Source: a virus (Duplodnaviria; Caudoviricetes). From it: 28,641 bases of DNA. The notes below the pieces were generated by a model. That model was not told the origin of the DNA. It saw only the letters and a list, made by a program, of their open reading frames with translations, and made no database searches. The translations under genes were made by a program, and so were the position numbers. Positions 1 to 28,641 of the stretch are shown here, piece by piece; positions within the stretch are counted from its first letter, which is position 1; the number at the start of each line of letters is the position of its first letter. The stretch lies in the IMG/VR virus record IMGVR_UViG_3300012914_000006, positions 1-28,641 of that record; one strand, given 5' to 3'.

Positions 1-521
1 GCCCACCGGGGAAGGGTGACCTTGCGGCCCAGAAGGTGCAGGTTGTTCTTGGCCACGATGGTCACCGTGCCCTGCACCCGGTCCACGGTGTAGGAGTCGA
101 TCCAGCCAGTGAACCTCCGGGTCTCAATCCGACCGGCCTCCGTCTCCGTCTGGTTGACGAGGCGCACGGCGGCACCCTCCAACGTCAGTCCGTGGTAGGG
201 ACTGTTCCGGTTCCACGGGCTGAACAGTCGCCAGAGCGGTTCCTCACCCTGAACCGACAGATCGTAGTAGGTCCCGGAGAAGGTGGCCGTTAGCACGGTG
301 CTGCTGTACGTCGGCCGCCCGGTCACCTCGTCCGGCAACCCGCCACTCACGTCGTCCTGGCACGTGACGTTGATCAACTCATCGGACGTGATCTTGGTAC
401 CGGGGTTCAGGCCACCCCAGCTATCGACCTTTAGCCAGTCGATCAGGAGGACGGGGCGAATGAACCGCTCTTGCCCGGCGGCCAGGGACGAGTCAAGGTT
501 GGTGTCCGTGAACTGGAGCAT
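1..521 (-). CDS. Minor tail protein (Tal/baseplate hub-like), truncated at window edge
   Basis: Not in the ORF track. Read manually from ATG at 521 (GGAAGGGG upstream): MLQFTDTNLDSSLAAGQERFIRPVLLIDW...RRFTGWIDSYTVDRVQGTVTIVAKN, open to base 1. Lies directly after the Dit-like gene; the FTGWID-type strand fits tail hub proteins. Confidence 0.7.
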   Translation of the reverse strand, partial: MLQFTDTNLDSSLAAGQERFIRPVLLIDWLKVDSWGGLNPGTKITSDELINVTCQDDVSGGLPDEVTGRPTYSSTVLTATFSGTYYDLSVQGEEPLWRLFSPWNRNSPYHGLTLEGAAVRLVNQTETEAGRIETRRFTGWIDSYTVDRVQGTVTIVAKNNLHLLGRKVTLPRW

Positions 522-539
522 GGGTTGCGCCCCTTCCGG

Positions 540-1469
540 TCAGAGTTCGATCATGGTCATAGTTGCCGTGCGTGCGGGCCAAAGTGTGTCGGTGTACGAG
601 AGGTCAGTAACGTTGATCACCGGGACACCCTTACCCAGAGTCCAGGCGGTCCGGGTGTTGCCCTCTTCAAGTTGCATGGCAGCGATGTTCAACGTTGCGC
701 CGTCGGCCACGCTGATCGTCGGAACGACCTGCGGCCACCCGGTCGGCACGACGATCTGGGTACTGGCCCAGGCCCACGTGGTGCTGGTGAGCTGGACGTT
801 GGTGGTCGCAGGCTGACTGGTGTTGTCGCCGTCGGCCCTCCGCCACCCGAACGTCAGAAGGTTCTCGGCCGGGTTCGTCCCGGTCACCATGCGCCGATAC
901 AGCACGGACAGGGTGTACGTGCGCCCCTCGATCAGAGGAACGCGGGACCAGGCCGTCCCGATGGACGGGTTGGGGTCGCCCTCCGGGTAGACGTACTCGT
1001 ACCCGCCCCCGCCGACGTTGATCAGTTCGGTGTACCACGGTAGGCGGGGCGACAGGGGGTACAGGGCGTCCTGGTCCGGCCGCAAGACGGGCTGTGTGGC
1101 GACATCCACGAGGCCTGACAATGGGAAGTACGGTTCGACGATTTCCCTCGACCGGTGGACGGACTGAGCGGACGAGGCGCACGCGGAGAGCATGTTCTTC
1201 CGGTGCGGGAGGATCAGGCGAATGGGCAGCTTCCGACGACGGAGGACCGTGTACAACTGGTCCAACAGGGAAGCATCGGTGTCAGATATATCCTCGGCCG
1301 ACCAAGAGAACTCGAACCGTGCGCCTTGGTTGTCCAGAGTGACGGCACCGGAGATGCCCCTTTTCATCGCACCGAACTTGACCAGGTGCTCCGTGAATCC
1401 GCCGTTCTCCGGAATTTGCAGGGCGAACATTTGACCCGCTGCCCCGATCATGATCTCATCTTGTGCCAT
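540..1469 (-). CDS. Distal tail (Dit-like) minor tail protein with probable inserted carbohydrate-binding beta-sandwich
   Basis: 309 aa, first gene after the tape measure, GGAG RBS. Segment GRTYTLSV...W...IAAMQLEEG..TAW resembles CBM4/9-like modules in phage tail proteins. Confidence 0.7.
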   Translation of the reverse strand: MAQDEIMIGAAGQMFALQIPENGGFTEHLVKFGAMKRGISGAVTLDNQGARFEFSWSAEDISDTDASLLDQLYTVLRRRKLPIRLILPHRKNMLSACASSAQSVHRSREIVEPYFPLSGLVDVATQPVLRPDQDALYPLSPRLPWYTELINVGGGGYEYVYPEGDPNPSIGTAWSRVPLIEGRTYTLSVLYRRMVTGTNPAENLLTFGWRRADGDNTSQPATTNVQLTSTTWAWASTQIVVPTGWPQVVPTISVADGATLNIAAMQLEEGNTRTAWTLGKGVPVINVTDLSYTDTLWPARTATMTMIEL

Positions 1470-1486
1470 ATGAACTCCAATCAGGG

Positions 1487-1516
1487 GCCCGGCCGCCCGT
1501 GAATGGGCGGCCGGGC
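1487..1516 (-). terminator. GC-rich 12-bp hairpin after the tape measure stop (terminator or processing site)
   Basis: GCCCGGCCGCCC (1487-1498) / GGGCGGCCGGGC (1505-1516); no U-tract. Confidence 0.5.
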
Positions 1517-1523
1517 TAGCGGG

Positions 1524-4298
1524 TTATCGGCGGTCGTACCGCAGGCCACCTTGGGCGGCAACCTTGAACACGCCGTTCTGGTCGATCGTGAACGTGGCCT
1601 CCGCCAGTCCTTCACGGACCGCATCGGCAACCCCGTCACGGGCGGCCCCGGCGTCCACCTTCAGAGCGTGGTTCACCGATCCGTCAACCATCGTGCCCAT
1701 GTCCGAATCGAAACTGGACAGAGGGGCCTGGGCAGCGACCATCATGTCCTCAACTTCACGCTGAGCCATGTAGGCATTCTGCCGGATTCCCTTGGCGAAG
1801 TCCTCGGCCAACGCGCGACCAGACCAGACGGTGTACCCCTTTCCGGAGAACGCGCCTTCCTTGGCTGGGCTGAACGGGAACAGGCCGCGAAGGGTGTCCA
1901 TCAGACCACCAACGATGGCCTTTGCCTCTGCGAACTTCCGCTTGATACCGTCGATGAATCCGCCGATCAACGCCTTTCCAGCCTCGATCAACAGGTTACC
2001 GAGGCCACTGAACACGTTGCCCGGGAGGTCGTCCAACCACTTACGGATCTTGCCGGACCATTCGCCCGTGCCATCTCCGAACAGGGAAGTGACAGCCTTG
2101 ATCGCCAATTCAATCGGGACCTTGACGACGTTAATCAGGGTGTCGAGCACTCCGCCGATTCCCTTCACAACGCCGGCCACCATTTCACCCGCGCCACGGA
2201 AGGCCCGATCCCAGTCCCCCGTCAGGAGGCCCACGACCACGTCCACCGTACCCTTGACCCACAGTGCGATTCCCTCGAAGATCGGCTTGATACCGTCAAT
2301 GAAATCGACCACGGCGTCCTTCACATCCCCGAACACCGGGATCAACCGGTCCACGAGAATGCTGATGAACGGGGTGACGTCGCGCACGAGGCCGACCCAC
2401 ATTTCCGTCAGGTCCAGGAGCATCGGAATCAACTCGGGAAGGATCTCCATCAGCCGGGGCAGCGCCTCCGCGACCAACTTGGCCAGTTCGGGCAGCAACG
2501 GAATGATGGCGTCCAGGACATCCACGAACGCCTGAACGAGATCGGGCAGTAGTGGCACGATTGCTTCGAGCGCCGTGAGCATTCCCTCACCGAGCACCCG
2601 GGCCACTTCGATCAACGTCGGGATGGCGTCCGAGATTGCCCCGGCGAATAGCTCTCCCATCTTCGTCAACGCTTCGAGGAACTTCGGAAGGATGGGCATC
2701 AGTGCTTCGAGCGCACCGAGCACCACGCCGCCGATTGCCTCGGCCAGTTCCAGGAGGATCGGGGCCAATGCCTCAATCCCACCAGACAGGATCTTGCCGA
2801 ACACCTGGACCAACGCGATGAACGGCGGAACCAGTTCCTCAATCACGGGGGCCAGTGCAATGATCACGTCGGCCAGGACGTTGCCGAACTGGTAGGCAAT
2901 CGTCCCGATCAACGGAGCGAGTGCGGCCAGTGCACGGCCCAACGGTTCAATGGCCGGCTTCAACGCGTTGAACGCCAACCCGATCGCCGGGCCCAACTTC
3001 AACAGGGCCGGTCCGATGAACTCGGCAACCACCCGGGCAATCTCACTGATCAGCGGAAGGAGACCCTTCATCACACTGCCGATCGCCGTGAAGATGTCTT
3101 CGAGCAACTTCGACCCTTGGGCCGAGTTGAAGAAGTCATCCATTGCCCCGGTGATATTGTCCAGAATCACCAGGAGGCCGCCACCAGTATTCGCCCCCGC
3201 TTGGAACACGGACTCGATGATCCCGGCCACATTCCCGATAATCCGGAAGAGGGCCTGGAACTGGTCGATAGCCTGGTTGATCAGGTCCCGCAGTTCGCCG
3301 GTCTCCCGAACTCGAGAGGCCCAGTCCGCGAATCGCTGGGCAGCCTCTTCGAATCCACCCGTGAGACCAGGCAGCATGGACGAGGCGACGGTGCCGATAT
3401 CCCGGAAGCCTTCGAGAATAGGGACGATGCCCTTGCGAATGTTCGCCAGTGCGCCTTCCGTCCCCTGGAAACTGATCTTCAGATCCTCGAACGTCCGGTC
3501 CGACTTTGCGAACGCAATCACATCGGAGGCCATCCCGTTGAAGACCTTCGCGATTCCTTCCAACGGGGCGCGAAGCTTCGGCAACAGGGTGGACCCGAGG
3601 TCGCGCACCTGATCCGACAGCCCGGCGAACAGGGCTTCCTGGACGCCAAGCTGAAGTTCCTCGAACGCCGGGCGGAGGTCACGGAGGGCCCGTGCCGTTT
3701 CCCGGGCGGCCGGGGCCAACTTGGCAATAGCCTCTTCGAACTTCTCGGGGTCGTCCATCTGGCTCAGGGCGTCCGAGAACCCCTTGAGCCCCAGCTTCAG
3801 GACACCGATCGCCGTCGCGCCAGCCAGCAGCACACCGGGCAACAGGGCCATGATCGGGATCATCTGGGAGATGGACGTCACGAGGGCCGCGCCACCGGTC
3901 GTTGCGGCGAACAGGGCCGTCGACATCGCGCCCAACTTGAGCGTGGTCGCCCCGATCGAGCTGCCCAACTTGAGGGCCGAGACACCAAGACGGACGAGAG
4001 ATCCGCCACCCTTGTCCGAGGACTCGGTGACCTTCCGCGTTTCCGTGTTCATCTTGGCCAACGCGCGTTCGGCCGCCTTGGTGTCCAGGTCCAACTTGGA
4101 CGTGATATCGAAGTTCCGGGACTTCACGTAATCCTGGAACGCGGCAATCTGTACCTTGGCCTTCTCGGTATTGATACTACCGATCTCGATATCAATGGCA
4201 ATCTTGGTATCGATCTTCCGGATTTCCTTTTCGAGGGTCGCCCGGAAGCCACGCATTTCCGGCAGAATGCGCACGCCAATGCTGTCGACGATTTCGAT
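1524..4298 (-). CDS. Tape measure protein (first canonical start GTG 4274; frame open to 4304; possible ATC start at 4298)
   Basis: ~920 aa Ala/Leu/Ile/Gly-rich protein with amphipathic Pro-periodic repeats and the C-terminal PFSPAKEGAFSGKGY motif of actinophage TMPs; follows the tail chaperones. Confidence 0.95.
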   Translation of the reverse strand: MEIVDSIGVRILPEMRGFRATLEKEIRKIDTKIAIDIEIGSINTEKAKVQIAAFQDYVKSRNFDITSKLDLDTKAAERALAKMNTETRKVTESSDKGGGSLVRLGVSALKLGSSIGATTLKLGAMSTALFAATTGGAALVTSISQMIPIMALLPGVLLAGATAIGVLKLGLKGFSDALSQMDDPEKFEEAIAKLAPAARETARALRDLRPAFEELQLGVQEALFAGLSDQVRDLGSTLLPKLRAPLEGIAKVFNGMASDVIAFAKSDRTFEDLKISFQGTEGALANIRKGIVPILEGFRDIGTVASSMLPGLTGGFEEAAQRFADWASRVRETGELRDLINQAIDQFQALFRIIGNVAGIIESVFQAGANTGGGLLVILDNITGAMDDFFNSAQGSKLLEDIFTAIGSVMKGLLPLISEIARVVAEFIGPALLKLGPAIGLAFNALKPAIEPLGRALAALAPLIGTIAYQFGNVLADVIIALAPVIEELVPPFIALVQVFGKILSGGIEALAPILLELAEAIGGVVLGALEALMPILPKFLEALTKMGELFAGAISDAIPTLIEVARVLGEGMLTALEAIVPLLPDLVQAFVDVLDAIIPLLPELAKLVAEALPRLMEILPELIPMLLDLTEMWVGLVRDVTPFISILVDRLIPVFGDVKDAVVDFIDGIKPIFEGIALWVKGTVDVVVGLLTGDWDRAFRGAGEMVAGVVKGIGGVLDTLINVVKVPIELAIKAVTSLFGDGTGEWSGKIRKWLDDLPGNVFSGLGNLLIEAGKALIGGFIDGIKRKFAEAKAIVGGLMDTLRGLFPFSPAKEGAFSGKGYTVWSGRALAEDFAKGIRQNAYMAQREVEDMMVAAQAPLSSFDSDMGTMVDGSVNHALKVDAGAARDGVADAVREGLAEATFTIDQNGVFKVAAQGGLRYDRR

Positions 4299-4319
4299 GA
4301 CCGATCACCTACTTCTTTG

Positions 4320-5080
4320 CTAGTCGATCTTGATCTGTGGGACCTTACCGGTGGCACTGATTGAACGGACGATCGGAAGGAAGGATCCCTTGGGGGCCTT
4401 CTTCTTGATGTTCCGACCCGGCCAATCGATCGGGCGGGGAGCCGTGAGCTTGGCGTTTTTACCGGAATTCGCCTTGATGAAATTGAACCCGTTCAACTGG
4501 ACCTGTTCGAACAACATGGTCCGGATGATTCGATCCCAGGTCCAACCCAGGTATTCCCGGCCGCCCTTCAACGAGGCGTGCAGAGGGCTGTCGTCCGGCA
4601 ACCAGAGGATCAGGTCCACCAGCTCTGACGGGGTGTGCGACTCATACAGACAGGTCAACAGATCGAGTCCGTAGATTTGCCGCAGACTGGCCGCCAGAGC
4701 CGGACCGTGATCATTCCGGAGCCGGACGATCAGTTTCCCTCGGGGGCCTCGGTAGCCGCCTGGTACTCCTTGAAGAACTCGGTGACGATCGCCAGGTCGG
4801 CCGGGCGGATCCACGAACGGAGAGCCTGGGGCTTGTCCGCCAGGATTGCCAACATGTCGACCAGGAGCTTCTTCAGCTCGGACGGCCGGGTCGGCGTCTC
4901 CTTGTTCTCCTGGTACTCCTTGAGCGTGGTCTGTGCGTTCTCCAGGCGGTCGGTCTCGGCGTCCGACAGACGGAGGGCCGGGCGGAGGGTGAACAACGTC
5001 GTGCCGTCCTCGTCCTCGACGACCAGACCCTTGTGCGCCTCGTTGGCCTTGGCCTGGAAATGCGAAAGCGTGTAACCCAT
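4320..5080 (-). CDS. Tail assembly chaperone, -1 frameshifted long form (gpGT-like)
   Basis: A -1 frame after GGGAAAC continues KLIVRLRNDHGPALAASLRQIYGLDL...LPDDSPL...GW, typical of actinophage chaperone C-terminal parts; stop at 4320. Confidence 0.85.
4730..5080 (-). CDS. Tail assembly chaperone, short form (gpG-like)
   Basis: ATG 5080 with AAAGGAG RBS (5091-5097); 116 aa ending PEGN-stop; lies between major tail and TMP. Confidence 0.88.
   Translation of the reverse strand: MGYTLSHFQAKANEAHKGLVVEDEDGTTLFTLRPALRLSDAETDRLENAQTTLKEYQENKETPTRPSELKKLLVDMLAILADKPQALRSWIRPADLAIVTEFFKEYQAATEAPEGN
4733..4739 (-). other. Programmed -1 ribosomal frameshift slippery heptamer GGGAAAC
   Basis: G GGA AAC TGA at the end of the chaperone ORF (XXXYYYZ pattern), with an open -1 frame. 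Confidence 0.88.
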
Positions 5081-5122
5081 GTGAATGCAACTCCTTTGCA
5101 ATTGGCCTGACTGCCTGATGGA

Positions 5123-5160
5123 AGACGGCCCGTCCACTCAGGCAAATGGACGGGCCGTCT
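5123..5160 (-). terminator. 14-bp hairpin downstream of the major tail/small Cys-rich gene
   Basis: AGACGGCCCGTCCA / TGGACGGGCCGTCT, 10-nt loop. Confidence 0.55.
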
Positions 5161-5163
5161 GGT

Positions 5164-5397
5164 CTAGAAGGTGCAGTGGCACACAGGCGGCCGACAGTCG
5201 CTCTCGTGACACTTGGACATCAGTTCGACGGGACTCAGGAGGTGGCCCTCACAGCCGAAGACCATCGTGTCGGCCTCAGTGATGTGCGCCGGGAGGTCCC
5301 CGGAATCCTTGAACGCCTGGACCTCTTCCGGAGTGCACCAGCGGGTCCACGCCCTGTACGAGGGCTCCGAACAGTCAGGAGCCGAACACTGGCTCAC
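5164..5397 (-). CDS. Small Cys/His-rich hypothetical protein (77 aa)
   Basis: GTG overlaps the major tail stop (GTGA); MSQCSAPDC...GCEGH...KCHESDCRPPVCHCTF; fills the gap to the hairpin. Confidence 0.65.
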   Translation of the reverse strand: MSQCSAPDCSEPSYRAWTRWCTPEEVQAFKDSGDLPAHITEADTMVFGCEGHLLSPVELMSKCHESDCRPPVCHCTF

Positions 5398-5978
5398 GGG
5401 ATGTCCAGGAGGGTTTCGCTGAGCCACTTGAACTTCGGCACCGACAGCGGGGTGGCCGAGTCCAGGATGGTCGCGCGGAGGGGGAGCAGGAGCGCGTTCT
5501 CCACGTCCTCGGTCGACAGGGCGTCGGCCCCGATGATGTCGGCACGAGGGGCGTAGAAACCGACCCAGTTCCCGCCGTCGTTGAACGTGAACAGGATGGC
5601 CCGGCGGGTCGGCACACCGTCGTCGGCGGCCATCACGTCGAACACACCGTCCGCCACGCCGCCCGTGCCGCCGTAGTACAGGGCCAGGCAGTTCCGGGTG
5701 AACTGGGACAGAGAGAAGGGGATCGTCCGGCCGACCTTGCTGACGGACGTACGGATGGCCTTCTTGGACATCGAGCCCTTGACGGTGACCTCTCCGCCCT
5801 CGAACTCGAAGTTCGGCATTCCGGTGCCGTCGTCCAGACCGAGGTGACCTTCGAGGGTCCAGGCGACGGCCGGGGCAGCCAGGGCCGTGTTGGTAGCAGC
5901 AGGGGCCACCGTGTCCTGGGCAGCCGTGTAAAAGAACGCGGTACCCGGGATCGTGTAGCCCGCATCGACTAGTGCCAT
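5394..5978 (-). CDS. Major tail (tube) protein
   Basis: 194 aa, GAAGGAAG RBS, W...GH..DDG and LSQFT..L.LYYG features of actinophage tail tubes; position after tail terminator. Confidence 0.9.
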   Translation of the reverse strand: MALVDAGYTIPGTAFFYTAAQDTVAPAATNTALAAPAVAWTLEGHLGLDDGTGMPNFEFEGGEVTVKGSMSKKAIRTSVSKVGRTIPFSLSQFTRNCLALYYGGTGGVADGVFDVMAADDGVPTRRAILFTFNDGGNWVGFYAPRADIIGADALSTEDVENALLLPLRATILDSATPLSVPKFKWLSETLLDIP

Positions 5979-6004
5979 GTTTCACTTCCTTCGTGATTAC
6001 GGGA

Positions 6005-6430
6005 TTACCGGGACCGGTATCCGATTGTGTAGGTGGCCGAACATCTCTTGACTTCGGCCGGCATTCCGGAGATGGCCTGGACGTAGGGGCGAACCTCGGT
6101 CCGGGGCCGTCGCGCGTGACCGTCCGCGTAGACCGTCTGGTTGAAGGCGGCCATGTAGATTGCCCTCTGGATGGTCTGAGCGAACACGAGGGGCGAAATG
6201 GGATTCGTTCGATGGGTGAACGAAATCACCTCGAACCGCACGTTGGTCTGAAGGAGGAACGACGGGGTCGAACCGCCCTGATCCTGAACCAAGACGAACT
6301 CGGTATTCGAGTCGACCTTGGTAAATTCACTGTGCCTCTGTGGATCGGAGGTCACGATGGCCGACGGAATGGCGGCCTGGATCAACGCGACGACGTACGC
6401 CAGAGGGTCGCCGAAAGTGGGAATCGCCAT
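6005..6430 (-). CDS. Tail terminator / tail completion protein
   Basis: 141 aa, FVLV.D.GG motif and C-terminal R..ATY; directly upstream of the major tail gene. Confidence 0.8.
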   Translation of the reverse strand: MAIPTFGDPLAYVVALIQAAIPSAIVTSDPQRHSEFTKVDSNTEFVLVQDQGGSTPSFLLQTNVRFEVISFTHRTNPISPLVFAQTIQRAIYMAAFNQTVYADGHARRPRTEVRPYVQAISGMPAEVKRCSATYTIGYRSR

Positions 6431-6747
6431 CAGTCCCCCTCACTCTTGTTCGACGTGGGCAGGATGTTCAGACCCTTGACCCACTTGCCCCAGGCGTAAT
6501 GGCCAAACTGAATGGACATCGGGGCACCGTCCTTTGTTCGGCTGAACAGGGTGATGATCCGGGTATGCCGGTCGTGGATGACCTCGACCCCGTGATCTCC
6601 CGACTTTCGGTGAGCGGCCAACCGGGCACGAGACTCGCCCTCCAACTGCCGTGTGACCTGGGTCACCTTACGTTGGACGCCGGAGAGATTCAGGATCGTC
6701 CGGTTGAACTTCTTCACACCACCCAGACGAGGGATCAACGGGGGCAT
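6430..6747 (-). CDS. Neck protein, HK97 gp10-like
   Basis: 105 aa basic protein with A.SIQFGH...GL.IL motif; synteny. Confidence 0.75.
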   Translation of the reverse strand: MPPLIPRLGGVKKFNRTILNLSGVQRKVTQVTRQLEGESRARLAAHRKSGDHGVEVIHDRHTRIITLFSRTKDGAPMSIQFGHYAWGKWVKGLNILPTSNKSEGD

Positions 6748-6750
6748 GGG

Positions 6751-7215
6751 TCACGTCCAATGATCGTCGTTGAAACCGTCTTCGCACGAATCGACGTTGG
6801 TCCACCCGGCGTTCAGGCCCAGGACGTTCGGGTCCAACAGGAGGAAGTCCTCGAACGGGCTGGGGTACGGATTGACGACCCCGAACTCATGGAGACCGAG
6901 TCGACGCCACTCTTCAGTCCGGACTGAAATGAACCCGGGCCGCCCGTCCGCCATTTCCACGATCGTCCCGGGGGCCGGGCTGACGGTGTCGATGCGGTTG
7001 TGCAGACCGAGGGCACGGAACACGATGTCGCATTCGATGCCGATGACGTTCTGCTTGAACACGAGGTCCAGACCCGCCTGAACCAGAAGGTCAGAGATCC
7101 GGACCATGATGGCCGCTTCGGCGTCTTCCAACCGGGCGACGATCGCCGTTGCCTCGTCAGGAAGTGGAGTTCGACCGAGGCGTGCGGTTGCGTCGGCCAG
7201 CGTTGCGAGAGCCAC
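6751..7215 (-). CDS. Head-to-tail adaptor
   Basis: GTG 7215 after GGAAGGGGAG; ALAT.AD..ARLGR......ARLEDAEA.I is typical of actinophage adaptors. Confidence 0.8.
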   Translation of the reverse strand: MALATLADATARLGRTPLPDEATAIVARLEDAEAAIMVRISDLLVQAGLDLVFKQNVIGIECDIVFRALGLHNRIDTVSPAPGTIVEMADGRPGFISVRTEEWRRLGLHEFGVVNPYPSPFEDFLLLDPNVLGLNAGWTNVDSCEDGFNDDHWT

Positions 7216-7342
7216 CGGTCTCCCCTTCCTCGTCCACCAGTTCCCAGGTGCCACGTGCGATCATGACTCCGGCCGACTTCTCGTCGACATCGATCACGTT
7301 TTCCGGGCATTCGAGCGCCCGAATCTTGATTGTCACTGACAT
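7157..7342 (-). CDS. Small hypothetical protein downstream of capsid (61 aa)
   Basis: ATG 7342 with AAAGGAG RBS; MSVTIKIRALECPENVIDVDEKSAGVMIARGTWELV, then a low-complexity tail. Confidence 0.65.
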   Translation of the reverse strand: MSVTIKIRALECPENVIDVDEKSAGVMIARGTWELVDEEGETGGSRNAGRRNRTPRSNSTS

Positions 7343-7382
7343 GTTCTTCCATGCTCCTTTTCCGAAGGGACAGGGGATCAAC

Positions 7383-7415
7383 GCCCCGGCCATCCGATGA
7401 ATGGATGGCCGGGGC
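7383..7415 (-). terminator. 13-bp hairpin right after the major capsid stop
   Basis: GCCCCGGCCATCC / GGATGGCCGGGGC. Confidence 0.6.
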
Positions 7416-7421
7416 ATCAGA

Positions 7422-8360
7422 TCAGGTGGTGCTGGTGCCCAGGGTGAACTTGACGAACGACGCCGGGGACAGGAGCTTGAAGCCAACCAGGGCCTCAACG
7501 CGGAACAGGGTCAGGTTGTGCTGGAACGCGGAGATCGTGTTCCCGCCCTGGACGAACGACGCCTCAGTGGACGTGGCGTAGGACAGGTCGCCCAACATGC
7601 CCCAGACGGCCCGGCTCCAGTCACCCGCGTAACCGACCACATCGGCCGCCACCAGGGCACCGGACTTGGGGTTGACGCGCTTGCTGAAGTCGGCCTGGTG
7701 ACCGAGCACGCGGCCCGGACGGTTACCCGTGTAGCCACCGCCGACCGGAACATCCACGTACAGCGGACGGTTGTTGCCGTCGACGTCCGTGTTGAAGATG
7801 ACCTCGACACGGTTGTCCCACAACGAGGCACCCCATTCCCGGTCGTCGTCCGCCAGGAGCTTCAGGCCGTTGTTGAGGCCGGTCCACGTACCGAGGTTCG
7901 TACCGGTGCGCGTGGTGTCGGCGGCCGGACGCTGGAGGGGCGTGGTCTTGGTGACCCCGGCCATCGAGTCCGCGACCGTGGTACCGAGGCCGATCACACC
8001 GCCGAACGCCAGGCTGTCGAAGTCCCGGTTAAAGGAGGCGTACGCACCCTTCTTGATGATCGCGATCACACCGTACGGGTTCGCCTTGGCCACCCGGTTG
8101 GAGATGGGGACGATCGTCGCCCACTCGTACAGGGGCATGGAGGCGTTCGTGAGAGCCTGCTCGTTGACCGACTTCTCACCACCCTCGGTGCCGACCCATC
8201 CACCGGCGACGTCGGTCGTGAAGATGTTCACGTACGCCCCGCCGTTGGACACCTCGACCTTCTCGGCGAACTGCTGGATGATGGAGACCTGCTTGCTGTC
8301 GTTCATCACCTTGAGAGACTGAACGGGGTCGAACTTGAACGACCCAGTGAGGAGAGCCAT
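7422..8360 (-). CDS. Major capsid protein (HK97 fold)
   Basis: 312 aa, GAAAGGGG RBS; WV..EG.EK, DG..RPLY, GDWS and S.FQHNL..FRVEA..GF motifs. Confidence 0.95.
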   Translation of the reverse strand: MALLTGSFKFDPVQSLKVMNDSKQVSIIQQFAEKVEVSNGGAYVNIFTTDVAGGWVGTEGGEKSVNEQALTNASMPLYEWATIVPISNRVAKANPYGVIAIIKKGAYASFNRDFDSLAFGGVIGLGTTVADSMAGVTKTTPLQRPAADTTRTGTNLGTWTGLNNGLKLLADDDREWGASLWDNRVEVIFNTDVDGNNRPLYVDVPVGGGYTGNRPGRVLGHQADFSKRVNPKSGALVAADVVGYAGDWSRAVWGMLGDLSYATSTEASFVQGGNTISAFQHNLTLFRVEALVGFKLLSPASFVKFTLGTSTT

Positions 8361-8434
8361 GTTGGCCCCTTTCTACGTGCGCCCGTGAGCGCGGTGAATT
8401 GATCGTGGGTAAAGCGAGCGAAAGCGAACTCGGG

Positions 8435-8929
8435 TCAGACGGTCGGGTCGGCCGGAGCCACGCCCAACTGCTCGCACAGGGCATCCCCGAACGCCCGGTC
8501 CTCGGCCGACATGCCGGACTGAGCGCCAGCCGCCGGGTCCGGGAGACCAAGCGAACTGTCCGCCGGGGGCCGGGTGGCCTGGGTCGGCGGGATGAACTTG
8601 GCCAGGGCCTCAGCGTCCGCGAGGAAACTGGCCTCGTCGGTGCCCTTCAGCCGGGCCGCCAGGTCTGCGGGAAGCTTGTGCTTCAGGGCCGCATCGGCAC
8701 GCCACTTGTCTTCCGTGGAACCGGTGACCTTCTGGGTCAGCTCCTGGACGGAAGACTTCAGGCCGTCGCGCTCCTGGGTCAACGTGGTCACGGTCGCCTC
8801 TGCGACGGTCACCTTGGCCTCGGCCTCCGTAGCCTTGACACGGTGCTGGGCCGCCTCACCCCTCAACTGAAGGATGTACGCGTGGGCCTCCGGGTCACTG
8901 ACTGCGAGGGCATTCATGTCAACTGCCAT
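8435..8929 (-). CDS. Capsid scaffolding protein
   Basis: 164 aa coiled-coil with LR.EAA..R and LP..LA.RL.G.DE....DAEAL motifs; upstream of capsid. Confidence 0.85.
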   Translation of the reverse strand: MAVDMNALAVSDPEAHAYILQLRGEAAQHRVKATEAEAKVTVAEATVTTLTQERDGLKSSVQELTQKVTGSTEDKWRADAALKHKLPADLAARLKGTDEASFLADAEALAKFIPPTQATRPPADSSLGLPDPAAGAQSGMSAEDRAFGDALCEQLGVAPADPTV

Positions 8930-9693
8930 TAGTGAGACTCCTTCTCATTCAGACCAGCCAACGTGTCGGCCGTCTTCTTGGTAACACCGGGACCGGCGTC
9001 ACTGTTCGCTTTCTTCACCAGCGCCCGGTAGGCCTTGGCACTTCCCTTGGCCTGTCGGTACAACTGGCGTTCCTTCAAGTACTGCTCTCTTCCCGGCCAC
9101 GATTCCTTCGAGCGCACGGGGACTACCTCACACGTACAGCCTGGGTGGTAGTCATTGCCGTCTGACCCGGCCGCCTGGGCGGACGAGTAGACGGGTCCTC
9201 GTGAAATGGTCATCCTGCACAGTGGGCAGGTGGGCGGAATGGGATCAACCCGCGCCCATCCAATAACCTCTTCCGACTCAACCGAAAGAGCGACCATCGT
9301 GTTCCGTTCGGCATTCCGACCGTGCAAGTCAGCCCGGCGGAGGACCCTGGAGACATCTTGTCTCGTGACGGTCCGCCCTTCCGGGATCTTGTCTTCGGCC
9401 TCCAATGACCGGGTAACCGCTTTCGCCCAATCTTGCATCTCGTATGCACGGATCGGCGGGACACGATCAACCGGCGGAATGTCGATGTCCATGTGGTAGG
9501 CAAATGACCGGGCGGCCAAGAGCCGGTATTCGTGGCGCAGATTCTCGACCGAGGCGAAAGAGCGCTTGGTCATCTGTGCCAGGATCGAGTTGGTCACAGG
9601 CTTACCGACGAAAGGCAGGATCAACCTGGCAATTCGTCGCATAAACCTAAGACTCAGGGTCTCCCGTTGGCGCTGGGTCACCGGTAGGGGCAT
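8929..9693 (-). CDS. MuF-like minor capsid / head morphogenesis protein
   Basis: GWARV...TC..C.M..SRGPVY.S...A and YH.GC.C.VVPV motifs; lies between portal and scaffold. Confidence 0.85.
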   Translation of the reverse strand: MPLPVTQRQRETLSLRFMRRIARLILPFVGKPVTNSILAQMTKRSFASVENLRHEYRLLAARSFAYHMDIDIPPVDRVPPIRAYEMQDWAKAVTRSLEAEDKIPEGRTVTRQDVSRVLRRADLHGRNAERNTMVALSVESEEVIGWARVDPIPPTCPLCRMTISRGPVYSSAQAAGSDGNDYHPGCTCEVVPVRSKESWPGREQYLKERQLYRQAKGSAKAYRALVKKANSDAGPGVTKKTADTLAGLNEKESH

Positions 9694-10993
9694 TCGGGTC
9701 CACCCCTTCCTCTTCCGGTTCTCGCAGCAACGCGGTCAACTCATCGTCCTCGATCAAGTCCAACTCCGCCTGAACCTCTTCGTCCGTCAGTCCGAGCATC
9801 CGGAGCAACCGACCATGAGACAACAGGGGACGTTCGTTCGGGCCGTACTTGATCGAGGCCAACTTCTGGACCTCGTCGGCGGCCTGGGAAAGCGTGGGCT
9901 GGTTGGGCTTCAGCCAGGTAACCGTTGCCGATCGCCGGGCCTCGTCCGTTACTGTGCCCTCGAAGAAGTCCAGGAGGAGTTGAAGCACCCTCTCCCAGGA
10001 CGACGTGAAGTCTCGAGCAATCCGTTCGGACCGCCGGTCGATTCGCTTATCGTCCTCAGCCTTCGCATCACCGGATGCCGGGTTCGCATCACTGGCCACA
10101 CCGAACAACGAGATCGGCGCACCGAGTGCACTGGCTGCTTGCTTCGAGTACATGTTGAGCAGGGTCGCGAAGTTCTGGAGCTGGGCCGCCGCGAACTGTT
10201 CGATCGAGGCATCCTTCCCACTGAGGGTCAGGAGCCGAGCCAGGTACATCTTCTCGGCGGACATCTTCTTCTCACCCTGGGTCACACCCTTGATGACCCG
10301 TTGCGGGACGGCCAGGAGAGCCCCGGCAATCGCGGCGTCCGTGCTGACCCTCGAAGCGGCGTCCTGAAGACCCCAGATCGACCGGGTAACCGGTGCGCCA
10401 TATCCGTCCTGCTTGCTCGAACGCTGGCTGAACACGACGATCTGGAGGCGCGGGTAGCCGTGGACCTCAGTCCGTTCGACGACCCAACCGCCCTGGATCT
10501 TCTTCAGCCAGACGGTGCGACCCCTGACGTAGTAGGTGGCCAGGGAGCCGTCACGTCCGTAGATGCGAAGGGCTTCCTCCAGTTCACCTGAGCGCGGGTT
10601 CATCCGGTGGACGGTGGACTTGGCCGTGAGCATGTCTGCCCGAGGCTCCCCATCTTCGCCCGTGGTGACCGAGACGTACGCGCGACCGTAGGCCAGGGCC
10701 TCGGTGTGCACGCGACTCGACAGGAGGTCCCCGTCAATGTCGCGCCATCGCGACCGGAGCCACTTGGCCACTCGTTCGACGGAGCACTCAACGTCGGTGA
10801 TCGAGATACGTTCCTCGATAGCCTGCGTCAGGATCTCGCACCAATAGAGCGGCGTGTAGTAGAGGGTTCGAAGTTCGGGCGGGGCGAGAACCGGGGTGCT
10901 GCGCACAGTTTGCTTGGCAGTCAGATAATCGCGCGCCCGATCGCACTTGGCTGCCTCGGTCTGCCACAATTCGTACAGGTCATTGAATGGCAT
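9647..10993 (-). CDS. Portal protein (SPP1 gp6-like)
   Basis: 448 aa, AAAGGAGG RBS; H.EAL.YGRAY, AVPQR, NPASGDA and W.....PT..Q.AD motifs; follows TerL. Confidence 0.92.
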   Translation of the reverse strand: MPFNDLYELWQTEAAKCDRARDYLTAKQTVRSTPVLAPPELRTLYYTPLYWCEILTQAIEERISITDVECSVERVAKWLRSRWRDIDGDLLSSRVHTEALAYGRAYVSVTTGEDGEPRADMLTAKSTVHRMNPRSGELEEALRIYGRDGSLATYYVRGRTVWLKKIQGGWVVERTEVHGYPRLQIVVFSQRSSKQDGYGAPVTRSIWGLQDAASRVSTDAAIAGALLAVPQRVIKGVTQGEKKMSAEKMYLARLLTLSGKDASIEQFAAAQLQNFATLLNMYSKQAASALGAPISLFGVASDANPASGDAKAEDDKRIDRRSERIARDFTSSWERVLQLLLDFFEGTVTDEARRSATVTWLKPNQPTLSQAADEVQKLASIKYGPNERPLLSHGRLLRMLGLTDEEVQAELDLIEDDELTALLREPEEEGVDPNAPTGDPAPTGDPES

Positions 10994-11016
10994 CGAACGG
11001 TCTCACCTCCTTTCAG

Positions 11017-12645
11017 TTACCAGGTGTGGGCTTCAACGGTTCCGGTCTCGTCTTCACCGGACAGAGCGAGGTACTTCATTCCCATGAGGTGAGCCAGCAG
11101 ACAGGCCGCGACAATATCGACCTTCGCCTTACTGTGTCGGGTCGCCTTGCCGAACAAATTGCCGTTCGGGTTGGGGCGAAGTTTCGCGTTCAACCAGTGC
11201 TCACGGAAGGCAGCGGCCTGGCTAAACAAGACCTTGCGTTGGTTGATCTGGGTCAGCAGAGCCTCGAACGCGTAGGTCAGGTCCCGACGGTTGTTCCTCA
11301 TGTCGTACCGGATGGGGGTCGCCGGTCGGGCCGGGACTTCCATCTCATGGCCGAAGTCCGATTCCCACTGGATCACGAGGTCATCAAGCGGATAGACGTC
11401 CGAGGCGAAGCCAACCAGTTCGCAATGCGCACGAACGATCTGGACCGCCTCGTCCAACTGATCTTCGTCCACACGCCAAAGGTTCTCGTCTCGGTCCTCG
11501 TCCGCCCGTTCGATCTTGTGAACCTGGAACTGGTGGTGGACCAGGTGGAACGAACGATCGCTGAGCCGGAACGCCACGACAGCCGTGTCGTCGTCGGACA
11601 ACGAAGGGTCGCACCCCAACGTGACCCGGTCGCCTTGACGAAGGGGCCGCAAGGGGTTCTGGTCCGTGGCCGTCGCGGCACCGAGAGCCTGAGCCGAGAT
11701 CACGTTGTCCTCAGAAACGACAATCATGTTCAAATGCTCACGGCGGAACTGCGACGGTGCGACATCGGGGTCCAACGCGGTTGCCGCCAGAGTCTCTATG
11801 TCCAGCCACACGGCATCCCCGGCGGCCTCTCGAAGACCGTTGCGCAGACTCTCGGGATCGTGTAGCTTGGTGTCAGGGTCAGCTTCGAGCGAGTCATAGA
11901 GGATCGAGACTCGGGCCCCCGGTCGCCCCGTTTGCTTGAGCCAGGCAGCGTGAGTCTTCTCCGCTATGCTTTCCTCGCCCGGGGTATATGCGTTCGCTAG
12001 TTCGCACAACCGGCCGCCGTCGGTCGACTTGGCGACGTTCGAGCGGATTCGTTCCATGGCTGAGTGGCCGCCGTTGGCCTTCACCCATTCACTGGCCTCT
12101 TCGATCCAGACCATGGACGGAGTGCCGCCACGGAGAGCACGAGGGTTGTTCGCCAGGGCCTTGATCCGACCGCGACCCCCGAGGGTCTTCTTAACCTCGA
12201 TGATCCCGATCCGGAGGCCCCACTCTTCGATCGCCTCTTGCGACCAGCAACCGAGGGCGTAGGACATGATCTGCTTGGACTGCTCGATCGTGGTAGCGAT
12301 GATCTGGACGTCCGGACGACGGGCCTGACGGCCGACAGGTTCGCCGGTCTCGGGGTCCCAGTAGTCCAGGCGGACAGGGCCGCACAGTTCAGCGGCGGAC
12401 AGGTATCCGGCTAGCGGACTCTTGCCCGTACCGCGTGCCCGGCGAAGGGCCCCTCGGTCATAGAGCCATCGGCCGTTCTTGTCCAGGGCGTACCAGCAGT
12501 ACAGGAAGTACGACTGTTCGTCGGTCAGGACGAGGGGTTCCCCACTGATGGCGTCGATCAGCCATGTGGCCATCCACTCTTCGATCTGCGGGCCCAGCGA
12601 ATCACGGGCCGCCGGTCGGGGTGGCCTCGTGTACTGGGCCGTCAT
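11017..12645 (-). CDS. terL: Terminase large subunit
   Basis: Start MTAQY at 12645 overlapping the TerS stop; Walker A RARGTGKS, Walker B VWIEEASEW, nuclease GCDPSLSDDDT and KVD. Confidence 0.95.
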   Translation of the reverse strand: MTAQYTRPPRPAARDSLGPQIEEWMATWLIDAISGEPLVLTDEQSYFLYCWYALDKNGRWLYDRGALRRARGTGKSPLAGYLSAAELCGPVRLDYWDPETGEPVGRQARRPDVQIIATTIEQSKQIMSYALGCWSQEAIEEWGLRIGIIEVKKTLGGRGRIKALANNPRALRGGTPSMVWIEEASEWVKANGGHSAMERIRSNVAKSTDGGRLCELANAYTPGEESIAEKTHAAWLKQTGRPGARVSILYDSLEADPDTKLHDPESLRNGLREAAGDAVWLDIETLAATALDPDVAPSQFRREHLNMIVVSEDNVISAQALGAATATDQNPLRPLRQGDRVTLGCDPSLSDDDTAVVAFRLSDRSFHLVHHQFQVHKIERADEDRDENLWRVDEDQLDEAVQIVRAHCELVGFASDVYPLDDLVIQWESDFGHEMEVPARPATPIRYDMRNNRRDLTYAFEALLTQINQRKVLFSQAAAFREHWLNAKLRPNPNGNLFGKATRHSKAKVDIVAACLLAHLMGMKYLALSGEDETGTVEAHTW

Positions 12646-13097
12646 CAGTCGGTCCCGTTGCGCCGGGCACGCGCTTGCTCGATCGCGGCAACCCTCTTCG
12701 GATCCTCGACAGGCTTCGTCCGCTCGATCTGGATGTTCGCGGCCCGACGGGCGGTCTCGGTGAACAGGAGGTCTACCATCATCTGGCGGACGACCATCAG
12801 TTGGCCGGGGCGATACCCGGTGATCTGACACTGAGTGACGAGGTCACACAGAAAGTGACAGGTCACGTAGTCCGTGGACTCGTACAACTCGCGGACGGGC
12901 GACGTGGTGAACGCGGACCAGATCATCCGGGCGGTGTCGGTCCAGGCCGGATCCTCGTCGGGGACGACCGGATCGGCGTGCTCCTGGCGGGGCGAAATTT
13001 TGAGTACGTTGTCCTGTTCCGCCTTGGTCCGGTGCCCGAGTCGATCTTCGGGTCGTTGCTTCGCGGTCGGTCCACTCTTCGGTGCAGTGTTACCCAT
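12645..13097 (-). CDS. terS: Terminase small subunit
   Basis: 150 aa; GP..K...RLGHR, W...A...W, S....Y..TD and L..TE..RR....I motifs of actinophage TerS; GGAAGGAG RBS. Confidence 0.85.
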   Translation of the reverse strand: MGNTAPKSGPTAKQRPEDRLGHRTKAEQDNVLKISPRQEHADPVVPDEDPAWTDTARMIWSAFTTSPVRELYESTDYVTCHFLCDLVTQCQITGYRPGQLMVVRQMMVDLLFTETARRAANIQIERTKPVEDPKRVAAIEQARARRNGTD

Positions 13098-13112
13098 AGT
13101 AGACTGGGACTC

Positions 13113-13286
13113 CTTCCCATTGTTGATCTTGAAACTAGGGGGTTGACACCCACCGTCTCGATGTGGTACGATTGAGGGTTGTCAGAGACCTGGAAGTTTG
13201 GGAGCGTTGGAAAGCGGCAAGGGGCCCGTTCTTCCTATTGTTGATAGGGGAGGGGATGCACCCCTGGGCCCATTTGTCAATAGGAA
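13113..13286. repeat. Direct and inverted repeats in the AT-richer HNH-terS spacer; probable cos/packaging region
   Basis: CTTCCCATTGTTGAT (13113-27), CTTCCTATTGTTGAT (13231-45), inverted CAATAGGAA (13278-86). Confidence 0.55.
13143..13172 (+). promoter_or_regulatory. Near-consensus sigma-70/HrdB promoter on the plus strand
   Basis: TTGACA (13143-48), 18 nt, TACGAT (13167-72) with an extended TGG. Confidence 0.65.
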
Positions 13287-13326
13287 TTTGGACACAATTT
13301 AAAGTCTTTCTTGCAACAGACGAGAC

Positions 13327-13638
13327 TCAATCCATTGCATCAAACGGGTGAATTTCTGTCACCCGTTTGCCCTGTTGACGTTTGGCCATGGCTGCCTGCT
13401 GTGCTTCGGCCTGTGTCTTGCGCTCATGATGCCAGGCACAGATGGCACGTCCATTCGTGAGCCGGTCATCCTGGCTCACTGACCAAGGGATGATGTGGTC
13501 CACCTCAGCCATGCGCTCAGTGCATCGTACTCCATCATCGTGCACCTCACACTGGCCCTCTGCCCTCAGGCGCACAGCACGCACGGTAGCCTGCCACACA
13601 GGGCTGTAGGGCCGACGCTGCCCAGTAGGCCATGGCAC
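13327..13638 (-). CDS. HNH endonuclease (terminase-associated, HK97 gp74-like)
   Basis: 103 aa; C..C, EVDHIIP, N..AIC..HH..KT motifs; immediately upstream of terS. Confidence 0.9.
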   Translation of the reverse strand: MPWPTGQRRPYSPVWQATVRAVRLRAEGQCEVHDDGVRCTERMAEVDHIIPWSVSQDDRLTNGRAICAWHHERKTQAEAQQAAMAKRQQGKRVTEIHPFDAMD

Positions 13639-13709
13639 GATGAACCGCCCTTCCGGTACCCCAACCTAGGGCACCCTGTTTCAGGCCCTCTGTGTGACGG
13701 GCGAAAGGG

Positions 13710-13763
13710 CATAACCGCAGGTCAGAGGGCCTTTTGACGGCAACGCTCTGACCTGCGGTTATG
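13710..13763. repeat. Perfect 18-bp inverted repeat containing GCAGGTCAG/CTGACCTGC
   Basis: CATAACCGCAGGTCAGAG (13710-27) / CTCTGACCTGCGGTTATG (13746-63). Confidence 0.85.
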
Positions 13764-13772
13764 TGGAACGGC

Positions 13773-13934
13773 TCATAGCCACCAGAGGCAGATGGCACGT
13801 CCTCGGACACAGAGCATCTGGCCGCCCCACGAACCGGGGACCATGCGTCCGTTGCGCCAGTCAGCCAGGCGGAACAGGCCACTCGGATGACCGGGCAGAC
13901 GTTCGTACTGGAGATCCAGCCGACGGCGCACCAT
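13773..13934 (-). CDS. Possible small hypothetical protein (53 aa)
   Basis: ATG 2 nt after the amidase stop; no clear RBS or motif. Confidence 0.3.
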   Translation of the reverse strand: MVRRRLDLQYERLPGHPSGLFRLADWRNGRMVPGSWGGQMLCVRGRAICLWWL

Positions 13935-13936
13935 GA

Positions 13937-14830
13937 TCAGGTCTGCGGGTGCAGGCTCTTGATGAGGGCCGTCAGGTCGTCCACGGCCTTCTGGAGCTTG
14001 TCCGTCTTCTTCTCGATGTCCGAGACACTGCGGCCGATCGACTCGCCGGACTGGACGTAGTTGTCCGCCAGGACGCCGTAGACCTGGTGCAGGAGTTCGG
14101 CCGCCGGGATGCCGGAGTACTCCTGGACGTCGTCGAGGAACTGCTGGATGTTCGCGATCACCTGTCCCTGCGACGTGCCGGTCTGGACGTAGGGCTTCGC
14201 GGTCTCGTCGTACATCTGCTGTTGCTGGTTCGGGGTCAGGCCCATCAGGAATTCCTCCGTAAGCGGTTGGTTGTCGATGTCCCAGCGGTACTGGGCAAGG
14301 TCGATCGTGACGCCGGGTGCCTTGCCGGGATCCCACTTGCCGTCACCCGTGTAGCCGTTGGTCTCAGCGTGCCCTCGGATGTACTCCGGGTTGCCGTTGG
14401 CGAAGAGGTCGGCGACCACGCGGCCGAACAGAACGGCGCTCTTGTACTGGGCCTGCGTCATGGGCAAGTTGCCCGGGTAGACGATCTCCAGGCCGACGGT
14501 GCGGCCATTCATGTTCCCCGAGACACTGGCCAACGGGCCCAGCGACGGACCGGCACCCCGGCCAGCGTGGTACGCGAGACCCGAGGCGATCACGGTCAAG
14601 GAGCCGTCCGAGTTCCCGGCGAAGTTGCACAGGGCTCCCTGGAGGTCCGGGCGGCCGGTCACGAGGACCTGGAACGCCGAACCGTACGGAGTGGCCGTGT
14701 GATGGATGACGGCCCCGACCGGGTTGATCTGCGAAATGCCCCCGTTGCCTCGGCCATCCCAGCCGGGCCATTCGTGCACCGTGGCACCCCGACGGCGTAG
14801 TTCATTCACGATGTCGCGGACGGCACCCAT
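13937..14830 (-). CDS. Endolysin, N-acetylmuramoyl-L-alanine amidase (Amidase_2) with helical C-terminal region
   Basis: IHHTA, AYHAG, VGLEI, IRGHAE and K.DP zinc amidase motifs. Confidence 0.92.
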   Translation of the reverse strand: MGAVRDIVNELRRRGATVHEWPGWDGRGNGGISQINPVGAVIHHTATPYGSAFQVLVTGRPDLQGALCNFAGNSDGSLTVIASGLAYHAGRGAGPSLGPLASVSGNMNGRTVGLEIVYPGNLPMTQAQYKSAVLFGRVVADLFANGNPEYIRGHAETNGYTGDGKWDPGKAPGVTIDLAQYRWDIDNQPLTEEFLMGLTPNQQQQMYDETAKPYVQTGTSQGQVIANIQQFLDDVQEYSGIPAAELLHQVYGVLADNYVQSGESIGRSVSDIEKKTDKLQKAVDDLTALIKSLHPQT

Positions 14831-14845
14831 GTCTGATCACCCTTC

Positions 14846-15358
14846 TTACCCTTGATGGAGGTCCGTCATCAGTGACTCGATGGACGAACCGTATGTGGAA
14901 CTGGCGGCCCAGCGGCCACTGAGTTCGGCGAAGTGTTGCAGGGCGTACCGGCCCCGGATGAGGTCGAAACGCGGGTCCACGAGGCCCACAGGGACGTCGC
15001 ACCCGGTGTACGCGATGAGGTGTTGGGCGTGCGCCAGGGCCCCGATCTCCCAGGACGGGAAGACCTGGTGCGCGAACCGTTCGTAGTCCGTGTCGCCCTG
15101 GAGGCCCAGGCTCTCGGGGTTCCTGACCTTCAGGCCGCACGTGTTCATCCACGCGGCGGACAGGACTCCGGTGTACCGGCCCCAGGCGGTCTCTTTGGCG
15201 GACTGAGCGACCATGCCGACCGGGTTGACGTGCTCCGTGAGGGCGGCGTCCCAGAGGGCCGGGAACATGGTGTCCGTGAACAGGGTGGAAGCCTTCTTGC
15301 GCACGAGGGCCTGGCGAACGGTCTCGTACGATGCGGTTGCGGGTCCCAGGATGAACAC
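14846..15358 (-). CDS. Glucosaminidase-like (GH73) peptidoglycan hydrolase
   Basis: 170 aa, AGGAGG RBS; AQSAKETAWG catalytic Glu, N.CGLK, F.SW..G, and WAASSTYG equivalent to YATD..Y. Confidence 0.8.
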   Translation of the reverse strand: MFILGPATASYETVRQALVRKKASTLFTDTMFPALWDAALTEHVNPVGMVAQSAKETAWGRYTGVLSAAWMNTCGLKVRNPESLGLQGDTDYERFAHQVFPSWEIGALAHAQHLIAYTGCDVPVGLVDPRFDLIRGRYALQHFAELSGRWAASSTYGSSIESLMTDLHQG

Positions 15359-15386
15359 TTGACACCTCCTGACGGTTGACGTACGT

Positions 15387-15692
15387 TCAATCTGTGGAAG
15401 TAGGTGGACAGAAGTCGCAGCCGGAGCAACGCTGAACGTGCGTCCTCATCCGGTGGCAGTTGGCGCACACGAGATCACACTTCAATGACTCGGTGTACTG
15501 ACGGTCGTAAGAACGGCAGATGCCCTCACCCACTCCGAAGGACTTCTCGGACGGGTCTCTGTGATCGAAGTCGTACATGAACGCGGGACCGGTGAAGCCG
15601 CAATCGAGGCACTTGCCTCCGTGAACTTCAACCAGTTTCCGCTTGGTTCGCTGCCGCCACAAGGTGACCTGTGCGCCGTTACTACCTGGCAT
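15387..15692 (-). CDS. HNH endonuclease adjacent to the tRNA array
   Basis: 101 aa; CLDCG, DFDHRDP..K, KCDLVCANCHR.RT. Confidence 0.85.
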   Translation of the reverse strand: MPGSNGAQVTLWRQRTKRKLVEVHGGKCLDCGFTGPAFMYDFDHRDPSEKSFGVGEGICRSYDRQYTESLKCDLVCANCHRMRTHVQRCSGCDFCPPTSTD

Positions 15693-15720
15693 TCGAATTC
15701 CCTCCGTTACAAGGATCTTG

Positions 15721-15794
15721 CTCCGCCCAGTGGATTCGAACCACTAACCATCGGGGTAACGGCCCGACGCTCTGCCAGATTGAGCTAGAACGGA
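15721..15794 (-). tRNA. tRNA-Asn(GTT), C33 instead of U33, no encoded CCA
   Basis: TCCGTTC TA GCTC AATCTGGCA GAGC G TCGGG CCGTTAC CCCGA TGGTT AGTGG TTCGAAT CCACT GGGCGGA G. Confidence 0.9.
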
Positions 15795-15877
15795 TCGAGA
15801 GCAGTCGCGCGCTACCCGGCCGCCCGAGTAGAACCACTGTCCCATCTGTGCCTACCCGTTGACGGAAGGGCAGTTTG

Positions 15878-15945
15878 TCCCACGTCGAGGAATCGAACCT
15901 CGGACACACCGGTTTACAGCCAGCGTTGCGCCCAGCGCACTTGGG
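15878..15945 (-). tRNA. Atypical tRNA-Tyr(GTA), 68 nt, minimal D-arm, C1-G72, no long variable arm
   Basis: CCCAAGT GCGC TGG GCGC A ACGCTGG CTGTAAA CCGGTGT GTC CGAGG TTCGATT CCTCG ACGTGGG A. Confidence 0.75.
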
Positions 15946-16108
15946 TTGGCGATACGGCCCCCGTCGCCCCGACTACTAGGCGAGGATCAACGGGGGCCGC
16001 ACGTTAGGTGATGGCTTGCCGGGCCATCCGGCTACCATCTGTTCTCTCGATTGCCACCTGTGCACCCACTACGGATGCGCCCTGTGCTGACCACAGATGG
16101 ACGTGAAG

Positions 16109-16183
16109 GGGCGGAGGCAGGATTTGAACCTGCGACCGACGGCGTATGAAACCGCTGAGCTGACCTGGCTGCTCTACTCCGCC
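16109..16183 (-). tRNA. tRNA with CAT anticodon on an initiator-like body (Met/fMet-like, atypical)
   Basis: GGCGGAG TA GAGC AGCCAGGTCA GCTC A GCGGT TTCATAC GCCGT CGGTC GCAGG TTCAAAT CCTGC CTCCGCC C. Confidence 0.88.
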
Positions 16184-16293
16184 CTGTGTGCCTGGCCGCC
16201 CTAAGCATCGTGGTGTGCTGAACGGCGGCCAGGCCCTCCTAGCGTCCACCGGGGTCCTTCATAAGGACGGCCGTAACGCCTGGAGGAAGTTTC

Positions 16294-16450
16294 ACCGGTG
16301 CTCTGCCAATTGAGCTAGACCGCCCGTCACCAGCGATTCCTAGCAACCAGCCTGCCCGGTCGACTGTGCACAGTCTTGCGGGACGCCTGTATCGCTGGTC
16401 CTGACCTGGCTACCATGACGGCCGAGGGATTCCAACCCCCAACCTCCGGC
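16294..16450 (-). ncRNA. Circularly permuted tRNA-like module 2 (T-arm before D-arm, 92-nt linker closing the acceptor stem)
   Basis: GCCGG AGGTT GGGGG TTGGAAT CCCTC GGCCGTC [92 nt] GGCGGTC TA GCTC AATTGGCA GAGC A CCGGT. Confidence 0.65.
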
Positions 16451-16452
16451 TA

Positions 16453-16523
16453 TCCGATACTCTGCCTCTGAGCTACCCGAATGCTAGGCAAACGGGAAGG
16501 GACTCGAACCCTTGACCTTCGGA
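16453..16523 (-). ncRNA. Circularly permuted tRNA-like module 1 (YrlA/Y RNA-like)
   Basis: TCCGA AGGTC AAGGG TTCGAGT CCCTT CCCG TT TGC CTA GCA TT CGGG TA GCTC AGAGGCA GAGT A TCGGA. Confidence 0.78.
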
Positions 16524-16526
16524 ACG

Positions 16527-16597
16527 CTCACAGTGCCGGTAATGCTCCGGCAACAGGGTCCGGTTGAGGGACCCCGACATCTTTTGTCAGACTGTGA
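16527..16597 (-). tRNA. tRNA-like cloverleaf, nominal anticodon CAA, non-canonical D- and T-loops
   Basis: TCACAGT CT GACA AAAGA TGTC G GGGTCC CTCAACC GGACCC TGTT GCCGG AGCATTA CCGGC ACTGTGA G; all four stems fully paired. Confidence 0.65.
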
Positions 16598-16727
16598 CCC
16601 CTGAGTCTCGCTCTCAGGACGACAGTGGATCAGACCATCGTGTGCGTAGGGCTGGCCGGCCCTACTATGATCTTCGCCCCGGTTCGACCGATTGTTGTCG
16701 GCCGTCCGTGTGACGATGATCAGTACG

Positions 16728-16795
16728 CGCCCCGTCCAGGTGTCGAACCTGGCTCACTGGGTTTTGGAGACCCGGTGCCTCCCGGAGGACTGGAC
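16728..16795 (-). tRNA. Atypical tRNA-Trp(CCA), 68 nt, minimal D-arm
   Basis: GTCCAGT CCTC CGG GAGG C ACCGGGT CTCCAAA ACCCAGT GAG CCAGG TTCGACA CCTGG ACGGGGC G. Confidence 0.75.
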
Positions 16796-16879
16796 TGGGT
16801 TACCACACGAACAGTTGACGGTCTGATCAGGCGCGATTGCGACGACTCCTGTGTGCCGACGAACTGAACGTGTGGTCCG

Positions 16880-17023
16880 AGGTCACCCGAGGATTCGAAC
16901 CCCGGACACTCCGCTTATGGGCGGCTGCTCTGTCCCGACACACTGACAACCATCATCTGGTTGCCGCCCTCCGTCGAGGGTGCCCCTTACAGTCAGGCGG
17001 CGTGGCATCTGAGCTAGGTGACC
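16880..17023 (-). tRNA. tRNA-like gene (CAT in a 6-nt loop) with an 80-nt D-loop
   Basis: GGTCACC TA GCTC [80 nt] GAGC A G CCGC CCATAA GCGG A GTGTC CGGGG TTCGAAT CCTCG GGTGACC T. Confidence 0.72.
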
Positions 17024-17029
17024 ATGGCG

Positions 17030-17107
17030 TCCGTCCACCGGGCCCTAGTCAGTCGCGGTGACCGATGTGACCTTTAATGGGGGCTCACGGGATGCCCGGT
17101 GGACGGA
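17030..17107 (-). ncRNA. Structured element: 14-bp stem enclosing two small hairpins
   Basis: TCCGTCCACCGGGC / GCCCGGTGGACGGA; inner GTGA..TCAC and TCGGTC/GACTGA on the minus strand. Confidence 0.5.
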
Positions 17108-17215
17108 GCGAAGGTGACCAGGACTTACACCGTGAGGCTGCCTGGAACGTCTGTTACGACGTGCGGAGAGCAGATGATCGGCGACTGGCGCTCTGATCTC
17201 TTTGCTTCCCGGATT

Positions 17216-17224
17216 AGTGTAGCA
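17216..17224 (-). promoter_or_regulatory. Extended -10 promoter candidate for the RNA array
   Basis: TGC-TACACT just upstream of the first structured element; no consensus -35. Confidence 0.45.
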
Positions 17225-17260
17225 CAGGTGCACAATACCCCGTGACCTGCGATAACGCGG

Positions 17261-17542
17261 TTACTGACGACGGAACCTCTTGGACTTGGGCTCCGGTTCG
17301 ACGGGCGGATCGACTTCCAGGGGCACCTGGTCCATGCCCTCGATTTCCGGCTGGCTGATGACCAGGTGGACGGCGGCCGGGCCGAACATGTAGATCCGAC
17401 CAGGACGAAGGGGGGAGGTGACCGAGTGGCCGCCCCCTTCCATCACGGTCCACGACAACGAGGCGAAGAACTCAGGGTCGTTGAACTCACGAGGGACCAG
17501 CGGGGCGAAATCCGCTGCCCAGACAATCAGAAGGTTGTTCAC
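17261..17542 (-). CDS. Hypothetical protein (93 aa)
   Basis: GTGA overlap with the upstream ORF; AGGGG RBS. Confidence 0.7.
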   Translation of the reverse strand: MNNLLIVWAADFAPLVPREFNDPEFFASLSWTVMEGGGHSVTSPLRPGRIYMFGPAAVHLVISQPEIEGMDQVPLEVDPPVEPEPKSKRFRRQ

Positions 17543-18084
17543 ATTCCCCTACCTTCCCGGGCGGCCCGCAGACGACGAAGGGTGACCTGGCCGCCGGGGA
17601 CCTCGTACGTGCGTTCGACCCACTTCTCTCGGTAGACGGTGAGACTGGGTATCGGGGTGTGCGGGACCGAGTCGTCCCGGTGGCCGGGCTGACCCTTGGA
17701 GGTGCCCGTGATCGGACCGTGCGAGGTACGGGTAGCCATCATCCCGCCACTCACGTTCACGGTGGCCTGTTGACGACGAAGGCCATACCCGGCCCCTGGC
17801 CCGTTGGACTGGCGCAACTCGGCCTGGACCGCCCGTTCCTCGGGCCCCTGTTCCGCCGGGGAATCTGAGGAAGGCTCAAGTTCCGTGGAGATATAGGTTG
17901 ACAGGGCACCCTGGATGAACAGGGACCCGTCGGGCCGACAGACGACGTTGCCCAGGGCGAACAGGTCCCGGTCACCGTACCTCTGGCGGAACAGTTCCAC
18001 TTCCTGGGCCTGCTTCACGGACAACTCGGACACCAGGATGAGGGACGGATCGTCAACAGACGGGGTCAAGATCAACTCAGTCAC
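17539..18084 (-). CDS. Hypothetical protein (181 aa)
   Basis: Overlapping start/stop junctions on both sides; GAGG RBS. Confidence 0.65.
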   Translation of the reverse strand: MTELILTPSVDDPSLILVSELSVKQAQEVELFRQRYGDRDLFALGNVVCRPDGSLFIQGALSTYISTELEPSSDSPAEQGPEERAVQAELRQSNGPGAGYGLRRQQATVNVSGGMMATRTSHGPITGTSKGQPGHRDDSVPHTPIPSLTVYREKWVERTYEVPGGQVTLRRLRAAREGRGM

Positions 18085-18358
18085 CTCGATTCGCGGTCAA
18101 GAGGGTGGTCGGGACGTACTGCTGAGGGTTGCCCCGGGCCACGCCGATCCGGTGGACGGTGGTCTTGCGAGGGTCCCGCCAGGCCTCCGGGTTGTTGGAC
18201 GTGGTGGCAGCCTGCTCCCGGGCGGCCAGGGCGTTGGGGGCCGAGACCAGGACGGCGAAGTCATCCCCGTAGTCCGTCCAGTCCGACTGAGGGAGGCCGT
18301 TCCGATCGAGCGACGTGTCTCGGGGGTCAGCCTTGGCGTACAGGCGGTACAAGAACAT
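18077..18358 (-). CDS. Hypothetical protein (93 aa)
   Basis: GAGGG RBS; tight packing. Confidence 0.75.
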   Translation of the reverse strand: MFLYRLYAKADPRDTSLDRNGLPQSDWTDYGDDFAVLVSAPNALAAREQAATTSNNPEAWRDPRKTTVHRIGVARGNPQQYVPTTLLTANRGD

Positions 18359-18367
18359 GAGAACCCC

Positions 18368-19165
18368 TCACTTCACCTTGGTCACGGTGCAACGGGACAG
18401 GGTCTTGGATGTGTCGGTGAGCAGGTTGTCGTAGTCCGTGCGGGGCGAGGAATTGTCGTAGGACCACTTGGCCAGGGTCGGGTGGATGTGGATCCAGGGG
18501 AGAACGCAGGACTGGTCTTTGGCCTCCAGGACGCCGTGTTCCTGGAGGGTGGCGAGAGGGGTCCGGGCCGGGTACTCGTCGCCCACCTTGGCCTGGGTCC
18601 AGACCTCCTGGACGACCAGTTGAGGGGTGCTCGATGCCCAGGACAACGGGCGGGTCGTACTGGCCGTCGCACCCTCCGCCTTCTCCTTGGCCCTGCCGGG
18701 GGTGTTGGCCCAGAACGCCCGGGTGCCGTCGCGATTGATCCCGAGGTATTGCATCCCCATCGGGTCGCCCCCGACCTCCTTGACCAACCGGGCACCCTCG
18801 GGGACCGCTTCCTTGCGGCCGAATAGCTGGCCGACGTAGGCCCGGGGCTTCGGTTCCGGGACCGTGGTTCGCTGGGTCTCGTGGACGAAGTTGACGCCGT
18901 CCGGATAGGCCTCACTCACCCGGCGGATCTCGTCCAAGGTTTCCTGGCTGATCTGGACCGAGGCACGGGGCACCCGGACGTCCGTGGTGAGGGTCTTCGG
19001 GGTGAAGACGGGGTAGTCCGTGACCGGACGGACCTCGGGGGTCGGGGCGATCTTGAGCAGGCGGAGGACGGAGCGGACCTCGTCGATCCGGGCCGCGACG
19101 AAGTGAACCGACAGGGTGTCGCCCCCGCCGAACAGGTTCTCGGACCGGGTGACCTTGAGTTCCAT
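18368..19165 (-). CDS. Hypothetical protein (265 aa)
   Basis: TAAGGAG upstream; strong G/C third-position bias. Confidence 0.8.
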   Translation of the reverse strand: MELKVTRSENLFGGGDTLSVHFVAARIDEVRSVLRLLKIAPTPEVRPVTDYPVFTPKTLTTDVRVPRASVQISQETLDEIRRVSEAYPDGVNFVHETQRTTVPEPKPRAYVGQLFGRKEAVPEGARLVKEVGGDPMGMQYLGINRDGTRAFWANTPGRAKEKAEGATASTTRPLSWASSTPQLVVQEVWTQAKVGDEYPARTPLATLQEHGVLEAKDQSCVLPWIHIHPTLAKWSYDNSSPRTDYDNLLTDTSKTLSRCTVTKVK

Positions 19166-19187
19166 CAGTTGATCTCCTTACGGTTAG

Positions 19188-19700
19188 TTAGTATTGCGGG
19201 ACGAGGCGAAGGAGCTGACGACGAAGGGCCGCCATGTGACGGGCATAGCGTACCACGACGTCCGGGTGCGTGGCAAGCCAGGGCAACAGTTGCAAATGGA
19301 GCTGGATGTACCGGGCGACGGACTGGTGGGGCATCGGGGCATCGTGGGAGAACTGGATGCCCGTGGTGCGGTTCTCTTGGGCCAGGGCGTCCAGGATGGC
19401 GTATGTCCAGACCTTGAGGACACGGGGGATGGAGATCGGGTCGCCCTTTGCAAGTGCAACGGTGCGGTAGTCCAGCAGGCTGACGGTGTGCATGTCGGTC
19501 GGGGCCTTGGAGCCAACCCACCGTTCGGCATCCCGGTCCCGCTGCTCACTGAGGAACTGAGCACTGCTCACATGGGTGTACAGGTGGCCGATGTCTCGGA
19601 GGACCTGGGCGAGGGTGTCCAGGTGAACCTGGCAGAGGTGGCCCGTGGTCGAGAGACGGGGGTCCGGAGCGTCGAGAGCCAGGCACAGGTGGCAGGTCAT
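19188..19700 (-). CDS. Hypothetical protein with N-terminal CxxC...CxxH (170 aa)
   Basis: MTCHLC...LCQVH; ATGA overlap. Confidence 0.75.
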   Translation of the reverse strand: MTCHLCLALDAPDPRLSTTGHLCQVHLDTLAQVLRDIGHLYTHVSSAQFLSEQRDRDAERWVGSKAPTDMHTVSLLDYRTVALAKGDPISIPRVLKVWTYAILDALAQENRTTGIQFSHDAPMPHQSVARYIQLHLQLLPWLATHPDVVVRYARHMAALRRQLLRLVPQY

Positions 19701-19894
19701 CGGCGTGCCATGCTGACGGCGGTCCGAAGGGCGGACGCCAGGGCGTCGATCTCATCGGCCGTCCCGTCGAAGTGCACTCGGACCAGGTCACCCTCGTACC
19801 GTACGACCACGTGGATCCGGGGCGTCATGTCGTCGTCTGACAGGGTGGTCGAGCACGGGACCGGGGTTCGCACCTCGGCTGATTCCACGAACAT
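19697..19894 (-). CDS. Hypothetical protein (65 aa)
   Basis: GAAGGAG RBS before ATG 19894. Confidence 0.7.
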   Translation of the reverse strand: MFVESAEVRTPVPCSTTLSDDDMTPRIHVVVRYEGDLVRVHFDGTADEIDALASALRTAVSMARR

Positions 19895-19915
19895 GTGAGA
19901 CTCCTTCACGTAACT

Positions 19916-20170
19916 GGAACTGGATGGAACTGGGCCTGGAACAGGGTACGGAACTGGGTCTGACCTGCACGGAACCGGATGAACAGGGCAAGCGACAGGT
20001 TGGCGTTCGGTTCGGGGTCAAGGGCGAACAGGCGAGGGACGAAGGTGACCCAGCGTGACAGAAAAGGGTCCCCAGGAGCTAAGTTTGGCAATCGTCCGGT
20101 GCGTCCGGTTCCGTGCAGGTCAGACCCAGTTCCGCATCCGGTTCTGATCCGGTTCCGACCCTGTTCCAGG
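19916..20170. repeat. Symmetric iteron array with a perfect 31-bp inverted repeat; candidate replication origin or regulatory site
   Basis: 19949-19979 is the exact reverse complement of 20104-20134; 19935-47 of 20158-70; GGAACHGG units at ~10-12 or 21 nt spacing. Confidence 0.8.
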
Positions 20171-20202
20171 TCACAGGATGGTAACGGCCATCTGGTGGGC
20201 TG

Positions 20203-20727
20203 TTACTCTGCGTCACCCACTGCCTGGAACCTGTCCCGGGGGTGGCTGTGGGTCCGGCTCAGCGACGCCCAGGTGGTCCAGAGGGACGTTGCCCCGGACG
20301 GGGTCCTCGTGGTCGTCCACCGGTACATGTACGAACCGGTTCGTCCGGTGTCCGGTCGCCGTTCGAGCCAGTCCGACCCTCCGTCGTGACCGTCGACACG
20401 CCTGACCCGGAGGAACCAGTGGCCGTCGCCCGGTTCGGGGGCACCTTCCGCCACGACGAACGGGTACACCCCGGACACCTGGACCCGGTTGTTGTGCTTC
20501 CGGGCCATCGTGGCCTGGTACTCCTCCCACTCCTTGACCGTGACGAACTTGGGCCGCGTGGTCGGGAGGACGGACCGCCCCTTGGTCCCGGGGAACGTCT
20601 CGTTCAGGTGGTCCCGGAGACTCAGGATCTCCTCTTCCGTCAGGACGACCCACCGGGCGTCTTCACCCTCCGGCCCGTTCTCCTCTGTGATCTGGTACAA
20701 CTTGAACGATCCCACGTTGATCGACAT
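20203..20727 (-). CDS. Hypothetical protein (174 aa)
   Basis: GAAAGGA RBS upstream of MSINVG. Confidence 0.75.
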   Translation of the reverse strand: MSINVGSFKLYQITEENGPEGEDARWVVLTEEEILSLRDHLNETFPGTKGRSVLPTTRPKFVTVKEWEEYQATMARKHNNRVQVSGVYPFVVAEGAPEPGDGHWFLRVRRVDGHDGGSDWLERRPDTGRTGSYMYRWTTTRTPSGATSLWTTWASLSRTHSHPRDRFQAVGDAE

Positions 20728-20749
20728 CGTGATCCTTTCATCGGACCCG

Positions 20750-20778
20750 GGCCGCCTGGTCATCGGTGCCAGGCGGCC
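20750..20778 (-). terminator. 10-bp intergenic hairpin
   Basis: GGCCGCCTGG / CCAGGCGGCC. Confidence 0.45.
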
Positions 20779-20789
20779 AGCGAAACTGG

Positions 20790-21098
20790 TTAGAGAAGGC
20801 CCATGCGACGGGCGGGAAGCTCGGACTGGTAGGTCCACTCCCCGTACTCCCGGGCGGCCAGGCAGTCGTGGCAGTGGGCGAACGTGGCGTGGAAGACGGG
20901 GTCACCGTCAGCCGTGCACAGTTCGCACAGGACGCCGGACGTGGTGTGCTCCGGGCCGTAGAGGTGGTCGCCGGGGGTGTCACTGGCGTTCGGGAAGACG
21001 GGGTGCGCCGGGGTGCCGACGTTGAAGGAGACCAGGCCGTCCCGGGTGAAGCCGAAGGTGTAGGGGTTGCGGGTCCCGAGGTCCAGGTTGACGATCAT
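20790..21098 (-). CDS. Hypothetical protein with two CxxC motifs (102 aa)
   Basis: AGGGAG RBS; first gene behind a promoter; CELC and CHDC. Confidence 0.8.
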   Translation of the reverse strand: MIVNLDLGTRNPYTFGFTRDGLVSFNVGTPAHPVFPNASDTPGDHLYGPEHTTSGVLCELCTADGDPVFHATFAHCHDCLAAREYGEWTYQSELPARRMGLL

Positions 21099-21140
21099 CT
21101 TGACTCCCTGTGCTGTGTTCCGGTTGGCCTGACCACGCGA

Positions 21141-21169
21141 ACGTTACGCGGCCAGGCCCCCGGTGTCAA
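21141..21169 (-). promoter_or_regulatory. Sigma-70/HrdB-type early promoter
   Basis: TTGACA-17 nt-TAACGT. Confidence 0.8.
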
Positions 21170-21187
21170 CCACCCGTTACCCATTCG

Positions 21188-23314
21188 TTATGCGGCATAG
21201 GGCAGGGCGTCCTCGAACGACGAATCAATCCTCAGCGTGCCCTTCTTCGGGCTGCCCGTGTGCCATTCCCCGGGGCCCTGGAATGTGATCATCTTGCCGC
21301 CCCAACGTTCCGGGTACACCTCGACGTCACAATCCAAACTGACACCCATAAAGGGCACGCGGAATGCCCCTGCCAATTTGATCAGGGCCTCTTCCAACCC
21401 CTTGATCGGCAGGCTGAAAATGATCTCATCGTGTACGACCATGCGCACGTTCCGTTCGTACCCGAGGTCCCAGCACCGGAGCAACGTTTGCACGATCAAA
21501 TCCCGTGCCGTTCCCTGGCAATAGGAATTGGTGCCCCGGTACTCCTTCTCCGGGTCGCCGGGCACGAAGCGGCCAGAGGGCAGCCACACGTCGTCACTGC
21601 TGGTCATACGCCTGATGAACCGGCGGCCCTCGGGGTACTGCTGGTAGAACTTGTCCCGCTGCTCTTTCACTCGTTCGGCCCTGATCACGATCCCATCAAG
21701 GTCGTGTAGCTGAGTGGCAATGGTGCCCGGTCCGCCGCAGTACAGGCAACCGCCCAGGATGATTCGCTTACACACGGCCCGATCATCCTTTGTCCATCCC
21801 GACCCATAAAGGCGGTCGGCGACCGTGCCATAGACGTCCTCTCCGCCGTTGAATGCGTCGATCAGGGGAGAACACTTACTGGCAGCGGCGAACACCCTGA
21901 CCTCGATCTGGGACTGGTCAATGGAGACGATCACATTCCCAGGCTCAGGAATAATGATTCCCCGCGTACCGTTAGTCCGGCTAAAGGTTTGGACGGCAGG
22001 CTCCTTCACCGTCCATCGGCCCGTCTTGGCCCCCAGGACGTTCGTAGAGGGGTGCACGCGGTCCGAGGGGTCGGACATCTGGAGCATACCGCCGACGAAC
22101 GACACGAGGTTCTGGGTCTCGGCCGCCTGCTTGATCAGCTCCAGTGCTCGGTAAACCTCCTTACTAACTCCGTCCGGCTCTCCGTCCGGGGTCTCGGGTG
22201 CGTGCTTCGCCAGGTAGTCGGTGACGTGGTTCTTCCCGAGGGCCCAGTTGCCGGACTTGGTGACGGCCCGAGGGTTCCAGGGCATCCCCCGTTCATCCAG
22301 CCACTCGACCCGCTTCGAACTGGCCACCTTGAGGCCCGTCAGTTCGAGGAACTTGGCCTTGGCGTCCTCGTGGACCGGCTCGAACTCATCCATCAGCCCT
22401 TGACCGTGCGCCCGGTCGATCAGGGTCCCGTTGATCTTGACCCGGGTCATCCCCTGCTCCAGGCGGACTTCGGTCTTGAGGGCCGGGTACACGCCCCGTT
22501 CCTTGACCAGTTCGACCTGTTGCGGCCAGGCGACCCGGGCCGTTATTGCATCGAGACCGGCGTACAACTGGAACCAGTGGTCGTCACGAGGGATGTCCCG
22601 CCACCCGGACCAGCCTTGCGAGTAGCCACCGGTCGCCGTCGCACGGGCATCAAGGCGCAAGGGGTACCGGAGGTAGTACTCCTGGACGGCACGCTGCCAC
22701 TTCACCAGCACCTCGGTGCGCCAGATGAACAGGCGTTCGGCGTACTCCTCCTTCGTCTCACCCTTCCGTGGTCGACTCGGGCGGACAGGCTTCCGGGGTG
22801 CCGCGACGGCGAGTTCCTTCCACCTCCTATCCCTCTCGTCATCCACGAACTGGAGTTCGGGCATCCCCAACGAAGTGCCGACGTTCTTCAGGTCGTGGGC
22901 TTCCAGGGGGCCAGGACGGTGCAAGAGGGCGAGGGTCATCCCGGAGTACGAACGGTCGGTGATGTCGATGCCGAGGCACTGGTGCACGGCCTCCGGGTCG
23001 AAGGGGCCCCACGTCGTGTACTGGTGCCACCGGTCTTTGAGGACCTGGTCCACGACCTCACGGTGCGACGGGATGCCCAGAGGGTCTAGGTTCCAGGCCT
23101 CCGTGGTACTGCCGAACTGGATCAACCTCATCCACCGGTCCTTCAGGGGGCCGTAGTGGTTCATCCGGTCCTCGTGGTTGAACGGCCACCCCTCGACGTC
23201 CAGGCCCAGCAACCGGTTCGCAGTCTGCCGGGTCCAGTCATAGAACCGGCCGACGTCCAACGTGGCGGTCTCGTGAATGGTGACCGGCCGCCCGCCCAGC
23301 TTGTAACGGATCAC
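21188..23314 (-). CDS. polA: DNA polymerase, family A (3'-5' exonuclease plus polymerase)
   Basis: ExoI LDVEG, ExoII FD, ExoIII YAGLD; AKTGRW; motif A DQSQIEVR, motif B R...K.......Y, motif C VHDE. Confidence 0.96.
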   Translation of the reverse strand: MIRYKLGGRPVTIHETATLDVGRFYDWTRQTANRLLGLDVEGWPFNHEDRMNHYGPLKDRWMRLIQFGSTTEAWNLDPLGIPSHREVVDQVLKDRWHQYTTWGPFDPEAVHQCLGIDITDRSYSGMTLALLHRPGPLEAHDLKNVGTSLGMPELQFVDDERDRRWKELAVAAPRKPVRPSRPRKGETKEEYAERLFIWRTEVLVKWQRAVQEYYLRYPLRLDARATATGGYSQGWSGWRDIPRDDHWFQLYAGLDAITARVAWPQQVELVKERGVYPALKTEVRLEQGMTRVKINGTLIDRAHGQGLMDEFEPVHEDAKAKFLELTGLKVASSKRVEWLDERGMPWNPRAVTKSGNWALGKNHVTDYLAKHAPETPDGEPDGVSKEVYRALELIKQAAETQNLVSFVGGMLQMSDPSDRVHPSTNVLGAKTGRWTVKEPAVQTFSRTNGTRGIIIPEPGNVIVSIDQSQIEVRVFAAASKCSPLIDAFNGGEDVYGTVADRLYGSGWTKDDRAVCKRIILGGCLYCGGPGTIATQLHDLDGIVIRAERVKEQRDKFYQQYPEGRRFIRRMTSSDDVWLPSGRFVPGDPEKEYRGTNSYCQGTARDLIVQTLLRCWDLGYERNVRMVVHDEIIFSLPIKGLEEALIKLAGAFRVPFMGVSLDCDVEVYPERWGGKMITFQGPGEWHTGSPKKGTLRIDSSFEDALPYAA

Positions 23315-24141
23315 AGGAGACCGCCTTTCAGGGTGATGTTCCGCGAGGGGTCCGTGAGCCGGAAGGACTGGCCCTCAGGCGCACGGTACTGGGTGAAGTT
23401 GATCCACGTGCCATCCGACAGACGGGTGCCCCCGGAGTGCAGGCACTCGTAACGACGGCCGGTCGGGTCTCCGAACTTGCCGTTACGAACATCGGCACAG
23501 ATGGCCAACATTTCGTCCACCGGGGAGACGGCCGACTTCTTCCGGACGAAGGGCTTCGGTGAGTTCCAGACACGGAACCCTACCCACTCCTCTGCCTTCT
23601 CCTCCTTCACCGCGTACACGTCGGCCAGGATCTCGTGGACCAGGTCGGGTTTCGCCTGGGCCTTCTTGATCTCCATGGCCTGGTCCCACCGTTGACGGTC
23701 CCCGAGGTTCAGGAATTGGGCCCTCAGGTTCTCCTCATAGTCTGCCCAGGCCTGTCGAGTGATCTTGCTAGTGGCTGTGTTGCGCCGGTCCCTTGCCATG
23801 GCCAGTTCGTCCTTCAGCCGTTGCAGGGTGTCCGGGGCAACGGGCGGCCTCGGGTCCTCCGGGACACTGGGGGCAGGAAGGGCGGGCTCCGTGTACCCGA
23901 GGTACTGGAGCATCGAGGCAGCGACGTCCCGTTCCTGTGGTCCGACGGCGTTGTCCCGGATGCGGAGCCACACCTTCACCTGATCCTCGTCCGCCTTGAT
24001 GGCCTCGGGCGTGAACGGGCTGACGTACTCCGCCGACCGGGTCATCTTGTGCACCGCGACGGACAGTAGACTGAGGAACCCGACCACCCCTCCAACCATG
24101 GCCACGTCGCTCAGCATTAGACCCACTGCGTACCAGTCCAT
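23311..24141 (-). CDS. Hypothetical protein with N-terminal transmembrane segment (276 aa)
   Basis: GAAAGGTGA RBS; hydrophobic stretch VAMVGGVVGFLSLLSVAV. Confidence 0.75.
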   Translation of the reverse strand: MDWYAVGLMLSDVAMVGGVVGFLSLLSVAVHKMTRSAEYVSPFTPEAIKADEDQVKVWLRIRDNAVGPQERDVAASMLQYLGYTEPALPAPSVPEDPRPPVAPDTLQRLKDELAMARDRRNTATSKITRQAWADYEENLRAQFLNLGDRQRWDQAMEIKKAQAKPDLVHEILADVYAVKEEKAEEWVGFRVWNSPKPFVRKKSAVSPVDEMLAICADVRNGKFGDPTGRRYECLHSGGTRLSDGTWINFTQYRAPEGQSFRLTDPSRNITLKGGLL

Positions 24142-24170
24142 CTGGATCACCTTTCCGGTTAACGAAGGAA

Positions 24171-24208
24171 TGCCCGGCCACCGTACCACGAGGGACGATG
24201 ACCGGGCA
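24171..24208 (-). terminator. 14-bp intergenic hairpin with G-U pairs on the minus strand
   Basis: TGCCCGGTCATCGT / ACGGTGGCCGGGCA. Confidence 0.5.
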
Positions 24209-24217
24209 ACTGACGGG

Positions 24218-24469
24218 CTAAGCGACGGGCGGGGCCTTCGGGTGGTCGCCGGGGTTGGACCAAGTACCGGTGATCACGTTGTCGATGGACTTGTCCACCC
24301 TGGACCGGTGCACCTGGTTCCAGCCGATCCGGACGAAGGGCATCAGGACCAAGATCAACAGGCCGATGCCGAACGGGGCCCAGGACGACAGGATGATCGA
24401 CAGCGGGATCGAGGCCCAGAACAACGCCCCGACGATCAGGCGTCCTGCGGGAACGTGAACGTCCGTCAT
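24218..24469 (-). CDS. Small two-TM membrane protein (83 aa)
   Basis: Two hydrophobic helices; GAGGGGG RBS. Confidence 0.75.
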   Translation of the reverse strand: MTDVHVPAGRLIVGALFWASIPLSIILSSWAPFGIGLLILVLMPFVRIGWNQVHRSRVDKSIDNVITGTWSNPGDHPKAPPVA

Positions 24470-24473
24470 GTTC

Positions 24474-24614
24474 TCAGTTCCCCCTCTTCGCGGCCCGGAC
24501 GACCCGGGCGTACTGGCGCTGGTTGCCTCGGGCCTGGTCCTCCTGGGCCAACTGCTCCAAGGTGACCGGTACGCCTCGGGTCTTGGGACGCTGGGTCTGG
24601 TTCTGGTTGATCAT
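24474..24614 (-). CDS. Hypothetical protein (46 aa; below the ORF track cutoff)
   Basis: GAAGGAG RBS, ATGA overlap; MINQNQTQRPKTRGVPVTLEQLAQEDQARGNQRQYARVVRAAKRGN. Confidence 0.65.
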   Translation of the reverse strand: MINQNQTQRPKTRGVPVTLEQLAQEDQARGNQRQYARVVRAAKRGN

Positions 24615-25060
24615 GATCGTGACTCCTTCAGGATCTCTTCCCGACCGTTAACGACGGTCGGACGGTCGTCGATCAGCGGGAACGGATTGCTGGCCGTTTC
24701 TTCGATGGCCTGTTCGAGGGCCGTCCCGTACGTCAGCTTCCTGTCCTGGAGTCGCTGGAACGCGAACAACAGGGCCTCGGACTTCTCCGTCAGTTCGACA
24801 CCTGCTCGAAGGACCTGACCCAGGATGTCCTTCCCCTGGTCGGCCGCCATCAGGTAGTCCACCGGAACGTTGAACTGCTCCGCGAACACCTTGCCCAGGC
24901 CACACGATGGGGCGAGATTCGGGGCCGGGGTGACGTAGAGACAGGTGGCCGGGAAGTTCGGCAGGGGCGACGGGTAGATGTATTCCGTACCCCTTTCCTT
25001 GACCAGCCGACGGAGGGCGCGGAGGGCTTCCGGGTACTTGACCAACCGAGGGGCGCTCAT
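24611..25060 (-). CDS. Hypothetical protein, paralog of the upstream gene (149 aa)
   Basis: GAGGTG RBS, ATGA overlap; shares EY.YPS, C.Y, PSC..G.V, FNVP, Q..QD with the neighbour. Confidence 0.8.
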   Translation of the reverse strand: MSAPRLVKYPEALRALRRLVKERGTEYIYPSPLPNFPATCLYVTPAPNLAPSCGLGKVFAEQFNVPVDYLMAADQGKDILGQVLRAGVELTEKSEALLFAFQRLQDRKLTYGTALEQAIEETASNPFPLIDDRPTVVNGREEILKESRS

Positions 25061-25536
25061 CGGGCCACCTCGGAATCCAGGTACGCCGGGTACTCCGCGA
25101 TGACCCTGTCCGCCCGAACCTTGCTGTCGAACCACGTGCCCCCGCCGTCCTGACGGGCCTGGGCCGAACGGAGGTACCGACTGGCGGCCTCGGTGAACGT
25201 GACCCCGATCGCCTTCATCTCGGACAGGAAGCCATCGGACCCGACGACCACGCCCGAGAACAGGTCGCCCGTCTTCCCGGCCTGGTCCAACTTCCGAAGG
25301 GGCTCCAGGGGCACGTTGAACTTCTCCACCAGCACCCGGCCGACGAGGCACGACGGCCGACCGTCGCGGAGGTAGGTGCACGAGGCCTGGGCCTCCGCAC
25401 TGTGGACCGCGTGGTCGAACAGTTCCTTGGTCTCCTGTCCGTCGCGGATCAGGAGGGACGGGTAGCGGTACTCCGGCTCCACGCTCTCGACGACGGCGGC
25501 CAGGGCTTCCTTGGCCTTCTCCAACGTGATCAACAT
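25057..25536 (-). CDS. Hypothetical protein (159 aa), first of a paralog pair
   Basis: AGGGAG RBS; first gene behind a promoter. Confidence 0.85.
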   Translation of the reverse strand: MLITLEKAKEALAAVVESVEPEYRYPSLLIRDGQETKELFDHAVHSAEAQASCTYLRDGRPSCLVGRVLVEKFNVPLEPLRKLDQAGKTGDLFSGVVVGSDGFLSEMKAIGVTFTEAASRYLRSAQARQDGGGTWFDSKVRADRVIAEYPAYLDSEVAR

Positions 25537-25577
25537 CTTGACTCCCTATGTGGCGGGTGGTTGGTCGAACAAGATGA

Positions 25578-25607
25578 ACGCTATCAAGCAGGCAGACGGC
25601 CTGTCAA
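25578..25607 (-). promoter_or_regulatory. Sigma-70/HrdB-type early promoter
   Basis: TTGACA-18 nt-TAGCGT, overlapping the 3' end of the HNH gene. Confidence 0.75.
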
Positions 25608-26024
25608 GCGGGGCGAGTAACGAATTGGATACGGCCACTTGGCCCCCTTGCGACTGTTGCACGTAGGGCACATCGGCCGGAGGTTCGCCAACACGTGCAA
25701 CCCCTTCCGGTGCAACGGCTTCACATGGTCCCAGGTCACCCCGGTCACCTCCAACGGGCAGTGGCAGTCATGGCACCGTTTGCCCCAGGTCCGCAGTTTT
25801 GCGGCCAACAGGGCGTCGGTGACCTGGTGCCCCGGGACCCGGGCCGCCTGTTCTCGAGCAGTACGGGCGTACCGTTTCTGAAGCTGGGTTGCCAGGCTGC
25901 CCGGACGAAGTCGACCTTTGTCACGGGCAGCCCGGCACTCGGGGCAGCGGGATTGCTTGGACTGAAAGGCTGACGCCTCAAGGATCCGGTCGCAGGACGT
26001 ACACGCCTTCCATTCCATGATCAT
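25584..26024 (-). CDS. HNH endonuclease with N-terminal zinc ribbon (146 aa)
   Basis: CTSC...CPEC; CHDC, WDHVKP, NLRPMCPTCNSRKG. Confidence 0.9.
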   Translation of the reverse strand: MIMEWKACTSCDRILEASAFQSKQSRCPECRAARDKGRLRPGSLATQLQKRYARTAREQAARVPGHQVTDALLAAKLRTWGKRCHDCHCPLEVTGVTWDHVKPLHRKGLHVLANLRPMCPTCNSRKGAKWPYPIRYSPRLTGRLPA

Positions 26025-26512
26025 CCCTCCATGGGGAACGGCACCCCGGCGGCACGGAACACCAACTGCCGGTCCGACAGCGGCACCTCGGCCCCCGGAT
26101 CGTAGGCCCACAGTTGCACGATGACCTCGTTGCCCGGACCCCAACACTTGGCGATCCTCTGCACCACCACGGTCCGATCGTCCGTGAACGTGAGCCCGGT
26201 CAGGGCGTCCTGGACCGGCTTCAACAGGTTGTCGGTGTCCGGCGTCTTCAGGTGCCACGTCTCCAGGGCCCGGTTCTTGGGCCTCAGGGCCTCGTCGAAC
26301 TGGACGACGATCCGGATCTCTGACGGCCCGTCGTACGGTCGCCACCCCTCAGGTAGCCGATCTTCGCAGGCCTGGCGAATGGTCGACTTGTACCGGGCGT
26401 ACTGGGCACCCCCTTTGTAGTACTGTTGGCCCTGGCGACCGGACACGAGGGCAGGACGGGGCAACGGGGCATGGTCCAACAGGGCCGCGAACTCGACCAG
26501 CAACCGGGTCAT
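26021..26512 (-). CDS. rusA: RusA-family Holliday junction resolvase
   Basis: K.PDTDNLLKPVQDAL.G..F.DD..VV signature. Confidence 0.9.
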   Translation of the reverse strand: MTRLLVEFAALLDHAPLPRPALVSGRQGQQYYKGGAQYARYKSTIRQACEDRLPEGWRPYDGPSEIRIVVQFDEALRPKNRALETWHLKTPDTDNLLKPVQDALTGLTFTDDRTVVVQRIAKCWGPGNEVIVQLWAYDPGAEVPLSDRQLVFRAAGVPFPMEG

Positions 26513-26679
26513 TCCTTTACCCCCTTCTTGTCCCTCACGGTTCGGATGATCTGGCCCAGGAACACGCCGACCCAGACGAACAGGACGAACACGGGCGGAC
26601 CGCTGAACGGTGCTCCGGTGAAGGCGTTGTACATGCACATCAGGAACACGATGAACGATGCCCCGGCGAAGAACTCCAC
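26509..26679 (-). CDS. Small two-TM membrane protein (56 aa; below the ORF track cutoff)
   Basis: GTG start after GGAGG; MEFFAGASFIVFLMCMYNAFTGAPFSGPPVFVLFVWVGVFLGQIIRTVRDKKGVKE; ATGA overlap with rusA. Confidence 0.7.
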   Translation of the reverse strand: MEFFAGASFIVFLMCMYNAFTGAPFSGPPVFVLFVWVGVFLGQIIRTVRDKKGVKE

Positions 26680-26681
26680 GG

Positions 26682-26876
26682 CTACCTACCTCCCACGATC
26701 AGGCTGTACAGGGCCAGGAATCCGGACACCACACCAAGCAGGAGGGACGGCCACCACAACAGGCCGAAGTCTGCCCAGATGGCCGCGATAGCGAACGCCG
26801 ACGCACCTCCGAACGAGAAGTCCGACCACATGGAGGCCCGTGCACCTGAGCGCCGGAGCGCTTGACGATCGATCAT
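26682..26876 (-). CDS. Small membrane protein (64 aa)
   Basis: GGGGAG RBS; two hydrophobic segments. Confidence 0.7.
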   Translation of the reverse strand: MIDRQALRRSGARASMWSDFSFGGASAFAIAAIWADFGLLWWPSLLLGVVSGFLALYSLIVGGR

Positions 26877-27178
26877 GACGGACTCCCCTTCTGTCGGGCC
26901 GCACGCGCACCGAGCATCCGGTTGCGGAGGACGGCGTCAGCCTTGGTGTACCAAATCAGATCGAGGGCCTGGAGCCCGAGGGCCGGGCGCAGCTTGACGG
27001 GCGCACACTCGCCCTTGTCCTCCGCCTCTTCGGACCTCGGTCGGACACGGATGCCCCGGTGCAGATCGAACGCCTTCGTACTGGCGAACCGGTGGTGGCA
27101 GACGGAGCACCAGGCCCCATTCGGGCTGTGCGCCACGCTCTCCTTGGGCCAGACGTACGGATCACTTTGCACGGTCAT
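26873..27178 (-). CDS. Phage zinc-binding protein with CxxCH..F.S..AFD.HR motif (101 aa)
   Basis: WCSVCHHRFASTKAFDLHR. Confidence 0.75.
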   Translation of the reverse strand: MTVQSDPYVWPKESVAHSPNGAWCSVCHHRFASTKAFDLHRGIRVRPRSEEAEDKGECAPVKLRPALGLQALDLIWYTKADAVLRNRMLGARAARQKGSPS

Positions 27179-27392
27179 CTGGGGTGCACCTCATCTCATC
27201 ATTCGAACCGACAGATCGACCGATGATCCCGTGCACGGCCTCCCAGTGTTCGACACAGGCCTTGTGGATCGACCCATCTCGAAGGAAGATCGGCCCTCGG
27301 TGATCGATGTCCGTGTACGGGCACCCGTCGAACAGGCAGACCTCGGGGAGCGCGCACCACTCGGCCATGCGCCAGCGATCGTGTTCACTCAT
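27162..27392 (-). CDS. Small Cys/His-containing hypothetical protein (76 aa)
   Basis: C....C...C..HW; overlaps both neighbours. Confidence 0.6.
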   Translation of the reverse strand: MSEHDRWRMAEWCALPEVCLFDGCPYTDIDHRGPIFLRDGSIHKACVEHWEAVHGIIGRSVGSNDEMRCTPDDRAK

Positions 27393-27579
27393 GATCGAAC
27401 CTATTGGTCTTCCGGACCCGGCGCAACTCGAACATCTCCCTGGCCGTAGCGAACGCGTACCCGACACCCCACGTCGGACCACCGTCGGCCCCGGCGAACA
27501 GGCTGATGTGCCGGACCGTCTTGCCCTGGCGCACCCACCATTCGCCGTCGATGTCCAGGTACATCTTGATCTTTGCCAT
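27385..27579 (-). CDS. Hypothetical protein (64 aa)
   Basis: TGATG overlap; GAGGGGG RBS. Confidence 0.7.
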   Translation of the reverse strand: MAKIKMYLDIDGEWWVRQGKTVRHISLFAGADGGPTWGVGYAFATAREMFELRRVRKTNRFDHE

Positions 27580-27770
27580 CAGAGCAACCCCCTCAACGTC
27601 GTCAGGTGTTCGATGGTCTCGATGATGGCCTCTCGGGTGTACTTGACCATGCTTCGTTCCGCCGTCCACTGGCACCCGAGACGGTGTGCGTCGGCGCTCT
27701 CGAAGCCCTCTCGAACACGGGCCAGGCTGTCTTCGGCCGACTTCAGGGCGGCCTCCCGCTGGTTACTCAT
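27579..27770 (-). CDS. Hypothetical helical protein (63 aa)
   Basis: Overlaps the upstream stop; MSNQREAA start. Confidence 0.65.
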   Translation of the reverse strand: MSNQREAALKSAEDSLARVREGFESADAHRLGCQWTAERSMVKYTREAIIETIEHLTTLRGLL

Positions 27771-28554
27771 CGTCGGTCCCCAGGTCATCGGTGTCCTCGG
27801 CCAGGGTCTGGTGGATCGGGCGGCCCTCGGTCCGCACCACGTCGGCCATGGTCTGGGCGGACAGGGTACCGGCCATCTCCATGATCAGGAAGGCGGCGAA
27901 GTTCCGCCGGGCCAGGGACTCCGCGACCTCCCGGTTCCCCATCACCCCGTGCACTTCGATCGCCTGAAGCACCATGGCGTCACCGACCCTGACGGCCCGT
28001 TCCAGTTCACCGGAGAGGCTGGCGGCCAGGAAGGCGTGGACCTCGGCCCCGATCGGCAGGGAGACGTTGTTGATGTGGTACTGGAGGTCTTCTTCCCGGG
28101 CCCACATCTGATCAGCGTCCGTGTCCTCGTGGAACTGGTAGTGCGCCAGCCGGGCGATCTCGAACAGGAGGCCCTTGTCCATCTGCTCACGGGTCAACTG
28201 CGGGTCGGCTTCCCGGGTGAGGATCGTGACGGACGCCAGGTTCACGTCACGGACGGCCTGGAAGCAGTCGTACATGGACGCGTTGGCAAGGCACTGGAAC
28301 GTCGACAGACTGTTGTCCAGGATCTCCTGGAGCCGGAGCGCATCGAACGAATCCAGGTACGGGTTCTCCACCGTCAACGGACCGTCCGAGGTGAACGTGG
28401 CCCGGGCGAACAGGTCTTCGCTCTCGTCCTGCGGGATGGTCTGGACCAATGCCGGGGGCATCGGCTGACCGACCGGCGGACGGATGGCGGACTGGAATGC
28501 CTCGACCCCGTTCGCGAACGCCCTGATGATGCTAACCAAACGTGCCATGTTCAT
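27763..28554 (-). CDS. Hypothetical acidic protein (~263 aa)
   Basis: AGGGAG RBS; first gene behind a promoter; start 28554 or 28548. Confidence 0.75.
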   Translation of the reverse strand: MNMARLVSIIRAFANGVEAFQSAIRPPVGQPMPPALVQTIPQDESEDLFARATFTSDGPLTVENPYLDSFDALRLQEILDNSLSTFQCLANASMYDCFQAVRDVNLASVTILTREADPQLTREQMDKGLLFEIARLAHYQFHEDTDADQMWAREEDLQYHINNVSLPIGAEVHAFLAASLSGELERAVRVGDAMVLQAIEVHGVMGNREVAESLARRNFAAFLIMEMAGTLSAQTMADVVRTEGRPIHQTLAEDTDDLGTDDE

Positions 28555-28571
28555 CACGCTCCCTGTGATCA

Positions 28572-28605
28572 AGTGGGCCCGGCCCCTTGGTGAACCGGGC
28601 CCACT
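28572..28605 (-). promoter_or_regulatory. 5' leader hairpin (11 bp)
   Basis: AGTGGGCCCGG / CCGGGCCCACT, directly after the -10 element. Confidence 0.55.
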
Positions 28606-28609
28606 GCTG

Positions 28610-28638
28610 ACGTTACGCTAGATGGACCAGAAGGTCAA
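28610..28638 (-). promoter_or_regulatory. Sigma-70/HrdB-type early promoter
   Basis: TTGACC-17 nt-TAACGT. Confidence 0.75.
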
Positions 28639-28641
28639 GCC

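Follow-up and report, generated by a model that had tools for sequence, protein, structure and literature searches.

An uncultivated phage carries a 1.5 kb protein-free stretch in which eight tRNA-shaped genes lie amid conserved folded RNA modules, and two related phages (L001 and L002) carry arrays at the same place. All features of the array are on the minus strand of the window (the whole 28,641 nt stretch of DNA that was analysed). Judged from sequence, the locus may be non-coding RNA under purifying selection that would be made as one transcript, with working tRNAs topping up tRNA pools and tRNA look-alikes acting as decoys; taken jointly, the parts of this explanation have about an even chance of being right. 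The original prediction had not recognised the Trp and Tyr units as members of a widespread structural class, the permuted units as YrlA-type, or several of the spacers as conserved modules.

Content and annotation of the array

The original prediction that the region holds no convincing CDS was upheld. All 10 array-overlapping ORFs of at least 50 aa scored negative in a codon model (-0.06 to -0.57), ruling out a hidden CDS, while all nine flanking genes, on which the model had been trained, scored positive (0.02 to 0.41). Seven T-arm hairpins of 5 bp and a CAA cloverleaf without a T-loop make up the eight units, as originally named. When ARAGORN calls were compared with the manual folds, four of the eight (Asn, Tyr, Met and Trp) were called at the default setting, and relaxation to 90% added the CAA unit and the CAU unit with a D-loop insert (D-insert unit), along with four calls outside the array. 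Two units passed the Rfam gathering threshold for RF00005 (Met, 61.1 bits; Asn, 57.5 bits) and the other six failed, so that standard annotation captures the array in part, as had been anticipated.

Also in line with the original prediction, CCA is encoded by none of the six units in normal order, and every unit breaks at least one near-invariant feature. A free acceptor end is missing from both permuted units. Asn has C33, Met a possible G-1:C73 pair, and Trp and Tyr lack U8/A14 and have a D-loop of 3 nt. The CAA unit lacks GG and TΨC, the anticodon loop of the D-insert unit has 6 nt, and the remaining two units are permuted. The canonical RF00005 geometry (2 nt linker with U8, 7–11 nt D-loop, 5 bp anticodon stem, 7 nt loop, U33) is broken in Trp, Tyr, D-insert and Asn. 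The broader statement that no tRNA is fully canonical holds in the window and fails in the family, as L001 and L002 each have a canonical Asn with U33 (62.8 and 61.9 bits, respectively), found at the 3′ end of their arrays and unrelated to the Asn of the window.

The predicted extended -10 promoter candidate (TGnTAnnnT, 17216..17224) is present at the array head. It is one of four matches to this motif on the minus strand of the window, and the same motif heads the L001 and L002 arrays. A sigma-70 scan returned no promoters and no terminators. Several known classes were also considered and rejected. Most direct repeats in the array correspond to tRNA motifs, and they do not form a CRISPR-like array. 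ARAGORN found no tmRNA, two-piece forms included, and there was no Rfam tmRNA match (the criterion being a G3·U70 alanine acceptor and a tag reading frame). For tRNA-Sec, defined by a 13 bp acceptor branch, 6 bp D stem, long variable arm and UCA anticodon, the Rfam score was 18.9 bits against a cut-off of 47, with a 7/5 branch and a short variable region.

A compact fold in tRNA-Trp and tRNA-Tyr

The Trp and Tyr units have a common tRNA-Pyl-like fold in which GG and TΨC are retained. tRNA-Trp(CCA) (16728..16795), identified by ARAGORN, fold inspection and covariation within the class, has a 7 bp acceptor stem with A5·G68, a 0 nt linker, a 4 bp D stem with a 3 nt D-loop, a 6 bp anticodon stem with one mismatch, a standard T arm and G73. 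tRNA-Tyr(GTA) (15878..15945), also called by ARAGORN, has a Trp-like fold with A73, C1-G72 and no long variable arm. Its ortholog in L002 is 84% identical and has a covarying D stem, G1-C72 and an encoded CCA.

Distinct sequences with the strict compact fold number 74, of which 47 are viral and 27 come from bacterial genomes; approximately 92% are Trp. The fold covaries across unrelated phages. ARAGORN misses 28 of these 74 sequences, and the Trp and Tyr of the window are also under the Rfam threshold. Among 106 distinct matches to a Trp(CCA) pattern, all four D stem pairs were present in 104, though the pattern fixed just one of them, and the sixth anticodon pair was found in 92, the zero-nt linker in 76, G73 in 105 and an encoded CCA in 48. 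One named isolate, Acinetobacter phage phiAbaA1, has the fold in a gene annotated as tRNA-Trp. The tRNA-Trp of Bacillus phage Mater, Rhodococcus phage Trina and Gordonia phage Boopy (three of four BLAST matches fetched) were set aside as lacking it. No description of a natural compact Trp/Tyr fold was found in the literature searched, and this looks like an undescribed natural tRNA architecture.

In shape, these tRNAs have the features of tRNA-Pyl (0–1 nt linker, small D-loop, 6 bp anticodon stem, 3 nt variable region), with a variable region of 3–4 nt. They are not true tRNA-Pyl, as the anticodons are CCA and GTA rather than CUA and both GG and TΨC are kept. None of the 74 strict-fold sequences had a CUA anticodon, in a scan that required the GG and T-loop motifs. 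Pyl-scaffold synthetic tRNAs, including one with a zero-nt linker, are reported in PMC6337575 to translate in Escherichia coli. According to PMC5370408, C1-G72 and the lack of a variable arm form the archaeal tRNA-Tyr identity set; a bacterial TyrRS may thus be unable to charge the window Tyr.

The remaining units in normal order

tRNA-Asn(GTT) (15721..15794) is canonical save for C33. The tRNA(CAU) ('Met', 16109..16184) has G1-C72, to which G-1:C73 would add an eighth acceptor pair, and a U31·G39 pair, with D and T arms that we take to be initiator-like.

The D-insert unit (144 nt body, 16880..17023) has a 7 bp acceptor stem, U73, a standard T arm and a 6 nt anticodon loop (CAU) without U33. 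A 72 nt four-way-junction insert (16937-17008) is located between G15 and G18 of the D-loop. Of 41 pairs compared with L001, 38 are unchanged, two have one-sided changes and are still paired, and one is broken. A scan for the 6 nt loop found three loci, namely L001, an unrelated tRNA with a normal D arm and a false match, and gave no second member of the D-loop-insert family. An otherwise ordinary tRNA with an identical 6 nt CAU loop is present in an unrelated phage (L080).

The 'CAA' unit (16527..16597) is a Gln-derived cloverleaf in which all 22 pairs are kept in both genomes, with three two-sided changes and a folding z of -3.2; its T-loop is degenerate in the window. The anticodon arm matches the L001 arm (TTG) at 17 of 19 columns when inverted and at 13 of 19 directly. 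From this alignment, the anticodon loop is apparently inverted relative to L001, and the CAA anticodon is therefore probably meaningless.

Permuted units

The order in permuted unit 1 (16453..16523) is T arm, loop-closed acceptor stem, D arm, and compared with L001 it has two two-sided changes and none of 18 pairs broken. Permuted unit 2 (16294..16450) lies inside a closing stem shared with L001 and has a T arm at 16424-16440 with G at position 56, an extended acceptor arm of approximately 106 nt and a D arm at 16300-16317. At this slot, L001 has the tip hairpin only and the tRNA part is absent. The permuted unit of L002 has a 91 nt acceptor arm and a GNCGAAG motif. The YrlA arm order and the conserved T and D sequences were found in both window units and also in L001, L002 and L008, consistent with the original prediction of two permuted units and tRNA mimics. 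Scores for the Rfam YrlA model (RF02553) were below the cut-off of 69 bits in the window (29.9, unit 1), L001 (34) and G004 (35.7), and sub-threshold matches were also seen in 9 of 14 control genomes.

These units could be orphan Y RNAs that capture the host Ro60 (Rsr)-PNPase RNA decay/repair machinery, with the rest of the array made up of accessory tRNAs and spacers. The YrlA order and sequences fit this reading, as do the motif in the L002 unit and the complete, unrelated phage G004, which pairs a YrlA-like unit with an RtcB ligase, the only RtcB in four records, and has no Ro60. Against it, the Ro60-binding motif GNCGAA(N)G is absent before both window units (unit 1 differs at the first base) and from L001. 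A Ro60/TROVE gene was found neither in the window, including 4 kb either side of the array, nor in the four related records, two of which are fragments; the window, L001 and L002 records are 35–57% complete and a distant gene is possible. A DUF2828 search matched none of four records, and its positive control was also unmatched. The reading also covers just two of the eight units, and we consider it unlikely.

Conserved modules between the tRNA-shaped units

Several of the spacers are conserved modules. A 5′ leader hairpin (17145..17163) has a 5 bp stem and 3′ flank identical in all three phages, with loops that vary. A double hairpin with near-invariant 9 nt and 7 nt loops (16600..16641) keeps 13 of 13 pairs in the three phages, with two-sided changes in six of them, a number reached in one of 500 shuffles. 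Of the 26 viral and 24 metagenome loci returned by a pattern scan, two in each set had both stems, and these belonged to no phage other than the three. A branched element directly 3′ of a tRNA (16054..16100) is also found in all three, with 13 of 13 pairs kept and four two-sided changes, a number reached in 8 of 500 shuffles. The scan for it gave one of 36 loci, the L002 contig, with a gap range that excluded the window and L001 spacing, which makes it a weak negative. A three-stem rod with conserved internal loops (16235..16286) was compared with L001, and of its 16 pairs six have two-sided changes, one a one-sided change, one is broken and eight are unchanged. A hairpin with a conserved apical part (16190..16234; z -5.7, picked post hoc) is common to the window and L001.

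For other spacers no homolog was detected in the two relatives. These are a multi-stem element with 14 bp closing arms (17030..17107; inverted repeat I4; z -4.1, picked post hoc), searched by blastn, a long rod that separates the D-insert unit from Trp (16802..16876; I6; z -3.4, picked post hoc) and a GC-rich rod (15952..16002; z -5.1, picked post hoc). The array nevertheless shows that the 'spacers' of a phage tRNA cluster can be conserved RNA modules.

In all three phages the double hairpin, the cloverleaf slot and the permuted unit follow one another directly and in identical order, and the closing stem of permuted unit 2 holds a different filling in L001. Both observations would suit a single large multi-domain RNA spanning 16190-16641, from the double hairpin through the cloverleaf, the permuted units and the three-stem rod to the hairpin at 16190..16234, in the manner of GOLLD or ROOL. 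The tRNA-like parts would then be exchangeable domains and not RNAs of their own. An HNH gene flanks the array, and PMC9569102 describes GOLLD and HNH genes co-localised with mycobacterial tRNA clusters. Each module folds locally, however, downstream modules differ in L002, and no Rfam GOLLD or ROOL match was found up to E=10 over 15400-17500. A single large RNA is rather unlikely.

Conservation and the case against decay

Scans of viral contigs with the terminase, glucosaminidase and capsid recovered L001 and L002 as the only close relatives (2 of 10, 2 of 6 and 2 of 2 loci, respectively), and the best terminase identity among isolated phages was 37%. When the array was compared with 50,697 phage records using blastn, matches (33 records) were confined to the HNH, Met and Asn parts.

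Between the window and L001, 205 of 503 four-fold sites differ (41%). The corresponding counts are 5 of 143 sites for the D-insert unit, 1 of 49 for the double hairpin, 6 of 73 for permuted unit 1 and 5 of 77 for Met, placing these four shared modules at 2–8%, 5- to 20-fold below synonymous sites. Five modules have 3, 4, 6, 2 and 6 two-sided compensatory changes, a total of 21 against one broken pair. The original prediction had proposed selection on shape rather than decay, to be abandoned if homologs diverged in a random, non-compensatory way, and the low divergence and paired changes in the shared modules support it.

A decaying tRNA cluster, with structure left over from tRNA ancestry and recent shared descent of modules, would account for the spacers without a homolog, the degenerate T-loops of the CAA unit and permuted unit 2 in the window, the confinement to three genomes and the folding of the region as a whole, where the mean z was -1.10 in 12 array tiles and -0.49 in 21 coding-DNA tiles (p=0.075, not significant). 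As the four modules diverge far less than synonymous sites and the stems of the five change in compensating pairs, decay of the shared modules is unlikely. The compact tRNA fold also covaries across unrelated phages, and we regard decay of the cluster as very improbable. Decay may nonetheless hold for the CAA loop and permuted unit 2.

Exchange of modules in recent time could be another cause of low divergence, in an array common to only three genomes.

Possible function

In the explanation preferred here, the array would be transcribed as one RNA from the extended -10 at 17224, with host RNase P freeing the units, whose 3′ ends would then be trimmed and receive CCA. One group, in which the acceptor, anticodon and T arms are all intact (Asn, the CAU tRNA and the compact Trp and Tyr), would supplement tRNA pools during infection, with Trp (through G73 and its anticodon) and Asn presumably charged by host synthetases. 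The second group, tRNA-shaped RNAs whose anticodon loop is unusable or missing or whose acceptor end is not free, could be decoys for host tRNA-binding defence proteins, the most speculative step. A decoy role is suggested because the D-insert unit and permuted unit 1 keep the D-loop GG and the T-loop elbow bases with an anticodon loop that is short or missing, and because L002 adds a tRNA without any anticodon arm. The CAA unit, with its T-loop lost, and permuted unit 2, with G56, do not retain the full elbow. A literature search for phage tRNA-mimic decoys gave reviews only, and no decoy partner was identified.

The strongest form of the original prediction was that nearly all units are working nuclease-resistant tRNAs and their odd features escape mutations. 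PMC10264068 reports anticodon-loop changes in mycobacteriophage tRNAs predicted to block VapC cleavage; the C33 of Asn and U32/C38 of Met fit an escape pattern, and the ordinary L080 tRNA shares the 6 nt CAU loop. Two units without a free acceptor end or anticodon loop, one with a 6 nt loop and a CAA unit with no TΨC and an inverted anticodon loop are difficult to reconcile with it. The Trp and Tyr anticodon loops are also standard, with no escape mutation, and the Trp loop includes A36-A39, the stretch within which mycobacterial VapC37 cuts host tRNA-Trp, a tRNA that PMC5175351 gives as the target of five mycobacterial VapCs. This form of the prediction is improbable. As these loops are standard, nuclease resistance, if present, would have to be a property of the tRNA body. 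It is a tentative possibility that the Pyl-like core lets Trp and Tyr evade host tRNA nucleases and, with elbow-only decoys and uncatalogued RNA modules, makes up an all-RNA anti-defence cassette. PMC11555353 reports that extra phage tRNA-Tyr rescues phages from retron Eco7. With a host-type anticodon loop and a different core, compact Trp and Tyr offer a direct test of why phages carry tRNAs.

Comparison with known systems

The known anti-defence phage tRNAs described in PMC10264068 and PMC11555353 resemble those of the array in belonging to isotypes that host nucleases target. They have an altered anticodon loop or act through higher dosage, whereas in the Trp and Tyr of the array the loop is retained and the core altered, and half of the units cannot be ordinary tRNAs. 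The irregular tRNA and allo-tRNA polycistrons of PMC5389517 are likewise arrays of non-canonical tRNAs, linked by their authors to toxin-antitoxin systems. They come from acidobacterial metatranscriptomes, and either their acceptor branches are 8/4 or 9/3 or they contain an extra loop; the phage array has 5 bp T stems and is carried by an actinophage-like virus. The possible G-1:C73 pair of the CAU tRNA recalls their G-1 species, described there as charged by HisRS and unused in translation.

The permuted units resemble YrlA Y RNA (RF02553; PMC4201824) in arm order, in conserved T and D sequences and in a closing stem that replaces the anticodon arm. They differ in the missing Ro60 within 4 kb, the imperfect motif in the window and scores of 29.9–35.7 bits against 69, and in sitting in a tRNA array, with an acceptor arm of 106 nt in unit 2.

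By predicted folds, the D-insert unit may be a second example of the plan of T4 species 1 RNA (rnaC, 139 nt; NC_000866), for which Rfam has no family model; the likeness is one of predicted architecture. Both are approximately 140 nt, lie in a phage tRNA cluster and have a standard T arm, a very large D arm and, as modelled, an anticodon-arm hairpin with a 6 nt loop. The insert is a four-way junction in the D-insert unit and a long rod in T4, and the D-insert unit keeps U8, the D stem, A14-G15 and GG. T4 was not among the 33 records found by blastn. The T4 tRNA cluster carries expressed non-tRNA RNAs, and the function of species 1 RNA is listed as unknown in PMC9697503 and PMC12685909.

Compact Trp and Tyr are closest to the tRNA-Pyl of Methanomethylophilus alvus, type I mitochondrial tRNA-Ser(UCN) and the synthetic ZtRNA which, as described in PMC7609411 and PMC6337575, have a 0–1 nt linker, small D-loop, 6 bp anticodon stem and 3–4 nt variable region, with GG and TΨC retained in the latter two. 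The phage D-loop is 3 nt, compared with 4 in M. alvus, and the synthetase is presumably that of the host. The compact fold occurs naturally, in phages and in the tRNA arrays of bacteria, and its anticodons are sense anticodons (mostly Trp, with G73). It mirrors a scaffold that has until now been a synthetic construct for genetic code expansion.

Setting and content of the array

The window, a linear virus record of about 46% completeness, encodes on its minus strand the tape measure, capsid, portal and terminase, along with two lysins, HNH nucleases and a family A DNA polymerase. The nearest isolated phages are actinophages (terminase identity at most 37%), which points to an actinobacterial host. 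The array (about 15700–17230, minus strand) lies between an unknown ORF at 17261–17542 and an HNH endonuclease gene directly downstream (15387–15692, minus strand). This gene is about 72% like gp28 of Gordonia phage Bachita; neither L001 nor L002, two related phage loci with arrays at the same place, gave a blastn match to it. The interval from the array to the terminase genes contains separate genes for two cell-wall hydrolases, an amidase and a glucosaminidase (13937–15358, minus strand).

As originally noted, the array contains no credible CDS. A codon model trained on nine genes from the flanks gave each of these a positive score, and all 10 overlapping ORFs of at least 50 aa a negative one. 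The eight tRNA-shaped units were recovered as seven T-arm hairpins and one cloverleaf without TΨC, and the expectation that standard annotation would catch them only partly also held, with four of the eight called by ARAGORN and two reaching the Rfam threshold. None of the six units in normal order encodes CCA, as had been noted; tRNA genes without an encoded CCA are common in actinobacteria. The proposed extended -10 motif is present at the array head in the window and in both relatives. In all three arrays a TTG-led hexamer was found 8 nt before the -10 hexamer (window 17230–17235, L001 about 3026, L002 about 75), a spacing too close for a sigma-70 -35 element. A search of the array for terminators found none. 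Contrary to the original picture, tiled folding energies of the array were not significantly better than those of coding DNA (12 versus 21 tiles, p=0.075), and the strong z-scores belong to hairpins picked by eye.

Relatives and selection on the RNA

A terminase scan returned 10 loci, of which two were close, L001 (88%) and L002 (73%), both with an array upstream of the glucosaminidase gene. Further protein and pattern scans did not find a fourth member. The arrays are mosaic: Trp and Tyr are missing from L001 and the D-insert unit and Met from L002, and each relative carries a different Asn gene, which is canonical. For several spacers, no homolog was detected in the relatives by blastn. An identical 18-nt hairpin is found in L001 (3805–3822) and L002 (987–1004) but not in the window.

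At four-fold degenerate sites the window differs from L001 at 205 of 503 positions (four genes) and from L002 at 354 of 593 (five genes). Differences from L001 number 5 in 143 sites of the D-insert unit, 1 in 49 of the double hairpin (16600–16641), 6 in 73 of permuted unit 1 and 5 in 77 of Met (binomial p <1e-9 each). Because modules exchanged recently could likewise show reduced divergence, more weight falls on the pairing pattern. All pairs were kept in the branched element (16054–16100; 13/13, four two-sided changes), the double hairpin (13/13, six), permuted unit 1 (18/18, two) and the CAA cloverleaf (22/22, three, a result reached by 61 of 500 shuffles of the two sequences), and 15 of 16 in the rod (16235–16286; six two-sided changes). 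The D-insert unit has 38 pairs unchanged, two changed on one side and one broken. Though these counts are favoured by structures drawn from the same sequences, two-sided changes against a single broken pair in the first five modules support the suggested selection on shape, rather than decay.

The CAA unit has as its ortholog in L001 a unit resembling Gln(TTG). Of 19 columns in its anticodon arm, 17 agree with the L001 arm when this is inverted and 13 when it is read directly, so the stems are under selection, whereas the anticodon probably is not.

Compact Trp and Tyr units

In the Trp and Tyr units a 7-bp acceptor directly abuts a D stem of 4 bp capped by a 3-nt YGG loop; two linker bases lead to an anticodon stem of 6 bp with a standard 7-nt loop, and 3–4 variable nucleotides precede a standard T arm. 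A first scan with the anticodon left free gave 10 loci, and the compact fold was present in seven (two of them L002). In an alignment of seven sequences with this fold 97.4% of cells are paired and 15 of 22 pairs show two-sided changes, a value reached by none of 500 shuffles. A tRNA-Trp annotated in Acinetobacter phage phiAbaA1 and reached via BLAST has the compact fold with an A7-U66 pair; three other tRNA-Trp matches fetched from BLAST do not.

A relaxed scan listed 120 loci per collection, out of an estimated 180 or so viral and 130 or so genome stretches, and its counts are therefore minima. At least 53 of 122 listed viral matches passed a strict stem filter, at least 47 of them distinct; those listed comprise 43 Trp with G73, two Tyr, one Val and one Met. 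At least 27 of 120 listed matches in bacterial genomes passed, 25 being Trp. ARAGORN called 28 of the 47 viral and 18 of the 27 genome sequences listed. Among the 106 distinct Trp matches listed without filtering, the D stem is full in 104, a sixth pair extends the anticodon stem in 92, G73 is present in 105 and CCA is encoded in 48; the linker is zero in 76, one base in 11, two in 11 and unresolved in eight. Twelve of 15 bacterial-genome copies with long flanks adjoin at least two other tRNAs, and six of seven genomes checked with a strict compact Trp also have a Trp gene that is ordinary as judged by its spacing, so that in phages and tRNA arrays the compact Trp is an accessory copy. Outside the strict class, 98 distinct tRNA-like matches (L087–L326; Met, Cys, Val, Tyr and others) have a C-YGG-G D hairpin, but 1–2-nt linkers or shifted acceptors. 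In an unrelated complete 56-kb phage (G004; L008 815–1085), a Trp-like unit that scores 47 bits with the compact model stands next to a tRNA-Asn and a YrlA-like unit; this genome has RtcB, and TROVE was not found in it.

The same fold is known from tRNA-Pyl, from mitochondrial tRNA-Ser(UCN) (PMC7609411) and from the synthetic ZtRNA, in which GG and TΨC are retained; hybrids on such a scaffold translate in E. coli (PMC6337575). Conservation of G73, the anticodon loop and CCA suggests that the compact Trp class functions in translation. Charging of the window Tyr is doubtful, since its C1-G72 pair and lack of a variable arm are the archaeal Tyr identity set (PMC5370408); the L002 Tyr has G1-C72 and CCA.

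Probable working tRNAs and mimics

Most likely, host tRNA enzymes would process a single transcript into functional tRNAs and look-alikes that do not decode. Phages are known to counter defences by supplying tRNA (PMC10264068, PMC11555353), and in mycobacteria nucleases target Trp (PMC5175351). The compact Trp retains the loop cut there, and any resistance would thus stem from its rebuilt core. From the parts kept and those free to change, the mimics may be decoys; two of the four do not keep the full elbow. Less likely readings are that the array RNA is one large molecule, that the permuted units capture host Ro60, that every unit works as a tRNA, or that the array is decaying.

The two permuted units are built on the YrlA plan (PMC4201824). 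They differ from YrlA in motif, in having no neighbouring Ro60 and in Rfam score. The idea of a tRNA-like part inserted into a shared closing stem fits permuted unit 2 (16294–16450), whose closing stem encloses only the tip hairpin in L001.

In the D-insert unit, 72 nt folded as a four-way junction separate G15 from G18; U8, A14, G15, GG and the T-loop are kept, and the anticodon loop is 6 nt. The same 6-nt CAU loop is found in an unrelated 40%-GC phage tRNA with an ordinary-sized D arm (L080, about 1482–1552, reverse strand). The CAU tRNA (16109–16184) resembles an initiator in its D and T arms but has G1-C72 and a possible G-1:C73 pair. Two other odd RNAs were seen: a tRNA in L002 (317–374; Rfam 43.7 bits) that has the acceptor, D and T arms and lacks the anticodon arm, and a roughly 90-nt RNA in scan locus L070 (about 1397–1485) whose acceptor has G3·U70 and whose T arm is standard, but in which a tag region is missing.

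Comparison with known systems

The compact Trp/Tyr class, double hairpin, rod and branched element were not found in Rfam, and no description was found in full-text literature covering few subscription papers; some of them may be among the 10,006 viral RNA models of PMC10690425. The compact Trp/Tyr units appear to represent a tRNA architecture that is widespread and so far undescribed. The L070 RNA, directly before a compact tRNA-Trp, resembles a miniature tmRNA tRNA-like domain. Irregular tRNAs charged by HisRS and not used by ribosomes have a G-1:C73 pair like the one possible in the CAU unit (PMC5389517). The predicted fold of T4 species 1 RNA, which is expressed and of unknown function (PMC9697503, PMC12685909), is similar in plan to the D-insert unit. 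The T4 tRNA cluster contains segB. Phage tRNA clusters that include non-tRNA RNAs were known before, as were YrlA and polycistrons of irregular tRNAs. The array itself is real, selected and heterogeneous.

What the first reader, a model, noticed from the sequence alone, without database searches (positions are those of the whole stretch)
16880..17023. tRNA with an 80-nt structured D-loop and a 6-nt CAT anticodon loop
Seen: a perfect 7-bp acceptor stem, GCTC/GAGC D-stem and canonical TTCGAAT T-arm. The D-loop spans 16931-17010 and holds its own hairpins (CCCTC-GACG-GAGGG; GGCAACCA-GATGA-TGGTTGTC). The anticodon loop CCATAA lacks U33. Known: bacterial tRNA introns are self-splicing and much longer; short D-loop introns are archaeal. 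Inference: a tRNA scaffold presenting a separate RNA domain, or an unusual removable insert.
Basis: partly seen in the sequence, partly recalled or inferred. Interest (0 to 1): 0.78.

Follow-up and report, generated by a model that had tools for sequence, protein, structure and literature searches.

The report
Phage tRNA mimic with D-loop domain
A soil phage carries a conserved 144-base tRNA-shaped gene with a folded domain of about 66 bases in its D-loop and an anticodon loop one base short; it likely makes an unspliced, non-decoding tRNA look-alike, one of many such phage genes that resemble the still unexplained RNA C of phage T4.

Summary
A relative differs at 41% of silent terminase sites (107 of 259) but keeps the tRNA core at 64 of 64 bases and the D-loop at 75 of 80. 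No insert-less allele was found. 'CAT anticodon' is unproven (the body is Arg-like or Ile2/Met-like, with U73), and the CCCTC/GAGGG hairpin is one of two possible folds.

Pattern scans of viral contigs gave 55 loci (about 40 lineages) with 23–81-nt D-loops; the inserts look unrelated and share no splice boundary. Loops of 36 nt or more often go with a non-canonical anticodon loop (11 of 23 vs 7 of 71 controls). Best reading: an unspliced, non-decoding tRNA mimic, likely a decoy for host tRNA-binding proteins. The role is untested and no RNA data exist. Closest known: T4 RNA C, whose similar layout and invariant 6-nt loop I checked. I found no paper on D-loop-expanded phage tRNAs, but this scan noted the class earlier on other DNA.

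The parts
16880..17023 (-). 144-nt tRNA-shaped RNA gene (whole element)
   Evidence: most conserved block against L010 (96.6% over 16878-17025)
17017..17023 (-). acceptor stem, 5' strand GGTCACC
   Evidence: mean pair probability 0.97
17011..17014 (-). D-stem 5' strand GCTC (after U8 A9)
16931..17010 (-). 80-nt D-loop; begins A14 G15 and ends GGGACA (could supply G18, G19, A20, A21)
   Evidence: numbering inferred
16939..17004 (-). self-closed 66-nt insert domain, closed by CACRC/GTGTG; predicted three-way junction
   Evidence: a G-U to A-U change in L001 keeps the closing stem
16965..16999 (-). interrupted rod of the insert (alternative fold: two hairpins including CCCTC-GACG-GAGGG)
16947..16963 (-). 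CAACCA-GAYGA-TGGTTG hairpin of the insert
16927..16930 (-). D-stem 3' strand GAGC
16910..16925 (-). anticodon arm with 6-nt loop CCATAA (16920-16915), no U33
   Evidence: identical in L001 and L031
16888..16904 (-). T-arm with TTCGAAT loop; preceded by variable loop GTGTC (C48 could pair with G15)
16880..16887 (-). acceptor 3' strand GGTGACC plus discriminator U73; CCA not encoded
17216..17224 (-). extended -10 promoter-like motif TGCTACACT, 193 nt upstream; the element would be the first tRNA-like unit of the cluster
   Evidence: 4 matches on the whole minus strand; a TGnTAnnnT motif also precedes the clusters in L001, L031 and L003. The sigma-70 scan found none
15720..16800 (-). rest of the RNA cluster: Trp-like unit, conserved structured block, YrlA-like permuted unit, anticodon-expanded unit, fMet-type tRNA, Tyr-like unit, tRNA-Asn

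Best explanation
The gene encodes a conserved tRNA-shaped RNA with a 66-nt domain in its D-loop and a 6-nt anticodon loop; it likely stays unspliced, likely does not decode, and likely acts as a decoy or mimic for host tRNA-recognising proteins. Steps: (1) inferred: it is transcribed from the extended -10 motif at 17224-17216 as the first unit of the phage RNA cluster. (2) Inferred from established tRNA biology: host RNase P cuts at G1, the 3' end is trimmed and CCA may be added, giving a stable RNA of about 144-147 nt. (3) Shown in sequence: the bases for an L-shaped core are present (U8, A14, G15-C48, a GG near the 3' end of the D-loop, T-loop), with the domain projecting from the D-loop. 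(4) Inferred: without U33 and with only six loop bases it decodes poorly or not at all, and it has no complete synthetase identity set. (5) Least certain: it ties up a host tRNA-attacking enzyme (anticodon nuclease or 3'-end-modifying toxin), while the added domain stabilises it, keeps it off the ribosome or binds a second partner. I put steps 1-4 at about 0.7 and step 5 at about 0.35.
For: Selection on the RNA as a unit: against L001/L010, 0 of 64 core bases and 5 of 80 D-loop bases differ, versus 107 of 259 four-fold sites in terminase and 28 of 86 in lysin (binomial P 1e-8 to 1e-12). The conserved block ends within 2 nt of the acceptor stem on both sides. All five changes are transitions; two turn G-U into A-U and three fall in loop or junction positions of the three-way fold. 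The 6-nt loop is identical in all three alleles. The design recurs: 55 loci in 40-41 clusters from two capped scans. D-loops of 36 nt or more have non-canonical anticodon loops in 11 of 23 clusters vs 7 of 66-71 controls (p 2-4e-4) and 6-nt loops in 5 of 23 vs 1 (p 0.003-0.004). A second family (L165, L220, L253, L258, L264, L278) keeps a 6-nt loop CTCACG in all six loci while its D-loop insert diverges. Inserts fold better than shuffles in 21 of 23 (mean z -1.7). T4 RNA C has the same order of parts, with an invariant 6-nt loop in 4 of 4 homologs and 7 of 28 pairs changed on both sides; it is an expressed late RNA of unknown function (PMC9697503, PMC3014915, passages). The neighbours are also tRNA mimics.
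Against: Only three full alleles are known, with no double-sided change in the insert, so its fold is unproven. The D-stem is weak in unconstrained folding (pair probability 0.23-0.41) and the MFE structure does not form it. Recent exchange of the module between phages could also give high identity. Twelve of the 23 long-loop clusters and 13-14 of the 17-18 short-loop clusters (23-35 nt) have canonical anticodon loops, so a D-loop domain does not by itself mean non-decoding. The 11 of 23 includes the window's own family and counts L064/L157 and L151 separately although they look like one family. No partner gene is shared around class members (65 and 102 proteins scanned). The more distant relative L003 has a different set of mimics and, by eye, lacks this one. 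Nothing here tests the decoy role.
Confidence: 0.45

Rival explanations
1. Processing mark and stability scaffold only. The tRNA body is cut by host RNase P and RNase Z to punctuate the cluster transcript and protect the D-loop domain, which is the active part (a protein- or RNA-binding cargo).
For: It is the first unit after the putative promoter. The acceptor and T-arm are perfect. The insert is conserved at 75 of 80. M. smegmatis YrlA with a 7-bp acceptor stem is cut by RNase P and receives CCA (PMC4201824, passages).
Against: The anticodon arm and its 6-nt loop are invariant here and in the L165 family while the insert varies more, which points to the body as the selected surface. The inserts of different lineages look unrelated by eye.
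Confidence: 0.22
2. Relic or mosaic passenger: a damaged tRNA gene that gained an insertion and was recently swapped between phages, with no current function.
For: The cluster is mosaic and holds several degenerate units. Only three close alleles are known. The insert's folding z-score is modest.
Against: Conservation stops at the acceptor-stem ends, no core base varies, and all changes fit a fold. The same two-feature design occurs in unrelated lineages.
Confidence: 0.13
3. Removable insert: a new small intron, excised by an unknown nuclease and ligase or by self-splicing, leaving a ~73-nt tRNA-like RNA.
For: Removing 70-72 nt can leave a canonical-looking 8-10-nt D-loop; 10 cut pairs do so, and one has U before the cut and G as last removed base. 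The relative G006 encodes an RNA ligase (PF09414). Unexplained tRNA introns are reported in Lak phages (PMC6784885, passages).
Against: The product would still have a 6-nt anticodon loop. No Rfam intron or ribozyme matched here or in 20 class loci at E<=5. No clear bulge-helix-bulge is visible by eye. Boundaries and positions vary and the smallest inserts are single hairpins. Lak introns start at positions 37-41 in the 14 of 15 rows that give coordinates, so they are not in the D-loop. The ligase was not found in G000 or G011, both fragments.
Confidence: 0.12
4. Working, nuclease-resistant tRNA (Ile2/Met or Arg) that tolerates the D-loop domain and decodes weakly with a 6-nt loop.
For: C4-G69, U12-A23, C29-G41 and CAU-AA match listed bacterial Ile determinants; A20, G2-C71 and U73 match listed Arg determinants (PMC9976931 Table 1, passages). 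Many class members have canonical anticodon loops. Weak decoding by 6-nt loops has been reported (recalled, no call).
Against: No U33; no A73 (needed for Ile and Met); no clear C35 (needed for Arg). The cluster also has an intact fMet-type CAU tRNA.
Confidence: 0.08

Closest known systems
Bacteriophage T4 RNA C (species 1 RNA, rnaC; NC_000866.4 70908-71046)
   Same: About 140 nt, in a phage tRNA cluster. Acceptor-like stem, a long rod at the D-arm position, a hairpin with a 6-nt loop at the anticodon position and a T-arm. Function unknown (PMC3014915, PMC9697503, PMC12685909; passages).
   Different: No shared sequence beyond the T-arm motif, by eye. RNA C lacks U8-A9 and the GCUC/GAGC D-stem, has a 10-bp anticodon-position stem and no variable loop, and occurs in T-even phages of enterobacteria. 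The window's RNA keeps an almost standard tRNA body. It is an analogue, not a shown homologue.
Bacterial Y RNAs: YrlA (Rfam RF02553) and D. radiodurans Yrn1 (PMC4201824, passages)
   Same: Non-decoding tRNA mimics that are handled by tRNA enzymes; Yrn1 is modelled with a 6-nt anticodon loop. A YrlA-like unit lies 360 nt downstream.
   Different: The element is not permuted and has no YrlA match. No Ro60/TROVE gene was found in G000, G006, G011 or G012 (three are fragments).
Canonical phage tRNA-Arg(UCU) and tRNA-Ile2/Met(CAU) (Rfam RF00005)
   Same: Acceptor, D-stem, T-arm and variable loop are standard; the 3' half is 83-85% identical over 46 nt to phage tRNA-Arg.
   Different: 80-nt D-loop, 6-nt anticodon loop without U33, incomplete identity set; not called by ARAGORN or Rfam.
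'Enigmatic' tRNA introns of Lak megaphages (PMC6784885; passages and Table S6 rows)
   Same: Conserved inserts of roughly 20-140 nt in phage tRNA genes, with no known splicing route.
   Different: They start at positions 37-41, in otherwise decodable tRNAs; this insert is in the D-loop of a tRNA with a defective anticodon loop.
Archaeal BHB introns at non-canonical D-loop positions (recalled)
   Same: A short structured insert in the D-loop.
   Different: No clear bulge-helix-bulge by eye, the host is inferred to be an actinobacterium, and bacteria have no EndA splicing endonuclease (recalled).
Phage tRNAs that counter tRNA-cleaving defences (PMC10264068, PMC11464382, PMC11555353; search listing only)
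   Same: Phage tRNA genes with altered anticodon loops used against host defences.
   Different: Those replace the cut host tRNA in translation; this one likely cannot decode, so it could act only as a decoy.

Membership tests
Canonical tRNA (RF00005) | 7-bp acceptor, D-stem, T-arm with TTCRA, U8/A14, G15-C48 | tested here: met
Canonical tRNA (RF00005) | 7-nt anticodon loop with U33 | tested here: not met
   6-nt CCATAA in 3 of 3 alleles; one-base gap against phage tRNAs
Canonical tRNA (RF00005) | D-loop of about 7-11 nt; score above the Rfam cut-off | tested here: not met
   80 nt; no hit at E<=1; not called by ARAGORN
Canonical tRNA (RF00005) | complete synthetase identity set (Ile/Met: A73; Arg: A20 + C35) | tested here: not met
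   U73 and no clear C35, compared with PMC9976931 Table 1
Canonical tRNA (RF00005) | aminoacylated and used on the ribosome | not testable with these tools
   needs RNA
T4 RNA C-like stable RNA | acceptor, long D-position domain, 6-nt-loop hairpin, T-arm, in a phage tRNA cluster | tested here: met
T4 RNA C-like stable RNA | sequence homology to rnaC | tested here: not met
   neither the cluster nor the 3' half nor the insert listed rnaC among the rows shown; the sequences differ by eye
T4 RNA C-like stable RNA | accumulates as a stable full-length RNA in infection | not testable with these tools
   no RNA holder listed
YrlA / Y RNA | permuted T-acceptor-D order and Rfam YrlA match | tested here: not met
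   normal order; no match at 16880-17023
YrlA / Y RNA | adjacent Ro60/TROVE gene | tested here: inconclusive
   0 of 4 records, three of them fragments
Self-splicing group I intron or small ribozyme | match to a curated catalytic core | tested here: not met
   66-80 nt is far below usual group I size (recalled)
Self-splicing group I intron or small ribozyme | cleavage or splicing in vitro | not testable with these tools
   bench test
Archaeal BHB tRNA intron | bulge-helix-bulge at the exon-intron junction and an EndA-bearing host | tested here: not met
   judged by eye on the folds; lysin and polymerase hits are actinophages
Lak-type tRNA intron | insert at positions 37-41 with insert-less alleles | tested here: not met
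   D-loop position; 3 of 3 family hits among 18 loci carry the insert; Lak positions

The most novel reading that the evidence does not exclude
Phages repeatedly convert tRNA genes into a class of non-decoding RNAs by grafting a folded domain onto the D-loop and shortening the anticodon loop to six bases; T4 RNA C is the oldest example, and the class works as RNA inhibitors of host tRNA-cleaving or tRNA-modifying defences. A bolder variant, at about 0.1, is that the D-loop inserts are a new kind of bacterial-side tRNA intron.
Probability: 0.25. Interest if true: 0.85.

Novelty: new variant of a known kind. Interest (0 to 1): 0.55.

Why it matters
ARAGORN and Rfam both miss this gene, so such RNAs are probably undercounted in phage annotations; two capped scans already gave about 40 lineages. 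The layout links them to T4 RNA C, whose function is still listed as unknown, and supplies a natural series (D-loops of 23 to 81 nt, with canonical or disabled anticodon loops). That series makes two questions testable: how much extra RNA a tRNA D-loop tolerates in translation, and whether phages use non-decoding tRNA mimics against host defences.

Tried and rejected
Rfam, whole window at E<=1: nothing on the element. Insert alone against 50,697 phage records: 6 chance-level matches, best E 2. Cluster against the same records: only ordinary tRNA matches. Sequencing runs: no RNA holder listed; runs X5-X8 do not cover the element. Metagenome scan for the 6-nt-loop 3' half: 18 loci; 3 are this family (L028, which matches the window's own contig length and sequence; L030; L031), all with the insert; the other 15 are unrelated. 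GTDB scan for 52-82-nt D-loops with a 7-nt, non-U33 loop: 54 loci, none D-loop-expanded, all tandem or partly duplicated units; this pattern could not catch 6-nt loops or canonical members. Viral scan for 83-113-nt D-loops with the 6-nt spacing: 16 loci, all tandem arrays. Protein-coding reading: the plus-strand 74-codon ORF 16837-17061 changes 4 residues for 5 base changes within the element and its ends are not conserved in L001, so it was rejected. Sigma-70 promoter and terminator scan: none. Related loci for ORF 17539-18084: none. No shared neighbour family among class members; I scanned 65 of 81 and 102 of 131 listed ORFs. Literature: nine searches plus one on rnaC/rnaD showed no paper on D-loop-expanded phage tRNAs. 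Term look-ups for D-loop inserts in PMC10690425, PMC5389517 and PMC7162821 found none; three supplementary files of PMC10690425 could not be searched and might list this family. No structure prediction or complex job was run, as no protein partner was identified.

Full report
Setting. The window is a fragment of a tailed phage (46% complete by the estimate) with terminase, portal, capsid, tape-measure, two lysins and a family A polymerase, all on the minus strand. Lysin and polymerase matches are actinophages at 25-40% identity, so the host is inferred to be an actinobacterium. Run X1, the possible source, is a soil metagenome. The finding is the first tRNA-like unit of an RNA cluster at 17023-15720, between replication genes and lysins. 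An extended -10-like motif lies 193 nt upstream, and similar motifs precede the clusters of three relatives.

Observation. All the described parts are present on the minus strand: a 7-bp acceptor, U8-A9, a GCTC/GAGC D-stem, an 80-nt D-loop, an anticodon stem around six bases, a 5-nt variable loop, a canonical T-arm and U73. ARAGORN and Rfam miss it. L001/L030, L031 and run X3 hold the same element. First, the CCCTC/GAGGG hairpin competes with a longer rod. A three-way junction (closing stem 17004-17000/16943-16939, rod 16999-16965, hairpin 16963-16947) pairs 132 of 132 cells in three alleles, against 124 of 126 for the alternative. Neither has double-sided covariation, and the insert's z-score is only -1.67. 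Second, the isotype is unclear. The 3' half matches phage tRNA-Arg best and Met/Ile2 next. Against the identity table of PMC9976931 (passages) it has part of the Arg set and part of the Ile set, but neither is complete.

Selection. The phage of L001/L010 is 72-91% identical to the window in the other aligned blocks, and 107 of 259 four-fold sites differ in the terminase. The element is 96.6% identical, with 0 of 64 core and 5 of 80 D-loop differences, and the block ends within 2 nt of the acceptor stem. Recent exchange of the module cannot be excluded, but the boundaries favour selection on the RNA. All family hits carry the insert (3 of 18 loci). The more distant L003 has other odd units instead, including a tRNA with almost no anticodon arm and a permuted unit.

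A recurrent class. I scanned viral contigs for a D-stem 5' strand far upstream of a tRNA 3' half. I dropped tandem or duplicated units and cases with a normal D-arm. Of the rest, 14 of 16 long and 41 of 73 shorter matches had at least 6 of 7 acceptor pairs, a feature the pattern did not require: 55 loci including the window, in 40-41 clusters. D-loops run from 23 to 81 nt, sit before or after the GG, look unrelated by eye and share no boundary bases. Of those of 36 nt or more, 21 of 23 fold better than shuffles. Loops of 23-35 nt mostly keep canonical anticodon loops (4 of 17-18 odd; p 0.22 against controls). Loops of 36 nt or more are odd in 11 of 23 against 7 of 66-71 control tRNAs, and six-nt in 5 of 23 against 1. 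These counts include the window's own family and split one probable family in two. One six-locus family keeps a 6-nt loop invariant while its insert diverges. No such gene appeared in a restricted scan of cellular genomes, and none with a longer insert. No neighbour gene family is shared.

Mechanism. Shown: the anatomy, its conservation and the recurrence. Inferred: transcription with the cluster, maturation by host RNase P, 3' trimming and CCA addition, an L-shaped core with a projecting domain, no splicing, and little or no decoding. Splicing is disfavoured because the product would still have a 6-nt loop, no ribozyme or intron family matches, and the class has no common junction. It remains possible, since removing 70-72 nt can leave a normal-looking D-loop and one relative has an RNA ligase. 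I commit to a decoy or mimic of tRNA for host tRNA-recognising proteins, because the body is better conserved than the insert and phage tRNA genes are known counters to tRNA-cleaving defences (PMC10264068, PMC11464382, PMC11555353; search listing only). That last step is untested.

Comparison with what is known. RNA C lies in the T4 tRNA cluster and folds into an acceptor-like stem, a long D-position rod, a hairpin with a 6-nt loop and a T-arm. In four homologs chosen from 748 matching records the loop is invariant and 7 of 28 pairs change on both sides. It is a late RNA seen on northern blots, and its function is unknown (PMC9697503, PMC3014915, PMC12685909; passages). The window's RNA has the layout of RNA C but is not a shown homologue. 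Y RNAs are a second precedent: Yrn1 is modelled with a 6-nt anticodon loop (PMC4201824, passages), but the element is not permuted and no TROVE gene was found. Lak phage tRNA introns start at positions 37-41 (PMC6784885, passages and Table S6 rows). My searches found no description of D-loop-expanded phage tRNAs; three supplements of PMC10690425 were unsearchable. This scan had noted the class on other genomes; those notes are not independent support.

Verdict. A real, selected and likely non-decoding tRNA-shaped RNA, and a new variant of the known but unexplained phage tRNA-like stable RNAs. Interest 0.55: surprising to a tRNA specialist and readily testable, but with a precedent, only three full alleles and no expression data.

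Noticed in passing
window 16452-16521 (-); L001 about 2226-2300; L031 about 1423-1498; L003 about 699-845: Permuted, YrlA-like tRNA mimic (T-arm, closed acceptor, D-arm). Rfam YrlA gives 29.9 bits against a cut-off of 69; the T-stem has compensatory changes in L001. The L003 version carries the GNCGAAN0-1G motif and a long insert in the acceptor loop; the window version misses the first G. No TROVE gene was found.
   Followed up: partly
window 16531-16666 (-): Conserved structured block upstream of the YrlA-like unit (87% to L001 over 16446-16666), with an apparent three-pair compensatory change seen by eye; no Rfam match. It may be one larger RNA together with the YrlA-like unit.
   Followed up: partly
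window about 16223-16324 (-): tRNA-like unit with a 7-bp acceptor and D-arm, a long insert at the anticodon and a decayed T-loop; the insert is replaced by different sequence in L031 and run X3.
   Followed up: no
window 16727-16800 and 15877-15945 (-): Degenerate Trp-like and Tyr-like units called by ARAGORN but not by Rfam. The Trp-like unit is absent from L001, L031, X2 and X3; the Tyr-like unit is 84% identical in L011.
   Followed up: partly
L003 317-374: tRNA-like unit with intact acceptor, D- and T-arms but almost no anticodon arm.
   Followed up: no
L343 8715-9494 (-) (G006): RNA ligase (PF09414) in the related phage; not found in G000, G011, G013 or G014.
   Followed up: partly
L280-L333 (bacterial genomes): Most of the 54 loci are tandem pairs of tRNA-like units with scrambled anticodon loops in Mesorhizobium, Pseudomonas, Lysobacter and others; two of five tested give weak YrlA matches. 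Probably Y RNA pairs; neighbouring genes were not checked.
   Followed up: partly
L139, L167, L228, L241: D-loop-expanded tRNAs with the rare A34 anticodons ACU and AUU, some on Arg-like bodies.
   Followed up: no
L221, L226: tRNA-like genes that read, by eye, as having a CUA (amber) anticodon and a two-hairpin variable region; excluded from the D-loop counts.
   Followed up: no
L225 2494-2607; L202 2493-2594: D-loop-expanded units with odd anticodon loops lying next to terminase genes; L225 is antisense between terminase and portal.
   Followed up: no
window 25584-26345, 15387-15692, 13327-13638 (-): Three HNH endonuclease genes, one directly after the RNA cluster; they may contribute to the cluster's mosaicism.
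   Followed up: no
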